NCBI GenBank assembly: GCA_041287395.1
Contig: JBEULI010000029.1
Location: 4,837 to 68,836, forward strand
Direction of reading: 5' to 3'
From: Desulfurococcaceae archaeon
GTDB lineage: Archaea > Thermoproteota > Thermoprotei_A > Sulfolobales > Desulfurococcaceae
DNA length: 64,000 nt
In this document: positions 1-64,000 of the stretch, one piece after another
How positions within the stretch are numbered: position 1 is the first letter of the stretch
Layout: each line of letters starts with the position of its first letter
Translations under genes and position numbers: made by a program
Notes under the pieces: model-generated
Told to the model about the DNA's origin: nothing
The model's input: the letters and a program-made list of their open reading frames with translations, nothing else
Databases searched by the model: none

Positions 1-851
1 ATCAGCCCGGTGCGGCTCAGCCTGCAGGGAATTACCCAGAGGCCTCTCGCCCCCAAGGCTTCGCGGACCTCGTCGACGAACTCGTCCTCGGCCCACAGGA
101 CCAGTAGGTTCTTTTTAACGAAGTAGCTGACGACGCCCCTAAGCCCTTCCAGGGCTTTGAACGCCGTGGTGTAATTGAACAGCGTTGCCGTGAAGCGGCG
201 CGAGATCTCGAAGAACCTCTCCAGCGTGGGCTCCTCCAGGAACTCTTGGAGGGCCTCGGCGCCTGCGCTCAGCGCACGCCCATCCATTCTGTCGAGCATC
301 TCCTTGGTCGAGATCCTGGTGCCCAGGTCGACGAGGAGGAGCGAGGGATCTTCGCTCACAACGATTCTCTGGGCCTCGCCCACGCCGGGAGGGCCGGGCC
401 TGGTCCTGACCACGAGGCCTCCGAGGTATTCCGCCATAACGTCCCCCAGCCCGGTGCCGTTGAGAACCTCGGCCTCGTGGGCGGGCCACGTAGCCCTGTG
501 GTCGATGTATCGCCTGGTGATCAGGCTCGCGAGGGAGCTTAGGGCTAGCGACAGCGCCGCCGAGACTCCAGCGCCCAGGCCAAGGCCAACGCTGGTCCGC
601 GCCCCAATGGAGAGGTCAATGCCGTGGCGCGCGCATATGTGCGTTGCGTGGCTGGCCAGCGATGAGCTCCCGTTGACGTAGATCCCGCACGTTCCAACGG
701 CCTTGGCCCAGGCGACGAGGTGGGGGACGATCGTTATGCCTGCGCCAACGCTGCCAGTGCTAAGGACGTCGGGGCCGCGGCGGGGGACCCAGAAGCCGGA
801 AATGTGGAGGGGGACGAAAACTCTCGGCGACCTTCCTATGGTCGTGCTCAA
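1..851 (-). CDS. pantoate kinase (archaeal GHMP-family PoK), C-terminus cut by window edge
   Basis: Not in the ORF track because it runs off the window. My reverse-strand translation is open from ~851 to 1. It contains RVFVPLHISGFWVP (PoK-like N-terminal motif), GLGLGAGVSAALSLAL (GHMP motif-II-like) and AHEAEVLNGTGLGDVMAEYLGG. The candidate TTG start at 851 overlaps the apgM stop (TTGA). It sits next to panB and panE. Confidence 0.6.
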   Translation of the reverse strand, partial: MSTTIGRSPRVFVPLHISGFWVPRRGPDVLSTGSVGAGITIVPHLVAWAKAVGTCGIYVNGSSSLASHATHICARHGIDLSIGARTSVGLGLGAGVSAALSLALSSLASLITRRYIDHRATWPAHEAEVLNGTGLGDVMAEYLGGLVVRTRPGPPGVGEAQRIVVSEDPSLLLVDLGTRISTKEMLDRMDGRALSAGAEALQEFLEEPTLERFFEISRRFTATLFNYTTAFKALEGLRGVVSYFVKKNLLVLWAEDEFVDEVREALGARGLWVIPCRLSRTGL

Positions 852-2134
852 CCCCTGAGGAACCTCGCGTGGATGTCGGGCAACAAGAGCCAGCCGTGTT
901 CGTACAGGCCAAGCCTTCCCTTGATACACTCCCTCTCTGTGAACGCCTTCGTGTAGTCAGGCTGAACCCCTGGCGCATTAAACGCTATGGGGACAGGGTC
1001 GTCTGTATGTGCCCCAACGCTGGGCGGGGTCGCGTGATCGGCGGTAACGAGGATTGCCAGGTCGCTGGGCCTGTTTTCTAGGAGGGGTTGCACGAAGTAC
1101 TTGTCAATTTCCTCTATTCTCTTCTTCTTGAGCTCGAAGTCCTTGTCGTGCCCAGGTTCGTCGGGGCCCTTGAGGTGCACGTATATTATATCGTTTCGCA
1201 CTAAGGCCTTCAACGTCTTTTCGAGCCTTTCTTCGTAGTCTCTCCTGGGATCGCCCGTCGGGGGCTCCAGGATCACCGTCTCGGCTCCCAGCGCCCTGCC
1301 AATTCCGAGCTCAACGGGCATCTCGGCCAGAAGCGCGAACTTGCAGCCGTAAAGCTCGCCGAGAGGCCTCGCCTTGGGCAGCGAGCCGCCTGCGTCGCGC
1401 AAGAGGATCGCATTGGCCGGAGGAAGCCCTCTCGATGTCCTGGCCCTGTTCACCGGGTGAGAGCCCAGAATATCCATGGCCTTGTTAATGAACGCCGTGA
1501 CGAGCTCGCTGGTCACCCTGGCCTCACGCGTATTATCTAGCGGTACTGGGGGAGCTATGTATGGCTCGTAGTCTGGGACGGCAACGCTGAGGAGCCCCCT
1601 CCTCTTGTACGCCGGGTCTATGTTTTCAACGTTTGGCGACAGCCTCTCGGTCCTGCTACCTATCACCACGACGGCCCTGTGGCCAACTGTTGCCCTAACT
1701 ATGGCATAGCCCCCGTGGATCCCCAGCTCCATGCCGTCGAGCGCCTTGGCGAGCTCCTTCGCCTCCTCGCTGGTCAGGCTCCTGCCCACTCTCCTGTCAA
1801 TTATTTTCCTGGTCTCCGGGTCTATCGTCGCAAAGTTCGCCCTAAACGCGACCTCGTATCCCTCCCTAATCATTATGCCTGCTCCCGCGGCCTCGAGGGG
1901 TCCTCTACCCGTGTACACTTCGTGGGGATCGTAGCCGAGTATCGACAACACGGCCTCATCGCTTTCCGGGGCCACCCCCCTTCCGACGGTGTACATGGCG
2001 CCGCACACGCCGTACTTGGCGATCTCATCCAGGCCAGGCTTCACGGCCTTCTCGAGGGTTGTCACCGGGTCGGACAACCTGTCAGCTGCCCCGTCGATCA
2101 CCAGGTACAGCAGCTTATACCTCAATTGTGGCAC
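848..2134 (-). CDS. apgM: 2,3-bisphosphoglycerate-independent phosphoglycerate mutase, archaeal type
   Basis: 428-aa ORF. The N-terminus KLLYLVIDGAADR, the later ADHATPPSVGAHT block and the overall length match the archaeal ApgM/alkaline-phosphatase superfamily pattern. Confidence 0.9.
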   Translation of the reverse strand: MPQLRYKLLYLVIDGAADRLSDPVTTLEKAVKPGLDEIAKYGVCGAMYTVGRGVAPESDEAVLSILGYDPHEVYTGRGPLEAAGAGIMIREGYEVAFRANFATIDPETRKIIDRRVGRSLTSEEAKELAKALDGMELGIHGGYAIVRATVGHRAVVVIGSRTERLSPNVENIDPAYKRRGLLSVAVPDYEPYIAPPVPLDNTREARVTSELVTAFINKAMDILGSHPVNRARTSRGLPPANAILLRDAGGSLPKARPLGELYGCKFALLAEMPVELGIGRALGAETVILEPPTGDPRRDYEERLEKTLKALVRNDIIYVHLKGPDEPGHDKDFELKKKRIEEIDKYFVQPLLENRPSDLAILVTADHATPPSVGAHTDDPVPIAFNAPGVQPDYTKAFTERECIKGRLGLYEHGWLLLPDIHARFLRG

Positions 2135-2168
2135 CCCACACCCATACGCTAGGCCGTCCTAAAATCTA

Positions 2169-2981
2169 TCATTGCGCTGTTTCAGGGCCTTGGGGGAACG
2201 CGCCCGATCTGACGTCCCTGGCGTACGAGGTCACAGCGTCAACCACTAATTTCCTGAGGTCGACGTACTTCTTGGCAAACGGCGGGGGGCTCTCGGAGAG
2301 TCCTAGTACGTCGTGGAGGACGAGGATCTGGCCGTCACAGAACGGGCCGCTTCCTATGCATATAGTCGGTATCGAGACCTCCTCGGTGACCCTCTTGGCC
2401 ACCTCCCACTCAGTGAACTCGATGACTAGCGAGAACGCGCCCGCTCGCTCTAGCTCCCTTGCGTCCTCGACTATTTTTTCGGCCTCCTCGCGCTTTGTCC
2501 CCCTTTTCCTGTATCCTCCTATTAACAGCGCCCTCTGCGGGTTAAGCCCTATGTGGCCCATCACCGGTATCCCCGCCCTCGCCAGGGCCCTCACCACGTC
2601 GGACATCTCGGCTCCGCCCTCGATCTTGACCGCCTCAGCGCCGGCCCTGACGAGCGCTCCGGCGTTTCTGACGGCGTCGCTGACGTCGACCTCATAGCTT
2701 AGGAAGGGCATATCGGCCACTAGCAGTGCGGCAGTCCTCGCCCTGGCCGCGCTGCTGACGTGCAGCAGCATCATGTCCATGTTCACGTAGTTCGTGCTGG
2801 GTAACCCGTGGACGACCATGCCAACGCTGTCGCCCACCAATATCAGGTCCACTCCCGCCTCGTCGACTAGTCTGGCGGTGACGTAGTCGTACGCCGTAAT
2901 TGCTACTATTTTCTCGCGACCCTTCATCTTCACGATGTCCCGGACCGTGACCTTCTTCCTCAACTCTGCCGCCCACGTCAT
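2169..2981 (-). CDS. panB: 3-methyl-2-oxobutanoate hydroxymethyltransferase (ketopantoate hydroxymethyltransferase)
   Basis: 270 aa with ITAYDY, ILVGDSVGMVVHG, VADMPF and VKIEGG blocks typical of PanB. Confidence 0.95.
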   Translation of the reverse strand: MTWAAELRKKVTVRDIVKMKGREKIVAITAYDYVTARLVDEAGVDLILVGDSVGMVVHGLPSTNYVNMDMMLLHVSSAARARTAALLVADMPFLSYEVDVSDAVRNAGALVRAGAEAVKIEGGAEMSDVVRALARAGIPVMGHIGLNPQRALLIGGYRKRGTKREEAEKIVEDARELERAGAFSLVIEFTEWEVAKRVTEEVSIPTICIGSGPFCDGQILVLHDVLGLSESPPPFAKKYVDLRKLVVDAVTSYARDVRSGAFPQGPETAQ

Positions 2982-3065
2982 TGACGGATTTCCCTTCGTA
3001 CGTCCAAAATAAATGCAATGGCAACTTCAGCGCGTCGAAGCGCGAGGCACACTGGGCCCGTAAGC

Positions 3066-3983
3066 TCAGAGCGCTTCGAGGAGGTGCACGAGCTCTGCTA
3101 AGACCCTGTTGACGCTCCACTCCTTCCCACGTCTCCTGAGCACGCCAGCGACGAAGCCATTTATGAAGTCGATCTCCGTCCTGCGGCCGGCTAGAACGTC
3201 TTGGGCCATACTCGACAAGTTGTCGGCGGTTTGGGCAGCAGCGTCGAGCACGTGCTTGACCAGCCGATCCCTATCGAGCAGATATCCGCTGGCACTCGCC
3301 GCCTCGACGACCTCATCCACGATCGCCTCGACAAGCGCCCTGGCCCTCTCGTCGAGCACTATCTTATTCTTGGCCTTCGCTATGGCTGTGAGCGGATTTA
3401 TCACAGCATTAACCGCTAGCTTGAGCCACCTGTACAGGTCTACATCGCCCACCACCCTCACGTCGCAGCCGCCCCTCCTGAGCACCTCCGCCGCGCCGAT
3501 CAGCTCTGGCCAAGGACCTCTTGGCGAGCCGATCACCAGGGAACACGTCCCGTGAACCGCCACGTGGTCGACTGCCTTCTTCTCAGCTCCGAAGTAGACG
3601 ACGCCAGCGGCGACGTTGACGTGGGGAAGCGCCTCGGCGGCCGCCTCAAAGGCCCCGAAGCCGTTCTGTAACATCACGACGGAGGAGCGCGGGCCCGCAG
3701 ATCTCTTCATGAACTCGATCGTCGATGCGACGTCGTACGCCTTGACAGCGTTGAAGATGTGGTGGCACGAGACGTGGTGATCTGGCAGCGCTACCTCGAC
3801 GGGCACGAAGACCTCGCGGCCCTGGGCCTCGACCCTCACGTGTCTCTTTTCCCTCAGGGTCTCATACGTTCCCCTGCTTCTGACGATCAACAGAGGCGGC
3901 TCGGAGGACCCGGCGAACAGGTACATAGAGAGGGCATTCCCGACAGCTCCTGCGCCCACCACGCAGAACTCGGACGAAATCAA
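3066..3983 (-). CDS. panE: 2-dehydropantoate 2-reductase (ketopantoate reductase)
   Basis: 305 aa with an N-terminal Rossmann motif VVGAGAVGNAL, the ApbA/PanE length and a C-terminal helical domain (MAQDVLAGRRTEIDFINGFV). Lies beside panB. Confidence 0.85.
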   Translation of the reverse strand: MISSEFCVVGAGAVGNALSMYLFAGSSEPPLLIVRSRGTYETLREKRHVRVEAQGREVFVPVEVALPDHHVSCHHIFNAVKAYDVASTIEFMKRSAGPRSSVVMLQNGFGAFEAAAEALPHVNVAAGVVYFGAEKKAVDHVAVHGTCSLVIGSPRGPWPELIGAAEVLRRGGCDVRVVGDVDLYRWLKLAVNAVINPLTAIAKAKNKIVLDERARALVEAIVDEVVEAASASGYLLDRDRLVKHVLDAAAQTADNLSSMAQDVLAGRRTEIDFINGFVAGVLRRRGKEWSVNRVLAELVHLLEAL

Positions 3984-4882
3984 CGCCGGGTACCCCTTAT
4001 TGCGGCGTCCAAGGCCTTCTCGAGCCCCTCGAAGTCCCTCGCGAATATATAAATCACGGGCTCGAGGCCCCTCCCACCTCTGTCAGCAATCACCTCGGGG
4101 GCCTCCCTCGCTGCCGCGGATATTGAGCTCCAGAAATCCTCCTCGCTCTCGTGGGGCCCCGTCTCAACGACCCTATAGCCGGCACGCCTCAGGTTTTCGA
4201 GTACCTCCTCCAGGAATGCGATGACTATAGCAACCCTGTACCCCAACTCCTTCGGCATCTCCAGAAGAACTCTCGAGAGGTGGCGGCTGGCCCCGTACAT
4301 GGGCTCTCCCAGCGCCAGGATCCCTCCCTCGGCTTTCACTATCCTTCCCGTCAGGGCTATCACGTCTTCTGGGCCGCCGGGCTCGCGAGGCGCGTACACG
4401 ATGTTTGCTCCGACCTCTGGCACGAGCCGGGCATCCCTCAGCCTGCCGACGAGCCTCGTCACGAACGACCTATAAGCCTCGATGTCTGGGTCCGCCAGGG
4501 AACCCCTCGAGCATACGTCAGCGAGGGACTCGTAGCTGGCGCAGGCGATCCTCGTCGAGAGCCTGTTAACGACGTACATCGAGATGACGACGAACCTCGG
4601 GAAATCGTTCTTCAACGCGAAGGCCTTGAGCAGCGCAACGCAGTTCTCGACCTCTTCGCGGGCCACTCCGAGCCTCTCGAACTCGGCGAGGTAGTGCTCG
4701 CGCTTCTTCTTGAGATACCTGTTGATCAGGGGCTGGGTTACTCCGAGGATCTTCGATACCCTGTGCTGGCTAAGGCCTGCCCTGATCAGGTCGTGCGCTA
4801 GTATTGCCCTGAGAAGCGGGAGCACTTTTTTCGAGGCTATTTCATGGACGATCATCAGCGCTACCTTCGATCGTGGCGGCAC
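3980..4882 (-). CDS. HTH domain fused to a ThiN-like domain (ThiR-type regulator candidate)
   Basis: N-terminal HTH (GLSQHRVSKILGVTQPLINRYLKK) and a C-terminal ThiN-like block (PEVGANIVYA...LTGRIV...GASRHLSRVLL...VIADRGGRGLEPVIYIFA). The stop overlaps the panE start by 4 nt. The true start may be the ATG at 4855. Confidence 0.7.
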   Translation of the reverse strand: MPPRSKVALMIVHEIASKKVLPLLRAILAHDLIRAGLSQHRVSKILGVTQPLINRYLKKKREHYLAEFERLGVAREEVENCVALLKAFALKNDFPRFVVISMYVVNRLSTRIACASYESLADVCSRGSLADPDIEAYRSFVTRLVGRLRDARLVPEVGANIVYAPREPGGPEDVIALTGRIVKAEGGILALGEPMYGASRHLSRVLLEMPKELGYRVAIVIAFLEEVLENLRRAGYRVVETGPHESEEDFWSSISAAAREAPEVIADRGGRGLEPVIYIFARDFEGLEKALDAAIRGTRR

Positions 4883-5528
4883 TCGTGAGCTCCCTTGCCG
4901 TAACCTGCCTCGAAAGCTTGGCCGAGACCTTCTCGGCGAGGCCCACTATCTCCCTGAGGATCTTTAGCTCGGCTGAGAAGGCCTCCTCGTGCTCTTCCAT
5001 TTCGCCCATCACCTGGATGACCAGCGGTAGCTCCTCGAACGCAAGGCGTTTGAGGAATTTCCTGTCAGCGTCGCTGAGCCGTTGCTTGGAGTAAAGCCTC
5101 CTGAGGGCTTCCAACATCGACAGCGGCTCAAGGCTGCGGTACTTCACGAGGATCACGGATATCTTGGGATCGTCCCAGGCGCCGCCGGACAGCGCCTCCC
5201 TCACGGCGTCCTGATCGACGAACCTCCACCAGGTTTGGTTGCTCGAGACGTAGCTTTTATCTATAATTCCGTAGTCCCTTTCCATGATCCTCAGAAGGTT
5301 GGCCGGGTTATAGGAGATTCCCATTGAGAGGAGCCTGGCCACCAGGTGCTTATAGCTGAAGTCGCCAAGCCTGTGGTCCACGTTCGGATCCGTGGATACT
5401 TCAAAGGCTATTCTCAGTACTAGCTCCGCCCTCTCACCGTACTTGGCCAGGAACTCCCTGAGCGCGGCCCTCGTGTCCTTGACTATCACTACGAGGCGCC
5501 CCCTACGCCAATCAATGCGGCCAGGCAT
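4842..5528 (-). CDS. hypothetical protein (conserved-looking, cytoplasmic)
   Basis: 228-aa ORF with balanced amino-acid composition. It is first in the co-directional string ending at pantoate kinase. I recognised no motif. Confidence 0.5.
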   Translation of the reverse strand: MPGRIDWRRGRLVVIVKDTRAALREFLAKYGERAELVLRIAFEVSTDPNVDHRLGDFSYKHLVARLLSMGISYNPANLLRIMERDYGIIDKSYVSSNQTWWRFVDQDAVREALSGGAWDDPKISVILVKYRSLEPLSMLEALRRLYSKQRLSDADRKFLKRLAFEELPLVIQVMGEMEEHEEAFSAELKILREIVGLAEKVSAKLSRQVTARELTSAATIEGSADDRP

Positions 5529-5594
5529 TTATAAGTTGGCCTGGATCTCACAAGGTGGCAGCCCTAAGGATTAAGTAATATGGGATAAATACCG

Positions 5595-6308
5595 ATGGGC
5601 AGCGTCCTTGAAGTGCGCTCGGTGGCCAAGACGTACGGCAAACGAAGGGTCCTGGACAACGTGAGCTTCGCCGTAGGGGAGGGCGAGGTGTTCGCCCTCG
5701 TCGGGCCGAACGGCGCTGGCAAGACGACCACGCTGAGAATAGTCGTGGGGCTCCTGAGGCCTGACTCCGGGGACGTGAGGATCCTGGGCCTCAACGCAGG
5801 GGAGGCGCGGCGCAGGAGGCTGGTGGGCTATCTTCCCGAGGAGGCAGATCTATACGCGAGGCTAACGGGGTACGAGCACGTGAGGCTCTACGCGAGGCTC
5901 TACGGGGTTGACGAGGACGAGGCCGTGGAGATCGCCAGGGAGATCTCCGGTCTCGGCGACGCGCTGGCCAGGCGCGCCGGCGAGTACAGCAAGGGGATGA
6001 AGAGGCGCCTCCTGGTGGCGCTGGCATTGCTCACGAGGCCCCGCCTGGCAGTCCTCGACGAGCCCACGAGCGGCCTGGACGTGCAGTCAAGCGTGAGGGT
6101 CAGGGAGCTGATCAGGGGGATCGCGCGCGGGACCGGGACGGCCGTCCTGTTGAGCAGCCACAACATGCTCGAGGTGGAACACGTGTGCGATCGTGTCGGC
6201 TTCATAAACAGGGGCAGGATAATCGAGGTCGGGACGCCCGAGGAAGTGCTCGAGAAGTACGGGGCTAGGGACCTCGAGGAGGCCTTCGTGAAGCTGGTCG
6301 GTGAGTGA
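5595..6308 (+). CDS. ABC transporter ATP-binding protein (ABC-2 exporter type)
   Basis: Walker A GPNGAGKTT, signature-like YSKGMKRRL, Walker B LAVLDEPTSGLD and an H-loop SSHNM. Confidence 0.9.
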   Translation: MGSVLEVRSVAKTYGKRRVLDNVSFAVGEGEVFALVGPNGAGKTTTLRIVVGLLRPDSGDVRILGLNAGEARRRRLVGYLPEEADLYARLTGYEHVRLYARLYGVDEDEAVEIAREISGLGDALARRAGEYSKGMKRRLLVALALLTRPRLAVLDEPTSGLDVQSSVRVRELIRGIARGTGTAVLLSSHNMLEVEHVCDRVGFINRGRIIEVGTPEEVLEKYGARDLEEAFVKLVGE

Positions 6309-7572
6309 TCCGTTGGCAGGCCTGAGGGTCCTGCTCTGGAAGGAATTGTTGGACCTGCTGAGGGACAGGAGAACCCTGGCAACTACGGTTCTGTTGCCCC
6401 TCATATCCTTGCCATCGATTGGGTTGGCGGTGCTCCTCATGTCAGCGGGCCAAACGGTCAACGCGTGCGTTATAGACATGGACAGAGGCACGTCGACGCT
6501 CCCCGACGGCGCCACGGTGTCGTCGAGCTGGCTGGCGGGCAACATCACTGAGGCCCTCAAGAGCTCTGGGGTCAACGTGGTCGCATGCTCGAACGCGGCG
6601 GAAGCCCTTGGGGAAGGCGGCGTAGATGTCCTGGTGGTGATCCCTTCCGGCTTCTCCGCCAACGTCACCAGCTTTGATCGGCAGGCACACATTGAAATCT
6701 ACAGGAGGGTCAACGTCGGACCAGCCATCAACGCCGAGGGAGTGGTTCGCGGAGTCGTTGCGTGGTTCTCGGGGATCGTGGCGCGCATGAAGGTGGCAGC
6801 GCTTGCCGAGAGCGCGGGGCTCTCCAAGTACGACCCAGAGGCGGTGCTGGACCCAGTGTCGGCGGGGACCACGATCCTCGTTGCCCCGGGCGGGGGCGTC
6901 GCAAGCCCCACGGAACAGTACAAGGTGCTGACGGCCAAAATTCTCGTCCTGGGCATAATGTTTGTCGTCACTCCCGCCTCCATGTACGTCATAGATGGCA
7001 TAGTTGGCGAGAGGGAGAGGAGGACCTTCGAGATGCTGTTGACCACTCCCGCAAGCCTTGGCGACATTGTGACAAGCAAGTTGCTGGTGGCTTCTATGTT
7101 GGGCCTGTTGGCCTCTGCAGCTGACGTCGCGGGCCTCATCGGCTACCTCGCGATCCTGGCCATCTCAGTGGGCGCCGGAGTGGAGGGCGCTCTGGATCCG
7201 GCGTTGTTGGCCCTGCATGCGGCCTCATCCTTCTTCACCACGCTCGTGTGCGTGGGGATGGCCCTCCCCTTCGTGTCCAGGGCCAGGGGGCTTCGCAGCG
7301 CGAGCAACGTGTCGAGCATCGTCACTAGCGTGGCCTCGGCCTCCTTCTTCACGGGCTTCTTTGTCGACTATCCCAAGCTGGAGTCCTCGGTCCTCCTGCC
7401 CCTTTACGCGTCGCCGTTCACGCACAGCATAATGGCAATACAATGCTACATATACGGCTCGATCCCGGACGCACTAGCGCACCTCGCGATACTCGTCGCG
7501 CTGTCCGGGGCTCTCTTGTTCGTGAGCTCTAGGACGATAAATGTCGAGAAACTTATAGCGGTCTCGCCATAG
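6301..7572 (+). CDS. ABC-2 family transporter permease
   Basis: 423 aa. One N-terminal TM, a large extracytoplasmic loop, then about 5 C-terminal TM segments (NatB/ABC-2 architecture). Overlaps the ATPase gene by 8 nt. Confidence 0.75.
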   Translation: MSDPLAGLRVLLWKELLDLLRDRRTLATTVLLPLISLPSIGLAVLLMSAGQTVNACVIDMDRGTSTLPDGATVSSSWLAGNITEALKSSGVNVVACSNAAEALGEGGVDVLVVIPSGFSANVTSFDRQAHIEIYRRVNVGPAINAEGVVRGVVAWFSGIVARMKVAALAESAGLSKYDPEAVLDPVSAGTTILVAPGGGVASPTEQYKVLTAKILVLGIMFVVTPASMYVIDGIVGERERRTFEMLLTTPASLGDIVTSKLLVASMLGLLASAADVAGLIGYLAILAISVGAGVEGALDPALLALHAASSFFTTLVCVGMALPFVSRARGLRSASNVSSIVTSVASASFFTGFFVDYPKLESSVLLPLYASPFTHSIMAIQCYIYGSIPDALAHLAILVALSGALLFVSSRTINVEKLIAVSP

Positions 7573-7657
7573 CCTAGGCCGGCGCCAGGAGGCCGGGCTC
7601 GCCAGATTTTTAACTCTTCGCGCTTAGACTACAGTGATCGCGCCAAGGTAGAGGGCC

Positions 7658-8155
7658 GTGCCCAAGCCATACTATAAGGTAGTGATGTATGCAGACGAGT
7701 CGGGGGTCCTGAGCGCAAGTGCTGTGAGGGAGAAGATGGGGATCGAGGCCTCTAGCCTTAAGAAGTACCTGAGGGCCTTGATGCGCGAGGGACTCATCGA
7801 GAGGCTTGAGGAGGACAAGTACGTGCTGACAGACCTCGGAAAGGCGCTGAAAAGGTCGCTGGAGAACCTGAGAGGGAACATCGGGGCGCCCAAGTACGTA
7901 GTGACGGATCCGTCAAGCAACAGGGAGGTGCCTCTGCAGTTCTCAAACTATAAGCAGCTCCTAGCGATCATAGAGAACGACCTTGTCGACAGAAGGCTCC
8001 TCGAGCAGCACCTACAGAGGGGCTACATAGCTGAGTGGGCAAGTAGTGGGCTAGGCGACGAGTTCCTCAGAATGTTGATCAGGGGCGGGGCCATCAAGAG
8101 CCTGGACGACCTAGCGAACTACATCAGGTCCATACTCAGCGTGATCGAAGCTTGA
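7658..8155 (+). CDS. winged-helix DNA-binding protein (putative regulator)
   Basis: 165 aa. The N-terminal wHTH-like segment is SASAVREKMGIEASSLKKYLRALMREGLIERLEEDKYVLTDLG. The stop overlaps the downstream start (TTGA). Confidence 0.6.
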   Translation: MPKPYYKVVMYADESGVLSASAVREKMGIEASSLKKYLRALMREGLIERLEEDKYVLTDLGKALKRSLENLRGNIGAPKYVVTDPSSNREVPLQFSNYKQLLAIIENDLVDRRLLEQHLQRGYIAEWASSGLGDEFLRMLIRGGAIKSLDDLANYIRSILSVIEA

Positions 8156-9561
8156 ACATCGGAGGAAAGGAGATAGACTGCGCGCTCAGGTACTCGAGAA
8201 GCGCTCGCTGGTGGCCCTCGAAGGGCATGACCGAGGAGCTTTCGAGGGTCTTGTTCGCCTCGAAGGACTTGGTGGTGTTGGAGCTCCTCGTCTCGGGGCA
8301 GAGGGTCCTGGCACCGTTAGCGCTCAGCAGGGCCCGGCCCGCGCTTCCGGCGAACATGTACGCGGAGTGCGGCGAGCTCTACGTGTACGACCTCGAGTAC
8401 AGCACGCACTTTTTTGAAAGCGTCAGCGAGCTCCCATTCGTCAGCAGGAGGGTCGTGCGCGAGCTGAGGAGCAGGGCAACGGTCGGCGTGACGCCCATAG
8501 CAGCCGGCTCCACCAACGTGCTCGCGATACACGAGCTGGGGGACGGCTCAAAGGTCGTCGTGAAGGGCTACAGGCTCGTCGGGAGGGATAACCCGGAGCC
8601 CGTCATGCTCGAGAGGCTCAGCAGGACGGGCTTCGCGGGCGCCCCCGCGCTCTTCGAGGCGTATGACGTCCGCGGATCGACTGCGTGGGTGATCACCGAG
8701 TTTGTCAAGGGCACATCGGATGGCGGCGCCCCGTTCTACGAGGCCCTCACGAGCCTCCTCAAGGGCGGGTGGGGCAAGGAGTCCTTGAGGCTCTCGACAG
8801 CCTCGCACGTCGGGCTTTTGACGGCTGAGCTGCACGGGGCGCTAAATCCGCCGGGGGAAGCAAATTTCTTCGGCGCGGAGCCGATCGGCCCGGACGACGT
8901 GTACGTGTGGTCAAGGAACATCGATCGCATGCTCTACTCCCTCCTTAAGAGATACGACGAGCTCGCTGGGATCGGACGGTATTCGTTCCTCGACGAGGCC
9001 AGGTCGATCGCGGAGCGGGAGCTCGCGAGGGTTGCGGACGAGGCGGCGCAGGACCTGGAAAAGTTCTCTGGCCTTGTCAAGGCGAGGACCCACGGGGATC
9101 TCCACCTGGCGCAGATGATTTACTTGGAGAATGCCGACGACTTCAAGATCGTCGACTTCGAGGGGGAGCCCGGCAGGATGGGCACAGGGAGCAACAAGGT
9201 GCCGTTGCTAAGGGACGTGGCATGCCTAGTAAGGAGTTTCCACTACCTCTCGATGGCGGCCCTAATGGACACCGCCGGCTACGGCCCCCCCGAGGTTCTA
9301 CGCGTGGTAAAGGGAAGCGATCCCACGGCGATGTGGAGGGACATTCACGTGAGGGCCATGGTCGACACGTACGTCTCCGCGATCAACACGGAATTGGTTG
9401 GGCTTGAGAGGGAGGCGCTCAGGAGTAGAGCGTGGGAGCTGTTGAGGCCCTGGATCGCGGAGAGGCTGATTTACGAGGCCCTTTACGAGGCCCTGTACAG
9501 GCCCGAGTGGATCCCCATCCCCCTGGCAGGGCTCTGGGATCGTGCGCTGAGGCAGCGCTAG
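8152..9561 (+). CDS. mak: maltokinase-like (Mak/Pep2 family) sugar kinase
   Basis: Contains RSARWWPSKG (N-cap-like), GSTNVLAI, VVKGYRLVGRDNPEP, HGDLHLAQMIY, IVDFEGEPG, LLRDVACLVRSFHY and the tail LIYEALYEALYRPEWIPIPL. All of these parallel the diagnostic Mak blocks as I remember them. Confidence 0.8.
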   Translation: MNIGGKEIDCALRYSRSARWWPSKGMTEELSRVLFASKDLVVLELLVSGQRVLAPLALSRARPALPANMYAECGELYVYDLEYSTHFFESVSELPFVSRRVVRELRSRATVGVTPIAAGSTNVLAIHELGDGSKVVVKGYRLVGRDNPEPVMLERLSRTGFAGAPALFEAYDVRGSTAWVITEFVKGTSDGGAPFYEALTSLLKGGWGKESLRLSTASHVGLLTAELHGALNPPGEANFFGAEPIGPDDVYVWSRNIDRMLYSLLKRYDELAGIGRYSFLDEARSIAERELARVADEAAQDLEKFSGLVKARTHGDLHLAQMIYLENADDFKIVDFEGEPGRMGTGSNKVPLLRDVACLVRSFHYLSMAALMDTAGYGPPEVLRVVKGSDPTAMWRDIHVRAMVDTYVSAINTELVGLEREALRSRAWELLRPWIAERLIYEALYEALYRPEWIPIPLAGLWDRALRQR

Positions 9562-9627
9562 GGGACGTGCTCGAGGTTTCAAGGCTTTTTACCGTGGACA
9601 AAACGTAGCATCCTACGGGGCGAAGCG

Positions 9628-11169
9628 TTGACCGACGTGATCTTCTTCTTCGAGGTTCACCAGCCCTATAGGCTCGATAGGAGGGCCTACGAAAAGGTCA
9701 TAGCCCGGGCGCTCCGCGGCAGGCTCGAGCCCAACGACGTAGAGGAAGCAATCCTGGACAACGGCCTCAACAGGGAGGTCCTGGAGCGTGCCAGCAGGAA
9801 GTGCTACTTGCCAGCGAACGCGATATTGCTCGAGGGCATCTCGAAGGACTACGACGGAAAGAGGTTTAAGGTCAGCTTCTCGATCAGCGGCACACTCCTC
9901 GAGCAGGCAAGCAGGTGGATGCCGGAGCTAATCGACTCGTTCGCCAAGCTGGCCTCGAGCGAGAACGTCGAGCTAGTCGAGCAGACGTTCTATCACAGCA
10001 TCGCATCCCTCCTCCCCATTCCAGATCAGGCGGAGTTGGTTGAGCAGATCGGCGAACACCGAAAGATCGTCAAGGAGCTCTTCGGCAGGCTCCCGACGGC
10101 GGTGGAGAACACGGAGTTCATGTACAACAACGACGTCGCGTTGCTCTTCGAGAGGATGGGCTACAGGGTGATACTGACGGAGGGCGTTGACTGGGTCCTA
10201 GGCTGGAGGTCTCCGAACTACGTCTACAGGTCGTTGTTGGGAGAGGCTAGGGTGTTGACCAGGAACTACAGGCTCAGCGACGACGTGGGGTTCAGGTTCA
10301 GCGACAGGAAGTGGGACCAATACCCGCTGACGGCTGACAAGTACGCCTCGTGGCTTGCAGCTACGCCGGGCGACGTCATACTGATAGCAGTGGATTACGA
10401 AACCTTTGGCGAGCACCACTGGCCGGAGAGCGGGATCCACGAGTTCCTCAGGTGGCTGCCGATTGAGGTTTTGAAGCACCCGCACCTTAGCTGTGCAACC
10501 GCGACGGAGGCGGCAGCCAGGAATCCGCCTCGCGACGTCTACGACGTGCCGCCTTGGCGCACGATAAGCTGGGCCGACGAAAGGGACGTGAGCGCGTGGG
10601 CCGGGAATCCTCTTCAGGCAAACGCACTTAGGGCCCTTTACGACCTGTACTGGTACGTCAGGGCCCTCGACGACCCTCGCTACACCAGGCTGTGGAAGCT
10701 GTTGACCACGAGCGATCACTTCTACTACATGGCAACCAAGTTCGGGAGCATCGCAGAGGTCCACACGTACTTCTCGCCGTACAAGAACGCCTCCGAGGCC
10801 TATGCGATCTTTCAGCAGGCCCTCGGCATTCTGTCCCACGCGATCGCAGAGGCAGCGTCGGCCAGGAGGCACAGCTTTTACAGAAGGCTGAGGGTGCCAG
10901 CGGATAGGGCGTTTCACTTCACGTACCTCGATGGCAGGTACACGGGCATAAGCGCCTCCAGCGTGCCAGAGTTCCTCGAGGCCCTCGAAAGGGTTCCTCC
11001 CGAGTCCTTGGTGTACCACTTGAACAGGGGGGACATTGCCGCGTGGTTCGAGTACGTAATGGCCGCCCCCGACGTCTCGGAGGAGTTGAGGGCACTGTCG
11101 CGGGAGAGGCCCAGCGCCGACGAGGCGAGGGAGAAAATCGCGGCCGTCGTTAAAAGGCTAATAGAATAG
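9628..11169 (+). CDS. glycoside hydrolase family 57 (alpha-amylase-like)
   Basis: N-terminal FFFEVHQPYR GH57 signature, then VELVEQTFYHS and DYETFGEHHWPE blocks. Has an extra C-terminal domain (VPEFLEALERVPPESLVYHLNRGDIAAWF). Confidence 0.85.
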   Translation: MTDVIFFFEVHQPYRLDRRAYEKVIARALRGRLEPNDVEEAILDNGLNREVLERASRKCYLPANAILLEGISKDYDGKRFKVSFSISGTLLEQASRWMPELIDSFAKLASSENVELVEQTFYHSIASLLPIPDQAELVEQIGEHRKIVKELFGRLPTAVENTEFMYNNDVALLFERMGYRVILTEGVDWVLGWRSPNYVYRSLLGEARVLTRNYRLSDDVGFRFSDRKWDQYPLTADKYASWLAATPGDVILIAVDYETFGEHHWPESGIHEFLRWLPIEVLKHPHLSCATATEAAARNPPRDVYDVPPWRTISWADERDVSAWAGNPLQANALRALYDLYWYVRALDDPRYTRLWKLLTTSDHFYYMATKFGSIAEVHTYFSPYKNASEAYAIFQQALGILSHAIAEAASARRHSFYRRLRVPADRAFHFTYLDGRYTGISASSVPEFLEALERVPPESLVYHLNRGDIAAWFEYVMAAPDVSEELRALSRERPSADEAREKIAAVVKRLIE

Positions 11170-11182
11170 CCGGGGTCGGCAT

Positions 11183-13099
11183 ATGGCGTTGGCCAACTTC
11201 GTGTTCGCGCTACACTTCCACCAGCCCTACGGCCAGATCAGGGCTGTTAGCGAGGGGATATTTTCGAGGAGCTATGCGCTGCTCATCGAAGTCATGGAAG
11301 AGTACAGCGACCTGGACTTCGTCGTACACGTGAGCGGCCCCCTGTTGCTATACCTGAGGGAGCGGCACCCGGAGTGGCTGGGGTCCCTCAGGAGGCTCGC
11401 AGAGGCCGGGACAGTTGAGTTGTTGTCCGGCACGTTCGGCGAGGCAGTGCTATCGCTCTTCCCGGAGGATGCTGAGAGGCAGATCAAGAGGTACGCCGAG
11501 CTGGCAGAGGAGCTCTTCGGCTTCAGGCCCCGGGGGTTCTGGCTGCCCGAGAGGGTTTGGGAGCCGTGGCTGCCCAAGGTCCTCGCGACTAACGGCATCG
11601 AGTACGTTCTCTTGGACGACTCGCTGCTTACCCGCGCTGGCAAGCCAGAGGAGTTGGCTACACGTGCGTGGCAGACCGAGTACGGCGGCTACACGGTCAA
11701 GGTGCTGTTCATAGACACGAGGCTGAGGTACATATTGCCGTGGAACAGGCCAGAGGAAGTGATCAGCTACATGAGGTCCAGGACCCGCGCGCCCGATAGC
11801 CTGTTCGTCTGGGGCAGCGATGCCGAAAAGTTCGGCGAGTGGGCGGATCCCGGGTGGTCGAGGTGGTGGCTTACCAGCTTCTTGGAACTGCTGAGGAAGG
11901 GCTACGACGTGGCAATGGTTCACGCCAGCAAGTACCTGAAGGAACACGGCGTTGCGGGCCTGCTGTACATGCCCCACGGCAGCTACGACAAGATGCTGGA
12001 GTGGAGCGGGGGGCACTTCCTGAACTTCCTGACAAAGTACCCCGAGGCCAACAACATGCACAAGAAGCTCCTGTGGGTGAGGAGGAAGGCGAGGTCCCTC
12101 GAGGAGTTGCCGAAGGAGCTGCAGGACCTGTACCTCCTGGCCGAGTGCAACGACGCGTACTGGCACGGGCTCTTCGGGGGCGTCTACCTCGCCCACCTGA
12201 GGCAGGCAATTTACGAGGCCTTGATCAAGGTCGAGAGGGAGGCCGAGAGGCTGACCGGCTACTTCGAGGGCAGGCCCTCCAGGCAAGCGCTTGTCGACTT
12301 CGACTTCGACGGCAGGGACGAGCTGCTGCTCGAGACGCCGTCGATCAACCTGTACGCGGACCCTGCCGACGGCGGGACGATCTTCGAACTCGACATCAAG
12401 CGCCCAGGCCTCGAGCACAACCTGCAGGACACAATGACGAGGAGGGCCGAGCCGTACCTAGGGCCCGAGTTCAGGCCGGATTGGTACAGGAGGACCAGCT
12501 TCAGGCTGCACTTCTACGGTGCGGAGACGACGTTGCGGGATTGGATCGACAATGCCCCGTTTAAGGACATGAGCGATCTCGCAACTAAAGAGCACGAGGT
12601 GATCGTCAGGGGTCCCCTTGAGTTTTCGATGAGGACGGTGGGCCACGTCTACGTCTTCGGCCAGAGGGCGCTCGACGTGTTCGTCGACAAGGCGGTCTCC
12701 GTGAAGGAGGACGGGATATCGATGGCGTACACAGTCAGGGGCATTTCCGGATCAGCCGTCTACGGCAAGCTGGGCATCGAGTACCACGTGGCGCCCAAGC
12801 TCGACAGGCACGAGGAAAGGGCGATAAAGTACAGGGTCAACGGCACGGAAAAGGACTACACCGAGTCCTTCGCCGGCTCCGGCAGGGTTGTCGAGGTCCT
12901 GTCGCCGGGCTACCCACCGATCAGGTTGGAGGCGGGTTCCGAGCACGAGGTATGGGTGTCGCCGCTCGAGAGCTACTCGAGGACCGAGAAGGGGCTCAGG
13001 AAGTCGTTCCAGGGAATCGCGGTAATGTTCATGGTCCCAGTCGAAATGGCTCCCGGTCGCTCGGTTGCGGACAAGGTCGAACTATCCGTGGTGGGCTAG
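11183..13099 (+). CDS. GH57 4-alpha-glucanotransferase-like enzyme
   Basis: Contains FALHFHQPYG, HVSGPLLLYL, WLPERVWEP, GSDAEKFGEW, YPEANNMHKK and ECNDAYWHGLFGGVYLAHLR. These closely follow my recollection of the Thermococcus litoralis GH57 4-alpha-glucanotransferase. Confidence 0.85.
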   Translation: MALANFVFALHFHQPYGQIRAVSEGIFSRSYALLIEVMEEYSDLDFVVHVSGPLLLYLRERHPEWLGSLRRLAEAGTVELLSGTFGEAVLSLFPEDAERQIKRYAELAEELFGFRPRGFWLPERVWEPWLPKVLATNGIEYVLLDDSLLTRAGKPEELATRAWQTEYGGYTVKVLFIDTRLRYILPWNRPEEVISYMRSRTRAPDSLFVWGSDAEKFGEWADPGWSRWWLTSFLELLRKGYDVAMVHASKYLKEHGVAGLLYMPHGSYDKMLEWSGGHFLNFLTKYPEANNMHKKLLWVRRKARSLEELPKELQDLYLLAECNDAYWHGLFGGVYLAHLRQAIYEALIKVEREAERLTGYFEGRPSRQALVDFDFDGRDELLLETPSINLYADPADGGTIFELDIKRPGLEHNLQDTMTRRAEPYLGPEFRPDWYRRTSFRLHFYGAETTLRDWIDNAPFKDMSDLATKEHEVIVRGPLEFSMRTVGHVYVFGQRALDVFVDKAVSVKEDGISMAYTVRGISGSAVYGKLGIEYHVAPKLDRHEERAIKYRVNGTEKDYTESFAGSGRVVEVLSPGYPPIRLEAGSEHEVWVSPLESYSRTEKGLRKSFQGIAVMFMVPVEMAPGRSVADKVELSVVG

Positions 13100-14734
13100 G
13101 TGGATCCGGCCGTCCTACCCGCTCGAAAGAACGCCGGCGACGAGGCGGCGCCGAGGGGCACGGAGGGTAGGCCAAAGGTGTGGATGCTCACTTTTGAGTC
13201 AGCCTTCGTCAAGAAAGTTGGCGGCCTCGCCGAGGTGCCCCCGAGGCTGGCCGGAGGGCTGGCCTCAAGGGGCCTCGAGCCGACGATCGTCATGCCGGGC
13301 CACGGCGTCACCAAGGGCTACCAGAGTTCCATGTCAACGGTTCACGGAGTCCTAGGAAGCTACGAGGTCTTCAGGGTCATGGCCGGCGGCGTCGAGCACT
13401 TGCTCATAGCTGGCGGCGTCCTCGACGACGAAGACGTGTACGGCCGCGATGTTGTGTTGCCCAAGGCCATCGCATTTGCCGACGCGGTCAGGTCGTTGGC
13501 GGAGGCCCTGGGCATGCCGGACGTGGTACACGCCAACGATTGGCACAGCGTTCCCTCGTTATTGGCGTTGAACGCGAGGGCGACGTCCGCGGGGCTTCCG
13601 ACGAAGTTCGTCTACCACATACACTTACTGTCCAAGGAGGCGCTCGAGCTCTCAGAGCTCGCCAGGGTCATAGATCCAAACACGGTAATAAGGGGGGTTC
13701 TCGGAGCCAAGAGCCTTGCTGAGTACCACTTGGCGGCGAGGGGCCTAGCCGACAGGCTCGGGGCGCTGGCGAGCGACGTCGTCGTGACCGTTAGCAAGGG
13801 CTATTCCAAGGAGGTTTCTAGGAGGCTCGGCATCAAGTATGGCATCAGGGTCGAGGCGGTGTCCAACGCGGCCACGTGGAGCTGGCTGGACGTGAGCAAC
13901 GCCGTCCTGAAACTCTACCCGGGGTTGAACCCCTTCGAGATCGAGTCCAGGCTCAAGGCCAGGGAGCAGCTGGAGACTAAGGACCTCTGCAAGGCGGTTC
14001 CGGAGGGCCACGAGAGGGCGGCTCCGCTTGCCAGGGAATACGCGCTAGACCTAGCAGCCGATGAATGGCTGAGGTGCTTCGACGAGAGCGGCCCCCTCCT
14101 ATTGATGACTGGCAGGCTCGCTAGGCAGAAGGGCGTGCACGTGCTGTTGAGGGCGCTGCCAAGGCTCATCTCTAGGAGGCCGGACGTCAGGATCCTATTA
14201 GCCCTTATACCTGTCGAGGGCCACGAGGACCTCGCGCTAAAGGTCCTCGAGTCGGCTCTCATCTATCGCGAGAACCTGAAGGTGCTCCTGGGCTACGTCC
14301 CCAGGGAAATTTATATGGTCCTCCACTACGCGGCAGACGCGCTCGTCGCCCCGAGCCTCCAGGAGCCGTTCGGCCTGGTCTCCCTTGAAGCCATGGCTGC
14401 TGGAACGCCGGTCGTGGCCTCCAGCGTAGGCGGCCTCGCGGAGGCCGTGATAGACATCAGGTTGGCAGGCCCCAGTGGGACGGGCCTGCTTGTTGAGCCA
14501 GGCGACGCGGGAGGCCTGGCTACCTCGTTGGCGGACATGGTGAACGTCATGGAGAGCGCCTTCGATGGCGCCAGGGGCCAGGAGATCTCGGAGCCGCGCC
14601 TCAGGAATCTACTCGCGGAGCGCGACGCCGTGCACAGGATCAGGGAGAGCTGCATAAGGCGGGCGCACACGTTCACGTGGGAACGCTCGGCCGAGGTCCT
14701 TGTGAGCTTATACGGCAAGATCATGAGGAGATAG
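13100..14734 (+). CDS. glgA: glycogen (alpha-glucan) synthase, GT-B fold
   Basis: Contains FVKKVGGLAEVP (K-x-G-G-L motif) and a C-terminal GT-B block PSLQEPFGLVSLEAMAAGTPVVAS. The true start may be the internal GTG/ATG near 13175-13184 (MLTFESAF...). Confidence 0.85.
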   Translation: MDPAVLPARKNAGDEAAPRGTEGRPKVWMLTFESAFVKKVGGLAEVPPRLAGGLASRGLEPTIVMPGHGVTKGYQSSMSTVHGVLGSYEVFRVMAGGVEHLLIAGGVLDDEDVYGRDVVLPKAIAFADAVRSLAEALGMPDVVHANDWHSVPSLLALNARATSAGLPTKFVYHIHLLSKEALELSELARVIDPNTVIRGVLGAKSLAEYHLAARGLADRLGALASDVVVTVSKGYSKEVSRRLGIKYGIRVEAVSNAATWSWLDVSNAVLKLYPGLNPFEIESRLKAREQLETKDLCKAVPEGHERAAPLAREYALDLAADEWLRCFDESGPLLLMTGRLARQKGVHVLLRALPRLISRRPDVRILLALIPVEGHEDLALKVLESALIYRENLKVLLGYVPREIYMVLHYAADALVAPSLQEPFGLVSLEAMAAGTPVVASSVGGLAEAVIDIRLAGPSGTGLLVEPGDAGGLATSLADMVNVMESAFDGARGQEISEPRLRNLLAERDAVHRIRESCIRRAHTFTWERSAEVLVSLYGKIMRR

Positions 14735-14743
14735 CTCATGGAC

Positions 14744-14759
14744 AAAAGCGAGCTTTTTT
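14744..14759 (+). terminator. short hairpin plus oligo-T tract after glgA
   Basis: AAAAGC-GA-GCTTTTTT lies immediately downstream of the 14734 stop. Oligo-T is the usual archaeal termination signal. Confidence 0.4.
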
Positions 14760-14794
14760 CCCGGTGAGCCCCGTCTCTCGTTCGGGGCAAGGCT

Positions 14795-16648
14795 GTGGGC
14801 AGCGGCTCTGCTGGCCCCCAAGGCAATTTCAGGGCATACGTCCTTCCGGATAGGCCAGCCTGCGCGCCGGGCCAACGGGTTAACGTGAACGTGGTGCTCG
14901 AGAGCCTCAGCGATAAGGGGCTGCAGACACAGCTGGAGCTTGTCGACCAACGAGGGGAGAGCCTCTGGAGGGAGGCAGTAGGTCTCCAGCCGCTGGGACG
15001 TGCCACGGAATTGGTGAGGCTGACAGCCCCTGACGTTGGCACGTGGTCGCTTAAGTTACTCGCGGACGGTAAACTCGTGGATGAGGCTAAGATCGTCGTT
15101 GCCGAGCCAAGCAATAGGAAGCCCCTTGTAACGCTCTTCGTGTGGCACAACCACCAGGCCCCGAACTACATGCCCAACGGCGTTCTCCACGCCAAGTGGG
15201 CCTTCACCTACGTATACGGAGATATGCTTAGGCCCTACGGCAAGGGCCCCTACTCCCATCATCTGCTCGAGCTGGAGAGGCATCCAAGCTATAGAGCCAC
15301 CTTCAACGTCAGCCCCAGCCTGTTGGCCCAGTGGCTAATGGCCGTCGAGGGGAAGGCGAAGTTCTCCGACGGGACGACGCTGGGAGATTACGAGGTCGAG
15401 CAAGTTCGCAGGGCGCTTGAGGGCTACGAGAGGGCGGCAAAGGCAGGCAGAATAGAGGTGCTCACGAGCCTCTACGCGCACACGATCGCAGGCTTCCTCC
15501 TGGAGCACTTTGGAATGCACGACATCGTGGCGGAGGAGCTGAAGTATGGGGCGGAAATGACCAGCAAGGCCCTCGGGGGCTATAGGGCGAGGGGGGCGTG
15601 GACGCCCGAGATGTCGTTCTCCATGGACCTCGTCGAGATATATCATTCGCACGAGATCGAATACACGGTACTGGACGAGAGGAACCACTTCGCCGGGGCC
15701 AAGGGGGATAAGGGCACTCCCCACGAGCCCTACATCCTCGTCGACAGGGAGAGGGGCGCGCACGTGGTGGTCTTCTTCAGGGACGCCGAGATCAGCAACG
15801 CGCTCAGCTTCGAAAACAACTTCGAGAGCGAGGGCCATGCCTGGAAGGCGGCGTACAACCTCGTCTCGACAATCGTTGCGAGGTGGTTGGACCCCGCGAC
15901 TAGGACGTTGACGATAGCACTTGATGGCGAGAACTGGATGGCATTCTCCAAGAATCCCCCGCTTACGGCGTACTTCTACGACAGGCTCGTAACATATTTG
16001 GAGTCGGCCCAGGACGGAGGGTTCATCAAGCTATCAACGCTGGGCGAGGCGCTAGAAGAGGTCCCGGCCATGAGGGTGTTATACGGAGTCACTTCGACGT
16101 CGTGGCTCGGCGGGTATAGCAAGTGGAGGGGCGAGCGAAAGGAGCATGAGGAAAAGTGGCGCGCGGTGGGCGCGGCCTACAGGAAGGTCAAGGCCTACGA
16201 GGAGTCGTTTGGAGGGGACGAGCTGAGCAGGCGGGCGAGGTGGTCGCTTTGGCATGCCCTCGACAGCGACTACTGGTGGGCCGAGTTCTGGAGCCCTACG
16301 GTTATAGACGCCTGGCTGGCCGATCTCGAGGGCGCAGTGGGCGAGGCGCTGAAGCGCATCGCGTTAGAGGTCTCCCTCGGGGGAATCGACGCAGCTGGGG
16401 CTTACAAGGCGGTGGCAAAAATTCGAAACGACAACGACAAGGAGGCCAGGCTGACGCTGTCAGTGATGACCGATGCGGTGGAAGTAGTTGGTGGAGCTCA
16501 CAGGATCCTAAGGGTTGGACCGCACGCGTCGATCGACGCGGAGCTGGCGATCGAGCCGAGATACGTTGGAAGCCTCGAAGTTCCTATATGCTTGACGTCG
16601 GGCGAGGTTGCCATAGTCTGCAAAAACTTGGCGCTCAGCTCGCCGTAG
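14795..16648 (+). CDS. glycoside hydrolase family 57 protein with ~105-aa N-terminal beta-sandwich-like extension
   Basis: The core starts at LFVWHNHQAPNY (GH57 HQP-type motif), followed by NVSPSLLAQW and ALDGENWM-type blocks. The N-terminal extension has no signal peptide. Confidence 0.75.
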   Translation: MGSGSAGPQGNFRAYVLPDRPACAPGQRVNVNVVLESLSDKGLQTQLELVDQRGESLWREAVGLQPLGRATELVRLTAPDVGTWSLKLLADGKLVDEAKIVVAEPSNRKPLVTLFVWHNHQAPNYMPNGVLHAKWAFTYVYGDMLRPYGKGPYSHHLLELERHPSYRATFNVSPSLLAQWLMAVEGKAKFSDGTTLGDYEVEQVRRALEGYERAAKAGRIEVLTSLYAHTIAGFLLEHFGMHDIVAEELKYGAEMTSKALGGYRARGAWTPEMSFSMDLVEIYHSHEIEYTVLDERNHFAGAKGDKGTPHEPYILVDRERGAHVVVFFRDAEISNALSFENNFESEGHAWKAAYNLVSTIVARWLDPATRTLTIALDGENWMAFSKNPPLTAYFYDRLVTYLESAQDGGFIKLSTLGEALEEVPAMRVLYGVTSTSWLGGYSKWRGERKEHEEKWRAVGAAYRKVKAYEESFGGDELSRRARWSLWHALDSDYWWAEFWSPTVIDAWLADLEGAVGEALKRIALEVSLGGIDAAGAYKAVAKIRNDNDKEARLTLSVMTDAVEVVGGAHRILRVGPHASIDAELAIEPRYVGSLEVPICLTSGEVAIVCKNLALSSP

Positions 16649-16774
16649 TGGCCTCGAGGCGTTCAAGGGACGAGCGCCCGGGTTTTAACGCGAACATGGG
16701 CGGGAAACCTTAAAACTCGCTCCCAAGCCTAGCAAAGTGCACGGGCGCGTTGCTAGCGTGCCGAGGAACGAGAA

Positions 16775-17701
16775 TTGCGTGCAGCGACGATCACGCACTG
16801 GGACCTGGACGGCCTAGTGTCGGCCTCCATAATATGGCGTAAGCTGAAGCCAGTGAAACAAGTGCTGTCCTCAGTGACTGCGCTACCCAGGAAGCTGTAT
16901 GAGATCGTCGAGAGCACTCCCGGCATAAGGGAGCTGTGGATCGCGGACCTGAACCCCCAGCCCGACGAGGTCGAACAGCTGGCTGGAATGTTAGGGGCGA
17001 TTGTGAGGAGGGGGGTGCGAGTGATTTGGGTTGACCACCACGAGTGGTCCGAAGGGGCCTCCAAGCTCGCCGACTCCCTGGGACCGGGGCTAGAAATATA
17101 CTTGGATCGGGACGCCACATCCGCGGAGAGCGTCGCTAGGTTGCTCGGCGTGGCGGGCGATGCGCTGGTCCAGAAGATGATCGAGCTCGCGAGGGACGAC
17201 GATTACATGCTGGGCAAGTACGAGTTGACGAAGGTCTGGAGGCGCGTCCTACGATGGTATGGATGGGAGGTAAGGTACAGGGCGCTGGAATCGCTGAAGC
17301 AGGGGGACATGGCGCCACACTGGCTCGTGGAGCTCTACGAGACAGAGGTGAAGAACGTCTACGAGAACTTGATAAGGGAGGCCATAGCGAGGATGGACAT
17401 AATCAGGAGGGACGGGCACACCATAATAGTGTTCCCGGACGTCGACCCCCGCGTCCATCCCGGCGAGCTCGTGGAGGTGGCGAAGAGCAACGGGCTCTTC
17501 GCGCACGTTTACGTGGCCAGGTACCCCAGAGGGATCAGCCTGAGGAGCGACTACGTTGACGTCTCAGAAATAGCCGTTGGGTTCGGCGGAGGGGGTCACC
17601 AGAGGGCTGCAGGCATCCCCTCATCCGTGCCGCTGGCCAGCCTGGCTGAGAAAATATTCAGGTTGCTCGAGAAGCGCGAAATCGGGGGCCGGCGCGCCTG
17701 A
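16775..17701 (+). CDS. DHH/DHHA1 family phosphoesterase (NrnA-like)
   Basis: Motifs ITHWDLDGLVSA (DHH motif I), IADLN, VDHHEW (DHH) and GGGGHQRAAG (DHHA1). Confidence 0.8.
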   Translation: MRAATITHWDLDGLVSASIIWRKLKPVKQVLSSVTALPRKLYEIVESTPGIRELWIADLNPQPDEVEQLAGMLGAIVRRGVRVIWVDHHEWSEGASKLADSLGPGLEIYLDRDATSAESVARLLGVAGDALVQKMIELARDDDYMLGKYELTKVWRRVLRWYGWEVRYRALESLKQGDMAPHWLVELYETEVKNVYENLIREAIARMDIIRRDGHTIIVFPDVDPRVHPGELVEVAKSNGLFAHVYVARYPRGISLRSDYVDVSEIAVGFGGGGHQRAAGIPSSVPLASLAEKIFRLLEKREIGGRRA

Positions 17702-17729
17702 GCGTTCGCGGGCGTCGCGTTTCAAGGTT

Positions 17730-19805
17730 TCAAGCTGGGCGCCTGGATATGAGAAATAGGAAGCCGTAGCGCCAGAGCGCCTCGAACGAGCTCCTTCCAT
17801 CGCCGTAGACGGCCTCATACGGTCCTTTGCCTATATTGCCGAGGCAACCGTTGAGTTGTGCAATTTCCGGTCTCGTGTTAACCAGGACCACTGCCTGCCC
17901 ATCGAGCCATCGCTCAATGGCCAGGACGTTTCCGCAAGCATGCAACCTTGCGAAGCCCAGCCTGAGCTCTGGTACTTCCTTCCTAAGCCTGGCGAGCGTC
18001 CTCAGGTGCTCGAGGAGCTCGACGTTCCATTTCCTCCTGTCCCATGGCATCGGGCGCCTATTGTCTGGGTCGGCATTGCCCGGTAGCCCTATTTCATCGC
18101 CGTAGTAAATTGCGGGGCTCCCGGGCAACGAGAAGAGGATGGCATAGAGGGCCCTCAAGGCGTCGACGTCGCTGACTAGCGTGGAAATTCTTACGGTGTC
18201 GTGGGATCCCAACATGTTGTAAAGCTGCAAGAACTTTTGGTGGGGCATGGCCGATGCCAGCGCATCGAACTTCTCCACGAACTCCGCTGCGGTCTCGCGG
18301 CCCCAGAACAGCATGATCAAGTGTTGCCTGAGAGGGTAGTTCATGGCCGAGTCGTAGATCTCGCAGAGGCTTTCCACGTTAACCGTCGCTTCGGCAATGA
18401 ACACGGCGTCCCTCCTGAACTCTTTAACGAGCTTTGCCGCCTCCTCGGCCCAGTCCAGGGGGATGGCATGCGCGACGTCTATCCTGAGGCCGTCGGCTCC
18501 GGCCTCCACCCACTTTTTGAGCACGCTTTTCATGTACTCGCGAACCTCAGGCTCCTCGTAGTTCAGCGATGGCAGGTACCACGACCCTGAGAACGACTCG
18601 TAAAAGGCCTTCCCGAGCTCCCTCGCTGCGGACCTGAGCACAGTGATGTCGCACTCCTCAAGTAGCCTTGCCCAGCGCTCCGCGACGTCCTTTGGCGGCT
18701 CCTCGCGGAACTTGTACCAGCTGTAGTACTTCGAGTTCCTCCCTTTCTCGAGTGCGTCCACGAAAAACTCGTGGCACGCGCTCGTGTGCCTTGCTGGGAT
18801 GTCCAGGACGAGCCTCATCCCTCGCTCCCTGAGCCTCGCAACGAGGAGCTCGAAGGCCTCATTGCCCCCCGCGTACCTGTCAACGCTCATGAAGTCGACG
18901 ACGTCGTACCTGTGGTAAGTTCGCGCCTCGAATATCGGAGTTAGGTAGACGACGTCGACGCCGAGGCTCTTTATGTAGTCGACTTTCTCGGCCACGCCCT
19001 CCAGGTCGCCTCCATAATATCCCGGAGCCCTCGGCGACGCGCCGTCCGCTGCCACCTTCGTCGGCGGGTCGTTGAGGGGGTTGCCATTGTGGAAGCTGTC
19101 AACGAAGATCGAGTAGTAGATGGCGCCGGCATACCACGGAGGGGACTCGACGCCGTGCACCTCGTTTAGGGAGATCACCAGCGGGCTCGGCCTCTCCCCG
19201 ACGCCTTCGCGGCCGTAGGCGAGCCCGTTCTCGAGCAGGAACACATAGGAGATTACTGGCCCGAGGTACTTGGCGTCGACGACGTACTCAAACACCTTCT
19301 CCTTCCCGAAGCGCCTCACGGTGCTTGGCTCGAAGGTCCCCCTTCCGAGGACCTCGAGCAGGGCGGAGCCCACCTTTGCCGACGTCCTGAGCCTCACGAC
19401 CAGGTACTTCGCGAACCTATGCATGTAAGCCGGGTCGTGCTCATCGTGGATGACGTACTCAGTTATTTCCTCTGGCACTTTTATCTCGAGCCTGCTCAAA
19501 GTCAGCTTGCCCGAAAAGTTGAAGGGCTCCACGACGTCGACTACGTCTCCGACCTCCGGATCCCTTTGAGCCGGCTCCTCCCCGTCAACTGAAAAGCCGT
19601 AGCCGTAGATGCCCGGGTACAGCGGTATCCTGGCATATCCCCTGTTCCCAAGCTTCACCAGCTTGAGGCCTCCTGGCGTCAGCGAGAGGAAGGTGCCAAC
19701 GAGGTACACGCGATTCGCGCCCCGGGGCCAGGGAGCGCTGAACTCCACAACGAATCTCTTCGGCCTGCCTGGACCTATGGTCTCCCTCCCGATTACCCTG
19801 TACAT
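17730..19805 (-). CDS. GH13 alpha-amylase-family enzyme (cyclomaltodextrinase/neopullulanase-like) with N-terminal E-set/CBM-like domain
   Basis: Contains IYYSIFVDSFHNGNPLND, GGDLEGVAEKVDYIKSLGVDVVYLTPIF, VLDIPARHTS, GADGLRIDVAHAI, FIAEAT and LGSHDTVR, which correspond to GH13 conserved regions I-IV. Confidence 0.85.
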   Translation of the reverse strand: MYRVIGRETIGPGRPKRFVVEFSAPWPRGANRVYLVGTFLSLTPGGLKLVKLGNRGYARIPLYPGIYGYGFSVDGEEPAQRDPEVGDVVDVVEPFNFSGKLTLSRLEIKVPEEITEYVIHDEHDPAYMHRFAKYLVVRLRTSAKVGSALLEVLGRGTFEPSTVRRFGKEKVFEYVVDAKYLGPVISYVFLLENGLAYGREGVGERPSPLVISLNEVHGVESPPWYAGAIYYSIFVDSFHNGNPLNDPPTKVAADGASPRAPGYYGGDLEGVAEKVDYIKSLGVDVVYLTPIFEARTYHRYDVVDFMSVDRYAGGNEAFELLVARLRERGMRLVLDIPARHTSACHEFFVDALEKGRNSKYYSWYKFREEPPKDVAERWARLLEECDITVLRSAARELGKAFYESFSGSWYLPSLNYEEPEVREYMKSVLKKWVEAGADGLRIDVAHAIPLDWAEEAAKLVKEFRRDAVFIAEATVNVESLCEIYDSAMNYPLRQHLIMLFWGRETAAEFVEKFDALASAMPHQKFLQLYNMLGSHDTVRISTLVSDVDALRALYAILFSLPGSPAIYYGDEIGLPGNADPDNRRPMPWDRRKWNVELLEHLRTLARLRKEVPELRLGFARLHACGNVLAIERWLDGQAVVLVNTRPEIAQLNGCLGNIGKGPYEAVYGDGRSSFEALWRYGFLFLISRRPA

Positions 19806-19815
19806 TTGCGCAGCC

Positions 19816-21411
19816 TCAGAGCTCCAATGGCATGTACCTCCTGAACGTCTCGAGCGGCCTTTCCCTCATCAACTTGATTGCGTGGGGCAAGTAATCGAGT
19901 AGGATGTCGGGCGTCACCCCGTCCTCCCCCACGTCCGCTGCAGCGAGATCTGCGGCCAGGCCATGCACGAGCACTCCCATTCTAGCTGCCCTGCCCACGT
20001 CCCTCAGCCCGAGCCCGTACATGGCGGCTATGACTCCGCAGAGAACATCGCCGCTCCCGGCCTTGGCCAGGCCCGGGTTCCCCGTCACGTTGATGTGGAC
20101 GGTTAGGTCGGGCTCCGCGACGATCGTCCGCGCGCCTTTGAGCACTAGGTACACGTTATATCTCGACGCGAACTCGCGCGCTGCCTCCACCGGCGACTTG
20201 GACACCTCCTGGGGCTCCCTGCCGACGAGCCTCGAGAACTCGCCGGGATGCGGCGTGAGCACCGTGGGTGCCCTGCGGGCCAGCAGGATTTCGGGGGACT
20301 TCGCAAGCGCCGTTAGCCCGTCCCCGTCGACTAGGACCGGGACCTCGAGCCTCCTTATGAGGGATCTGGCCAGCTCCTGGGCCTCCTCGTCCAGTGATAG
20401 GCCGGGCCCCACGATGACGAAGTCCACGTCATACCTCTTCACGAGCTCCAAGAGGTCCTCGAGGTTTTTCACGCTCGCAGCCCCCTGAGGAGTTTCCTCG
20501 AGGGGGACGAAGACGATCTCGCTGTTCCTGGACGCTATGAAGGGGACGACGGACTTCGGGGCGGCCAGCCTCGCGTATCCTCCGCCGGCTCTGAGGAAGG
20601 AGGAGGCCGAGTAATAGGGGGCGCCGTAGTAGTACCTGGAGCCGCCAACCACGAGAAGCTTTCCGAAGGTTCCCTTGTGACCCCACCTCAGCCTCTCCGG
20701 GAGGGGCACGGGCTCGTTGAGGAACGTCCTCGTGCGCTGCAGGAGCCTTGGGGGGTAGCACAGCCTCGAGAGGTAGAGCCTGCCGCAATAGTAGTGGCCA
20801 GGGTACAGGATGTTGCCGAGCTTGGGCAGGCCGAAGGTGACGGTGGCCCTAGACTTCACGGCGACGCCCATGACCTGGCCATTGCTGGCGTCGACCCCCG
20901 ACGGTATGTCCACGCTGATCACGGGCCTGTTCGCCGAGTTTATGATCTCGATGGCCTCCCTCCTTAGCCCCGTCACCTCGCCCCTCAGGCCTATGCCTAT
21001 GAGCCCAACCACGGCAGCGTCGAAGGATGGTAGCTCGGCCTTAAGCTGTTGCAACTTCTCGGGCGCGTCGATCGCGGAGACCTCAACGCCGAACGCCAGG
21101 AGCCTCTCGTACTGTTCTCTCGCCAGCGGGCTCATTTCTTCTGGCCTACCGATCACGTAGACCTTGACCAGGGCCCCAGCAGTGCTCAGGTAACGGGCCG
21201 CGACCATAGCATCGCCGCCGTTGTTCCCCGTGCCAGCGATCACGGCAATCCTCTTCCCCTCGAGCGATCCCAGCTCCCTCTGGACGACCAGGTATACCGA
21301 GTGGCCAGCGGCCTCCATCAGCAGGCCGTGGTGTACTCCGTATTTCGGGGCCTCGTCATCTATGAGCTTCATCTCGTCAGGCGAGAGGAGGCCAAGCATG
21401 TGCCTGCCCAT
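19816..21411 (-). CDS. nnr: bifunctional NAD(P)H-hydrate repair enzyme (epimerase + ADP-dependent dehydratase)
   Basis: N-terminal YjeF_N block AGTGNNGGDAMVAARYL. C-terminal carbohydrate-kinase-like block KGTFGKLLVVGGS ... GNPGLAKAGSGDVLCG. Confidence 0.9.
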   Translation of the reverse strand: MGRHMLGLLSPDEMKLIDDEAPKYGVHHGLLMEAAGHSVYLVVQRELGSLEGKRIAVIAGTGNNGGDAMVAARYLSTAGALVKVYVIGRPEEMSPLAREQYERLLAFGVEVSAIDAPEKLQQLKAELPSFDAAVVGLIGIGLRGEVTGLRREAIEIINSANRPVISVDIPSGVDASNGQVMGVAVKSRATVTFGLPKLGNILYPGHYYCGRLYLSRLCYPPRLLQRTRTFLNEPVPLPERLRWGHKGTFGKLLVVGGSRYYYGAPYYSASSFLRAGGGYARLAAPKSVVPFIASRNSEIVFVPLEETPQGAASVKNLEDLLELVKRYDVDFVIVGPGLSLDEEAQELARSLIRRLEVPVLVDGDGLTALAKSPEILLARRAPTVLTPHPGEFSRLVGREPQEVSKSPVEAAREFASRYNVYLVLKGARTIVAEPDLTVHINVTGNPGLAKAGSGDVLCGVIAAMYGLGLRDVGRAARMGVLVHGLAADLAAADVGEDGVTPDILLDYLPHAIKLMRERPLETFRRYMPLEL

Positions 21412-21416
21412 CGTAA

Positions 21417-22034
21417 CTAAATCGATAGCACGTGCCTAAATGGGTTGTTGTCGACGACTATTTCCACGCCCTCTTCGGGCCTTTCCTCCCTGCGCGCGAT
21501 CACGAGCGTGCCAGCGCTCGTGGCCATTTCGCACGCGTTACGGTTTGGAGTGCCCAGATCGCGGCAGGCCTCGGCCAGGAAGCTGGTGATCCCCGTCCTC
21601 AGGTACAGGCCCAAGATCACCCACGCCCTCAGGGGCCCCCTAGCCACTCGGCTGGCTATCTTGCCCGGGATAAGCGTAAGGGATGCTAGGCTGTTGTCCA
21701 CCACGTCGAGGATCGCTGGCAGAGGCTCCCAGTCCTCCGTCTCCAGGTACACCCCGTACCCGCCATAGAACATCGCGCTCCTCGCAACCCTGACGAGGAA
21801 GCCCCCCTCGACCGCTGTCATGCCCTCCGCTATTTCGCGGCAAGCATTGCGCGTGAGGCCGTCGTCCAGTTGTCGCGGCACGTTCGAGACGACCCTCCAA
21901 TTGCTTCCCTTCCTCAACATGTTGATCCTGTAGTTGAGGGCCGGCACAGCTACTATGCCCCTCAAGGGCTCGTCGACCAGCTCGCCGAGCACCAGCACGT
22001 AGGGGCAGCTGAACAGCTCGTCGTAAGCCCACAC
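21417..22034 (-). CDS. hypothetical protein
   Basis: 205-aa ORF, co-directional with nnr and 5 nt upstream of it. Composition is normal. I recognised no motif. Confidence 0.45.
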   Translation of the reverse strand: MWAYDELFSCPYVLVLGELVDEPLRGIVAVPALNYRINMLRKGSNWRVVSNVPRQLDDGLTRNACREIAEGMTAVEGGFLVRVARSAMFYGGYGVYLETEDWEPLPAILDVVDNSLASLTLIPGKIASRVARGPLRAWVILGLYLRTGITSFLAEACRDLGTPNRNACEMATSAGTLVIARREERPEEGVEIVVDNNPFRHVLSI

Positions 22035-22174
22035 GGGCCCTCCCCCACTCTTAGGAGCTTCCCGGCGCGATAAGCAATGTCGTTCGCGGGGAGACCAATT
22101 GGAACCGTTCCAGGGCTACCTGGAACGAGCTCATTTAAAAAACGGAACGATAAGGGGGCTCTCGGTGGAATGGG

Positions 22175-23389
22175 ATGGACGGCTGGGGACTTAAGGCCTT
22201 GGCCGGTCTCGCGATAGTGGCAGTGGTCGTTGGACTGCTGGCGGCCATGCCATTCGTCGCCAGAGCGTACAACGACAACGCCAACGAGGAGAAGGAGGAG
22301 GTCGACATAGCCAATGGAACGATCGCCGTGATGCCTATACTCGGTGTCAATGCCACCCAGGCCATAGCAGCAGCCTATAACGTGAGGAATGTCACATATC
22401 CGCTGTTCCAGTGGGAGATCTCGAAGAACGTCACTGCAGCCAACGTCACCCTCAACGTCGGCGATAAGCTGCTGGCCATGGCTGAGTCGTCCAACAATAC
22501 CAGGAGGGCGGTGGCGTTAGCCCTGGCCTCGATACTGCATTACAGCCAATCCGTGGGACTTGCCACGATAGTCCTCCACAGGAACCTCTCCGAAGCCCTC
22601 GGGCAGTATGGCAACGTGACGGCAGACGTCGTTTTGTCGGTGTTGGCGCTGGACCAGGAGTTCAAGGGAGTGCTGCAACAGGGAATTAAGGTGGCAGACG
22701 ACCTCGGCATAGGCGTCCCCAACCTCACCAACGTGCTAATCAGCAAGGGCGACGACCTGATAGCGAACGCCACTGCGCTCCTTCAGTCCAACGAGACCTT
22801 GAAGGCTCTGAAGGCCTCCATCGAGGCTTATTACGCCTACGACCTGGCATATGGCGTGCTGGTCAAGGAGGTCGCCCTGAACTCGCTGGGGCTAAAGGTC
22901 GAGCTCTCGCTGGCAAAGCCCATAGCGCCGATGTTCGTAATTTGCAAGGTCAAGCCCAAGAGCCTATTGCCGGCAATTAAGGGGCTGCCGAGCGACATGA
23001 GAAGGGCCATCGAGGAGGGCATACAGAATGGAACCATAAACGATGTCGATGAGATGATCGAGCACGTACGCAACTACTCAGCCAAGGTGAGCGTGGAGAT
23101 CGAGAGGGAGGAGGCTGAACACTTCGCCAATTTCGTGACTGAGGTCGTTGTCAAGATATTCTCAAAGCACGGCCTCAAGGTGGATGAGGATCTGGTGAGG
23201 AACACGGTAATGCAGGCAGTGAATCAATGGATTTCGAAGGGCAACCTGAGCGGCAACATGTCTAGCGTGCTCAGCAACGTGCTTTCCCAGGTCGGCCAAC
23301 AGCTCAACGTGAAGCACAGGGCCAATGTGGATGTGGAGACGGAATTCGAGCACTCAGTCACAATAGTCATAATTAAGTACAAACACTAA
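22175..23389 (+). CDS. N-terminally anchored/secreted, largely helical glycoprotein (hypothetical)
   Basis: Hydrophobic N-terminus LAGLAIVAVVVGLLAAMPFVA. About 15 N-x-S/T sequons by eye. Otherwise no recognisable domain. Confidence 0.6.
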   Translation: MDGWGLKALAGLAIVAVVVGLLAAMPFVARAYNDNANEEKEEVDIANGTIAVMPILGVNATQAIAAAYNVRNVTYPLFQWEISKNVTAANVTLNVGDKLLAMAESSNNTRRAVALALASILHYSQSVGLATIVLHRNLSEALGQYGNVTADVVLSVLALDQEFKGVLQQGIKVADDLGIGVPNLTNVLISKGDDLIANATALLQSNETLKALKASIEAYYAYDLAYGVLVKEVALNSLGLKVELSLAKPIAPMFVICKVKPKSLLPAIKGLPSDMRRAIEEGIQNGTINDVDEMIEHVRNYSAKVSVEIEREEAEHFANFVTEVVVKIFSKHGLKVDEDLVRNTVMQAVNQWISKGNLSGNMSSVLSNVLSQVGQQLNVKHRANVDVETEFEHSVTIVIIKYKH

Positions 23390-23397
23390 GGTCATAA

Positions 23398-23418
23398 TTT
23401 TTTCCCACAATTTTTTTT
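23398..23418 (+). terminator. two oligo-T tracts (terminator of 22175..23389; the second may double as the TATA region for 23460)
   Basis: TTTTTTCCCACAATTTTTTTTAA lies 9-30 nt after the stop, in a 70-nt AT-rich spacer. Confidence 0.45.
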
Positions 23419-23459
23419 AATTCTCTCTCTTAGGAAGCCCTTGCAAGGGGGACGCAACA

Positions 23460-24287
23460 ATGCGCCGGAACTCCTTGGGCGCGGCACTGGCGTTGGTATT
23501 GTTGATCGCGTCCTCTGTCGTTTGGGCACATGCGCAGAGCGTTACCTCAATTAATATTTACACCTTTTACGATCCAGCCGCGGGCCAGGGCTTCGTGGTG
23601 TACAACCTCACGTTGGCTGGCGTGAGCGGCCCCACAATCCTCTACATAGCTCTGCCGTCTGACAACGTCACGAGGATCGTTAGCGTGGCCAACTATTCCG
23701 GGAGCCCCCTGCCCTACCAGTTCTTCCCCCAGAACAACAGCGTGGCGGTGGCCGTCTACGGGAGTACTGGCATCACGATCACGTACACAGTCTCTGGACT
23801 CTTCTACGAGGCTGGCATAGGGACCTACACGGCAATCATAGACACCACCTCCCTGCCAGCGGATCCCACATGGACCATAGTCATTCCCGGCGACTACTCG
23901 GTCTCGTGCTCGTCGCAGTGTTCCTATGCCTTCGATCCCAGCTCGAACGCGACCACGATCCGCATAATGGGTCGTAACGTATTCCTTCTCTCGTTAATGC
24001 TCCCCTTAGGCGCGACGGCAACGACTGGAACGACCACTACGGCCACCGCACGGCCGTCGCCGACGGCGAGCCCCACGCCACCTGCTTCCACGCCTTTAAC
24101 GACCTCGGCCCCCGGAAGCTCGGCGCCGGCCGGCACCACGCAGGCTGCGGGCCGGGCGACCTCGTCCGTGCAGAGCACGTCAGCTCCCAGCACTGCCAGC
24201 CCTCTGGGGCAACAGCTGCTGACGGCCATAGCCATCGCAATAATAGTGGTAGCGGCCATAGCCATCGTAGCGACGCGTAGGCGATAG
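23460..24287 (+). CDS. surface protein: signal peptide, ~150-aa ectodomain, Thr/Pro/Ser-rich linker, C-terminal TM anchor
   Basis: Signal-like N-terminus ALALVLLIASSVVWAHAQ. Linker TATTGTTTTATARPSPTASPTPPASTPLTTSAP.... C-terminal anchor LLTAIAIAIIVVAAIAIVATRRR. Confidence 0.65.
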   Translation: MRRNSLGAALALVLLIASSVVWAHAQSVTSINIYTFYDPAAGQGFVVYNLTLAGVSGPTILYIALPSDNVTRIVSVANYSGSPLPYQFFPQNNSVAVAVYGSTGITITYTVSGLFYEAGIGTYTAIIDTTSLPADPTWTIVIPGDYSVSCSSQCSYAFDPSSNATTIRIMGRNVFLLSLMLPLGATATTGTTTTATARPSPTASPTPPASTPLTTSAPGSSAPAGTTQAAGRATSSVQSTSAPSTASPLGQQLLTAIAIAIIVVAAIAIVATRRR

Positions 24288-24637
24288 CTACGCCTTTTCC
24301 CCATTTCCTTGGACTTGGTTCAGTTAACGGAAGCTGGTTCGCAAGTCCCGCAAGGCTCCACGCCCTCGAGGCAATGCTGCGGCGCAACCCCCGTTTTTAA
24401 GAACTTTCATGAGTAGCAACGTTGGACGCCCAACGCAATGTCAGGGGGAGGGATTAACGCCGCCGACGGGCACGGCTCTCGCGGCTCGTTCCCGAAAAGC
24501 GCTCCTCCGCGCGGTAAGCGGTTTCAATGTCCCCGACAAGGAAGTGTTAAAAGCCATCCATAATAGGTTCAGGTAACGTTAATATCCCCATAGAGCGTCG
24601 GTGAATCGCATAAGGCAAACTCTCGCGGGGGCTAACA

Positions 24638-25615
24638 ATGAATTTGCGGGGCATATTCGTAGCGCTGGTCCTAGCTGCGATGGTGATTGCCCGCGGGACA
24701 TCGGCACAGGCCGTTAACGGCGTCAAGTACGAGGCGTTCTACGATCCAATTAATGGCAGCGGCATACTCGAGGCGTCGTTCAGCGTGGAGACCAGCGGCC
24801 TAGCGGAGGTCGTTATGCCCGTGAACCTGTTCAGGCTCAACGCCACGCTGAAGCTCATCAACGTCACTACCCGGCCCCCCGACGCGTTGCAGGCGTTCAC
24901 CTATGACAATTCGAGCGGCTCACTGGACTTGCTCGTCAACGGCTCCTGCTCAGTGGACGCCTTCTTCTACGTCGAAGGCGTGCTCGTGGAGGCGTCGCCC
25001 GGGACGTTCATCGGCGTCGTGGACACGGCCAGGCTAAGCGTCGCTCCAACACTCCTGATCGAGCTCCCAGGAGCGTACAACGTCACCTGTCAGGCACTGA
25101 TGGGCAAAGGAGCCTGCTGGTCGACGAGCGTTGGCTCCATGACCATCATCAACGCAACGGGCAATGACATCTTCAACGTGATCGTGGTGCCCGCCGGTTC
25201 CCAGCCCCAGCCGCAAAGCCCGCCGAGCACCCCATATTTCCTCCTGGCCGCGGCATCTGCCGCGCTCGCGGCATCTGCGGCTCTCGCGATCTTCCTTAGG
25301 AGGCGGGGGCGCGGCACGGCTGAGATAGAGGTGGGCACGGCGCGAGGGATCGAGGAGGACGACGTCGCGCTCGACATAATTGTCGCGCTGGGGAGGGCTG
25401 GCGAGGAGGGCCTGAGGCAGAGCGAGATCGTCACGAGGACAGGGAGGCCGAAGTCCAGCGTTAGCAGGAGGCTGAAGAGGCTGTCGGAGGAGGGCTACGT
25501 CGAGGTCGTTAGGGCCGGGAGGCACAACTTCGTGAGACTTACCAGGAAAGGGCAGAGGCTATACGAGAAATTGGCAAAGGATCTTGACAAGGGAAACGAA
25601 GTCACTTCCTCCTGA
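24638..25615 (+). CDS. membrane-tethered winged-helix (MarR/ArsR-like) protein with N-terminal extracellular domain paralogous to 23460..24287
   Basis: Signal-like N-terminus FVALVLAAMVIARGTSAQA. The ectodomain shares FYDP..G.G, GT....VDT..L...PT..I..PG.Y.V.C with its neighbour. TM segment YFLLAAASAALAASAALAIFL is followed by RRRGRG. The C-terminal wHTH is LDIIVALGRAGEEGLRQSEIVTRTGRPKSSVSRRLKRLSEEGYVEVV. Confidence 0.7.
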   Translation: MNLRGIFVALVLAAMVIARGTSAQAVNGVKYEAFYDPINGSGILEASFSVETSGLAEVVMPVNLFRLNATLKLINVTTRPPDALQAFTYDNSSGSLDLLVNGSCSVDAFFYVEGVLVEASPGTFIGVVDTARLSVAPTLLIELPGAYNVTCQALMGKGACWSTSVGSMTIINATGNDIFNVIVVPAGSQPQPQSPPSTPYFLLAAASAALAASAALAIFLRRRGRGTAEIEVGTARGIEEDDVALDIIVALGRAGEEGLRQSEIVTRTGRPKSSVSRRLKRLSEEGYVEVVRAGRHNFVRLTRKGQRLYEKLAKDLDKGNEVTSS

Positions 25616-26315
25616 GGGCTCCCAAGAGCTCGATTGCCCTCTGGAGCTCCAGCGGCGATGAAATTATGAGCCCATCCACGATGCCCTCGAGCGACTCCAA
25701 AAGGCCGGCCAACTCGCCCTCCGAGAAGCCCGACTGGCCCAGCGCCCTGAACAGCTCCACGTTCTTGCCCACTTCCAATAGCGCGAAGGGCAACACCTTT
25801 ACCCCGGCACCCCTGGCATCCCTGGACACCTCGTGCATTTTCGACAGGCTCGCCTTCGTGAAGTGTATGGGGGCAACGAAGTCGGGCCTTAGGGAGAGCC
25901 TCTCGCGGATCTTCGTGACATCGTACCTGAGGCTCACCAGGAGGCCGAGCTTGAGCTTGTTGACGTGCTTCCTCGCGATCTCGAGCGCTTCCTCGCTGCT
26001 CACGTGACTAACGGGGAGGCCCACCTTTGGCTTGTCGCCCTGCACCAACAATAGCCCCTCCAGGCCGAACTCCTCGGCAGCCCTAGCGACCGATAGCAGC
26101 TTCAGGGCGTTGACGTCGGCCAACCTAAGGCTAACGATGACCTTGGCGTCGGGCGACGAAAGCCTAACGAAGACCCCGACCGCCAAAGGATCTACCACTG
26201 GCTCGCCGCCTGGGCCGTCGGGGAAGAAGTAGCCGTCGACCAGCCCCCTTCCGCGCTCGATGACGCGTTCCACGCGCCTTTTGCTGGTCGTGGGCAATTC
26301 CACGTATACTTCCAT
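25602..26315 (-). CDS. methylenetetrahydrofolate reductase-like TIM-barrel protein (tentative)
   Basis: 237 aa. YVELPTTSK, DGYFFPDGPGG and LEGLLLVQGDKP resemble MetF-family blocks. This is a weak, memory-based call. Confidence 0.4.
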   Translation of the reverse strand: MEVYVELPTTSKRRVERVIERGRGLVDGYFFPDGPGGEPVVDPLAVGVFVRLSSPDAKVIVSLRLADVNALKLLSVARAAEEFGLEGLLLVQGDKPKVGLPVSHVSSEEALEIARKHVNKLKLGLLVSLRYDVTKIRERLSLRPDFVAPIHFTKASLSKMHEVSRDARGAGVKVLPFALLEVGKNVELFRALGQSGFSEGELAGLLESLEGIVDGLIISSPLELQRAIELLGALRRK

Positions 26316-26437
26316 GAGATCACCTTGGCTGCGCCATGAATTTAAACGATCCCTATTATATCCTTTTTCGCCTCCCTCGCGTTCCCGAAGGGTAGGTTTT
26401 TGACCGCGACAGGTATCCTAGGAGGGGGACTGGCGCG

Positions 26438-27583
26438 TTGGACATGGAACGCGTCAGGGCGAAGGCGCTCCTGATCATGCTTGTTGCATTGCTGATGGCG
26501 CAAACCTCTTCGCGCGTTAGCTCAGCGGACACATCGCCAATAACCATTTTGTACAACGGGATGGTGAGCGTAACGGCCTCGAGCGAGTATGTGAGCCGCA
26601 TTTGTCCGATGTGCAACTCGACAACCCTACAGCTGACGATCTACTACGAGGTGATCGTGAACTTTACCTATGAGCTTGTCAACGGCCACATGTTCTTTGC
26701 GGGCTCGTATGCGGTCAGGCCCAAGGGGATCGATGGCTCGCTGGGGCTCGTCTCTCGCCAGCTCCCCCCAGAATTTGTCGATGACCTGTACGCCTCGCTA
26801 AAGGTCGCCGGGACCTATTCCGGGAAGGATGTTAACGACCCGCCCCTGCTCATATCCATCGGCACAACAGGTCCCGAATTGAGGCAAGCGCCCAGGAACG
26901 GAGATCTAGTGGACTTCGCCCGGATGGGCGTGGACATGTACCACTACAGGTTCTTCAACGCTGTCTACGGAGTTCTCAGGACCTGGGAGCTGATCGACCT
27001 CTACGTGGAGCCTTTGACGGGCACGCCCGTGGTGGTTTCGAGGACGGTCAACGAAGTCGGTGCCGACGGATCCTCGCTGACGGTATACCAGTTCGTCAAC
27101 GGCGTCCCCGGCCTATCCTCGCTCGAGCAGCGTATTGGAAGGACAGTGGTGCAGTTCAGGACGTTGTACGGCTTCACGGGGAACGTGCTTGTGCTGTCCC
27201 TCGGCGATAACATTTCGTATACAATCAATGGCCGCTGCATCTCGCTTGACCTGCATAAGGCCTCTCCGCTGATTCTCGTGGTCTCCACCGACGTCTCGAG
27301 CCCGCTGGCCAACTCAACGGGGCTCGCGCGAGTTGAGATCGGCAACGCCGAAGTGTTTTATACGCCATCGCCAACGATCTCAACCAACTTAAGCGTGTGC
27401 ATAGCCAACGCAACCTTCCTCGAGGCCAGCAACGCCGCCCCTCCAGAGGCTGGAGCAAACGTGCCGAGCAGCTCGAGGTTCAACGCGGCCGAGGTCTCAT
27501 TCGTCGTGGCGTTCGAGCTCCTGATCATTTATGGGGTCTACAGGGTAATTGGATTGATCTCGCGCAAATTGGGCGCCACGTGA
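26438..27583 (+). CDS. exported hypothetical protein with signal peptide and C-terminal TM anchor
   Basis: N-terminus ALLIMLVALLMAQTSS. C-terminal anchor VSFVVAFELLIIYGVYRVIGLI. Several N-x-S/T sequons. Confidence 0.6.
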   Translation: MDMERVRAKALLIMLVALLMAQTSSRVSSADTSPITILYNGMVSVTASSEYVSRICPMCNSTTLQLTIYYEVIVNFTYELVNGHMFFAGSYAVRPKGIDGSLGLVSRQLPPEFVDDLYASLKVAGTYSGKDVNDPPLLISIGTTGPELRQAPRNGDLVDFARMGVDMYHYRFFNAVYGVLRTWELIDLYVEPLTGTPVVVSRTVNEVGADGSSLTVYQFVNGVPGLSSLEQRIGRTVVQFRTLYGFTGNVLVLSLGDNISYTINGRCISLDLHKASPLILVVSTDVSSPLANSTGLARVEIGNAEVFYTPSPTISTNLSVCIANATFLEASNAAPPEAGANVPSSSRFNAAEVSFVVAFELLIIYGVYRVIGLISRKLGAT

Positions 27584-27633
27584 AGTCTTTAAATTCTCAT
27601 CGGTCGATTGGATGCTCTTCGGGGGACGACATC

Positions 27634-28005
27634 TTGGAATTGGAAGAGGAGCGGCTTGAGATCAAGCACACGTCGGCGGTCATATATGTGAAGTTCAGGG
27701 ACGGCTCCAAGGCCTACCTTAAGTACGAGATCAAGGACGGGAGGATGTACCTCTTGGAAACCTACACGCCGCCGCAACACAGGGGAAGGGGCGTGGCCGC
27801 GAGGCTTGTCGAATATGCGATCAAGATGGCTGAGGAGCGGAGGCTCGAGATAGTGCCCATATGTAGCTATGCGATCAGCTACTTCATCAAGCACGAGGAG
27901 GCCAGGCGCCTATTGGCTGGCGAGTACAGATCGATGAGCAAGGAGCAGCTCGAGGAGCTCTTCAAGAGGAGGCTCGAGGAGGAGAGGGCCAAGGGCGAGG
28001 GCTAA
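27634..28005 (+). CDS. small GNAT-like acetyltransferase (YjdJ/Acetyltransf_CG type)
   Basis: The C-terminal part of track ORF 27397..28005 reads YLLETYTPPQHRGRGVAARLVEYAIKMAEERRLEIVPICSYAISYF. The upstream part overlaps the previous gene, so I prefer the TTG start at 27634 or 27640. Confidence 0.6.
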   Translation: MELEEERLEIKHTSAVIYVKFRDGSKAYLKYEIKDGRMYLLETYTPPQHRGRGVAARLVEYAIKMAEERRLEIVPICSYAISYFIKHEEARRLLAGEYRSMSKEQLEELFKRRLEEERAKGEG

Positions 28006-28025
28006 AATAATTGTGGTACTCGCTC

Positions 28026-28259
28026 ATGCCTCGCGTGAAGTACGTTGGCTGGATCTCGGACCTTGTAAGGGCACGCGAGGAAGTGGTGAGGGCAGAGAGC
28101 GTCGGGCAGCTGATCGAGCATGTCTTGTCGAAGGCCAAGAGGCAAGTGCCACTGGAACGGTTGATCGTCCTAGTGAATGGCGCGCCGGCTCGAGACCTTC
28201 TTGCCCGGCTCGGGGACGATGACGTTGTAGTGATCATGGGCGAGACCGGGGGAGGCTAA
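28026..28259 (+). CDS. MoaD/ThiS-family ubiquitin-like small protein ending in Gly-Gly
   Basis: About 77 aa. The C-terminus is ...VVVIMGETGGG followed directly by the stop. Length and pattern fit a beta-grasp sulfur carrier or SAMP-like protein. An alternative TTG start lies at 28011. Confidence 0.65.
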   Translation: MPRVKYVGWISDLVRAREEVVRAESVGQLIEHVLSKAKRQVPLERLIVLVNGAPARDLLARLGDDDVVVIMGETGGG

Positions 28260-28837
28260 GTATTCTCCAGGGCCTCTAGCTCGTCCAGGTCCAGGAGGTC
28301 GGCCCTAGGCCAGCCCTTGCACGCCATGTCCACGGCCCTTTCGAGGGCCTCTATTGGTGAGAGGCCCTCCTCGAACACGAGCTTATGTAAGAGCTCGTAG
28401 TGCAGGCGCACCTCCTCGTAATATCTTTCAAGGAGTCTCCAGGGCGGGTCAATCATGGGCCCCTTCCCAACGCCTGGGCAATTCATGGAAATTTCAAGCA
28501 CATTTGGATTCCCGGGGCTCACTGGTATGAACGGGTACAGCCTACACCTCATCGGCCTGGCCGGGTATATGCTGCAGGCGGGCCTCCCCTCCTTATCCCT
28601 CGTCAGGAACACGCACCTGCCATTGCGGCCCCTCAGGACCGGGATGGCAAAGTAGTCGGCTATCACGGCGTATATTTTATCGCCCACGAGGTCCGTCCAA
28701 TTGACTCCCAGGAACTTCGAAATCCTGCAGATGTCGAACGCGGTCAAGGACACGTTCGGTCCGCTGCTACAGCACTTCCCGCTCCTCTGACAAGCAAACC
28801 TTACCTTTTCCCCTCTCTTCACAATGGGATTGTTCAT
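28256..28837 (-). CDS. YkgJ-family cysteine-cluster protein (UPF0153)
   Basis: Contains FACQRSGKCCSSGP ... CVFL ... RPACSIYPARPMRCRLYPF, the typical CxxCxxCC / C..C cluster pattern. Confidence 0.75.
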   Translation of the reverse strand: MNNPIVKRGEKVRFACQRSGKCCSSGPNVSLTAFDICRISKFLGVNWTDLVGDKIYAVIADYFAIPVLRGRNGRCVFLTRDKEGRPACSIYPARPMRCRLYPFIPVSPGNPNVLEISMNCPGVGKGPMIDPPWRLLERYYEEVRLHYELLHKLVFEEGLSPIEALERAVDMACKGWPRADLLDLDELEALENT

Positions 28838-28946
28838 TGGGGCTCGTGAGGCAAGACCACTTACGGCGCCTAAAAATGTGATTCTTACATTTTATTGGGT
28901 TGCTGGCTCGGCGGTCCGCGTCCCGGAACTCCTTGGAGGTGTTTTC

Positions 28947-29534
28947 ATGAGATCCCGCGAAGTTCCCGAGGGGCGCAATTCGCGCAAGGCAAGGTGGCTC
29001 CTCCTGCTAGACCTGGACGGAACGGTATGGGATTGTAGGGACATATCATCGCTCTCGCCCCCCTTCGAAAGGATCGATCAATACACGTTCAGGGACTCGA
29101 GGGGCTTCTCGGTGAGGGTTTACGGGGATGTGGTGGCACTGATGAAGTGGGCACGCGCACACGGGGCGGTGGTTGCAGCGCTTAGCTGGAACGTGAGGGA
29201 GATAGCGGTGGAGGCGTTGGACGCTAGCGGATTGCTGGAGCTCATGGACTACCAGGCGATCGAGTACCACCCCAGGAAGGACCTGATGGCGTTGAAGCTT
29301 TTCGAGGAGCTGAAGAGGAGGGGACTCGGCCACGTCCTGGAATGCATCGTCTATGTCGACGACTCCGAGGCCTTCCTAGGGCAAGTCTCGAAGGCCTTTG
29401 ATAAGGTATGCGCCATAAGGGCGTGGGCGGATTTCAAGGACCTGGAGTCCCTTGCAGAGAGAGTTTGCACGTGCTTAGCGCGGTGCGGTTTTGGCTGTGA
29501 CGGCGAGAAGCCGAGGGCGTATAGCGCGCGGTGA
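28947..29534 (+). CDS. HAD-superfamily phosphatase (magnesium-dependent phosphatase-1-like)
   Basis: LLLLDLDGTVWD (DxDxT motif I), ALSWN (motif II-like) and VYVDDSE (motif IV-like). I prefer the internal ATG at 28947 to the track start at 28824. Confidence 0.6.
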   Translation: MRSREVPEGRNSRKARWLLLLDLDGTVWDCRDISSLSPPFERIDQYTFRDSRGFSVRVYGDVVALMKWARAHGAVVAALSWNVREIAVEALDASGLLELMDYQAIEYHPRKDLMALKLFEELKRRGLGHVLECIVYVDDSEAFLGQVSKAFDKVCAIRAWADFKDLESLAERVCTCLARCGFGCDGEKPRAYSAR

Positions 29535-29806
29535 TGGCGTCCGCCTTTGCCGAGCTCAACGTAATCGCTGGAAGCCCTTCGGGATGTTTTTAAGGTTCCG
29601 CGCAAAGGGTGAATGCCGATGAGGAAGCCCTGCCGCTGGCAAGCCGAAAGGCGATGAGCACTGTGAACCCCTGGCCGACGTTCATCCCGGGGGGTTGAAC
29701 TACTCTACTGCTGTAGCTCAGTTTCGCGATCATGCCCTCGGCCAGCGACGCCCGGCGCTGGCTAAGCTTTTAACCATGCCAGGTCGACTGTCTCGTGGTG
29801 TAGGCC

Positions 29807-30865
29807 TTGGAGCTACTGTACGTGGCAAAGGATGCAGCGTTCGCTGGCGACGTCCACGTCAGGTCCTTCGAGGTCAACGTTGAACTCGGGGATAGCGGCG
29901 TCAGCAGGGCCGTGGTGCCGCTGGACATCGGGGCGCCCAAGGGGACAACCGCGGCGCTGGCGCTGATAGAGATGGTGGTCGAGTCGCAGGGGAAACCCAT
30001 TGGCTGGAAGCTGAAGCTCGAGGGCATGAACGTTGCTAGGGAGTTCAAGCCCCTCCTCAGCGTCAGGGAGGGGGGGAGGACGCTCCACAAGCTCGTGTAC
30101 GACGTCACGAGCCTCCTCAACACCCCCCGGGCGCTTGGCAAGAGCTCCTATGCGCTGTCAGTGAGGCACGTGGGAGGGGATAACGCAAAGATCAGGGGGA
30201 TAAACGCAGTGGTGGTTCTCGAGTACCCTGGCGCCTCGTCGGCGCTCAACTACTTGACCGGCTTCAAGCGGCTGGCCGCAGGCGAGTCATTCGAGGCAAG
30301 CTTCAACCTGTCTGGGGGCGAGGCATACGTTCACGCAGCTTTCGTGCCCCTGGGCAGGGGCGGCAGGGTGAGGGTTTGCGTTGACGACGTATGCCAAACA
30401 GATCACGCGGTCTTGGGCGAGTACGAGCCAGTGGTCGTGGGCCCCCGCGAGGGCCTGAGGAAGGTGTGGCTGAAGTACGAGGGCTCCCGCGACATATTCC
30501 TGTCAAGTCTCTTGGCCTATGGGGCTTTGGTGCCGGAGCCGTCGTTGAGGATAACGTCCTACGAGGTAGAAGAGCATGGATCAACGGTGAAAATTAGGGC
30601 CAGGATCTCGAACGTTGGTGCGGCCTCCCCAGACCATTCCCTGGTGACCGCGCTCAGCGCTGGCAACGTCCTCGGCGTCTCGCGCATTGGGAACCTTGCG
30701 CCAGGCGCAGAGGAGGACGTGGTGTTGAACGTTGGGCGTCCCGCCAACGGGGAGCTCGTGCTCAGGGTCGTCTGGAGGAAGCTTGCTAGAGTCAGGTTCG
30801 CAGAGGCCAGAATAGCCGTTGGAGGGCGCAATGCCGGCCCAGCCCAACGGCGCGGTCAAATGTAG
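29807..30865 (+). CDS. hypothetical protein with C-terminal CARDB/Ig-like beta-sandwich, no signal peptide
   Basis: 352 aa. The C-terminal ~100 aa (ITSYEVEEHGSTVKIRARISNVGAASP...LAPGAEEDVVLNV) resembles a CARDB-type domain. Confidence 0.5.
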   Translation: MELLYVAKDAAFAGDVHVRSFEVNVELGDSGVSRAVVPLDIGAPKGTTAALALIEMVVESQGKPIGWKLKLEGMNVAREFKPLLSVREGGRTLHKLVYDVTSLLNTPRALGKSSYALSVRHVGGDNAKIRGINAVVVLEYPGASSALNYLTGFKRLAAGESFEASFNLSGGEAYVHAAFVPLGRGGRVRVCVDDVCQTDHAVLGEYEPVVVGPREGLRKVWLKYEGSRDIFLSSLLAYGALVPEPSLRITSYEVEEHGSTVKIRARISNVGAASPDHSLVTALSAGNVLGVSRIGNLAPGAEEDVVLNVGRPANGELVLRVVWRKLARVRFAEARIAVGGRNAGPAQRRGQM

Positions 30866-31677
30866 GCAAGCCTAAGCCCTGCCTCCCTGCAGAACTCCTC
30901 GACGATCCTGCGGCCCTCGCTGTTGACGCCCTTCCTCTCGACCACGGCGAGCCTCGGCGCAGGCACGGTTCTTCTGGCCATCATCGCCAGGGTTTCCCTC
31001 GAAAGCGCGTCCAGCGAGTACTTGGGCATGATATGGCCGTAGCACACGCCATTGTTGAGCGCGTGCTCGGTATGCTTCCATGGGTAGTGCCCGCCACCCA
31101 CTCCTATGGCTGGCTCACAAGCCACCTGGGGGGATTCGAGGAACCTTGCAACGCTCCCGGCGAGCACCTCGTGGTTTCGCACATCAACCCACTCCTCGGG
31201 GGAGCTGCCGATCTCGACGAAGACGAGAGGCCTCGGAACGCCGGTCGGGCCATGGTGTGTCGCTTCGTAGCTTACCCTGTATTCCTTGTCCCTGCCGCTG
31301 GCCTTGGCCTCCTCTGCCAGTCCCCTCAGGAGGGCTAGTCCCGCCGCGGCGTCGGCGTAGCCGAGCTCCCCAGGCCTGCCGCCGAACTTCGCCTCGTCCG
31401 CGAAGTTCCCTGTGAAGTGCACCGTGTAGCTCTTGATGCGCGCCTCGCTGGAGTGCCTTGAGAGGACGACGAACCTCTCGGCCAGCGGCAGGCGCTCGGC
31501 CAGGAACTCAAAGTATATGACGTCCTCCGCGAAGCCCACGAGGAGCGCCCCGGTGGATAGCTCGTAGGCCTCTTCGGCGCCTGCGACCTCGGCCCGTTCC
31601 CCGCCCACTAAGTCGAGCAAGGCCTTCGCGGCGCCGCTTCCTGCCGGATCCCTCACGCTGTGGACTACGGCTATCAT
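30856..31677 (-). CDS. dtdA: D-aminoacyl-tRNA deacylase, archaeal type
   Basis: Contains IAVVHSVRDPAG, YTVHFTGN, YEATHHGPT, VEIGSS and GVGGGHY blocks. I prefer the internal ATG at 31677, which removes the overlap with taw3. Confidence 0.85.
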   Translation of the reverse strand: MIAVVHSVRDPAGSGAAKALLDLVGGERAEVAGAEEAYELSTGALLVGFAEDVIYFEFLAERLPLAERFVVLSRHSSEARIKSYTVHFTGNFADEAKFGGRPGELGYADAAAGLALLRGLAEEAKASGRDKEYRVSYEATHHGPTGVPRPLVFVEIGSSPEEWVDVRNHEVLAGSVARFLESPQVACEPAIGVGGGHYPWKHTEHALNNGVCYGHIMPKYSLDALSRETLAMMARRTVPAPRLAVVERKGVNSEGRRIVEEFCREAGLRLAYI

Positions 31678-31779
31678 GGCCGCCCACTTGCTCGAACACC
31701 CTACGAGCCCTGCCCGGCATTTAAGGACCCTTGCGTAGACACCGGTTATGGCGAGGGCACGTCCAAGGAGGACTATCTC

Positions 31780-32505
31780 ATGAAAGCCATGCCAGAGGAC
31801 TTGTGGAGGAGGCAGAAGAGGCTCGCGATCCAAAGGCTCTGGGAGGACCTCGAAATAGGCTACCTTGACAAGGACCTTCTACCGGTTCTCGTGCTAGTGA
31901 ACAGGGATGAAAGGTACTATACCAAGAGCAGCTGCAGCGGCAGGATCGTGATCAGCGACAGCACCACGCCGTGGTCGAGGGAGGAAACGGGAACGGTGTT
32001 CAAGAAGCACGTCGAAGTGAGCGTTGAGGAGCTGGAGCACGTGCTAGCGACCAGGCCCGTCAGGAGCTTCTGGCTGAACGTGAGCGGCCCAATAGTACAC
32101 CTCTCCGCCAGGAGCCTAGCGGCAGCGATTGAAATGCTTAGGATCGCCAGGAGGGCTGGGTACAAACATAGCGGCATCCTCTCGCTCAACCCGCGCAAGG
32201 GGGTAGTCGTCGAGCTCAGGACGGGCGTCAGGATGTCGCATCTGCTGGCGACGCAGGGCGGCGTCCTCGTGAGGGGGAGGCAGCTCGAAGAGGTGGTCGA
32301 AGCTGCCAACAGGATACTGATGAAGGGCAAGGAGTTCCTTGAGAGGCTCTATGTGGAGGCGTCGAGGGAGCTTCCAAGGGAAGTGGACGCCGAGTTCGAG
32401 GGGAGCGATCTGGCCAGGGCGGCCAGCGCACGCGCGAGGAGCCCGCTGGAGCTATATAGGGAGATGTTGTCCGAGTCGCGTCGTACTCATGCCAGCGGTC
32501 CCTGA
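31780..32505 (+). CDS. taw3: tRNA wyosine-derivative methyltransferase Taw3 (TYW3 family)
   Basis: Contains YLDKDLLPVL and the diagnostic YTKSSCSGRI motif. I prefer the start at ATG 31780. Confidence 0.8.
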   Translation: MKAMPEDLWRRQKRLAIQRLWEDLEIGYLDKDLLPVLVLVNRDERYYTKSSCSGRIVISDSTTPWSREETGTVFKKHVEVSVEELEHVLATRPVRSFWLNVSGPIVHLSARSLAAAIEMLRIARRAGYKHSGILSLNPRKGVVVELRTGVRMSHLLATQGGVLVRGRQLEEVVEAANRILMKGKEFLERLYVEASRELPREVDAEFEGSDLARAASARARSPLELYREMLSESRRTHASGP

Positions 32506-32633
32506 GGTATGGCCAGGAGCGGCCCTCTGAGCTCGCGCGGTCGTAGATAGCGCTGGCTGCCATGCAGGCATTTTTCGCGGGGCGTCAGTCTTTTTACTTC
32601 CGCGCGACTTCAAGGCGGGGCTGGTGGAGGGGC

Positions 32634-32975
32634 TTGGAGGGGCAGGGGAGCCCCGAGATAACGATCGAGGAGTTCGGGAGGGTTGATCTGAGGGTCGGGC
32701 TCGTCAAGGAGGCCTCGAGGATTAGCGGGAGCAGGAAGCTGATAAAGCTAGTCGTGGACCTCGGCGAGCTCGGCACGAGGACACTGGTGGCAGGGCTGGG
32801 CGAGTGGTACGAGCCCGAGCACTTCGTAAACAAGCACGTTATAGTCGTGGCGAACCTGAAGCCAAGGAAGATATTCGGCATCGAGAGTCAGGGGATGATC
32901 CTGGCAACCGACACGGAGGTGCCGGTCATACTGACTGTGGAAAGGGAGGTGAGGCCGGGAGCGAGGGTCAGGTAG
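32634..32975 (+). CDS. tRNA-binding domain protein (Trbp111/CsaA-like OB fold)
   Basis: EEFGRVDLRVGLV...KLIKLVVDLGE..RTLVAGL...VVANLKPRKIFGIESQGMILA is the classic tRNA-binding OB domain. The TTG start at 32634 gives a ~113-aa protein. The track ORF starts at 32562. Confidence 0.75.
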   Translation: MEGQGSPEITIEEFGRVDLRVGLVKEASRISGSRKLIKLVVDLGELGTRTLVAGLGEWYEPEHFVNKHVIVVANLKPRKIFGIESQGMILATDTEVPVILTVEREVRPGARVR

Positions 32976-34362
32976 CGGCGCCGGACTTCGCCAGGTACCT
33001 CCTGTACTCCAGCACCTTTGCCAAGCTCGTCACGGCCCTCTCGGGGCTCGGATAGGCAGGTATGCCGTGCCTGTTCAGCATCCTTATCGCCTGGGCCACG
33101 TCCTCCCCTCCCACCATTGCGACCAGCACGGGCTTGGAGAGCCCCCTCTTCTTCGCCAGCCCCACAATGGCATTGGCTAGGTCCCTCGGGTCAAGCACGG
33201 CCGTCCTACAGTAGAGAACTACGATGTTATCGACTTCACTAGCTTCCAGCGCTGTCTCCAGCGCGCTTATGTAGTTCTCGACCACCGCCTGTCCCGTCAG
33301 GTCGACGGGGTTCTTCGGGCTACCGAACCACGGCATGGCCTTCCTGAGCCTCTCCTTCAACTCCTCCGAGGGCATCAGCAATGGGACCCCATGTTTCTCG
33401 GCGGCATCGGTCGCGAGCACTCCGACGCCGCCGCCGTTAGTTACTATCAGCGTCGACTCGCCTTTCGGCAACGGCAGGTATGCAAAGGCCCGCGCCCAGT
33501 CGAACATTTCCTCAACGGTGTTTGCCTGTATCACGCCGGCCTGTTTGAAAGCCGCCGCGTAGACCTGGGCATTGCCTGCCAGGCTCCCCGTGTGGCTGGC
33601 CACCGCTGCAGCGCCGCGCTGGCTTATTCCGGCCTTTATCACTATGACGGGTTTCCTCTTGGTGACCTTGCTCATGACTTCGACGAACCTCCTGCCACTC
33701 CCCGGCTTCAGGCCCTCGAGGTAGACGGTTATCACCTTGGTCTCGGGGTCGTCCGCCAGGTACTCCGCTAGCTCCAGAACGTCTACGTCGGCCATGTTGC
33801 CGAGGCTTACGAGCGCCGAGAGCCCTATTTCCTCCATTATCGTCCAACCCATCAGGGCTATGCCCAATGCACCGCTCTGGCTGAGGAAGGCTATGGGCCC
33901 CTCCTTGACCTCCAGGGGGCCGAACGTGGCGTTGAGCTTGAAGGGCGTGTAGACGTAGCCGAAGATGTTCGGTCCCAGCACTCTCATGCCGTACTTCCTA
34001 GCGATCTCCACGAGTTTCCTCTCGGCCTCCACGTTGCCCACCTCCCCGAACCCTGACGTTATTACGACGAGGTGCTTGACTCCCTTCCTGCCGCACTGCT
34101 CCGCTGCTTCGAGGACGAGCTTCTCTGGGATGGCCACGATTGCGACATCAATTTCATCGGGTACGTCGAGCACGGAAGGATAGGCCTTGAGACCCTCTAT
34201 CTCGGTGGCGTTCGGATTTATTGGATATATCCTGCCCTTATACCCGTACTCCTTCAAGTTCTTCAGTATGATGTGGCCTATCTTGTTCGGCTCCCTGCTC
34301 GCGCCGATCACGGCCACTGAGCGGGGCCTGAAGAGCGCAGCGAGTTGATCGCTCATATGCAT
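32968..34362 (-). CDS. ADP-forming acetyl-CoA synthetase alpha subunit / CoA-binding acyl-CoA synthetase
   Basis: Contains LFRPRSVAVIGASREPNKIGH, ITSGFGE and a succinyl-CoA-synthetase-like flavodoxin domain with SHTGSLAG (phospho-His loop). Confidence 0.85.
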   Translation of the reverse strand: MHMSDQLAALFRPRSVAVIGASREPNKIGHIILKNLKEYGYKGRIYPINPNATEIEGLKAYPSVLDVPDEIDVAIVAIPEKLVLEAAEQCGRKGVKHLVVITSGFGEVGNVEAERKLVEIARKYGMRVLGPNIFGYVYTPFKLNATFGPLEVKEGPIAFLSQSGALGIALMGWTIMEEIGLSALVSLGNMADVDVLELAEYLADDPETKVITVYLEGLKPGSGRRFVEVMSKVTKRKPVIVIKAGISQRGAAAVASHTGSLAGNAQVYAAAFKQAGVIQANTVEEMFDWARAFAYLPLPKGESTLIVTNGGGVGVLATDAAEKHGVPLLMPSEELKERLRKAMPWFGSPKNPVDLTGQAVVENYISALETALEASEVDNIVVLYCRTAVLDPRDLANAIVGLAKKRGLSKPVLVAMVGGEDVAQAIRMLNRHGIPAYPSPERAVTSLAKVLEYRRYLAKSGAAT

Positions 34363-34372
34363 CGATTCGATT

Positions 34373-34939
34373 TCATCGAAGTGGCCCTTTAAAAGGCTGG
34401 ACGCCGGACGGCAGGAGTTCAGCGCACTTGCCAGTGAAAATGTTGCAGGCCAATAGCCTTTCTCCGATCACGAGCACGTTGCCGAGCGCGCTGGCGCCGG
34501 GCGCAACCAGCGATCCCCTCGCCCTGGGCTCCCTGCACCCGCCCAGGACGGCCACGTCGGGGCGAAGGGCGGCCAGGACCTCGTCGACCCACGCCCTGCT
34601 CACGCCGTCGCTGCAAATCCTGTTACCTACTCCCTGTGCCCACGAGATCAAGACTTGGCCAACGCCTTCGACGCCGATCACGGCGTAGCTCCTGCGGGGC
34701 CATTCGCGGGCCAGAATCTTACCATGGGCTCTCAGGACCCTTACGCTGGAGACTTCGTCTGAGTCCGTTGGCACGAAGCCCAACAACGTCGGCCCGAGGA
34801 GCCTGGGGATCCTTTCAGCAACGGCCGGCGATCTAGGGGCTCCTAGCACGATCAGCTTAGCTCGCGCTTCGCGCGAGAGCGCGTAGGAGCGGATCAGCAG
34901 GTACAAGCCGTCGCCAGGCCTGTCCAGGATCGCTATCAT
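34373..34939 (-). CDS. hypothetical protein
   Basis: 188-aa ORF. Its ATG shares 1 nt with the stop of the upstream nucleotidyltransferase-like gene (34939). No motif recognised. Confidence 0.45.
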   Translation of the reverse strand: MIAILDRPGDGLYLLIRSYALSREARAKLIVLGAPRSPAVAERIPRLLGPTLLGFVPTDSDEVSSVRVLRAHGKILAREWPRRSYAVIGVEGVGQVLISWAQGVGNRICSDGVSRAWVDEVLAALRPDVAVLGGCREPRARGSLVAPGASALGNVLVIGERLLACNIFTGKCAELLPSGVQPFKGPLR

Positions 34940-35946
34940 CAGCTCATCGCCAGAGGTTCGACGAAGCCCCGATGCTCGGAGCCCCCCACCAATATCAAGC
35001 AGTCATCGCTACCGCACAGGAGCAAGCCTTCCACTAGGGCGCGTCCCCCCTCTAGGAGCGCTGGAACGAAGAGGGACTCGAACGATATCACGGCCCTCAC
35101 GTCGAGGGGCGGTTCATGCCCCTCGACCAACCTGTAGTTCTCGATTTCGCTGATCGTTGGGTAGCTGAGCGCGCGGGGCCCCCCGCTGAGGGAGACTTCG
35201 GCTCTGACGCGTCCGAGGCCCCTCCTGGCGGGCTGGGAGAAGAGCCTCCTCGGCACGTCGTCGGAGTACGTTATGGAGAACAATGTTCCATGAGCGATGC
35301 CCCTCCTCCAAGGCCTGTAGAGGGCCCTTGCGAGGCGCTCGCTGATTCCGAGCCTTAGAGCATTGGACCTGGCCCACTCGTCGGCCATGGGCCCGCTCAG
35401 CGGACCCAGAGAGGTCCCTCCCTCGCTTACGGCTTCGATTACCCTCAGGGAGCACCAATGCCCGTAGACCACCAGGTCAACGTCGCTCACCCTGGGGTTG
35501 TGGATCCTCGGCAGTATGGAGCCCGTTATTCCGACGCAACTGCTTGGGATCCCGGCGGAGTCGTAGAGGTCTTCGAGCACCATGAGGGCCCTCTCCTCGA
35601 GGGGATCTCTCGGGGAGCGCACGATCTCTTGGGCCCTCTCGATGGGGTCCAGCAGCGCGACGACCTCGCTAGCAGGAATGTAGGGTGCCCAGGAGTCATA
35701 GTGCGGCAGGTAAATGCTCCACGGCGTGTGCGCCCTCACGTTGGTGGGCCCGTAGGAGTCGAGGAGCCTTACGTAGTGGACACCACGTGCGTCCTTCCAC
35801 GGAGTGGGCCCGGTCGTGCGGCAGTACTTCACGTAGCCGAGATACATGTTCTGGTCGTGTTCATTCCCGTATGCCACTGCTATGCAGCCGTTGGCGAGCA
35901 CAAGCTGGTAGTGGTCCAGGGGAAGGCGTCCGGGGCCGACGAGCAT
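34939..35946 (-). CDS. Pol-beta-superfamily nucleotidyltransferase-domain protein (uncharacterised archaeal family)
   Basis: The central G-S-x(10)-D-x-D pattern GITGSILPRIHNPRVSDVDLVVYG is flanked by N- and C-terminal domains I do not recognise. Confidence 0.55.
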   Translation of the reverse strand: MLVGPGRLPLDHYQLVLANGCIAVAYGNEHDQNMYLGYVKYCRTTGPTPWKDARGVHYVRLLDSYGPTNVRAHTPWSIYLPHYDSWAPYIPASEVVALLDPIERAQEIVRSPRDPLEERALMVLEDLYDSAGIPSSCVGITGSILPRIHNPRVSDVDLVVYGHWCSLRVIEAVSEGGTSLGPLSGPMADEWARSNALRLGISERLARALYRPWRRGIAHGTLFSITYSDDVPRRLFSQPARRGLGRVRAEVSLSGGPRALSYPTISEIENYRLVEGHEPPLDVRAVISFESLFVPALLEGGRALVEGLLLCGSDDCLILVGGSEHRGFVEPLAMS

Positions 35947-36049
35947 TGCCGTAACCCTTTCTTCAATTATCTGAATGGGGCTTCGGACAAAACGTATATG
36001 CGTGGAAACGAAACAGCGTTGCGCTGGCCGCAGGCGTCCACTAAGCAGG

Positions 36050-37225
36050 CTAGGGCTCCGGTAGCTCGCGTAGCTGGGAAAGGACGTACTCCCTTATCTC
36101 CCCAATGCTCGGCAGCCTGGCCACGAGCTTGCCCTCGTCCAGGTACTTGACTAGCATGGGCTCGTAGCCCTCGGGGCCGCGCTCGTCCCACGGGAGCACT
36201 AGGTCGTTGAGGCCGGGCCTCCTCCGGTAGAGGCGCTTGGCTCCGGGGAGCTTGCCCCTCTTGGACACGGGCCTCCAGTAGCCGTCCTCGTAGACCTCCA
36301 CTATGTCGGCGCTTATGTCAACGCTCGGGGGCATGGCGATCGAGGTCCCAACGCCGAACCCGTCGACGACGTCCCTCAGCTGCCTTATTTCCTCTTCGTC
36401 TATGCCTCCGCTCACTATGATCTTGACCCACCTGTAGCCGTTCACGTCGAGGGTCCACCTGACCTCCTCTACTATGGCCCTCATGTTCCCCCTCCTGCTG
36501 CTCGGCGTGTCCAGCCTAACCCCATCGAGCCTCCTGCCCAGGGCCTTTGCGGCCATCAGGGCCTCGACCCTCTCGTCGTAGAAGGTGTCGACGAGCATTA
36601 TGCGCGGCACATCGCCCTCGATCACCTCGTCGAAGGCCCTCCAGGCCTCGACCTGGTCGCCAAAGGCCACTATGAGTGCGTGCGGCATGGTCCCCACGGG
36701 CTTGAGGCCCAGGTACTTCGAGCTCATGTACCCCGAGACTGCGTCGCAGCCGCCTATGTACGCGGCCCTATCGACCATGGGAGCTATAAAGGGGTGGACC
36801 GCCCTTAGGCCGAAGAACAACAGCTGCTTGTCCATTGCAAGCCTCTTCAGCCTTGCGGCCTTCGTTGCTATGCTGCTTGAGTGTCTGAGCAGCCCCAGCA
36901 ACGCGGTTTCGTAAAGCACCACGTCATCGAGGTAGCCCTCGAGGACCATTAGGGGCTCCTTGGCCTTGAACAGGGTCCCCTCGGGAATGCTGTACACCGT
37001 CACCGGCTTGCCCTCGAGCAGGCGCAGCGCCTCCTCGAGGCCGGCGAAGACCGCCCACTCATAGCCCTTTGGCAAGCTCATCGCATGTAGCTCGATCCTG
37101 ACCCTTTTCCTCAGGTTCTTGGCCCTCAAGATCCTTTGCGTCCTGACGAAGTACACGTCGGTGACCACTCCCTCTAACACGTCCCTCTCGTCGGCCACGT
37201 AGAACCTGGCGCTGCTGCTACTCAC
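36050..37225 (-). CDS. pncB: nicotinate phosphoribosyltransferase
   Basis: 391 aa. [24 protein letters not shown] and [10 protein letters not shown] blocks are typical of archaeal NAPRTase. Confidence 0.85.
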
Positions 37226-37634
37226 CGATCACCACCACGTGGACTTCCCTCCTGCTCCTGGGGCCATCTAGCTCGAACAGAAATATGTTCTGCCACGTGC
37301 CCCTCACCAGCCTTCCCGAGGACACTGGGAGCACTCTCTCCTGGCCGAAGAGGGCTGAGGCCATGTGCGCGTGGGCGTTGTTGTCTATGGCGTTGTGCCT
37401 CCACTTCGCGCTTCCTGGCTCGAAGAGCTCCTCGGCCTTTCTCACGATGTCGTCCATTAACCCCTCTTCGTGTTCGTTGACCACCACGGCCGCGGTGGCG
37501 TGCGGCACAAACACCAGGGCCAGGCCCTCCCTGACGCCGCTCCTCCTGACTGCTTCCTCGACCCTTTGGGTTATGTCCACTAGCTCCATACGTTTGGACG
37601 TCTGGATCGCGAAGGACTCGTGGTACACCTTCAC
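37218..37634 (-). CDS. yjbQ: YjbQ/UPF0047 family protein (secondary thiamine-phosphate synthase-type enzyme)
   Basis: Contains [38 protein letters not shown] and [16 protein letters not shown] prefer the GTG start at 37634 to the track start at 37808. Confidence 0.8.
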
Positions 37635-37675
37635 ATCGGCTCCCCCGCCCGCGTTGTGCTTAGCTAGGCGTTTTC

Positions 37676-37688
37676 GTGCACTTATTTG
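37676..37688 (+). promoter_or_regulatory. GTGCAC hexamer abutting TATA-like TTATTT upstream of RHH gene 37726
   Basis: GTGCACTTATTTG lies ~40 nt upstream of the ATG, and GTTGTGC lies 17 nt further upstream (37653..37659). The same two motifs recur at 38852..38888. Confidence 0.35.
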
Positions 37689-37725
37689 CTCTGCTTCCCA
37701 GGCTAATGGCGTGGGTAAGGGGTCG

Positions 37726-38313
37726 ATGTCGTCGGCCAGGAGGAAGACGTTCGCGGCGAGGGAGGATCTAATAGACGCTGTGAAGGGAATAGCGAAGTCC
37801 AAGGGCAAGAGCCTTTACGACTACGTCAACGAGCTCTTCGAGTCAGCGATAGAGCTGGAGAGGGCCGGGGGGAGCCTCAAGGAGGCCGTCGAGGGCTACG
37901 CGCTGCTCAAGGAGGCAAGGGACGCGGGCCTCGTGCTAGTGCCTGAGGTGCTCCTCTACGGGATAATTGACGCAGTTGCACAGGGAGGGGAGCTCGGAAA
38001 GGTGTTCCACGACGCAGGCGTCTGGCTGTCGACGAGGTACGTGGCCAGATATGGGCAGGACGCATTCGAGAGAATGGCCAGGGAGCTCCCCAGGGCCCTC
38101 TGGAACTACGCCGGCCTGAGGCTGGAGAACCGGGGCGACAAGTTGTTGGTGGAGTTCGTGGCGCCGCGCCTCGGGGAGCGATATGTCGCGCTTTTCAATT
38201 CGTTCTTCGAAGGCATAATGGAGGGCCTCGGCTACGAGGTCGTGGAGAGGAAGATAGTGGGAAGGATATCGAGGCTCACGGGTGTCCGCCGTGCCCGAGG
38301 GCCAGTCGAGTAG
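37726..38313 (+). CDS. ribbon-helix-helix (CopG/Arc-like) domain protein, paralogue 1
   Basis: I prefer the ATG at 37726, because the upstream part of the track ORF is antisense to yjbQ. The N-terminus RKTFAAREDLIDAVKGIAKSKGKSLYDYVNELFESAIE fits a strand-helix-helix pattern. A ~140-aa C-terminal domain follows. Confidence 0.55.
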   Translation: MSSARRKTFAAREDLIDAVKGIAKSKGKSLYDYVNELFESAIELERAGGSLKEAVEGYALLKEARDAGLVLVPEVLLYGIIDAVAQGGELGKVFHDAGVWLSTRYVARYGQDAFERMARELPRALWNYAGLRLENRGDKLLVEFVAPRLGERYVALFNSFFEGIMEGLGYEVVERKIVGRISRLTGVRRARGPVE

Positions 38314-38845
38314 GAAGCTAGTCTACGTCTCGGAGGAGCTCCTCGGCAGGGCCTCCAGGGTCGCCGCCAGGAAGGGGCTATCGGTGTCCAAGCTCGTCGA
38401 GAAGGCCCTGCAGACAGCGCTTAGGCTCGAAGAGCTTGGCTACGACTTCGAGAGGGTCCCGGAGATCCTCGAGCTCATGGAAATGGAGAGGAAGCTGGGC
38501 TCGTTGTGGATGCCGGCCGAGCTGGCAGATCTCCAGTGCATCAGCAACGAGGAGGCGTGGAGGAGGAGCGGGATCGCGCACGGGATCTACATGAGGGAGC
38601 GCCTGAAGGATCCGCTCAGGGCGCTGGCAGCGCTCCTCGGCCTCCTGAGGTGGGATCTGAGCGAGGTCAAGATCGAGGAGGAGGGAGGGGCGGCGAAGGC
38701 CCTCCTGGTCTCGGCAGTGCTCGACGAGGGCTCCCTCGCGTCTCTCGCCTCCTTTGTCGAGGGCGCGCTACAGGCTCTCGGGTACAGTTGCGGGGAGCGC
38801 AGGATATACAGGGGGCTGGCGCTCCTCACTTGTAAGAAGGCCTAG
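38282..38845 (+). CDS. ribbon-helix-helix domain protein, paralogue 2
   Basis: The N-terminus RKLVYVSEELLGRASRVAARKGLSVSKLVEKALQTAL fits RHH. The architecture matches the upstream gene, with which it overlaps by 32 nt. Confidence 0.55.
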   Translation: MSAVPEGQSSRKLVYVSEELLGRASRVAARKGLSVSKLVEKALQTALRLEELGYDFERVPEILELMEMERKLGSLWMPAELADLQCISNEEAWRRSGIAHGIYMRERLKDPLRALAALLGLLRWDLSEVKIEEEGGAAKALLVSAVLDEGSLASLASFVEGALQALGYSCGERRIYRGLALLTCKKA

Positions 38846-38851
38846 GCGCAA

Positions 38852-38888
38852 GTGCACAGGCCCTCCTTGGCAGGAGGGCGTTGTGCAC
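38852..38888. promoter_or_regulatory. 37-nt imperfect palindrome/hairpin (operator or terminator) just upstream of the envelope-protein promoter
   Basis: GTGCACAGGCCCTCC-TTGGCA-GGAGGGCGTTGTGCAC gives about 14 bp of pairing with one small bulge. It ends 6 nt before the TATA-like TTAAAA. Confidence 0.5.
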
Positions 38889-38894
38889 GCACCC

Positions 38895-38900
38895 TTAAAA
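38895..38900 (+). promoter_or_regulatory. TATA-like box (TTAAAA) for 38914/38929 start
   Basis: Its 3' end is 13 nt (TTG 38914) or 28 nt (GTG 38929) upstream of the candidate starts; the latter spacing suits a leaderless transcript. Confidence 0.45.
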
Positions 38901-38913
38901 CCAGTCCCCCCAT

Positions 38914-41900
38914 TTGAGCCTAGGACAGGTGAACGTATTGGACTGGAGGAAAGTCCAGGCGACGATCGCGTCACTCGCCCTACTCGCCCTATTCCTGGCC
39001 GTAGCGCCCGTTACGTTGGCGGGCGTCACAGGCAACCTGCAGCTGACTGCTAGCACCACCACCGGCTCCCCCGGCGATGCCGTCACCGTCAGCGGCGTCG
39101 TACCGCTGGGCTACAGCGTCAACGTCTCCTTCATCCAGTGGGTCGACTACAGCACCTATGCCTACACGGTGCTCGCCACCCAGCTGGTCCCCGTGGGAGC
39201 CCAGGGCAGGTTCTCGACGACCCTCATAATACCCAAGGCCCCCTACGGCAGCAACTACGCCATCTATGCGTTCGTTCCCGGCTTCGAGTCGCAGACCAGG
39301 GACTTCGTGAACTTCACGATAGTCCCCAAGCTGATACTCAACGTCACCACCGTCAGGTCCGGCACTGACTACGTGACCCCGCCCATTACCGGCTCAATAG
39401 TTAACATAACTGGCGTCGGCTTCAACGCCAACGCTTCGGTGATGTTGACGATAGCGGATCTAGGCGTACAGCTCCCACTGACGCCGACCACCGATTCCAC
39501 GGGCACCTTCACAGCCACTTGGACGGTCATCAACGTGCCGGCCGGGACGCACATACTAACTGCGACAGACTCGTTGGGAGCTAAGGCTTCCACCAACTTC
39601 ACCGTCGTTCCAACGCTGTGGTTCTATGACGAGGTCAATGGCGTTTGGACTTCACTGCTGACTGTGTCCGGGCCCTGGGTTAGGGACCTCGAGGAGAACA
39701 TAAAGTCCTTAAATGTCCTGGGCACTGGCTTTGATGCCAAAGTCAGCATAGTCGCCATAACCTTCAGCAACACCTATTACTACTACAAGACCAACGTCAG
39801 CTTCACCAGTCCCACGTTCACTGACGCTAACGGCATATTCATGACGTACCTCTCGATCGGCCACATACCGGGCGGCACCTACAACGTGACCGTGACCGAG
39901 AACACCAGCGCCTCGTACGTGTTTGCGGGAGCCATAACGTTCAACGCGTACATCGAGGCATACGACTTCGCCAAGTATAGCGCCCTGTACGGCACGGCCT
40001 ACAACGTGAGTGCCGCCAGCAACCCCGCGCTGAAGGTCACCAGCGCCGGCGCCCAGGTGATAGTGTTCGGCTGGGCCTTTGCGCCTGGCACCATAACGAC
40101 GCCGGCTGGCAACGTCACCGTGCCCGCCCACATATTCATTGACGTCGACGTGCCAGAAAACGCCCTAACCATTTACAAGGTCGTTAAAGGCACTCAGATT
40201 GACCAGTACAACTTCCTGCCCGACGCCAATGGCTTCAACGTCGTGATAGCGCTAATGCCGTCGCAAATTGTCAGGGGAGGCCACGAGATCGGCGAGACCC
40301 AGAACATAACGGCGCCCGTGCAGCTGAGGTTCAGCGCCAGGACCAACATAGCCGTTGGACCGGCTGCCTTCTTCACGCCGCCCGCGGGCACCGTCGGGCC
40401 CTACACCACGATAGCCTACACCTATAACGGAATCGGCGTCGTCAAGGGCAGCTACGCTGGGCCCTTCTTCTGCATTAACTACGGCACGACCGTCTGCGGA
40501 GAGAGCGTCACGTTCACGAGCGACCAGATAAAGTTACTGCAGACCGGCCTGGGCACCACGATAACTGTCAGCGGCACTGGCTTCGACGCCGGGCAGCCGG
40601 TGATGGTGTTCATAAGGGGAGTGCCGCCCGTTGACCTGAGGGTGCTCTACCCGCAGTACTTCGCAACCTATGGCAGCTTGCTGGCGAGCTTCCTGCCCGA
40701 CGGCATACTGGTCGCTAACACCACCACGGACTCCTACGGCAGCTTCAAGGTCAGCTTTGTGTTCCCAACGCTCCCCGGCGCCCAGTACGAGATCTGGGTC
40801 TTCGTTGGCAGGATCGCGGGAGGCTACGACCAGGTCAAGGCGGTGTACATGGGCAACGTCAGCGTAACCACGTTCACGGTGTTGCCGGGCTTCTTCGTCA
40901 ACCCAGCGGTTGCTGTAGGGCCCTACGTCGCTGAGGTCATCGCGACCGGCCTGCCCTACGGAGCTGCTGGGGGAGTCGCCGGTGTCGCGATCAGGACCAC
41001 AGCCCTCGATGGGACGCAGTACAGGCAGGACCTCAACGACGGCATAATGGGCGTTAACATGCACGTCACCAACTGGAGGATAACGCCGAACGGCACCCTG
41101 GTCGACGTGCTCTCGCCCTACGTGTTCCCAGGCATCTACATACCGGTGCTTGAGCCGGGCGTGTACGAGCTCAGGCTGATAATGCCCGATGGCAGCCTGT
41201 CGCAGCCCACGTACATCGGAATATTCAACAACCTGAGCCTCGTCGCGATCAAGAGCGACATAGCGATACTGCAGGCCGGCCAGAACACCATACTGATGCA
41301 GCTTGCTTCCATGAACGCCGAGATAAGGGCCATACACGGGGACACGGTCACGATAAGCTCCACAGTCGGCACGATAAAGGCCACGCTGGATGCCTTGAAG
41401 GCCAACATAGCTAGCATAAGTGATGGCATTGTCACGATCACTACAGCGCTCGGCCAGATCAACGGCACCCTGGTCTCGATAAGCGGCGACGTTGCAACGA
41501 TCAAGACGTCCATGGGAACGCTGAACGCCAGCATCAACAGCCTGTCGCAGAGCGTGTCGGCCGTCAACAGCATGGTCAACACGCTCAGCAGCTCCGTCAA
41601 CGAACTGAGCGCTAAGCTCAGCACCGTCGAGGCCGACATCATCAACAACATAACGGGCTCCGTGAACTACGCGATCTCGCAGCTCAACAGCGCCATGAAG
41701 TCCGGATTCGAGGGCCTGAGCGGCCAGATATCGTCGACTTCCAACGCGCTCAGCGGCCAGATATCCAGCGCTGCCAACAGCCTGAGCAGCCAGATCAGCA
41801 GCGTGCAGGGCTCCGTTAGCACCGTCAGCAACTACGTCATCGTCGCCATAATAATAGCGGCGATCGCCGCCGCTGCCGCGCTCTACGAGATCGTGTTGCT

Positions 41901-41922
41901 ACACAGGAAGCTCGCTGGCTAA
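38914..41922 (+). CDS. large envelope (S-layer-type) glycoprotein: signal peptide, beta-rich ectodomains, long Ser/Ile/Asn/Leu-rich coiled-coil stalk, C-terminal TM anchor (SlaB/tetrabrachion-like architecture)
   Basis: 1002 aa. N-terminus IASLALLALFLAVAPVTLAG. About 20 N-x-S/T sequons by eye. Residues ~770-970 show heptad/hendecad-patterned repeats. The C-terminus is YVIVAIIIAAIAAAAALYEIVLLHRKLAG. Confidence 0.75.
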   Translation: MSLGQVNVLDWRKVQATIASLALLALFLAVAPVTLAGVTGNLQLTASTTTGSPGDAVTVSGVVPLGYSVNVSFIQWVDYSTYAYTVLATQLVPVGAQGRFSTTLIIPKAPYGSNYAIYAFVPGFESQTRDFVNFTIVPKLILNVTTVRSGTDYVTPPITGSIVNITGVGFNANASVMLTIADLGVQLPLTPTTDSTGTFTATWTVINVPAGTHILTATDSLGAKASTNFTVVPTLWFYDEVNGVWTSLLTVSGPWVRDLEENIKSLNVLGTGFDAKVSIVAITFSNTYYYYKTNVSFTSPTFTDANGIFMTYLSIGHIPGGTYNVTVTENTSASYVFAGAITFNAYIEAYDFAKYSALYGTAYNVSAASNPALKVTSAGAQVIVFGWAFAPGTITTPAGNVTVPAHIFIDVDVPENALTIYKVVKGTQIDQYNFLPDANGFNVVIALMPSQIVRGGHEIGETQNITAPVQLRFSARTNIAVGPAAFFTPPAGTVGPYTTIAYTYNGIGVVKGSYAGPFFCINYGTTVCGESVTFTSDQIKLLQTGLGTTITVSGTGFDAGQPVMVFIRGVPPVDLRVLYPQYFATYGSLLASFLPDGILVANTTTDSYGSFKVSFVFPTLPGAQYEIWVFVGRIAGGYDQVKAVYMGNVSVTTFTVLPGFFVNPAVAVGPYVAEVIATGLPYGAAGGVAGVAIRTTALDGTQYRQDLNDGIMGVNMHVTNWRITPNGTLVDVLSPYVFPGIYIPVLEPGVYELRLIMPDGSLSQPTYIGIFNNLSLVAIKSDIAILQAGQNTILMQLASMNAEIRAIHGDTVTISSTVGTIKATLDALKANIASISDGIVTITTALGQINGTLVSISGDVATIKTSMGTLNASINSLSQSVSAVNSMVNTLSSSVNELSAKLSTVEADIINNITGSVNYAISQLNSAMKSGFEGLSGQISSTSNALSGQISSAANSLSSQISSVQGSVSTVSNYVIVAIIIAAIAAAAALYEIVLLHRKLAG
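41716..41814 (+). repeat. 3 x 33-nt tandem repeat encoding 11-residue units (LSGQISSTSNA / LSGQISSAANS / LSSQISSVQGS)
   Basis: The direct tandem copies are visible at both nucleotide and protein level inside the stalk region of the envelope gene. Confidence 0.8.
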
Positions 41923-41944
41923 GCGCTGGCGATCTCCGTACAAC

Positions 41945-41957
41945 TTTTTTCTTTTTT
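41945..41957 (+). terminator. double oligo-T tract after envelope gene
   Basis: TTTTTTCTTTTTT begins ~23 nt after the stop at 41922. Confidence 0.5.
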
Positions 41958-42033
41958 AAACAACTGAAGCCTCGCCCCGAACTCCTCCATTTTCGCTTCT
42001 TCCCATCTGGGAGCCCTGGTCGCGCGACCATTA

Positions 42034-42041
42034 GTTATAAG
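42034..42041 (+). promoter_or_regulatory. TATA-like box for tRNA-Val
   Basis: GTTATAAG lies ~25-30 nt upstream of the mature tRNA 5' end at 42065. Confidence 0.45.
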
Positions 42042-42064
42042 CCCCCTCTTTCTTGAGGTTCCTG

Positions 42065-42153
42065 GGGCCCGTCGTCTAGCCTGGTTAGGACGCCGCCCTT
42101 ACAAGCCCGGCTGGGAGAGGCGGAGGTCCGGGGTTCGAGTCCCCGCGGGCCCA
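42065..42153 (+). tRNA. tRNA-Val (anticodon UAC) with 14-nt intron 3' of position 37
   Basis: Hand fold: acceptor GGGCCCG/CGGGCCC, D arm GTCT..GGAC, anticodon stem CCGCC/GGCGG with loop CTTACAA interrupted by a 14-nt insert, T arm CGGGG-TTCGAGT-CCCCG, discriminator A. No CCA is encoded. Confidence 0.9.
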
Positions 42154-42204
42154 TGCCGTCTCACTTTTCTTGCTGTCCCCGGTCCTTTTGAAGGGGGTCG
42201 GGAA

Positions 42205-43554
42205 GTGTTCGCTACTGGCATGTGGCTCGTGGCCGTCGGCAGCGCAGCCCTTGCGGCGTACCACGTGGCGTTGCTAGCGCTGGGGGCCAGAGGTCGAGGA
42301 CGTGGCGGCGGAGCCCTGGGCGCGCCGAGCGACGATCTCGTGATATTGACGCCGATAAGGGACGAGCCGCCCGACGTCGTCGAGAGCTACCTGCTCGGCA
42401 TAGAGGAGTCCTCTAGAAGGGCCCGTTCGCGCGCCCCTAGAATACTCCTGGTCGCCGATTACAGCGACGAAGTCCTTTACAGGGCGGTCTCGGAGGTCGT
42501 GGAGAGGCACAGGGAGCGCGGCCTCGCCGTGGAGCTCGCGAGGAGGGAGAGGCCCGTTGGGGGCAGGAACGGCGCCATAAACTTCGGAATGGCCTCGTGT
42601 GGCTGCGAGAGGGCCATGTTGCTCGACGTGGACAGCGTGCCCATGCCCGAGGCGCTCGAGGGCGCGAGGGCCTGCGACCTGGTTTGCGTGTCGGCATGGC
42701 GCGCGGCGCACGGGGCCGGCAGGTCCGCTGAGGCCATAGGCTTCATGGTCGACTACGGCAGTTGGCTCCTCTACGATCTAAGGTCGCGGGCTGGCCTCTT
42801 CGTCTACCCGCTCGGCAGCGGCACTACGTTGACGAGGAAGGTGATGGACGCGATCGGCCCCTACAGGACGGACGTCATACAGGACGACATGTGGCTTGGC
42901 ACGCAGCTCGCCAAGCGAGGCGTGATGCCGCAAGTCGTGGGCGAGGTGAGGGTCTCAACCCCATCAACGGTTAGCTCGTTCATGATCCAGCAGGCCAGGT
43001 GGGCTTACGGCACGACCGACGTCCTGTTGAGGTTCGGCGGCGACCTATTGCGTTCCCCCCTTCCCCCGCTGGTCAGGCTCGAGGCGCTGTTCTACTTGGC
43101 GCAGCCAATTCTGGTTGCCGCGATAGGGCTGGGCTGGTTGCTCGTCCTGCTCTCCCCGCTGTTCCCCTTCGGTCTTGGGAGCGCGTTGCCGCAACTCGCG
43201 ATATTCGCCGTTGCCATGGGAGCCGAGGGCCTCTGCGTTGGGAAGTTCGCCAAGGGCAGGCGGCTGGGGAGGCACGCCATATTCCTATCCGGCAGGTCCT
43301 CGGCGATCTCGTTGCTGGTCAGCGTGTGGATAGTGCCATACGTGTTGGCAGCGCTAGTGGGGTTCAGGATCCCCTACAGGATCACGCCGAAGGGTTCGGC
43401 AGAGATCGGGGGGACCCCTCCTCAGGCCGTAGCCCTGTTGGCCCTCTCGCTCCTAGCGCTCGCGCTCTCGGCAATCAGGGGGGCCCTGCTACCAGCGCTA
43501 ATGGCCTTTGGGGCCCTTGCAGCCTCGGCCTACGTCCTGGCGAGGCTCCGATAG
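42205..43554 (+). CDS. membrane-integrated family-2 glycosyltransferase with processive-synthase motifs
   Basis: N-terminal TM, then a GT2 core with LLVADYSDE, LLDVDS (DxD), VIQDDMWLG (TED-like) and QQARWAYG (Q-x-x-R-W), followed by 4-5 C-terminal TM helices. Confidence 0.8.
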   Translation: MFATGMWLVAVGSAALAAYHVALLALGARGRGRGGGALGAPSDDLVILTPIRDEPPDVVESYLLGIEESSRRARSRAPRILLVADYSDEVLYRAVSEVVERHRERGLAVELARRERPVGGRNGAINFGMASCGCERAMLLDVDSVPMPEALEGARACDLVCVSAWRAAHGAGRSAEAIGFMVDYGSWLLYDLRSRAGLFVYPLGSGTTLTRKVMDAIGPYRTDVIQDDMWLGTQLAKRGVMPQVVGEVRVSTPSTVSSFMIQQARWAYGTTDVLLRFGGDLLRSPLPPLVRLEALFYLAQPILVAAIGLGWLLVLLSPLFPFGLGSALPQLAIFAVAMGAEGLCVGKFAKGRRLGRHAIFLSGRSSAISLLVSVWIVPYVLAALVGFRIPYRITPKGSAEIGGTPPQAVALLALSLLALALSAIRGALLPALMAFGALAASAYVLARLR

Positions 43555-43619
43555 CAGGCCTTCGACAATTTCAGTGTTAAGAACGTTTATTACTCCTATA
43601 TTATAACAAAAGCGAGCGG

Positions 43620-44144
43620 GTGCGGGGGTTGACGGCCAAGCCCGAGGAGCTAATCAACAGGTGGCTCGTCGAGGAGGGCTTCATCGTGAGGAGGCTCGAG
43701 GCCCCTCCCGAGCTGAGGATAGCTTGGGGGCTCGACGTGAACACCCCACTTCCGCCGAACATAAACTTCAAGGTCATGAAACCGGCGGACAGGCCCGATA
43801 GGTTCGTCATCTTCCTCGGCGTGACGGTGTCGCCGGAGCACAGGAAGTGGCTCTCGACGAAGAGCCAACAGGATGTGCTCAGGTTCACCTCGAGGCTGGC
43901 CCACATGGTCCTCTCGGTGTGCAACGATTGCCAGCTCACGATCCAGCCCAGCTTCGTGGACCCGCAGACGATCACGATAGCCCTGGGGGTGTTCGAGGAA
44001 GAAGTGCGGGAGGGGAGGAAGGGGGAGTTCGTGAGGAACGTCGTCAGGGTCCTCAACGCGTACTTCACGGTCGTCTCGGCATTCAACGAGGAGTTCCCCG
44101 TGATTCCACAGGCCAAGCAGGAGCCGAGCCAGCTCTTTATATAA
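43620..44144 (+). CDS. conserved archaeal hypothetical protein (DUF2299-like, tentative)
   Basis: 174-aa ORF of normal composition. The antisense 190-aa ORF is Ser/Thr/Leu-rich and looks spurious. Confidence 0.5.
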   Translation: MRGLTAKPEELINRWLVEEGFIVRRLEAPPELRIAWGLDVNTPLPPNINFKVMKPADRPDRFVIFLGVTVSPEHRKWLSTKSQQDVLRFTSRLAHMVLSVCNDCQLTIQPSFVDPQTITIALGVFEEEVREGRKGEFVRNVVRVLNAYFTVVSAFNEEFPVIPQAKQEPSQLFI

Positions 44145-45088
<944 letters not shown>

Positions 45089-45113
45089 TCCAAAAAGCGG
45101 GGCAGAGGAACGG

Positions 45114-46031
45114 TCAGGCGATGGGCCTTGAGGCGAGGAAGTAGATGACGTCCCTCTCGGTTATTATGCCCTTGAGCTCCATGCTGTCCCCCACCACTAG
45201 CACGCTACTGACGCCCCTCTCCAGCATCTTTGCGACTGCGTCGCCCAGGTCGGCGTCGTCGCGCACGTAGGCGAGATCCCTCGTCATCAGCTCCTCGACC
45301 TTCACGGACGTGGCCTCCCTGATGTCGCCGCTCTGCGTCGCCTCGAAGGCGCGGTGCGAGCCGAAGTACCTGACGACGTCCATGGACGTTAACATGCCGA
45401 CGACCTCGTTATCCTCGAGAACGGGGAGCCTCCTGAAGCCCATAGCGATCATCCTCCTCATGGCCTCGGCCAACGTGGCCTTGGCCTCTACCGTGAACAC
45501 GGGGGACGACATGGCCTCCGTAGCCCTTATGCCGAGCCCTCGCGGGACTGCCTTGGCCAGGTACCTCAGCACGTCGTGCTCCGTGAGAACTCCGTAGATG
45601 TTTCCATCTTCGTCGACGACTGGCAGGATCCCGTAGCCTGTTACAGCCATGGTGGCGAGCGCGTCTACGAACTTGTCGCGGGTGCTGGCCACCGCCGGCC
45701 TCCTCTCCATGATGCTCGACACGACCTCCTTCTCTAGGGCCGAGAAGATGTTGTAGTTGTGCCTCCTCGCCACTATTTCGTGGAGCTCTCCGCCTCCCAG
45801 GTAGTTGACTAGGTGAGTGGAGAGTAGGAGCCCCTCTAGCCTCGGCCCCCGAGCCACTAGGAGGCTCCTGTAGTACTTCGTCATCGTTTCGAGGGCGTTC
45901 AGGATCGTTGAGGATGGCCAAACCGTTATCGCGGGCCTCCTCGCCAAGAGCTCGAGCTCTGTGAAGTCCTTGTACACGTGCTCCGAGAAGTTAGGCGAAC
46001 CATCGCTTCTCAGCCACCGGTAGTGGTCCAC
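45114..46031 (-). CDS. CBS-domain protein (two CBS pairs)
   Basis: Four CBS-like repeats (e.g. GILPVVDEDGNIYGVLTEHDVLRYL, RRLPVLEDNEVVGMLTSMDVVRYF, SSVLVVGDSMELKGIITERDVIYFL). The start is uncertain. The track start 46163 would overlap divergent nadE, so I chose the GTG at 46031. Confidence 0.7.
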   Translation of the reverse strand: MDHYRWLRSDGSPNFSEHVYKDFTELELLARRPAITVWPSSTILNALETMTKYYRSLLVARGPRLEGLLLSTHLVNYLGGGELHEIVARRHNYNIFSALEKEVVSSIMERRPAVASTRDKFVDALATMAVTGYGILPVVDEDGNIYGVLTEHDVLRYLAKAVPRGLGIRATEAMSSPVFTVEAKATLAEAMRRMIAMGFRRLPVLEDNEVVGMLTSMDVVRYFGSHRAFEATQSGDIREATSVKVEELMTRDLAYVRDDADLGDAVAKMLERGVSSVLVVGDSMELKGIITERDVIYFLASRPIA

Positions 46032-46148
46032 CCTGCGCGGCTTGCCGAGCCTCGGGTGGGGCGCCCGGGCCAGCCTCCCACCCAGTGATATATCTGAGGC
46101 GAGGATTAAGTAGGTGATGGTGGGGGAAGGAGCTCGTGGGGCTCTGAC

Positions 46149-46958
46149 ATGTCCGTCGACCAATTGATCTCGTTGGATTTCGCCGGCATAGCCAACGACA
46201 TCATCAGCGCGCTGGAGGCATATGCCCGGGAGGCCGGAAGGCGCACGTACGTAATGGGGCTCAGCGGGGGCGTGGACTCCTCCGTCACGGCTGCGCTGCT
46301 CACTAGGGCAGTGGGGCCGGAGAACGTCGTGGCGCTCATAATGCCGGACAGCAGGGTCAACAGCGACGAGGAAGTTTCAATGGCGGTCTCGCTCGCGCGC
46401 GAGCTCGGGATAGGCCACAGGGTCGTGTTCATAGACAAGATCGTGGACTCGTTTAAGGACGTCCTTGGGGACTGGGGAGAGGGCCTCGCCATAGGCAACG
46501 TGAGGGCCAGGATCCGCATGGCGGTCTTGTACTACTTCGCCAACAAGCTCCAAGGGCTGGTGGCTGGCACGAGCGACAAGAGCGAGCTGCTGATAGGTTA
46601 CTTCACGAAATATGGCGATGGGGCGGCCGACATACTTCCCATAGGCTCCCTCTACAAGACCCAGGTCAGGGCGCTGGGCAGGTACCTTGGCCTGCCACGC
46701 GACATCGTCGAGAAGCCGAGCAGTCCTGGCCTCTGGCCAGGCCACACGGCGGAGGGGGAGCTGGGGATCAGCTACGAGGAAATAGACCTCGTGCTGTACG
46801 CATTCTTCGACCTGGGAATGGGACGCGAGGAGGTCCTGAAGTTCACGGGCCTGAGGGCGGAGGTGGTCGACAAGGTCATGGGCATGGTCAAGTCGTCGGA
46901 GCACAAGAGGGCCCTGCCGAGGCTGGTGAGGCCGAGGGGGCTCAAGCCGCCCTACTGA
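46149..46958 (+). CDS. nadE: NH3-dependent NAD+ synthetase
   Basis: PP-loop MGLSGGVDSSV, then GTSDKSELLIGYFTKYGDG and the characteristic length. Confidence 0.9.
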   Translation: MSVDQLISLDFAGIANDIISALEAYAREAGRRTYVMGLSGGVDSSVTAALLTRAVGPENVVALIMPDSRVNSDEEVSMAVSLARELGIGHRVVFIDKIVDSFKDVLGDWGEGLAIGNVRARIRMAVLYYFANKLQGLVAGTSDKSELLIGYFTKYGDGAADILPIGSLYKTQVRALGRYLGLPRDIVEKPSSPGLWPGHTAEGELGISYEEIDLVLYAFFDLGMGREEVLKFTGLRAEVVDKVMGMVKSSEHKRALPRLVRPRGLKPPY

Positions 46959-46965
46959 GACGGCC

Positions 46966-48576
46966 TCAGCTCGTCTCCGGCGCCTCCCTCCCCGCCTCCC
47001 GCGCCAGGTCCCTTGCCACGCTCTCGAACGCATCCCTGGCCCTCGCGACCTCCTGCTCGCTAAGCGACGAGTACTTCGACCTGTCGATGTATAGCGTGAG
47101 AAGAACCTCGGATATGAGGCCATTTCTGATGGCAAACGATTGGAGCTCTTCCTCGCGAAAGCCCAGCGGCTTGTTGTCCTTCAGGTTTGTCAGCAACAGG
47201 AACCTGACGATCTCGGACGACGACGATGGATACACGTCCACTTTGTTTATGAGCACTAGCACGTCCTTCTCGTCTATTCCCTTGCCGGCGAGCGCGCTGG
47301 ACACCTCCTTGACCACCTCCTCCTTGAACTTCGCCTGTAGCTGCTCGCCGAAGCGTGCGCTGAAGAGAGTTCGTACATCCCTTAGGTCCGCCGAGATCCT
47401 GTGCACCATCTTCCACAACGGCTTCCTCCTCATGAGCACGCTCTCGAGGGCCTTCCTCGCGAACTCCTCGTCTTCGCATTCTAATTTCCCGCTCACTCCA
47501 GCCGAGCTCAGCAGCCCATAGACGCTGGCGTCCGTGAGCGCCACGTACTTGGAGAGCTTCGCTGGGTCGCTGAACATGTCCTCGAGCACGCCGGCTATGA
47601 AGCTCTTGAGGCAGTCGAACAGCCTGCCGAGCGTCTCCACGAACGCGATGTTGACGTGGTGGAAGTAGACATTTTTGTACATCAGCTTCCTCGCCTCCAG
47701 CAGCCTGCGAAGGTCGTCGATCGCCTTAGTGGACAGGGCGAGGGTCAACAGGCCCTGGTACTCGACGGTGAACGTGTTCCTTATGATCCACTCCTCGTTT
47801 ATGCCCCCTATTGCCAGGCCCGTATAGTAGCTGTCCCTCCTGAGGTAGTCGATGATGTCGCTGGTGTAGACGTAGTCCCTGACTATCAGCCTGATGAGGG
47901 TCTTGACCCCCTTGTCGGGCGTCGGATAGAAGAAGTCGTCGGGGCCTAACACGTTCCTCGAGGTCAGCTCGGTGTACTCCCTCATCCCCGGCGGAGGCTT
48001 CATGCCCTCGTCGAGCACCTCCAACACGTATTCCGGGTCTATCCCCAGGTACTTCGCGCCCTCGGAGAGGCCTTTCCCTATGACCTCCCTCAGGTAATCC
48101 CTGTAGATCAGGTAGCCGACTATTTCGTGGTTGCCGACCACGTAGTTGAGGAACTTCCTGGTCTTGTACACGTACGTGTCGAAGGCGTGGCTGAAGGGGC
48201 CGTGGCCGATGTCGTGCAGTAGGCCGAGGAGCCTGGCAGCCAGCACCAGCTCCCTCACGTGCCCCCTTATCTCCTGGAGGAACCTCGAGCTCGCCGGGAG
48301 GGCCTCCAGCGCGCTCTTGATCATTTGGGATGCGTACCTGCCCGACACGTGCATGACCCCGAGGCTGTGGCTGAACCTGCTATGGGTGGCGCTGGGGTAG
48401 ACGAAGTGGGCAGCCTGGAGCTGCTGCACGTACCTCAGCCTCTGGAGCGGCCAGCTGTCTATGACCAGGTCTTCGACGCCCTTAATGTAGTCTATGTAGG
48501 AGTAGATCACGTCCCTAACCTGGGCGTTGAAGGGGAGCACCCACGGGAGCGGGCCCTCGCGCTCGACGTTGGACAT
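46966..48576 (-). CDS. HD-domain phosphohydrolase (COG1078/SAMHD1-like family)
   Basis: Contains RFSHSLGVMHVSG ... LLHDIGHGPFSH ... DYLRRDSYYTG. I prefer the internal ATG at 48576. Confidence 0.85.
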   Translation of the reverse strand: MSNVEREGPLPWVLPFNAQVRDVIYSYIDYIKGVEDLVIDSWPLQRLRYVQQLQAAHFVYPSATHSRFSHSLGVMHVSGRYASQMIKSALEALPASSRFLQEIRGHVRELVLAARLLGLLHDIGHGPFSHAFDTYVYKTRKFLNYVVGNHEIVGYLIYRDYLREVIGKGLSEGAKYLGIDPEYVLEVLDEGMKPPPGMREYTELTSRNVLGPDDFFYPTPDKGVKTLIRLIVRDYVYTSDIIDYLRRDSYYTGLAIGGINEEWIIRNTFTVEYQGLLTLALSTKAIDDLRRLLEARKLMYKNVYFHHVNIAFVETLGRLFDCLKSFIAGVLEDMFSDPAKLSKYVALTDASVYGLLSSAGVSGKLECEDEEFARKALESVLMRRKPLWKMVHRISADLRDVRTLFSARFGEQLQAKFKEEVVKEVSSALAGKGIDEKDVLVLINKVDVYPSSSSEIVRFLLLTNLKDNKPLGFREEELQSFAIRNGLISEVLLTLYIDRSKYSSLSEQEVARARDAFESVARDLAREAGREAPETS

Positions 48577-48677
48577 CGCACCACCTCCGCGTGCTCGGGC
48601 CTGCGGCGCTGGCAAGCGATCTCTTGGCAAAGGATAATAGTTTCCTTTGCAACTTATAAACTAGGCTTTACAGTGGA

Positions 48678-49748
48678 GTGGTACGCGTGCCGAGTTCGCT
48701 ATCAGAGGAGTACCACGTAGATCCTTTCCTCGTGATGAAGATCAGGGACAAGTTGTACAAGTACTTTGAGGCGCTAGCGGCCAAGGGGACTAGTAGGAGG
48801 CGGGCGAGGCCGGTCGTCGGCGGGGGGACGTGCTCGCCGGCGACGCGCCAGGACTGGCCGAGAAGGATCGGAGTGGTGGACGGCGGCAGCAACTTGCTGC
48901 GCCTCAGCGCGGGCTACGTGGGAATTGCGGCAGCAGTTGGCATTGTCTTCGAGTGGCCCCGCGTGGCCAGGAGGATCGCCGCCGAGCCAGAGCTCCTGCC
49001 CGAGGATCCAAGTGAGCTGTCGCGCTACGAGGACCCGCTGATCGTGCAGAGGGTGGCGGACAGGGTTAGGGAGGCAATGGTGTTCGAGCTCGCGCTCAAG
49101 CTCCTCGAGGAGGGGCTCGACCTGCTTGTGGTGGACGGGCCCCTCATACCCTATGCCGTGATAGCTGGGAGAGAGCTCCCCGAGGAGGAGGCGAGGGCCC
49201 TGGAGAGGTACAGGAGAGCGGTCCGCGAGCTGCACTCGAGGTCCAGGGGGACGAGGACGACGGTGATAGGCTTCGTGAAGAGGCCCAGGTCCAAGTTCCT
49301 CCACAAGGTCTTTGGGGGCGAGGAGGAGTACGACCACGTGATCCTGGCTGGCCTGCTCGGGGAGGGCGAGTACTTTCCCAACCCGCCCTACCACCTTGCT
49401 CCCGAGGTCTTCGGGGCCCAGGTGTTCCACGACAGGGAGGTCAGGGAGCTCGTGGAGGCACTTGACCTGAAGTTCACGTTCCTTAAGACATCCCCCCAGC
49501 TGCCGCCGTTCAGGGTGGACTTCGGAAACGTCTCGAGAGATTATGGCCCGATCTTGAACTTCCTGTACGCCACGAGGACTCGCGACGGAATTCCGTTCGC
49601 CGTGGCCAAGGCCGATGAGGAGGTGAAGATCACCAGGGAGCTGATAAGGCAGCTCTACGAGGACGCGCTCCACTACAGCGTGGTCAAGACGTTGCCAAGC
49701 GATCCCTCGGCCATAGCACCGCTCATGCCCGAGTACGGTGGGATCTGA
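48678..49748 (+). CDS. nurA: NurA-domain nuclease
   Basis: Contains IGVVDGGSN, LLVVDGPLIPY, IGFVKRPRSKFL and GIPFAVAKADEEVKIT (NurA-like D..D/E..Y-P-x-x-L-x-x-A-D blocks). The stop shares 1 nt with the herA ATG. Confidence 0.7.
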   Translation: MVRVPSSLSEEYHVDPFLVMKIRDKLYKYFEALAAKGTSRRRARPVVGGGTCSPATRQDWPRRIGVVDGGSNLLRLSAGYVGIAAAVGIVFEWPRVARRIAAEPELLPEDPSELSRYEDPLIVQRVADRVREAMVFELALKLLEEGLDLLVVDGPLIPYAVIAGRELPEEEARALERYRRAVRELHSRSRGTRTTVIGFVKRPRSKFLHKVFGGEEEYDHVILAGLLGEGEYFPNPPYHLAPEVFGAQVFHDREVRELVEALDLKFTFLKTSPQLPPFRVDFGNVSRDYGPILNFLYATRTRDGIPFAVAKADEEVKITRELIRQLYEDALHYSVVKTLPSDPSAIAPLMPEYGGI

Positions 49749-51295
49749 TGGAGGTTCCCGAGCCTTTCGAGGCCGAAGTGGGCTTCATCTTCTCGGAGGA
49801 CGGCGTCTACGAGCCGGACGAGATCACGTTTACTGTGAAGCAGGGCGAAAGGGTCGAGATCGGCGACATAGTGGCCATAGAACATCCGTCGAGGCAGGGC
49901 GCCCTCGTGTTCTACCAGGTGACAGAGGTCCCGCTGAAGAGGAAGGCCAGGGACTACGAGGAGGATCTGGCGAAGATGGGAGTGCAGCTTGTCGACCCCA
50001 CGAGGGACTACCCGAGGGCAAGGGCCAGGCAGATAGGCTACGCCGATGTGGCCCTCCAAGGCAGTTCGCCGAACATCGGCGAGCTCTACATGCTCATAGA
50101 GCATGTTAGGCCGTTCTCCAAGGTCTACCGGCCGAGGCCAGAGCTCATAGACGCCCTCCTGAGGCCGAGCGGGGTCGGCGTGCTGATCGGGTCGCTGTAC
50201 CCAAGCTGGAAGCACAGGCTGGTCCTCGACGCGAGTAGGTTGCTGAGGCAGGGCCTCCTCGTGGTTGGCGGGGTGGGCACGGGGAAGACCACGACAATGC
50301 TCTCTATAATTGTGAGGCTCATAAGGGCGCTGAAGGAGGCGGGGGGCAGCCCGCATGTGCTGATAATAGACAAGGACGGCGAGTACGGGTCCAGGGAGCT
50401 CGTGGAGACGGCTGGCGAGGACGGCTACGTATCGATATCCGCCGATGCCATATCCTCCGTCGACTTCGTCGACGTTGACATGTACTTCGAGAGGCTCAAG
50501 AGGGAGTTGGGGTTCCCCGACATGAGGTCGTCGGCTGCAAAGGCCCTCAGGAGTGCCGTGGAAAGCGTGGCCAGGGATCTTGGCACACTGAGGCTCGAGC
50601 CGGACTTCGTCGAGAGGCACGTGTTGGCGGCGCTGAAGAGCGCCGATCCGCAGCACTGGACAGAGGTGCAGCAGAGGTTTGCCAGGTGGAGGCAGAGGCA
50701 TGCCAGGAGGGAGCACGGGCACGCCTACGGACCCAAGGAGGTCCTCGAGGAGCTGAAGGCCAGGACCGTTGTGCACATAGATTTATCGGCCACTAGGGAC
50801 TTCGGCCTTGCATTTGAGTTCCTCGCGAACCTGCTGAGGATGGTGTACGACGAGGCTCTGAAGAACGAGAGGTTCGGCTGCGTGGTGGCTATAGACGAGG
50901 CACACCTCTTCGCGCCCGAGAAGGGGGGAATAGAGCTCAGCCCCAAGGCAAGGGACCTCGGCGAGCTCCTGAACCTCCTGGCCACCACAGGGGCAAGGAA
51001 CGGCGTGACGCTCTTCGTTGCCACGCAGAGGCCGAGCCTCATCTCAAAGACCATCACCACGCAGATGGGCCAGAACATAATAGCCCACAGGGTCGAGGAC
51101 GTGGACCTCGATAGGATCGAGGAGATCATGGGGCCGATAGCGAGGAAGGTTAGGGTGTTGCCGCCGGGCTGGGCGCTAGTAAAGTCGCACGCGGCCAAGA
51201 TCAGGGAGCCCATCATAGTGAGGGTCGAGCCCGAGACCTACCCGGTCAGCAAGGGCAAGACCACTTTCGAGAGGCTTTTGCAGCCCCAGGGCTAG
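49748..51295 (+). CDS. herA: HerA-family (FtsK/HerA, DUF87) ATPase
   Basis: N-terminal HAS-barrel-like segment (GDIVAIEHPSRQGALVFYQVTEV), Walker A VVGGVGTGKTT, LIIDKDGEY and Walker B VVAIDEAHLFAPE. Confidence 0.8.
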   Translation: MEVPEPFEAEVGFIFSEDGVYEPDEITFTVKQGERVEIGDIVAIEHPSRQGALVFYQVTEVPLKRKARDYEEDLAKMGVQLVDPTRDYPRARARQIGYADVALQGSSPNIGELYMLIEHVRPFSKVYRPRPELIDALLRPSGVGVLIGSLYPSWKHRLVLDASRLLRQGLLVVGGVGTGKTTTMLSIIVRLIRALKEAGGSPHVLIIDKDGEYGSRELVETAGEDGYVSISADAISSVDFVDVDMYFERLKRELGFPDMRSSAAKALRSAVESVARDLGTLRLEPDFVERHVLAALKSADPQHWTEVQQRFARWRQRHARREHGHAYGPKEVLEELKARTVVHIDLSATRDFGLAFEFLANLLRMVYDEALKNERFGCVVAIDEAHLFAPEKGGIELSPKARDLGELLNLLATTGARNGVTLFVATQRPSLISKTITTQMGQNIIAHRVEDVDLDRIEEIMGPIARKVRVLPPGWALVKSHAAKIREPIIVRVEPETYPVSKGKTTFERLLQPQG

Positions 51296-51308
51296 CAGGC
51301 GCACACCC

Positions 51309-51314
51309 TTATTT
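51309..51314 (+). promoter_or_regulatory. TATA-like box for tRNA-Pro
   Basis: TTATTT lies ~26 nt upstream of the tRNA 5' end. Confidence 0.45.
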
Positions 51315-51339
51315 GGGAGGAGGGGCCCTAGGGCACACG

Positions 51340-51414
51340 GGGGCCGTAGTCTAGCCTGGCCAGGATGCGGGGCTTGGGCCCCCGTGACCCCGGGTTCAAA
51401 TCCCGGCGGCCCCA
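51340..51414 (+). tRNA. tRNA-Pro (anticodon UGG), no intron
   Basis: Hand fold: acceptor GGGGCCG/CGGCCCC, anticodon arm CGGGG-CTTGGGC-CCCCG, T arm CCGGG-TTCAAAT-CCCGG, discriminator A. Confidence 0.9.
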
Positions 51415-51492
51415 CTGGGCAACCCCTTCTATGAAGCGCGAGGCCGAACAAACTAAACGATATATTTTCGGGACGCCGTGTCTATGTAGGGA

Positions 51493-51888
51493 ATGTTTTG
51501 GATGTCCTTTGAAGAGGCCGAGATTTTACGTGAACGTGCGCACATGTTCCTTGAGAACGCCGAGTACCTGATCGGCCGTGGCTACTATGATTTGGCCGTG
51601 TTTAATCTTGAGCAGTATTGTCAGCTAATATTGAAATACAAACTACTCGTTAAGACGGCAACATATCCAAGGATCCACTCCTTGACAAGGCTCATCAACA
51701 TATTAGCTCAAATCGAACCGAATGTGAGAACTCTAATCGAACGCGAGGAATACTTCATTTTGCTGACGAAGCTTGAAGATGCTTATATAGGCTCGAGGTA
51801 TTTGCCTAGGAGATACGCTGAGGTCGAGGCAAGGGCTTTGTACAGGTTCGTTAAAGAGGTGTTCCAAAGAATTGTCGAAGGAATTTGA
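51493..51888 (+). CDS. HEPN-domain protein (toxin component of HEPN/MNT module)
   Basis: 131 aa. AEYLIGRGYYDLAVFNLEQYCQLILKYKL and EDAYIGSRY (R-x4-6-H-like region, THSL/IHSL) are typical of small archaeal HEPN proteins. Confidence 0.75.
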   Translation: MFWMSFEEAEILRERAHMFLENAEYLIGRGYYDLAVFNLEQYCQLILKYKLLVKTATYPRIHSLTRLINILAQIEPNVRTLIEREEYFILLTKLEDAYIGSRYLPRRYAEVEARALYRFVKEVFQRIVEGI

Positions 51889-52222
51889 AGTATATGTCGA
51901 AGAGTACAGGAGGCTGGAAGAGGTCTACAAGAATTTGGAGAGGACGTTGAAAGAGTTGAAAGCCGAAGTTAAGAGGATTGTTCCAGGCGCCCAAATCTTC
52001 CTCTTTGGCTCAGTAGTCCGGGGGAAACGCGTTCACGGCAGTGACATAGACGTTCTGATAGTGGTTAATCAGATGGGGAACCTAGACGTGGACGGGGTGA
52101 AAGCCGCCCTAAGGAGGAGGTTCCTTGAAATTCCACTTGAGATACACATCACCGATAGCCTAACGATGGAAAAGTGGTATAGAAGGTTCATCCCGCAGGA
52201 CGAGCTAATCGAAGTGACATAG
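51872..52222 (+). CDS. minimal nucleotidyltransferase (MNT, antitoxin component)
   Basis: Contains the G-S-x(10)-D-x-D motif LFGSVVRGKRVHGSDIDVLIVV. 116 aa. Overlaps the HEPN gene by 17 nt. Confidence 0.85.
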   Translation: MSKEFEVYVEEYRRLEEVYKNLERTLKELKAEVKRIVPGAQIFLFGSVVRGKRVHGSDIDVLIVVNQMGNLDVDGVKAALRRRFLEIPLEIHITDSLTMEKWYRRFIPQDELIEVT

Positions 52223-52626
52223 CAGCTCAACGCGTTCATAAGTAGAGCTTTTGCTTTTTCTTCCCACCAACCCTAGTTATGAATTCTGATGAATTCTGAG
52301 CACCTTCCTATGGGACTCACACCACTATAATAATTGTAATACACTATTACACCTTGGCTTGACAAGGAAAAGATAAGGTCGCTGTTCTCTAAATTCTGGA
52401 AGCTTTTCAAGTGCCGGCCTAGGAAGCTTACTAAAGGAATGCTCGTAAAAGCCAAAGACTCGCCTGCCCGGAGCTCAGACGACATCGAGGTTGCAGCGTT
52501 CCAACCGCATCCTAAGGCCTCATTCCGCACTGATACAATGGCTATGACTAAGGCATGTAGCACTCATTATGGTTGGCCGTTCATACAGTATGGCTATGCT
52601 ATTGTTTCTGCTCGCCCAGTGCGTGA

Positions 52627-52646
52627 GTTCAGATCCCAGCGGCCCC
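52627..52646 (+). repeat. degenerate copy of the tRNA-Pro T-loop/3'-acceptor segment (att-like scar)
   Basis: GTTCAGATCCCAGCGGCCCC here versus GTTCAAATCCCGGCGGCCCC at 51394..51413. The upstream sequence cannot form the T stem, so this is not a functional tRNA. Confidence 0.5.
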
Positions 52647-52820
52647 GCTGCGGCCTGGCCAACGGGGCGGGATCGAAGTCCCCGGCTCGCGGACGATCTA
52701 TGAAGCAAAACACATCATCGCGGCTTGCCCGTCGAGGACGGTCCAAGGCCTTGGAAATGGGGCTCACGGGTCATCCCCTTTAAGGGGCTCGCCCCGCCTA
52801 TGTGCCCCTGGGGCTCGCCC

Positions 52821-53348
52821 TTGATACTCAGCGACTGGGACATCAAGGTCTACCTCGAGAAGGGCCTCCTGGTTATTAGGCCGTTGTTTGAGGACACCGT
52901 GAGGGAGAACGGCGTCGACCTGAGGTTCGGGAACGGGTTCTGCAGGTTCAAGGGCAACGGCGTCCTGATCGACACGAGATCGATGAACGTCTCGGAGGCG
53001 CTCGAGTGCTCTGAGGCGGGGGAGGAGGGCTTCGTGATCGGGCCGCGCGAGCACGTGCTGGCGACGACACTGGAGTGGGTCGAGCTGCCGCACGACCTGG
53101 TGGGCCTCGTGAACCTCAGGAGCACGTTTGCCAGGGCATCGCTCTACATACCTCCAACGGTCATAGACGCTGGCTTCAAGGGGAACGTGACGATCGAGAT
53201 CATAGGGGGTCCCCACCCGGTCAAGGTGTACCCGGGGCAGAGGTTCCTTCACGTGGTATTCCTGAGGACCAGCAGCCCGGTCTACAGGCCATACCAGGGC
53301 AAGTACCAGGGGCAGGCAGGCGTGACGCCGCCCAGGCCCGACGCCTAG
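52821..53348 (+). CDS. dcd: dCTP deaminase
   Basis: (M)ILSDWDIKVYLEKGLL..P, VDLRFG and GFKGNVTIEI blocks. The TTG start at 52821 gives the canonical MILSD N-terminus. Confidence 0.85.
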   Translation: MILSDWDIKVYLEKGLLVIRPLFEDTVRENGVDLRFGNGFCRFKGNGVLIDTRSMNVSEALECSEAGEEGFVIGPREHVLATTLEWVELPHDLVGLVNLRSTFARASLYIPPTVIDAGFKGNVTIEIIGGPHPVKVYPGQRFLHVVFLRTSSPVYRPYQGKYQGQAGVTPPRPDA

Positions 53349-53416
53349 TGCCGGCCTCGGGCTCAGCAGGCGCTCGACAGGCAAAATTTTAGGGGGCACA
53401 TTAGATAGCGGAGCAC

Positions 53417-54979
53417 ATGGCTACGGCCCCCCTAGTCCCAGGCGGATCAGTGCTCGTCGTCGACTTTGGTGGCCAGTACGCCCACCTGATAGCTAGGAGA
53501 GTCAGGGAGGCGCACGTTTTCTCGGAGATCAGGCCGTACTATGAGATACTGGAGCTCGATCTGCGCGGCTACTCGGCAATAGTGCTCTCGGGCAGCCACA
53601 GAGGTGTGCTAGATACCGGCAAGGAGGCCGTGGAATTCGTGAGGAGGCTGATCGACGGCCCCGGAGGGGCGCCGATCCTCGGCATATGCTACGGTCATCA
53701 GCTGCTCGCCGTGGCGTTGGGGGGTAGCGTGAGGAGGGGTTGCAGCGAGTACGGCAGGACGAGGGTGAGGCTCCTAGCGGACGACCCAATTTTCAGGGGA
53801 TGGGGTCCCGAGGAGGCCGTCTGGATGAGCCACGGGGACTGCGTCGACACACTGCCGAGTGCGGCCAGGCTGCTCGCGATATCCGAGAACGGCTGCGTGG
53901 CAGCGTTCTCGGCCGAGGTTGGCAGCAGGAAGATTTACGGGGTGCAGTTCCATCCCGAGGTAGCTCACACGCCGAAGGGACAGCTCCTCATCAACAACTT
54001 CCTGGACCTCTCGCAGGCAGCCCGCCTCTGGACCCCCTCGCAGTACTATGGGGCGCTGCTCGAGGGCCTCGCCGAGGAGCTCGGAGATGGAAAGGTCGTC
54101 GCCGCCGTTAGTGGCGGCATAGACTCCACGGTCGCTGCAGCGCTGGCCAAGAAAGTCGTGGGGGACAGGCTCGTGCCGGTCTTTGTGGATCACGGCCTCT
54201 TCAGGGAAGGGGAGCCGGAGGAGGTCGTTGAACACCTAAGGAGGGCAGGGCTCGAGCCGATCACGATAGACGCGCAGGAGAGGTTCCTAGCGAGGCTGGA
54301 GGGGATTGCCGATTGCGAGGCGAGAAGGCTCATCATAGGCGAGGAGTTCGCCAAGGTCTTCGACGAGGTCATGGAAGAGCTCGGGGCAAGGACCTTCGTA
54401 CAGGGAACAACTTATCCCGACGTGGTGGAGAGCGGCGCCACGCTCGTTGCCGACAGAATCAAGGCGCACCACAACGTGGCAGGCCTCCCCGGGTGGTTCA
54501 GGGGGAAGTACAGGGTCGTGGAGCCCCTCAGGCTCCTCTACAAGGACGAGGTCAGGGCTCTGGCCAGGCTGCTGGGACTTCCCGAGTACTTCGTCAAGAG
54601 GCACCCGTTCCCCGGCCCCGGCCTCGCTGCCAGGATCCTGGGGCCGTTCTCGCGCAAGAAGCTCGAGATCTGCAGGAGGGCGTCGAAAGTTATCGAGGAC
54701 GTGCTCCGCGAGCACGAGCTCTACGACAGCGTCTGGCAGGCCTTCGCAGTGGTCGGCGACGATAAGTGGGTCGGAGTGAAGGGCGACGCGAGGAAGCACG
54801 GCTACGTAGTCATCGTCAGGGTCGTGGAGAGTCAGGATGCAATGACAGCGGACTACGCCAGGCTCCCCTATGAGGTCCTGGACGAAATGTCGAGGAGGAT
54901 CGCGGCATCAATAGACGACGTCACGATGGTAGCCTATGCGATCGCTTCGAAGCCCCCCAGCACCATAGAACCGTGTTAG
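53417..54979 (+). CDS. guaA: GMP synthase (glutamine-hydrolysing), fused GATase + ATP-pyrophosphatase
   Basis: GATase block ILGICYGHQLL and VQFHPEV. PP-loop AVSGGIDSTV. C-terminal KAHHNV and the dimerisation domain ending PPSTIEPC. Confidence 0.95.
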   Translation: MATAPLVPGGSVLVVDFGGQYAHLIARRVREAHVFSEIRPYYEILELDLRGYSAIVLSGSHRGVLDTGKEAVEFVRRLIDGPGGAPILGICYGHQLLAVALGGSVRRGCSEYGRTRVRLLADDPIFRGWGPEEAVWMSHGDCVDTLPSAARLLAISENGCVAAFSAEVGSRKIYGVQFHPEVAHTPKGQLLINNFLDLSQAARLWTPSQYYGALLEGLAEELGDGKVVAAVSGGIDSTVAAALAKKVVGDRLVPVFVDHGLFREGEPEEVVEHLRRAGLEPITIDAQERFLARLEGIADCEARRLIIGEEFAKVFDEVMEELGARTFVQGTTYPDVVESGATLVADRIKAHHNVAGLPGWFRGKYRVVEPLRLLYKDEVRALARLLGLPEYFVKRHPFPGPGLAARILGPFSRKKLEICRRASKVIEDVLREHELYDSVWQAFAVVGDDKWVGVKGDARKHGYVVIVRVVESQDAMTADYARLPYEVLDEMSRRIAASIDDVTMVAYAIASKPPSTIEPC

Positions 54980-55621
<642 letters not shown>

Positions 55622-55681
55622 GAGCTCGTTGCACAGGACCGCGCTTTTTAGGGGGACAGGGGCTAGGACTAAGCGGGCTTC

Positions 55682-56347
55682 GTGTTCGAGCTCAAGGTAG
55701 TCGACCACCCATACGTGCAGGTCGTGCTCACCCAGCTCAGGGATCGGAGGACCGGCCAGATAGAGTTCAGGAAGGGCCTTGTCAGGCTCGGTAGGGCGTT
55801 AGGGCTCGAGATGGTTAAGGACTTCGAGGTCGAGGAGGTGCTAGTGGAGACGCCCCTCGGCGTGAGGGCCAAGGGTGTAAGGTTCAAGAACTTCGACAAG
55901 GTCGTGATAGTGACCGTGCTGAGGGCTGGCATGCCCCTGACGGAGGGCCTCATAAAGGTCTTCTACAACGCGAAGCAGGGGGTGGTCTCGGCGAGGAGGC
56001 TCGAGGAGAAGGGCATGAAAGATGGCTGGTTCGACGTGGAAATATCATATGCCAGGATACCCAGGATAGACGGCGAGACGACAGTCATAGTGAGCGATCC
56101 CATGATCGCCACGGCATCGACCACGAGGGCTGTGCTGAGGAAGGCGCTCGAGTTCGGGAGGCCGAGGAGGTTCATGGCGGCCGGCGCGATCGCCACTCCC
56201 CTGGCCGTCGAGAGGATCCGGAGGATCAGCGAGGAGCTAGGGATCGACGTGAAGATGTATGTAGCGTCCGTGGATCCGCTCCTCGACGACAGGGGCTACA
56301 TCGTGCCTGGCCTAGGCGACGCCGGGGACAGGGCGTTCGGCGAGTGA
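55682..56347 (+). CDS. upp: uracil phosphoribosyltransferase
   Basis: Contains VVDHPYVQVVLTQLRD, LRAGMPL, VSDPMIATASTT and YIVPGLGDAGDR. Confidence 0.9.
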   Translation: MFELKVVDHPYVQVVLTQLRDRRTGQIEFRKGLVRLGRALGLEMVKDFEVEEVLVETPLGVRAKGVRFKNFDKVVIVTVLRAGMPLTEGLIKVFYNAKQGVVSARRLEEKGMKDGWFDVEISYARIPRIDGETTVIVSDPMIATASTTRAVLRKALEFGRPRRFMAAGAIATPLAVERIRRISEELGIDVKMYVASVDPLLDDRGYIVPGLGDAGDRAFGE

Positions 56348-56353
56348 GGGGAT

Positions 56354-56464
56354 TGCCGCCGCCGGGATTTGAACCCGGGACAACCGGATCTCCCCCTGGG
56401 GGACGGCTTCGGCGTTCGCCACCCGTATGAGTCCGGCGCTCTGGCCGGGCTGAGCTACGGCGGC
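56354..56464 (-). tRNA. tRNA with CAU anticodon (elongator Met or Ile2) containing a 36-nt intron
   Basis: Reverse-strand hand fold: acceptor GCCGCCG/CGGCGGC, D arm GCTC..GAGC, anticodon stem CCGGA/TCCGG with CTCATA + 36 nt + A, T arm CCGGG-TTCAAAT-CCCGG, discriminator A. It lacks the A1:U72 pair expected of an archaeal initiator. Confidence 0.85.
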
Positions 56465-56488
56465 GTCCTAACCTTAGCCAGCCGGACC

Positions 56489-56495
56489 TTATTAA
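56489..56495 (-). promoter_or_regulatory. TATA-like box for the CAU tRNA
   Basis: TTAATAA on the minus strand lies ~25-31 nt upstream of the tRNA 5' end. Confidence 0.45.
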
Positions 56496-56511
56496 GTTAA
56501 GCTCGCGAGGG

Positions 56512-56955
56512 CTATCGTTGCTCGACGGCTTCGGCGTCGATCACGCCATCCCTATAAACCAATACCCTGAGCCCCTTCCTGAGCCTGGGATAGCCTGCCT
56601 GGGCCTTGAACCTTATGAGGCCGAAGATGTACTCAGCATTCGCCCTAACCTTGATGCCGGCCTTATCCGCCTCCCTGAAGACAGCAGCCGGGATCTCAGC
56701 CACGTGGGTACCGGCTTCGAACTCCATGGAGAACGCCATCAACACCGAGCGGTAAGCCCTGAGCGTTTCCTCGGCGATCCTCAGCGCCCTCCTCGCCCTT
56801 GTCTCGGCCGAGGCCACCGCGGTCCTGCTAATGCCCAACCTCTCTGCGACCTCCCTCTGCGTGAGCCCCGTCGCCCTGAGCCTTAGCACCTCGTACTCCC
56901 TCTCGGTCAGGAGGCCCAGGCCCGGCGCCCCCCGCCTGGCGGTGCCGCGTCGCAT
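56512..56955 (-). CDS. tfx: Tfx-family DNA-binding protein
   Basis: The N-terminal sigma-70-region-4/LuxR-like HTH is LLTEREYEVLRLRATGLTQREVAERLGISRTAVASAETRARRAL. The C-terminal Tfx-type domain and ~147-aa length also fit. Confidence 0.7.
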   Translation of the reverse strand: MRRGTARRGAPGLGLLTEREYEVLRLRATGLTQREVAERLGISRTAVASAETRARRALRIAEETLRAYRSVLMAFSMEFEAGTHVAEIPAAVFREADKAGIKVRANAEYIFGLIRFKAQAGYPRLRKGLRVLVYRDGVIDAEAVEQR

Positions 56956-56983
56956 TTCGCCCGCCCCCAGGCCGCCGCGCGGC

Positions 56984-58132
56984 CTAGTTCTTGTCTATCA
57001 CTACGAACTCGTGGGGGCTCACGGCGAAGATGCCGTAGAGCCTCGAGGTCACCTCGACGAGTCCGAAGACTGGGATCGCGAACACGAACAGGGGTTCGCC
57101 GAGCTTCGACGCCCCGTAGCTGTAGGCGGTCATGTAGTAGATCCCCGTGGGTATTAGTATCCAGATGATCCCGGTCGCTAGCAAGAGGGGCATTATGAGC
57201 CACGAGGAGAACATTGCGAACCCAACGATCACGCTCCTCAAGATCACTACCAGCTTCATCGCCATGGGGCTTTGCTTGACGTCGTCCATGACTCCCCTGA
57301 ACCAACGGCCCCTCTGCTTTATCAGATCTCCAAGGGAGTTTGGGCTCCTGATCGAGACCCTGGTGGAGCTCTGCCAGGTCTTGTACCCCCTCTTCACTAG
57401 CTCCGAGGCGAACCTAAAGTCCTCTGTTATGCTCCTGAACTTGAACCCAAGCTCCTTCAGCACGTCGCCCCGAACTATTAGCAGCTCCCCGTGCAGCCCC
57501 AGGAGGGGCTTGCCGAGGAGGCCCGTGAAGAACCTGTAAATGGTTATGTCGTCGAAGAACCGGACCCAATCCATCACGTAGCTTAGCTTGTTCCTCCCGG
57601 GGCGGGGGACGAGCACGCCGTTCGCGGCCGCGTAACCCCTTTCCTCGTAGTATGGGATTTCGTAAAGAAACGAATCGTCCAATATGAAGTTGTCGTCGTC
57701 TATGAACACGTACCACTTATCCCGCTCCGCGTAGTTGTCGACGAAATAGCTCAGGGCCCTGGCCTTGCCGACGAGCTCCGTGCCGTAGCCCTGGGGCACA
57801 ACGATCACCTCGACGCCGGGAATGCGCCTGAGCTCCCCCTCCAGCGGGGCCCCCTCGTCTATCACCACCGTCAACTTGCCGAACCTCTTGGCATGGTACC
57901 TCGCCGCCTCGAGCAGGCTGCTCCTGACCTTCTCGTTGGCCTTGGAGACCATAACGATCTCCACGTTATTGGCCCTCCTCTTGCTCCTCCTCGGGCTATA
58001 GACGACGTATGCCGTGAGCCCGGCGATCAGCAGGGCAGTGTAGAGGGCCCCCAGGCCTCCCAGGACTAACGATAAGTCGAGCAGCATTGCCTCCTTCTCT
58101 AGCAAGTTGGCCACCGGCCGGGAAATTAACAT
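56984..58132 (-). CDS. membrane-integrated family-2 glycosyltransferase with D,D,D,QxxRW processive-synthase motifs
   Basis: N-terminal TM, then VIDEG, FIDDDN, ITEDFRF (TED) and KQRGRWFRG (Q-R-x-R-W), followed by C-terminal TM helices. Confidence 0.8.
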   Translation of the reverse strand: MLISRPVANLLEKEAMLLDLSLVLGGLGALYTALLIAGLTAYVVYSPRRSKRRANNVEIVMVSKANEKVRSSLLEAARYHAKRFGKLTVVIDEGAPLEGELRRIPGVEVIVVPQGYGTELVGKARALSYFVDNYAERDKWYVFIDDDNFILDDSFLYEIPYYEERGYAAANGVLVPRPGRNKLSYVMDWVRFFDDITIYRFFTGLLGKPLLGLHGELLIVRGDVLKELGFKFRSITEDFRFASELVKRGYKTWQSSTRVSIRSPNSLGDLIKQRGRWFRGVMDDVKQSPMAMKLVVILRSVIVGFAMFSSWLIMPLLLATGIIWILIPTGIYYMTAYSYGASKLGEPLFVFAIPVFGLVEVTSRLYGIFAVSPHEFVVIDKN

Positions 58133-58190
58133 GGCGAGAATTCAAAAACGTTATATGTAGGGCTCCGGCCGCTACAAGCGGTGGCGTCCC

Positions 58191-59414
58191 TTGCCCAGGC
58201 CCCTCGACGTCTTCGTCAGGGTCGACGAGGCGCGCTCGCTGCTCGCCAAGGCCCTCTCGGGACTTGTCAGACAGGAGGCCGAGGAAGTCGAGCTGCTCGA
58301 GGCCCTTGGCGGGATATCGGCCGAGGACGTGGCCGCGCTGAGGGACTCGCCGCCCTTCGACAGGAGCGCTGTCGACGGCTATGCCGTGAGGAGCTCGGAC
58401 GTCTCAAGCGCTAGCAGGAGCAGCCCGGCGTTGCTGAGGATCAGGGAGGGAGGGGGCTGCCTGGGCGAGGGCGAGGCAGTGCCGGTGTCTACCGGCGACC
58501 CGTTGCCCTGCGGCGCGGATGCCGTGCTCATGCTCGAGGACTGCGAGCGCCGGGACGGGCAATTGCTGGCATGGCGTCCCGCTGGCCCTGGGGCCAACGT
58601 CTCGAGGAGGGGCGAGGACTTCGCGGCAGGCGAGGTGGTGGTCAGGAGGGGACAGATGATCACGGCGTACCACGTCGCGGCAATCGCCGCCGCTGGCAGG
58701 AGCACGGTCAAGGTCTTGAGGAGGCTGAGGGTCGGCGTCGTTGCAGTGGGCTCAGAGCTAGTCGAGCCCGGCGCGGAGTTCGGCCCTCACTCGGTGTTTA
58801 ACTCCACGGCCTACCTAGTGGTTGCACTGCTTAATGCATCGGGCATCGCAAGGGCCAATTACCACGGGATTGTGCCCGACGACCCCGGGCTCGTAGCCAA
58901 GGCAATAGAGGTAGCAGCCGACGCAAACGACCTCGTCGTGACAACTGGGGGGACCGGGCCAAGCTCGCGGGATGTGGTGCTCGAGGCGATCGAGAGGCTC
59001 GCCGGGGCTAACACGATATTCAGGGGGGTCGCCATGAGGCCTGGCAGGCCTACGTCCGCGACGAGTCTGGGCAATGGCAAGGTCGTGGTGCACCTGAGCG
59101 GCTTTCCCGTCGCTGCGTGGACCGGGAGCGTGGCCATACTGTTGCCGGCGCTTTTCGAGTCCCTGGGCCTCGAGCACCGCCCGAGGACGGTCAGGGCGAG
59201 GCTTGCTAGAAGGCTCCCGGGGAGCCCTGGGTACAGGACCTTCGTCAGGGTCAAGTTGGTCAACGCGGCAGACGGTCTCGAGGCCGAGCCGATCATGTTG
59301 AGGGGCAGCGGGGTGCTAAGCAGCCTCTTCAGGTCGGACGGCTACGTCATCATACCTGAGGACGTCGAAGGATTCGAGAGGGGAACGTTGGTGGACGTCC
59401 ACATGCTATTCTAG
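58191..59414 (+). CDS. moeA: molybdopterin molybdenumtransferase
   Basis: 407 aa with FDRSAVDGYAV, VSTGDPLP and TTGGTGPSSRD blocks and the MoeA length and domain order. Confidence 0.85.
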   Translation: MPRPLDVFVRVDEARSLLAKALSGLVRQEAEEVELLEALGGISAEDVAALRDSPPFDRSAVDGYAVRSSDVSSASRSSPALLRIREGGGCLGEGEAVPVSTGDPLPCGADAVLMLEDCERRDGQLLAWRPAGPGANVSRRGEDFAAGEVVVRRGQMITAYHVAAIAAAGRSTVKVLRRLRVGVVAVGSELVEPGAEFGPHSVFNSTAYLVVALLNASGIARANYHGIVPDDPGLVAKAIEVAADANDLVVTTGGTGPSSRDVVLEAIERLAGANTIFRGVAMRPGRPTSATSLGNGKVVVHLSGFPVAAWTGSVAILLPALFESLGLEHRPRTVRARLARRLPGSPGYRTFVRVKLVNAADGLEAEPIMLRGSGVLSSLFRSDGYVIIPEDVEGFERGTLVDVHMLF

Positions 59415-59425
59415 CGGAGGGAGGG

Positions 59426-61045
59426 CTAGAGTCGGGAGAAGTACTCGTACACGGATAGGAAGGCGCTTAGCAGGGGACCCAACAAAGGCAACCCGCGCGC
59501 CATCTTCCTGATCAGCGACTCGTTGGTCTCGCTTATCCCCCTCAGTAGTCCGAGGAACACCGCGTAGAGCATGTAGGCAAGAGCAGCCGACGCAACTATC
59601 CTGCCAAGGCTCCACTCAATGCTAAGGGCATCGACGAACGCCCTGGAGAGCCCGACCGTTGCAACGGACGTGAGAGCGTACGTCGCTAGCCTGCGCTTGT
59701 GCACGCCCAGCCCATAGCGCGCCGACGCGTAAGCCGCCAGCGTGAGCGCGTACACCACCTGATAGAGGCCGATGGCGGCAGCTATTCCAGCGACCCCGGC
59801 GATCGAGCCCAGCCCCAGCACTAGGATGAGTCCCGAGGCGAAAGTGGCGACGTTCGCAATCGCCATACCCCTCAGATCGTTGATCGCCTGCAAGTAATAC
59901 CCTACGACCGAAGACGCCGGGGAGAGCAGCAGGCTGACGGCCATTAGGAGGAAGAACCCTGGCGCCCTTGTGTAGCTCGGCCCGTAGATCAACCTTATCA
60001 GATCGCTTGAGAAGGCCATTGCATAGACCGCTATCGGGATCTCGACGAATGCGAGCGCCTCGAGCAACAAAGCCGAGAGCTCGACACCACCTCTATTGTT
60101 CCTGCGTGCAAGGAGCGGGAGCAACGGTATGGCAAGCGCGCCGTACACGGAGCCGATCGCGCCGAGGAATGCAGATGCGGCGTTGAAGTCGCCGACCAGG
60201 ACGTTCCCGAGGAGTCCCAGCGGTGCGGTGTAGAGCGATATCAGGTACTGTTGTAGCCTCCCCAGCACTGCCCCGCCCAGGCCCAATATGTACATGGTCA
60301 ACGCGAACCTGAACATTTCGCCCAAGTCCTCGGCCGGGATCCTGGAACCAGCGAGAAGGTAGTTCCTGGCGCGGGCTAGCCCGTAGACTAGCCCCACGCC
60401 GTAACAGAGGGTTGACGCGAGCAGCGCGCTCATGGGAGTGGGCGAGAGGCTCAGGAGGATCACCGCCAGGACGAAGCGCGAGGAGAAATACAGCGCAATG
60501 GTCCACGACCTCCCCCACGCGTCGCCAACTCCCGCGAGAAAGCTCGCCACGTTGTTCATGAGCGTCGACAGCACCAGGAGCAGGGATGTGAGTGCCACGA
60601 GGTCGCCGAGCCCAGGCCTATTGCTCAGCGCAAGGCTCAGGGCCTCCGGTGCTAGGACCAGGGGCGCCGCAGCGACGGCTGATAGGAGGAACTTCACAGC
60701 CAGCGACGCCTTGAACAACCCGCCCAGCTTCTCGGGCTCCCTTGCACTATATGACGACGCGTACCTAAACGTCGCTGCGTCGATCCCCAGATCTGCCACG
60801 AGGGACATGAAGGCGCTCGGCACCAAGGAGAGCGTGTACAGGCCATAGCCGCCGGCCCCTAGGACCCTTGAGACGTACATGAGAGTGGCTACCTGCGCGA
60901 AGAGCTGAACCACGGCCAGCGTGGCGTACGCCAGCGCCTGCCTCGTGGTCCTCAGTAGCTCGTACTCCTCGGCGCTCAAGTGTTGCACCGCACCGCGACC
61001 TCCACTCATTGTAAGTGAAAATATTTTCCTTCCCTTGGACTCCAC
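59426..61045 (-). CDS. MOP-superfamily oligo/polysaccharide flippase (Wzx/polysaccharide biosynthesis protein type)
   Basis: 539 aa, highly hydrophobic, with about 12-14 TM segments and the typical N-terminal LL....QAL.YA... pattern. This is an architecture-level call. Confidence 0.7.
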   Translation of the reverse strand: MESKGRKIFSLTMSGGRGAVQHLSAEEYELLRTTRQALAYATLAVVQLFAQVATLMYVSRVLGAGGYGLYTLSLVPSAFMSLVADLGIDAATFRYASSYSAREPEKLGGLFKASLAVKFLLSAVAAAPLVLAPEALSLALSNRPGLGDLVALTSLLLVLSTLMNNVASFLAGVGDAWGRSWTIALYFSSRFVLAVILLSLSPTPMSALLASTLCYGVGLVYGLARARNYLLAGSRIPAEDLGEMFRFALTMYILGLGGAVLGRLQQYLISLYTAPLGLLGNVLVGDFNAASAFLGAIGSVYGALAIPLLPLLARRNNRGGVELSALLLEALAFVEIPIAVYAMAFSSDLIRLIYGPSYTRAPGFFLLMAVSLLLSPASSVVGYYLQAINDLRGMAIANVATFASGLILVLGLGSIAGVAGIAAAIGLYQVVYALTLAAYASARYGLGVHKRRLATYALTSVATVGLSRAFVDALSIEWSLGRIVASAALAYMLYAVFLGLLRGISETNESLIRKMARGLPLLGPLLSAFLSVYEYFSRL

Positions 61046-61049
61046 TCTC

Positions 61050-61772
61050 GTGAGGGATGACGGAGTGCGAAGCGCCTGTGACGAGATCTACGCGAGGCTC
61101 AGGAAGGCCTATGCGATAAACATGGAGAGGTTCGTAATATCGAGCGCGGACCCCGGGAACTTCTTTGAGTTCCTAGTCGCCGTCGTGCTCTCGCAGAACA
61201 CTAGCGACGCGAATGCCTCGAAGGCCCTCGCGAGGCTCAAGGCAAGGCTCGGCAGGATCACTCCCGAGGGGCTCGTCTCGTTGCCGGAGGAAGAGGTGGC
61301 GGAGCTGATCAGGCCGGCTGGCATGCACGTTAGGAGGGCTCGAGTCCTGCGAGAGCTCGCGAGGGCTCTGAGCGGCGGCTCCGGTGAGGCCCTAGCCTCG
61401 AAGCTGAGGTCCATGCCTCCCGAGAGGGCGAGGGAGGCGCTCATGGAGCTCCCGGGGGTGGGCAAGAAGACGGCTGACGTGGTCCTCCTAATGTTCTTCA
61501 ACATGCCTAGGTTTCCGGTCGACACACACATAGCCAGGGTCACCGAGAGGTTGGGCATGGCCAGGTCGAGGAACTACGACGAGGTCTCGCGCGCGTGGTC
61601 GAGTTGCCTCAGCCCCGAGCACTTCTTCGAAGCGCACATCCTGCTCATAGAGCACGGCAGGACCACGTGCAGGGCACGGAGGCCGCTGTGCGATGCTTGC
61701 GTCCTCAGGGACCTGTGCGCGTACGGTGGCGGGCTTGGGAAGGGGAAAGCTGTTGAAAAGGCTGGCGAATGA
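61050..61772 (+). CDS. nth: endonuclease III (HhH-GPD DNA glycosylase/AP lyase)
   Basis: Contains VAVVLSQNTSD and the HhH-GPD block LMELPGVGKKTADVVLL ... VDTH. The 4Fe-4S cluster is C-x6-C-x2-C-x5-C (CRARRPLCDACVLRDLC). I prefer the GTG at 61050, since the track start overlaps the divergent flippase gene. Confidence 0.85.
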   Translation: MRDDGVRSACDEIYARLRKAYAINMERFVISSADPGNFFEFLVAVVLSQNTSDANASKALARLKARLGRITPEGLVSLPEEEVAELIRPAGMHVRRARVLRELARALSGGSGEALASKLRSMPPERAREALMELPGVGKKTADVVLLMFFNMPRFPVDTHIARVTERLGMARSRNYDEVSRAWSSCLSPEHFFEAHILLIEHGRTTCRARRPLCDACVLRDLCAYGGGLGKGKAVEKAGE

Positions 61773-62604
61773 GGTTCTCCCGCCCGAGCTGGCCTCGGCG
61801 GTCTGGAATAGGGTTGAGCTCATAGGCGACATAGCCCTGATAAGGGCTCCTCCCAGCATCGCGCCCGAGGCGCTCAGGCCCCTGGCCGAGAGGTTGCTCC
61901 AGGAGCTCAAATACGTCAGGAGCGTGTGGGTCGGGTACCCCGGCGTCAGCGGCGCCTACAGGCTGAGGCCCTACGTGCACCTGGCCGGCGAGCCGAGGAG
62001 CGAGGCCGTGTACAAGGAGCACGGATGTCTATTCAAGGTCGACGTGACGAAGGCGTACATATCCCCATCCCTTAGCTACGAGCACCTGAGGGTCGCCAAA
62101 CTCGTTAGGGACGGGGAGGTGGTGACCAACATGTTCGCCGGCGTCGGCCCCTTCAGCATAATAATAGCGAGGCACGCAAGGCCGAGGAAGGTCTACAGCA
62201 TAGACATCAACCCGGACGCCTACCGCTACATGGTTGAGAACGTGAAGCTGAACAAGGTGCAGGAAGTCGTCGAGCCCATATTGGGCGATGCCGCCGAGGT
62301 TGTGGAGACGCGCCTCAAGGGGACGAGCGACCGGGTGCTCATGCCGTACCCGGACATAGCGCTGGAGTACCTGAGATATGCCATGGACGCCCTCCGCGAC
62401 GATGGCGGCGTCATCCACCTGTACCTCCACGTGAGGGCCGAAAGGGGCGAGGATCCGGTCGAGAGGGCCAAGGAGGCGGCCCTCCCCAGGCTCGCGGGGC
62501 TGTCCAGGTCGCACGAGGTCCTCTTCGGAAGGGTCGTTAGGATGATAGCCCCGAGGACGTACCAGGTGGTCCTGGACATCAGAGCGATCCCCTCGAAGGC
62601 TTGA
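61753..62604 (+). CDS. trm5: tRNA (guanine37-N1)-methyltransferase Trm5 family (Met-10+ like)
   Basis: Contains VVTNMFAGVGPFSIIIA (SAM-binding motif) and VYSIDINPDAYRYMVENVKLNKV. I prefer the TTG at 61753, which overlaps the nth end by ~20 nt. Confidence 0.8.
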   Translation: MKRLANEVLPPELASAVWNRVELIGDIALIRAPPSIAPEALRPLAERLLQELKYVRSVWVGYPGVSGAYRLRPYVHLAGEPRSEAVYKEHGCLFKVDVTKAYISPSLSYEHLRVAKLVRDGEVVTNMFAGVGPFSIIIARHARPRKVYSIDINPDAYRYMVENVKLNKVQEVVEPILGDAAEVVETRLKGTSDRVLMPYPDIALEYLRYAMDALRDDGGVIHLYLHVRAERGEDPVERAKEAALPRLAGLSRSHEVLFGRVVRMIAPRTYQVVLDIRAIPSKA

Positions 62605-62676
62605 GGATTCGTCGATTTCCCGCGGAAACGTTAATAGGAGCGCCCATACAACGGGACGGGCGGGCGGCGCTAGGTC

Positions 62677-63735
62677 TTGGCCTGGCACCTGCTATTGCTA
62701 TTAGCCCTGGCAACGGCCCTGGGACAACAGTTCGAAGTACGCGTGACTGATCTACGGGGCACCCCAGTCCAAGGCGCCCTGGTCGAGGTCGTGAACCCTT
62801 CCACCGGCTCATCGTCGAGCGGAACGACCGACGCGAGCGGCACGGCAATTCTAGAGGGATTGGCGGGCCAGGGGCTCTACTACGTCAGGGTCTGGCTCGG
62901 CAACAGGAGCATCCCGTTGAAGGGGCTTCCCAGGCTCGGCGACAAATACGTCGCCCAGGTGAGCGGCGGCAAGCTGAACTTGACGCTGGAAGCGCTGGCG
63001 TTAGGCTCGATCGAGCTGGTAGACGAGCGCGGCAAGCCCCTGGCTGGGGTCCGCGTCGTCGCCAGGCTTGATGGGAAGCCGATATATGATGGCCTGGCGA
63101 GCGACGGCGCCGTGGCGTTCTCGCCTCCCGCCTTGATCGCGGGGGGCGATGTCCTCGAGGTGACGGTTGAGGGCCCCGGGGGGATAGGGGGCTCGGCCGC
63201 CTTCACGCTCGATAACGTATCTACACAACTGATCTTTCCGCTGGGAACCCCCAGATTGGGCGTGGGCTACGTTAACGCCACGTGTAGCGGCCCCGGCGTG
63301 CTCGTGAGAGCGCTCATCAACATCGACTACGGCCTGGCGGTGCTCGGCCGCGACTACCGCGCCGCGAATGCCACGTTGGTCGTTGGGGGCGCCGAGTTCG
63401 CGGCCAAAGTGACGCCCGAAGCCGATGGGGTCCTCGCCGTGGAAGCCTTCGTGAGCGGGGCACTGGCCGGCGCCGCTTCGATCACGATGGCATTCGTCAC
63501 GAGCTGGGGCGTCGAGAAGGTCGCCACAATTTCCCTATCCGTCAACTGGCCCACCTGTGTAACGACGTCAGGCCAGTTGACAAGCAACGCCACCAGTCAT
63601 GGCCAGGGCCTAGCCACGTTTACATTGCCAGCCACCAACGGGATGTCGAGCCTGGCGAACTTGTTGGTATTGGCCGAGCTCCTTACGGCGGTCGCCGCAA
63701 TAACCGTCGAGCTGGTCCTGATCAAGAGGAGATGA
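62677..63735 (+). CDS. surface protein: signal peptide, carboxypeptidase-regulatory-like beta-sandwich repeats, C-terminal TM anchor
   Basis: N-terminus LLLLLALATALGQQ. The repeated pattern RGTPVQGALVEVV...GTTDASGTAIL / RGKPLAGVRVVARL...DGAVAF resembles the CarboxypepD_reg fold. The C-terminal anchor is LLVLAELLTAVAAITVELVLIKRR. Confidence 0.6.
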   Translation: MAWHLLLLLALATALGQQFEVRVTDLRGTPVQGALVEVVNPSTGSSSSGTTDASGTAILEGLAGQGLYYVRVWLGNRSIPLKGLPRLGDKYVAQVSGGKLNLTLEALALGSIELVDERGKPLAGVRVVARLDGKPIYDGLASDGAVAFSPPALIAGGDVLEVTVEGPGGIGGSAAFTLDNVSTQLIFPLGTPRLGVGYVNATCSGPGVLVRALINIDYGLAVLGRDYRAANATLVVGGAEFAAKVTPEADGVLAVEAFVSGALAGAASITMAFVTSWGVEKVATISLSVNWPTCVTTSGQLTSNATSHGQGLATFTLPATNGMSSLANLLVLAELLTAVAAITVELVLIKRR

Positions 63736-64000
63736 TGAGGGGGTTCTCCTTCGCGAGCCCTCTTGCAAGCCTCGAGAGGGCCCTGGCCGAGAGCTCCAGG
63801 GCCTCCAGCGACTTCGTGGAGCGACCGACGCCCACGAGGGCGTAGCGCGCTAGGGCCTCGACCACCTGCTCGAAGCGCTCGGGCAACACCGCGAGCAACA
63901 CCCCATCCGAGAGCCTCCAGGGAATTCCGTTGGACTTTATCACTGCGCCTATGACCTCGTCTGCGATCTCATTTAGCACGAGGGCCCTCTCCAGGGGGCT
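63722..64000 (-). CDS. hypothetical protein, N-terminus possibly beyond window
   Basis: The frame stays open to the window edge. The track lists a GTG start at 63979. No motif recognised. Confidence 0.3.
   Translation of the reverse strand, partial: SPLERALVLNEIADEVIGAVIKSNGIPWRLSDGVLLAVLPERFEQVVEALARYALVGVGRSTKSLEALELSARALSRLARGLAKENPLIISS

Follow-up and report, generated by a model that had tools for sequence, protein, structure and literature searches.

To our knowledge, experiments have revealed almost nothing about the way members of the Thermoproteota sense the outside of the cell, and two-component systems are largely missing from them. In bacteria, the type II membrane proteins ToxR, TcpP, and CadC carry an N-terminal OmpR-type DNA-binding domain and a C-terminal periplasmic sensor and have no cleaved signal peptide. 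These one-component proteins are thought to bind DNA while anchored in the membrane (PMC10269533). According to a 2023 census of 404 archaeal species, transmembrane transcription regulators (TTRs) number about four per genome and are enriched in Thermoproteota (PMC10269533). The only archaeal membrane-bound regulators that have been studied are ArnR and ArnR1 of Sulfolobus acidocaldarius, which exert one-component control over surface-structure genes, and ArnR is reportedly conserved in Sulfolobales and Desulfurococcales (PMC6396743). In ArnR, an HTH at the N terminus is followed by HAMP and sensor domains in the cytoplasm and then by two C-terminal transmembrane (TM) helices; an ectodomain is absent (PMC6396743). 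Vibrio ChiS and TfoS and the hybrid two-component systems of Bacteroides combine extracytoplasmic sensing with a C-terminal cytoplasmic DNA-binding domain, which shows that this placement is workable on a membrane sensor (PMC11856585; PMC10269533). Hybrid TTRs have been reported as absent from archaea (PMC10269533).

The protein described here, B, is encoded in a 64-kb stretch of DNA from a metagenome-assembled genome (MAG) of the Desulfurococcaceae (the window). It contains a DNA-binding domain and a TM region in one polypeptide and thus fits the TTR definition of Demey et al. (2023). Like ToxR, TcpP, and CadC, it is a single membrane-spanning chain that has both a domain outside the cytoplasm and a winged-helix DNA-binding domain (wHTH), but the order is reversed: a signal peptide and N-terminal ectodomain come first and a MarR/IclR-like wHTH comes last, with no Trans_reg_C among its Pfam matches at E values up to 1, so that B is not of the ToxR/CadC type. 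Nor does its architecture fit the description of ArnR, whose N-terminal DNA-binding domain was also noted in an earlier reading of the DNA (the first-pass annotation); both are Thermoproteota membrane proteins, but no sequence relationship is detectable past the generic HTH. ChiS, TfoS, and the Bacteroides hybrids differ from B in being multidomain, multipass proteins with kinase or receiver modules and AraC-type or other DNA-binding domains. Soluble MarR regulators, dimeric repressors of ~140 to 150 aa, share the MarR_2 core, and GenBank assigns B orthologues to the MarR family, whereas B is membrane-anchored, has an ectodomain, and lacks dimerization helices and a ligand pocket, its cytoplasmic part of ~85 aa being a bare wHTH with a C-terminal helix.

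The first-pass annotation knew of no described equivalent, which overstates the case given the TTR census, orthologues labeled 'regulatory protein, MarR' in GenBank since 2012 (Thermogladius calderae AFK51124.1), and the DUF7345+DUF7343 layout in Pfam. Proteins of the latter layout (e.g., P0108) share with B a signal peptide, an extracytoplasmic domain of ~130 to 170 aa, one TM helix, an Arg cluster, and a C-terminal wHTH, and carry a T/P-rich linker before the TM helix. The wHTH of P0108 is homologous to that of B (hhalign 95.8%, E = 6.6e-9), but the ectodomains are unlike: hhalign of the B family against P0108 aligns the wHTH alone, and the ectodomain profile scores a probability of 0.1% against subgroup g3. 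DUF7345 (PF24036) gave no match in B at E values up to 1, nor was it among the best 25 of 27 families matched by 41 family members. DUF7345 and DUF7343 are both Pfam families of unknown function. A literature search on DUF7343 (PF24034), DUF7345 (PF24036), TCELL_0700, and COG2512 returned nothing relevant, and no protein with the type-I layout of B has been characterized so far.

Architecture and topology of B

The order of parts proposed for B in the first-pass annotation (signal peptide, ectodomain, TM helix with RRRGRG, and MarR-like C-terminal wHTH) is borne out by the open reading frame (24638–25615, plus strand, 325 aa), by Pfam matches, and by an AlphaFold2 (AF2) model built with 41 homologues (mean pLDDT 90.3). 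The N-terminal signal-like segment, MNLRGIFVALVLAAMVIARGTSA followed by Q, has a hydrophobic h-region and a predicted cleavage site between TSA and Q (aa 1–23; 24638..24706); the same Ala-Gln junction recurs in the neighboring protein A and, by eye, in several family members. The ectodomain of ~167 aa (aa 24–190; 24707..25207) is modeled as an all-beta sandwich, with strands at 26–185 and pLDDT values of 94 to 98 at 31–180, and contains seven N-X-S/T sequons. The TM helix, LLAAASAALAASAALAIFL (aa 202–220; 25241..25297; helix 200–223 in the model), is rich in Ala and Ser and contains an 18-nt tandem duplication at 25249–25284; its KD value is 2.25, and those of the family are mostly 2.0 to 3.3. 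The juxtamembrane segment (aa 221–241; 25298..25360) begins with RRRGRG and continues into a conserved phi-E-phi-E motif, whose E231 is present in 93% of the family, and an invariant D241; residues 224–240 are disordered in the monomer model.

The wHTH (aa 242–323; 25361..25606) is canonical. It is modeled as H-H-H-beta-beta-H with pLDDT values of 96 to 98, comprising H1, H2, the recognition helix H3 (PKSSVSRRLKRL), a wing, and a C-terminal helix. It exceeds the Pfam gathering cut-offs of DUF7343 (41.6 versus 27.6; PF24034, E = 1.1e-10, aa 259–301), MarR_2 (41.6 versus 27), and HTH_IclR (39.9 versus 22). The longer Pfam MarR model (PF01047) stays below its cut-off (18.7 bits versus 24.6), so that only the shorter MarR_2 passes, and NCBIfam yields wHTH matches below threshold only. 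By sequence, its best matches in the PDB belong to MarR proteins, PcaV among them (4fht, E = 0.0035); by structure, it also matches small wHTH proteins of archaeal viruses (TMt up to 0.83). Conservation across the family is highest in this domain (0.74 in H3 and 0.65 in the wing versus 0.34 in the ectodomain), with a recognition helix consensus of PKSS(V/I)SRR(L/V/I)KRL and invariant K272, R277, and G294. A link to defense systems was considered and set aside, as PADLOC shows generic Csa3/CARF wHTH similarity only.

Foldseek matches the ectodomain to the M1-aminopeptidase N-terminal domain, ITIH1, and 3kd4 (E ~4e-6 to 7e-5), a resemblance at the level of fold (TMq ~0.3 over ~210 columns), and also to giant-virus ITI-family proteins. 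The Pfam VIT and Peptidase_M1_N families are absent among the matches of B at E values up to 1, and the ectodomain has no Pfam family in the 41 members. The modeled beta-sandwich, like that of the M1-aminopeptidase N-domain and ITIH/VIT proteins, is generic and not a known sensor fold, and we infer no ligand pocket from it; sensing is a proposed role of B.

The N-out/C-in arrangement advanced by the first-pass annotation gains strong support across the family from hand-made sequon and charge statistics. The ectodomains contain 199 N-glycosylation sequons in 8040 residues, compared with 89 expected from shuffled sequences, and the tails have 1 in 4070 residues versus 10 expected. Lys plus Arg counts around the TM helix are 0.36 before and 3.55 after it, and all 42 members examined follow the positive-inside rule.

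The B family, its gene block, and the paralogue A

An exhaustive HMMER search collected 119 family matches, which include ~40 representatives at 50% identity clustering (300–370 aa) whose alignments cover almost the full length of the profile. The signal peptide, TM, and wHTH layout is present in at least 60 members, and 39 of 41 contain DUF7343. By a word-indexed homology search, B alone retrieved no matches and the 41-sequence profile retrieved two among the best 8000 candidates; likewise, a genome scan yielded nothing with B alone and a sole match, Thermogladius sp. KZ2Tp1, with a three-sequence alignment. B and this orthologue are 36% identical over aa 21–314. The same fusion, which the first-pass annotation had proposed to look for in other archaea, is encoded at full length by dozens of independent genomes and MAGs, among which T. 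calderae, Thermogladius sp. KZ2Tp1, and T. chiliense (Thermosphaera) have complete genomes. By its full-length alignment, from signal peptide and ectodomain through the TM helix and phi-E-phi-E motif to the wHTH, and by its syntenic locus beside the gene h205, B belongs to a conserved, vertically inherited Desulfurococcaceae family of ectodomain-TM-wHTH proteins.

The gene order h205 (minus strand), U, A, and B is syntenic with that of Thermogladius sp. KZ2Tp1; L002, L003, L005, L007, L008, L011, and L012 contain all or part of this block. Synteny of U-A-B thus extends from Thermogladius to several Desulfurococcaceae MAGs. The conserved divergent neighbor h205 (21417..22034, minus strand; 205 aa) shares an intergenic control region with U, and homologues occupy the corresponding position in L002 (E = 8.5e-13), L004 (37% identity, E = 8e-40), L005, L007, L008, and L011; it matches no Pfam family and has no significant PDB sequence match, with one at chance level (E = 0.019). 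The first gene of the block, U (22175..23389, plus strand), encodes 404 aa with an N-terminal signal or anchor and 15 N-X-S/T sequons. Orthologues are present in L004 (34% identity), L005, L007, and L011, and all 16 U homologues are named 'hypothetical', with record P0165 identical to U. Its AF2 model (pLDDT 67.5) is an all-alpha orphan fold with a helical bundle at 60–237, for which Foldseek returned nothing at E < 0.5 and no functional lead.

Downstream of the B-like gene, a gene for a cytoplasmic protein of 157 to 174 aa is present in eight loci (L002, L003, L004, L005, L007, L008, L011, and L012), overlapping it by 4 to 8 bp in L004, L007, and L008 and lying 2 to 73 bp away in the others. 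The 174-aa protein has no significant sequence relatives in the PDB. In most genomes, the locus adjoins PriL. Both PriL and the gene for the 157- to 174-aa protein are missing from the window locus, where B is intact. Because the latter follows B, overlapping it or at most ~70 bp away, in the six other core loci for which the downstream flank was covered, a partner may be missing from the picture in the window.

Immediately upstream of B, the 275-aa protein A (23460..24287, plus strand) lacks a wHTH. Its signal peptide (aa 1–25; 23460–23534) and ectodomain (aa 26–185; 23535–24014) are followed by the Thr/Pro/Ser linker and C-terminal anchor noted in the first-pass annotation, namely a stalk of ~65 aa (aa 186–252; 24015–24215), a TM helix (aa 253–271; 24216–24272), and a TRRR tail. 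The likeness between the two ectodomains, originally seen by eye, is significant in a proper alignment: BLASTP gives E = 2e-13 with 32% identity over 160 aa, the match persists at E ~4e-11 when the signal peptides are removed and all window ORFs are searched, and the alignment scores 58.2 bits, whereas none of 1000 shuffles exceeded 27.7. Of the shared motifs that had been listed, AQ.V, FYDP..G.G, and GT...DT..L...PT..I..PG.Y.V.C are in the alignment, and VDT is not, as A has IDT. The ectodomains of A and B are therefore true paralogues, and no third copy was detected among the window ORFs. A-like proteins form at least 20 cluster representatives, and an A-like gene lies directly 5' of the B-like gene in L003, L004, L011, and L012. 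The gap between A and B in the window (24288..24637) is 350 bp, with AT-rich promoter-like stretches near 24547–24600, and is unusually long compared with the ~50 to 150 bp of other loci; co-transcription is therefore uncertain there. An RNA gene or structure in this gap was considered and rejected (no Rfam family; z = +1.45, not significant).

A conserved palindrome upstream of the block

The intergenic region between h205 and U contains a 13-bp palindrome, TGGAACCGTTCCA (22100..22112), with the core GGAAC-N-GTTCC; a duplex carrying this candidate operator is CAATTGGAACCGTTCCAGGG. The palindrome is new here. It is unique in the window, where 0.07 occurrences would be expected even with one mismatch allowed, and L004 and L006 likewise contain it just once each, with the core also present in L010. 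Within 155,441 bp, the core occurs four times, in each case 66 to 130 bp upstream of a TM-wHTH cluster, compared with 0.13 occurrences expected overall and 0.0016 in such upstream windows, for a motif picked post hoc from three loci and counting L006 and L010, which are related to each other. It is found not just in core loci but also in g1 (Aeropyrum-type) loci, which are distant and have only the TM-wHTH gene in common with them. Half-sites in variable arrangement are present in L003, L005, L007, L009, L011, and L012. No palindrome site was found in L002 or L008, both of which are without U, and the A-B gap contains no GGAAC-type site.

Immediately downstream of the palindrome is a putative U promoter core (22121..22149, plus strand), in which half-sites TGGAACG (22121–22127) and CGGAACG (22143–22149) flank a TATA-like element, ATTTAAAAAA (22133–22142); the TATA and AAAACGG elements are conserved in L004 and L007. 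Because the palindrome always lies 66 to 130 bp upstream of the TM-wHTH cluster, it is a candidate autoregulatory operator. Its conservation independently supports a DNA-binding, and probably autoregulatory, role for B, although it could belong to another regulator. Together with the conserved recognition helix, the palindrome is only an indirect pointer to B regulating transcription on DNA while in the membrane.

A proposed mechanism and its alternatives

On balance, we lean toward the interpretation that B is a type-I single-pass transmembrane one-component regulator that binds the palindrome of its own block, with A as a partner or competitor devoid of a wHTH. The cleaved signal peptide would direct export of the N-glycosylated beta-sandwich ectodomain, and the TM helix and the ~20-residue juxtamembrane segment would keep the wHTH at the cytoplasmic face. 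B would work as a dimer at the membrane and bind GGAAC-N-GTTCC and the flanking GGAACG half-sites in the U-A-B promoter region. Whatever the signal sensed and the sign of the regulation, the state of the ectodomain (ligand, glycan or S-layer contact, or oligomerization) would thereby be coupled to U-A-B expression. A would have kept the ectodomain and anchor and lost the DNA-binding tail; co-encoded with B, it probably serves as a co-receptor that partners with B or competes with B as a decoy unable to bind DNA. A more specific version, which we offer tentatively and regard as doubtful, is a self-contained, three-part envelope-to-DNA module of hyperthermophilic archaea in which a B dimer sits on the operator, U, a secreted orphan glycoprotein, is the output or ligand, and A forms DNA-binding-incompetent heterodimers that give negative feedback. 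If this were true, A would parallel, in a prokaryote, the Id proteins and other dominant-negative partners.

B could instead be inactive in the membrane until regulated proteolysis, at site 1 in the ectodomain or stalk and then within the membrane, frees the ~100-aa wHTH tail as a soluble regulator, a possibility that the first-pass annotation had proposed to examine. A type-I protein that crosses the membrane once and has a flexible linker (Pro/Ser/Gln or T/P/S) on the outside would suit such processing, as would the conserved juxtamembrane phi-E-phi-E motif in its disordered setting and the weakly hydrophobic TM helix of the window protein. However, that Ala/Ser-rich helix is peculiar to the window genome, most TM helices of the family being ordinary Ile/Val/Leu helices, the block has no conserved protease gene, and bacterial TTRs and ArnR are active while membrane-bound (PMC10269533; PMC6396743). 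We consider release by proteolysis unlikely.

Also improbable, in our judgment, is a nonregulatory wHTH that docks or tethers a U/A/B envelope complex to the chromosome or to a cytoplasmic partner. The conserved 157- to 174-aa protein encoded 3' of B-like genes would be a candidate partner, winged helices are described as mediating protein-protein contacts in archaeal MCM, RPA, and CdvB, and PriL is a neighbor in most genomes. Yet conservation in the B family peaks at the recognition helix and wing, as is typical of DNA readers, the wHTH passes the cut-offs of Pfam DNA-binding families, a conserved palindrome lies upstream, and the window locus retains B although it has neither PriL nor the gene for the 174-aa protein.

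A further question is which layout came first. The first-pass annotation took the sensor domain of B to be a duplicate from a surface protein, such that A would be ancestral and B would have arisen when a copy of its ectodomain fused to a TM-wHTH. That A and B are adjacent paralogues, that the anchor-only A-like proteins are numerous, and that a Cys after PG.Y.V is common to the window B and A-like proteins but missing from the other B-like proteins displayed are consistent with that order of events. However, the ectodomain-TM-wHTH layout reaches the remote subgroups g1 and g2 with homologous ectodomains (hhalign probabilities of 93.8% for core-g2 and 97.1% for g1-g2), and proteins exist that have an A-type ectodomain and stalk with a TM helix and wHTH (P0008, P0009, P0010, and others). 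One of these proteins holds the syntenic locus in a genome without A (L005), and A-like proteins are polyphyletic in the ectodomain tree, which is weakly resolved (monophyly in 0 of 50 bootstraps). An ancestral A therefore seems a poor prospect; the wHTH-bearing layout is the wider and older one, the direction was probably opposite, and A more likely derived from a wHTH-bearing paralogue. Finally, the MAG origin of the window and the lack of the exact B sequence on record in the protein collection might have suggested an artifact, a surface-protein gene and a small wHTH gene fused by a frameshift in sequencing or assembly. This is refuted by the retention of the full-length fusion in ~40 representatives and in dozens of independent genomes and MAGs, complete genomes included, and by the confident AF2 model over both domains.

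The label 'MarR family transcriptional regulator' thus masks a distinct membrane architecture and an ectodomain family without a Pfam model. ArnR and ArnR1 sense at the cytoplasmic side, whereas the B family is a compact, conserved candidate for direct outside-to-DNA signaling. An operator and a target operon are predicted for it, a paralogue lacking the DNA-binding domain occurs naturally, and the family is present in cultivated T. calderae and Thermosphaera.

Architecture, topology, and fold of the paralogues A and B

Examination of the window confirmed two ORFs at the positions reported by the first-pass annotation, A (23460-24287) and B (24638-25615). The 325-aa B protein has a signal-like N-terminus (MNLRGIFVALVLAAMVIARGTSA, then a predicted cleavage junction, then QAV), a polar region of ~167 residues, and a transmembrane (TM) helix at aa 202-220 (LLAAASAALAASAALAIFL) directly followed by RRRGRG. 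Its C-terminal domain exceeds the Pfam gathering cut-offs for DUF7343 (41.6 versus 27.6 bits), MarR_2 (41.6 versus 27 bits), and HTH_IclR (39.9 versus 22 bits). In the 275-aa A protein, a signal peptide and a B-related domain precede a T/P/S-rich linker of ~65 aa, and the protein closes with a C-terminal TM segment ending in TRRR. The proposal that the two ectodomains are paralogous was borne out by BLASTP (E = 2e-13, 32% identity over 160 aa), with an alignment score of 58.2 bits versus a maximum of 27.7 bits in 1000 shuffles. When signal peptides were removed and all window ORFs were compared, the match persisted (E ~4e-11), and this sequence comparison yielded no third ectodomain copy among them.

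The TM helix of B is rich in Ala and Ser and scores 2.25 for hydrophobicity, versus mostly 2.0-3.3 in the family. An 18-nt tandem duplication (CGCGGCATCTGCCGCGCT twice, window 25249-25284) lies within its coding region and accounts for the repetitive SAALAASAALA helix. B also carries a Cys pair (C151...C160) after PG.Y.V that resembles the CxxC/CxxxC of A-like proteins and is absent from the other B-likes inspected; gene conversion involving A and B of this genome could have produced it.

Topology was judged from the statistics of 42 family members. The ectodomain side carries 199 N-X-S/T sequons in 8040 residues (shuffled expectation 89), and across 4070 residues of the cytoplasmic side there is a single one (10 expected). 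Mean K+R content in the 12 TM-flanking residues is 0.36 on the ectodomain side versus 3.55 on the cytoplasmic side, and 42/42 members have more K+R following the TM helix than preceding it. An Ala|Gln signal-peptide junction is, by eye, common to several of the members inspected. Together, these features place the beta-domain outside and the winged helix-turn-helix (wHTH) inside, in keeping with the N-out/C-in arrangement originally proposed.

In an AF2 model of B built on 41 homologues (mean pLDDT 90.3), the ectodomain is all-beta, with strands spanning 26-185, and is followed by a TM helix at 200-223 and a disordered segment at 224-240 before a canonical H-H-H-wing-H wHTH at 242-323. The nearest Foldseek matches of the ectodomain are the M1 aminopeptidase N-terminal beta-sandwich, the Parabacteroides putative protease 3kd4, and ITIH1 (E ~4e-6 to 7e-5), and a viral structure library added giant-virus inter-alpha-trypsin-inhibitor-family proteins. 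This likeness is fold-level, to a generic sandwich rather than to a recognized sensor domain. The B wHTH can be overlaid on small wHTH proteins from archaeal viruses (TMt up to 0.83).

Family distribution and origin of the ectodomains

An exhaustive HMMER search over 1.84 billion cluster representatives returned 119 matches to the B family profile. About 40 of these, of 300-370 aa, align over profile positions ~8 to ~325, and a frameshift or other artefact is thereby dismissed as the source of B. At least 60 matches share an N-terminal hydrophobic segment, a TM helix at ~200-260, and a wHTH tail of ~100 aa, and at least 20 are A-like proteins of 247-281 aa with ectodomain, stalk, and anchor but no wHTH. 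Of 41 aligned members, 39 contain DUF7343, and in none of the 41 is the ectodomain matched by a Pfam model. Carriers include Thermogladius calderae 1633 (AFK51124.1, labeled 'regulatory protein, MarR'), Thermogladius sp. KZ2Tp1, Thermosphaera chiliense, and many Desulfurococcaceae MAGs; IMG labels one member 'uncharacterized membrane protein'.

Weaker HMMER matches of the same length and layout have only the TM helix and wHTH in common with the B family, and their ectodomains fall into three groups (g1, g2, and g3). Local profile-profile alignment with hhalign linked the B family to g2 (probability 93.8%, E = 1.7e-7), g2 to g1, which includes Aeropyrum MAG proteins (97.1%, E = 5.6e-11), and the B family to g1 (58.8%, E = 9.4e-5). 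The g3 proteins carry Pfam DUF7345 and DUF7343 and are kin to B through the wHTH only. These relationships indicate that the general design predates, and is more widespread than, the A/B pair.

The first-pass annotation regarded the sensor domain of B as a copy of a surface protein. Within a weakly resolved phylogeny, we consider the opposite direction more likely, with A derived from a wHTH-bearing paralogue by tail loss, because A-type ectodomains are fused to a wHTH in several homologues (P0008, P0009, P0010, and others), one such fusion sits at the syntenic position of a locus that has no A gene (L005), and A-likes were monophyletic in 0/50 bootstraps of an NJ tree.

Genomic context of the U-A-B block

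The order h205(-), U(+), A(+), B(+), where h205 encodes a divergently oriented 205-aa protein, is collinear in the window and Thermogladius sp. KZ2Tp1 (L004), with identities of 55% for YjeF, 37% for h205, 34% for U, 36% for A, and 36% for B. U, A, and B thus share ~35% identity versus 55-61% for flanking housekeeping genes, a divergence that fits surface exposure. U (22175-23389) encodes a secreted, all-alpha protein with 15 N-X-S/T sequons and without a structural counterpart in the PDB (E > 0.5 for every match); it is 100% identical to 'hypothetical protein ABWK00_05225', the window being Desulfurococcaceae MAG sequence. U is the first block gene in the window and five fetched loci (L004, L005, L007, L011, and L012). 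The A-like then B-like order recurs in L003, L011, and L012, the latter two loci having been located with an A-like query from another clade. Thermosphaera (L007) has U then B without A, L005 has U followed by a single gene encoding an A-type ectodomain, long stalk, TM helix, and wHTH, and L002 and L008 have only B.

In the compared loci of B's own family, a gene for a conserved 157-174-aa cytoplasmic protein lies 3' of the B-like gene (L004 6894-7418, L007 4980-5504, L008 5023-5547, L011 6838-7362) and is followed by PriL, except in L008. This protein has no Pfam family and no PDB relative, and in L004, L007, and L008 its gene and B overlap by 4-8 bp. The main competitor to DNA-binding regulation is a nonregulatory role in which the B wHTH would dock with the 174-aa protein. 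Neither this gene nor PriL follows B in the window, where the sequence beyond B is rearranged. There, gene X (25602-26315, -; 237 aa, no Pfam) converges on the B 3' end with a 14-bp overlap, followed by D (26438-27583, +), a secreted protein with a C-terminal anchor; Thermogladius homologues of X and D exist at rearranged positions. A 352-aa CARDB-domain (cell-adhesion-related domain of bacteria) envelope protein is encoded a few kilobases downstream (29807-30865, +). Elsewhere in the window, a 111-nt tRNA (56354-56464, -; 56.5 bits with Rfam, not in the ARAGORN list) is probably an intron-containing archaeal tRNA.

Candidate operator, regulatory model, and known systems

The h205/U intergenic region contains a palindrome, TGGAACCGTTCCA (22100-22112), that is a candidate operator, and GGAACG half-sites flanking the TATA-like ATTTAAAAAA (22121-22149). 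The 13-mer occurs once in the window, where 0.07 occurrences would be expected when up to one mismatch is tolerated. Single copies of this palindrome are also present in the Thermogladius locus, lying ~23 bp upstream of the TATA there, and in the Aeropyrum-type (g1) locus L006, and L010 contains its core. GGAAC-N-GTTCC occurs four times across the 155,441 bp analyzed, each time 66-130 bp 5' of the leading gene in a TM-wHTH cluster, versus expectations of 0.13 overall and 0.0016 in such upstream windows, for a motif picked after inspection of three loci and with L006 and L010 mutually related. Because the TM-wHTH gene is the sole gene common to g1 loci and loci of B's family, the palindrome tracks this gene, although another factor could bind it. 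Direct or single CGTTCC half-sites occupy the equivalent place in L003, L005, L007, L009, L011, and L012, and no GGAAC-type sites were found there in L002 or L008. Predicted sites are found upstream of the TATA box as well as flanking it, a placement compatible with regulation of either sign. Conservation within the protein is highest in the recognition helix (0.74) and wing (0.65), versus 0.34 for the ectodomain, a pattern that matches a conserved operator and a fast-evolving exterior.

In g1 loci, the TM-wHTH gene is divergent to a gene for a very large secreted protein of 739 to >1484 aa (L006 854-3073, -; L010 1-3819, -), with the palindrome between them, echoing the pairing of regulator and surface protein in the window.

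The best-supported reading is that B is a transmembrane one-component regulator that autoregulates U-A-B from the predicted operator. B would bind this site as a dimer while in the membrane, its ectodomain would supply the input, and A, without a DNA-binding tail, may serve as partner or decoy. A variant would have the wHTH tail released by proteolysis. The juxtamembrane motif (R/K-cluster-phi-E-phi-E-...-D; E231 in 93%, D241 invariant) is conserved and disordered in the monomer model, making it a candidate interaction or cleavage element.

By architecture, B is a transmembrane transcription regulator (TTR), defined as a DNA-binding domain with at least one TM segment (Demey et al., PMC10269533); that census counts ~4 TTRs per archaeal genome, with enrichment in Thermoproteota, and lists 1-2 in T. 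calderae and T. aggregans. Relative to ToxR/CadC, B has the opposite domain order and another type of wHTH. B is also unlike ArnR, in which an N-terminal HTH and HAMP precede two C-terminal TMs and an ectodomain is lacking (PMC6396743), and differs from MarR proper in that its PF01047 score is below cut-off and the dimerization helices are missing. The closest catalogued architecture is DUF7345+DUF7343, whose ectodomain is unrelated to that of B. Our literature searches found no publications on either family. The original statement that no equivalent was described holds in that no protein of B's layout has been characterized, but novelty was overstated at the level of architecture, which the TTR census and DUF7345+DUF7343 already catalogue. 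Overall, the initial observation was confirmed and its interpretation partly supported, and the B system is directly testable.

Follow-up and report, generated by a model that had tools for sequence, protein, structure and literature searches.

The 64,000-nucleotide stretch of DNA analysed here (the window), from a heat-loving member of the Desulfurococcaceae, carries two overlapping plus-strand genes, RHH-A (P0001; 37726..38313, 195 aa) and RHH-B (P0002; 38282..38845, 187 aa), followed on the same strand by the gene for an S-layer-type glycoprotein (38914..41922). Upstream, a divergent promoter region (37635..37725) separates RHH-A from a yjbQ-like gene on the minus strand (37218-37634). Both overlapping reading frames that the initial annotation had described as sharing one architecture are present; they overlap by 32 nt, and each encodes an RHH head joined to a C-terminal alpha/beta domain of ~130 aa. 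The two proteins are true paralogues, aligning over their full length with 24% identity (E=1e-9). That RHH-B starts 32 nt inside the end of RHH-A suggests translational coupling, and this overlap, together with natural single-chain fusions of 370-426 aa that contain two RHH-plus-C-domain modules, argues that both paralogues act as one complex. The organisation of the family is an obligate two-paralogue one, natural fusions included. At 50% identity the family forms about 370 clusters, all labelled 'hypothetical' and devoid of Pfam domain annotation; the homologues of RHH-A are, without exception, annotated as 'hypothetical protein' with no Pfam domain.

The RHH reading of both proteins is supported by the turn that each contains, by structure models and by profile matches among their relatives. 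RHH-A opens with the strand RKTFAARE, continues through EDLIDAVKGIAKSK, a GKS turn and LYDYVNELFESAIE, and passes from its helices into a beta-beta-alpha-beta-beta C-terminal domain; the corresponding head of RHH-B reads KLVYVSE-ELLGRASRVAARK-GLS-VSKLVEKALQTAL. An N-terminal beta-strand, a helix, a G-x-(S/T/N) turn and a further helix are found in both proteins, and the turn glycine is invariant or almost so in alignments of RHH-A and RHH-B homologues. Two helices are visible in the AF2 monomer models (pLDDT 83 for RHH-A, 88 for RHH-B). The window's own proteins reach 16-18 bits against the Pfam models RHH_5 and DUF6364, below the cut-offs of 26-27. Among 30 tested members of the RHH-B family, seven match RHH_1 (best E=1.9e-5) and others match RHH_3, RHH_4 or RHH_5. 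A PDB sequence search with an RHH-A profile returned nothing below E=0.29.

The C-terminal domain is modelled by AF2 as a long helix followed by a beta-beta-alpha-beta-beta arrangement. Foldseek places it near BcsD/CesD, TPC6/Bet3 and H-NOX, all weakly (TM 0.35-0.51). The HNOB Pfam model matches weakly in two of 30 family members (E=0.003), and V4R (PF02830) finds no Pfam match anywhere in the genome at E<=10. The V4R, TRAPP-Bet3, H-NOX and BcsD folds resemble the domain in the long helix and the beta-beta-alpha-beta-beta order, a likeness with TM values of only 0.35-0.5, any ligand site being conjectural. A NikR-type ACT-like metal domain with conserved His/Cys was considered and rejected, there being no profile or fold match to it: NikR yields no Pfam or NCBIfam match in either protein, and the fold search gives BcsD, Bet3 and H-NOX instead. 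The C-terminal domains probably serve in oligomerisation and may in addition be the site at which a small molecule, perhaps a hydrophobic one, modulates activity.

The S-layer-type gene is an open reading frame of 1002 aa counted from TTG 38914, with a start at GTG 38929 or TTG 38938 being more likely. Its product carries a signal peptide, has a body rich in beta-structure and a stalk formed by a coiled coil, and closes with a C-terminal transmembrane segment ending in HRKLAG; its C-terminus matches the SlaB-length chain 8qox_B of S. acidocaldarius (E=3.6e-4). Orthologues in Thermogladius are 62-65% identical.

The imperfect palindrome first noted between RHH-B and this gene is real: it spans 38852-38888 and ends 6 nt before the TTAAAA that forms the plus-strand TATA box of the S-layer gene (38895..38900). 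Its predicted folding energy of -32.7 kcal/mol (z=-3.7) ranks third among the 465 gene 3' flanks of the genome, which average -15.5. The outer arms hold two candidate operator boxes of the TGTNNACA type: a distal box, AGTGCACA (38851..38858), 5 nt past the RHH-B stop codon, and a proximal box, TGTGCACG (38882..38889), whose end lies 5 nt short of the TATA box, at a box-to-box distance of 31 bp. The spacer (38859..38881) contains a lineage-specific inner palindrome formed by GGCCCTCC (38859-38866) and GGAGGGC (38873-38879). In four Thermogladius genomes (46-57% GC) both GTGCAC boxes and the exact 31-bp spacing are kept, the distal box reading (T/C)GTGCACAGG, and the string TTGTG(C/T)ACGCACC(C/T)TTAAAA is invariant in g1 and g10, the latter being Thermogladius. 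The inner GC stem is replaced there by GGATCTAATGATCGGTTTAGG, with the spacer length unchanged, and GC content differs as well; the agreement in boxes and spacing goes beyond chance. Thus, since Thermogladius retains the boxes and their spacing and loses the inner GC stem, the element looks like an operator, not a terminator. Paired sites number only two in the whole genome, as compared to 0.17 expected, and the S-layer promoter is one of them. These comparisons support a conserved element of the protein-binding type upstream of the envelope-gene TATA box, the functional part of which is, judging from its sequence conservation, the two outer boxes.

Between RHH-A and the yjbQ-like gene, the divergent promoter region contains the motifs originally listed for it, namely GTTGTGC (37653-37659) and GTGCAC (37676-37681), the latter abutting TTATTT (37682-37687); their operator role is only putative. 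This region has in common with the proximal S-layer box the 9-mer GCGTTGTGC (37651-37659), in addition to its separate GTGCAC, and a resemblance of this degree is equalled in five of 1657 intergenic 91-nt windows (0.3%). The motifs are absent upstream of the Thermogladius orthologue of the first gene, and exact TGTNNACA boxes number zero upstream of the first gene at 29 loci, with no enrichment; the earlier idea of autoregulation through shared motifs therefore finds no conservation behind it. Genome-wide, GTGCAC occurs in 304 copies, at 0.85x expectation in intergenic sequence, and GTTGTGC in 96 copies, at 1.05x. These counts show no promoter enrichment and rule out either as a general promoter motif. 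The motif that matters would instead be TGTNNACA, a palindrome of 8 bp whose copies form an array with a phase of 30-33 bp, rather than GTGCAC or GTTGTGC.

Comparison across lineages ties the gene pair to envelope genes. With an S-layer-type gene taken as one encoding a large secreted protein with a C-terminal transmembrane segment ending in RK(I/L)AG, the tandem pair adjoins such genes in genera g1, g10 (Thermogladius), g8, g13 (Desulfurococcus) and g16, and also in families other than Desulfurococcaceae and in many Bathyarchaeia, with the pair lying upstream of the S-layer-type gene, downstream of it or divergent from it. In the 140 nt that precede each of 28 S-layer-type genes, exact TGTNNACA boxes number 23 in total, where ~1.3 are expected for 28 x 140 nt at the background density of 0.34 per kb, and all 23 are at genes that adjoin a pair. 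The boxes are paired at 30-33 bp, the proximal one lying 5-6 nt before the TATA box, and this box-N5/6-TATA geometry occurs in at least eight lineages (g1, g10, g8a, g8b, f5, Bathyarchaeia clades A and B, and L087). Most pair-associated S-layer promoters carry the boxes in identical layout. Desulfurococcus has the pair beside S-layer genes, yet no clear TGTNNACA boxes at their promoters. Five S-layer-type promoters sampled in genera that have no pair (g4, g5 twice, g7 and g17) all lack a box. The box sequence also varies together with the protein: an RHH-A strand of the form RKTF(A/V)ARE accompanies G at box position 4 (TGTGCACA; g1, g10, Bathyarchaeia clade B and L084), and RK(M/V/A/S)L accompanies A or T (TGTATACA, TGTTTACA or TGTAGACA; g8a, f5, Bathyarchaeia clade A and L087). 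The lineage counts behind both the co-occurrence and the co-variation are small and carry no phylogenetic correction. The co-variation points to a specificity-determining position in the RHH-A beta-strand. The proposal that the pair controls the envelope gene is thus favoured by gene neighbourhood, by the co-occurrence of boxes and pair and by their co-variation; the further proposal that it does so by occluding the BRE is not singled out by these data.

Several other explanations of the boxes have to be weighed against control by the pair. The palindrome might act mainly as an RNA hairpin that terminates or stabilises the RHH-A/RHH-B transcript; a terminator was raised as a caveat at the outset. 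The structure is among the three most stable of the genome's 3' flanks and sits 6 nt past a stop codon, and the C-to-T change seen in two Thermogladius genomes would preserve a G-U pair. Intrinsic termination in archaea uses oligo-T, however, and no run of four or more T occurs between 38846 and 38894. Moreover, the inner 8-bp stem lacks conservation, the outer boxes keep their sequence with no sign of compensatory change, and identical boxes at the same TATA distance are found where no same-strand gene lies upstream (in divergent arrangements and in those with 960 nt of intergenic sequence). Stable hairpins are not general in 3' flanks here, and the sole Rfam match found was a tRNA at 42065-42153, with none at the palindrome. 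The absence of a T-run, the unconserved inner stem and the boxes that lack an upstream gene make the hairpin very improbable as the main role. A TGTNNACA-N5-TATA arrangement might alternatively be an upstream promoter element that some general factor (a TFB paralogue, for instance, or a different abundant protein) reads at strong envelope promoters, with the pair regulating other genes or having a non-transcriptional role. Such an element would account for the rigid TATA distance, which resembles a core-promoter extension, and it also precedes the own gene of a fused family member (L115) and occurs at the NikR-like operon described below; but it is missing from S-layer-type promoters in genera without the pair, has just two paired sites in the genome, and varies in its central bases with the RHH-A strand, so that we regard this explanation as improbable.

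The main caveat is a NikR-like regulon with near-identical boxes. A NikR-like RHH protein has its gene in a Znu-like ABC operon, which lies on a different contig of the same genome, and the divergent promoter of that operon carries a near-identical TTGTGCAC-N25-TTGTGCACAA (C45:29941-29979). Both the operator, TGTGCAC-N25/26-TGTGCAC, and the NikR-like gene are conserved in Thermogladius and g8. In g1 and g10 the S-layer boxes could therefore be read by this second RHH protein; the GTGCAC boxes of this genome and Thermogladius would then place the S-layer under metal control, and the pair would do something else. Against this, the spacing is 33-34 bp at the ABC promoter versus 31 bp at the S-layer promoter, and in g8 the ABC operator remains TGTGCACA where the S-layer boxes are TGTATACA/TGTAGACA. 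The NikR-like protein is present in 20 of 22 genera, among them those with box-less S-layer-type promoters, whereas the S-layer boxes follow the RHH pair, which is found in five of the 22, and co-vary with the RHH-A strand. A metal-responsive S-layer of this kind is therefore rather unlikely. Also to be considered is the complete model of the initial annotation: a classical auto-repressor that binds GTTGTGC/GTGCAC at its own promoter and, by occlusion of BRE and TATA, represses the S-layer gene as well. The 9-mer and the TATA-abutting GTGCAC at the pair's promoter, rare among intergenic windows, would fit it, as would the extension of the proximal S-layer box into the BRE position. Opposed to it are the missing motifs in Thermogladius, the finding that boxes are not enriched ahead of the first gene, the very high expression that the S-layer gene must have, and a fixed upstream position that is typical of activators such as TFB-RF1 (PMC5937170). 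This makes auto-repression an unlikely account overall. The proximal box lies just upstream of BRE/TATA at a fixed 5-6 nt, a placement that suits activator-type sites no less well than occlusion of the BRE. The strength of the BRE plays no part in the argument, a crude genome-wide BRE profile being too weak to judge it.

Control by the pair is thus the reading to which we give a reasonable measure of confidence: RHH-A and RHH-B would form a hetero-oligomer, probably one that senses a ligand, and would regulate the S-layer gene via both boxes, most likely as a dedicated switch for the main S-layer gene. The two proteins would be co-expressed and would assemble into a hetero-oligomer in which each RHH beta-ribbon is built from two chains; for a two-chain ribbon that binds DNA, the natural two-module fusions speak indirectly. 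Oligomerisation through the C-terminal domains would probably present two DNA-binding heads that span both boxes much as in NikR, the complex occupying AGTGCACA and TGTGCACG, 31 bp or three helical turns apart, just upstream of BRE/TATA. Once bound, it would control S-layer transcription, its activity perhaps tuned by a small, possibly hydrophobic, ligand on the C-terminal domain. Activation, with TFB/TBP either contacted or recruited, is slightly favoured over repression because the proximal box keeps its 5-6 nt distance from TATA across very distant lineages.

This arrangement has parallels in known systems. Like the pair, NikR joins an N-terminal RHH to a C-terminal oligomerisation and sensor domain (the sensor role being only proposed here), uses two palindromic or half sites whole helical turns apart, and is encoded beside its target. 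NikR, however, is a homotetramer that bridges two operator half-sites and has an ACT-like metal domain, whereas the family studied here has two paralogous chains, or both modules fused in one chain. Its C-terminal domain is unlike ACT and lacks a conserved His/Cys site for metal, and the putative sites precede the TATA box of a structural envelope gene at a spacing of 30-33 bp. CopG, Arc and MetJ recognise short palindromes with a beta-ribbon, as is predicted for the pair, and the 8-bp palindromic box resembles the MetJ met-box. These proteins are 45-105 aa long, as opposed to ~190 aa with an extra domain per chain here, and are usually auto-repressors that overlap their promoter, while the pair has no conserved autoregulatory site. 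Among archaeal upstream activators, TFB-RF1 (PF1088), Ptr2, EarA and GvpE are described as having a site directly upstream of BRE/TATA at a fixed distance and a dedicated target promoter (PMC5937170, PMC5512572, PMC2241852). Their fixed-distance site next to BRE/TATA is like the S-layer boxes; their DNA-binding folds (wHTH, Lrp and others) are unrelated to the RHH here, where activation is only proposed.

S-layer proteins rank among the most abundant proteins of archaea, and literature searches turned up no transcription factor dedicated to an archaeal S-layer gene. The unstudied gene pair and its box layout recur from Desulfurococcaceae through sister families to Bathyarchaeia, and the regulon of the S-layer boxes can be set apart from the look-alike NikR-type operator in the same genomes. 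What is newly defined is an unannotated family, its two-paralogue organisation, a conserved candidate operator grammar (TGTNNACA boxes with a phase of 30-33 bp, the proximal copy 5-6 nt from TATA) and a putative specificity-determining strand position, which together make the question of the regulator directly testable. More speculatively, and with rather little probability attached, the pair may be an ancient regulator that links the envelope with metabolism and is older than the divergence of Thermoproteia from Bathyarchaeia. It would be a hetero-tetramer whose Bet3/V4R/H-NOX-like domains detect a hydrophobic precursor of the envelope, such as a membrane isoprenoid or a glycan linked to dolichol, and from its two boxes, three helical turns apart, it would bring TFB to the S-layer promoter when the cell is able to glycosylate and anchor new subunits. 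If so, it would be the first transcription factor dedicated to an archaeal S-layer, and would bring a new class of sensor domain to the RHH head.

The two ribbon-helix-helix (RHH) genes, RHH-A (37726-38313, 195 aa) and RHH-B (38282-38845, 187 aa; protein P0002), are ORFs that overlap by 32 nt in a genome of 1.30 Mb (61% GC, 47 contigs). The nearest relatives to share the locus are Thermogladius and Desulfurococcus, in the family Desulfurococcaceae. Because they align end to end (24% identity, E=1e-9), the two proteins are true paralogues, and the common architecture proposed in the initial annotation is borne out by alignments in which the N-terminus of each runs from a beta-strand through a helix and a G-x-S turn into another helix. 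Against Pfam, the window's proteins give only sub-threshold scores with RHH_5 and DUF6364; among RHH-B family members, 7/30 match RHH_1 (best E=1.9e-5) and others RHH_3, RHH_4 or RHH_5. Confident AlphaFold models (pLDDT 83 for RHH-A and 88 for RHH-B) lay out each protein as two RHH helices, three more helices, a long helix and a beta-beta-alpha-beta-beta unit. The C-terminal domain is taken to be an alpha/beta fold like those of Bet3 and H-NOX, its family unproven, since Foldseek matches in the PDB to BcsD/CesD, TRAPP TPC6/Bet3 and H-NOX reach TM-scores of only 0.35-0.51, V4R (Pfam) has no match anywhere in the window's genome and HNOB matches weakly in 2/30 RHH-B family members. Searched exhaustively by profile, 1.84 billion representative proteins yielded a family of only 369 clusters, in which every named member is a 'hypothetical protein' without a Pfam domain. 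In most RHH-B proteins the C-terminal domain's first strand contains a cysteine (R-C-V-S; family-alignment column close to residue 143 of P0002), where the window's RHH-B has leucine (L-L-V-S); the cysteine might serve as a ligand or redox site, lost in the window's protein.

Downstream of RHH-B lies a gene for an S-layer-type glycoprotein. The stalk and anchor at its C-terminus match chain 8qox_B (E=3.6e-4), a 475-aa 'conserved membrane protein' that, judging by its length, we take to be S. acidocaldarius SlaB. The start codon is probably GTG 38929 or TTG 38938 rather than TTG 38914; TTG 38938 has an SD-like AGGTGA ahead of it and agrees best with the N-terminus in Thermogladius. The S-layer gene is directly followed by a tRNA gene (42065-42153; Rfam, 53.9 bits) whose 89-nt span suggests an intron; in Thermogladius an apparent tRNA gene, identified by eye from sequence, lies just upstream of RHH-A instead. 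On the other side of the pair, the long minus-strand ORF of a YjbQ/UPF0047-like gene (37218-37808) is over-extended, and the likely start at GTG 37634 gives a 139-aa product (37218-37634) and leaves a 91-bp divergent promoter region common to this gene and RHH-A.

Based on simple ORF calls, and with S-layer-type genes defined as those encoding large secreted proteins with a C-terminal transmembrane segment ending in RK(I/L)AG, the tandem pair adjoins such genes in every arrangement: upstream on the same strand in the window and Thermogladius, downstream on the same strand in part of genus g8, divergent in the rest of g8 and in Desulfurococcus, and convergent in genus g16. By profile search the pair is found in 5/22 genera of the family, always as two adjacent genes. 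It neighbours S-layer-type genes further afield as well: in other families of the order, in many MAGs of Bathyarchaeia and in one of Nezhaarchaeales, the RHH-A proteins of these MAGs still showing 31-41% identity. The homologous genes overlap or abut in all lineages, and some natural proteins of 370-426 aa carry two complete copies of the RHH-plus-C-domain module in a single chain, both of which suggest that RHH-A and RHH-B work as one complex. As an RHH ribbon requires two chains, a fused tandem would form an intramolecular pseudo-dimer. The fusions are genuine genes, located on contigs as long as 175 kb, and examples come from AT-rich (31-36% GC) archaeal contigs (L115, 2494-3774; L116, 6001-7266; L117, 296-1558 and 2772-3992). 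Fused paralogues sometimes occur two or three in a row, an ArsA/Get3-like ATPase gene adjoins them in L116-L118, and in L115 the fused gene is preceded by a TATA-like box with TGTTTACA 6 nt ahead of it.

The initial annotation had also noted a palindrome, GTGCACAGGCCCTCC-TTGGCA-GGAGGGCGTTGTGCAC, before the TATA box of the S-layer gene, and it is indeed present at 38852-38888. Its predicted folding (-32.7 kcal/mol, z=-3.7) is the third most stable among 465 gene 3' flanks (mean -15.5), as might befit a simple terminator. However, it is followed by no T-run, and alignment with the orthologous spacers of four Thermogladius genomes (46-57% GC; S-layer proteins 62-65% identical) argues against that reading: the inner 8-bp GC stem becomes GGATCTAATGATCGG in Thermogladius, whereas all five genomes keep the core (T/C/A)GTGCACAGG-N22-TTGTG(C/T)ACGCACC(C/T)TTAAAA, in which the two GTGCAC positions lie exactly 31 bp apart. 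Outer boxes conserved without compensatory changes, at a maintained spacing and around an inner stem that is not kept, point to DNA sites recognised by protein, and thus to a candidate operator.

Across lineages, 8-bp palindromes of the form TGTNNACA (variants TGTGCACA, TGTATACA, TGTAGACA and TGTTTACA) occur in promoters of S-layer-type genes adjoining the pair. The 140 nt upstream of 28 S-layer-type genes hold 23 exact boxes, all at pair-adjacent genes, where the background of 0.34 per kb (697 kb of loci) predicts about 1.3 over 28 x 140 nt; of the five S-layer-type promoters sampled in genera that lack the pair (g4, g5 twice, g7 and g17), none has a box. The boxes form arrays with a phase of 30-33 bp, and the proximal box ends 5-6 nt from TATA in the window and Thermogladius, both g8 subgroups, genome G040 of family f5, two Bathyarchaeia clades and locus L087; the promoter of Bathyarchaeia clade B has TGTGCACA, TGTGCACA and TGTG(A/G)ACA-N5-TATATAT. 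Desulfurococcus (L059-L061 and L114) possesses the pair, divergent from two S-layer genes (1285-1298 and 900-940 aa), and has no clear TGTNNACA boxes, a conserved GAAAACTTATATATT taking their place at the S-layer promoter. Box position 4 is G in the four lineages whose RHH-A strand reads RKTF(A/V)ARE, and A or T in four others with RK(M/V/A/S)L, a perfect 4:4 split with p of about 0.014 if the eight lineages are independent, uncorrected for phylogeny. The observation of motifs at the S-layer promoter is thus real, and considerably stronger for the comparative evidence.

The proposal that the same motifs mark the pair's own promoter fares less well. In the window's genome they are present, as a 9-mer common to both promoters (GCGTTGTGC) and a separate GTGCAC abutting TTATTT, and only 5/1657 intergenic 91-nt windows show an equal or better resemblance; none occur upstream of Thermogladius RHH-A orthologues, which leaves the claim weak. 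Intergenic counts genome-wide (GTGCAC 0.85x and GTTGTGC 1.05x expectation) reveal no promoter enrichment, and across 29 loci no exact TGTNNACA box lies upstream of the first gene, one-mismatch boxes being at or below background. Autoregulation is thus possible in the window's lineage but without comparative support.

Only two places in the window's genome (0.17 expected) combine two boxes, each at most one mismatch away from TGTGCACA, at a spacing of 28-35 bp; one is the S-layer promoter. The other (contig C45, 29941-29979) falls within the divergent promoter of an operon for a Znu-like ABC transporter (C45, 27632-30790) comprising a binding protein, a permease, a NikR-like RHH gene at the operon end and a divergent ATPase. 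This site reads TTGTGCAC-N25/26-TTGTGCACAA, with 33-34 bp spacing and a TATA-like sequence between or beside its boxes. Thermogladius and g8 retain both the site and the NikR-like gene (L103, L106 and L127-L129), so that the site probably serves an archaeal NikR-like metal regulator as its operator. Two RHH regulators therefore appear to use nearly the same core in the window's genus and Thermogladius, and the NikR-like protein might conceivably bind the S-layer boxes. Against the NikR-like protein being the S-layer regulator, its operator in g8 keeps GC where the g8 S-layer boxes have AT or AG, the spacing differs, and the NikR-like protein is found in 20/22 genera, including those with box-less S-layer-type promoters.

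The direction in which the pair would regulate the S-layer gene is inferred from the geometry of the boxes. The proximal box sits just upstream of BRE/TATA at a distance that stays fixed across phylum-level divergence, much like the sites of archaeal activators, of which TFB-RF1 is described in PMC5937170 as recruiting TFB at weak-BRE promoters; for a repressor, overlap with the promoter would suffice. Activation is thus slightly favoured, but repression by occlusion is plausible too, as the box reaches the BRE position. A non-exhaustive literature search brought up neither the RHH-A/RHH-B family nor any regulator dedicated to archaeal S-layer genes. The best reading of these comparisons is a conserved RHH regulator made up of two paralogues, which carry a novel sensor-like domain and would be dedicated to the S-layer gene.
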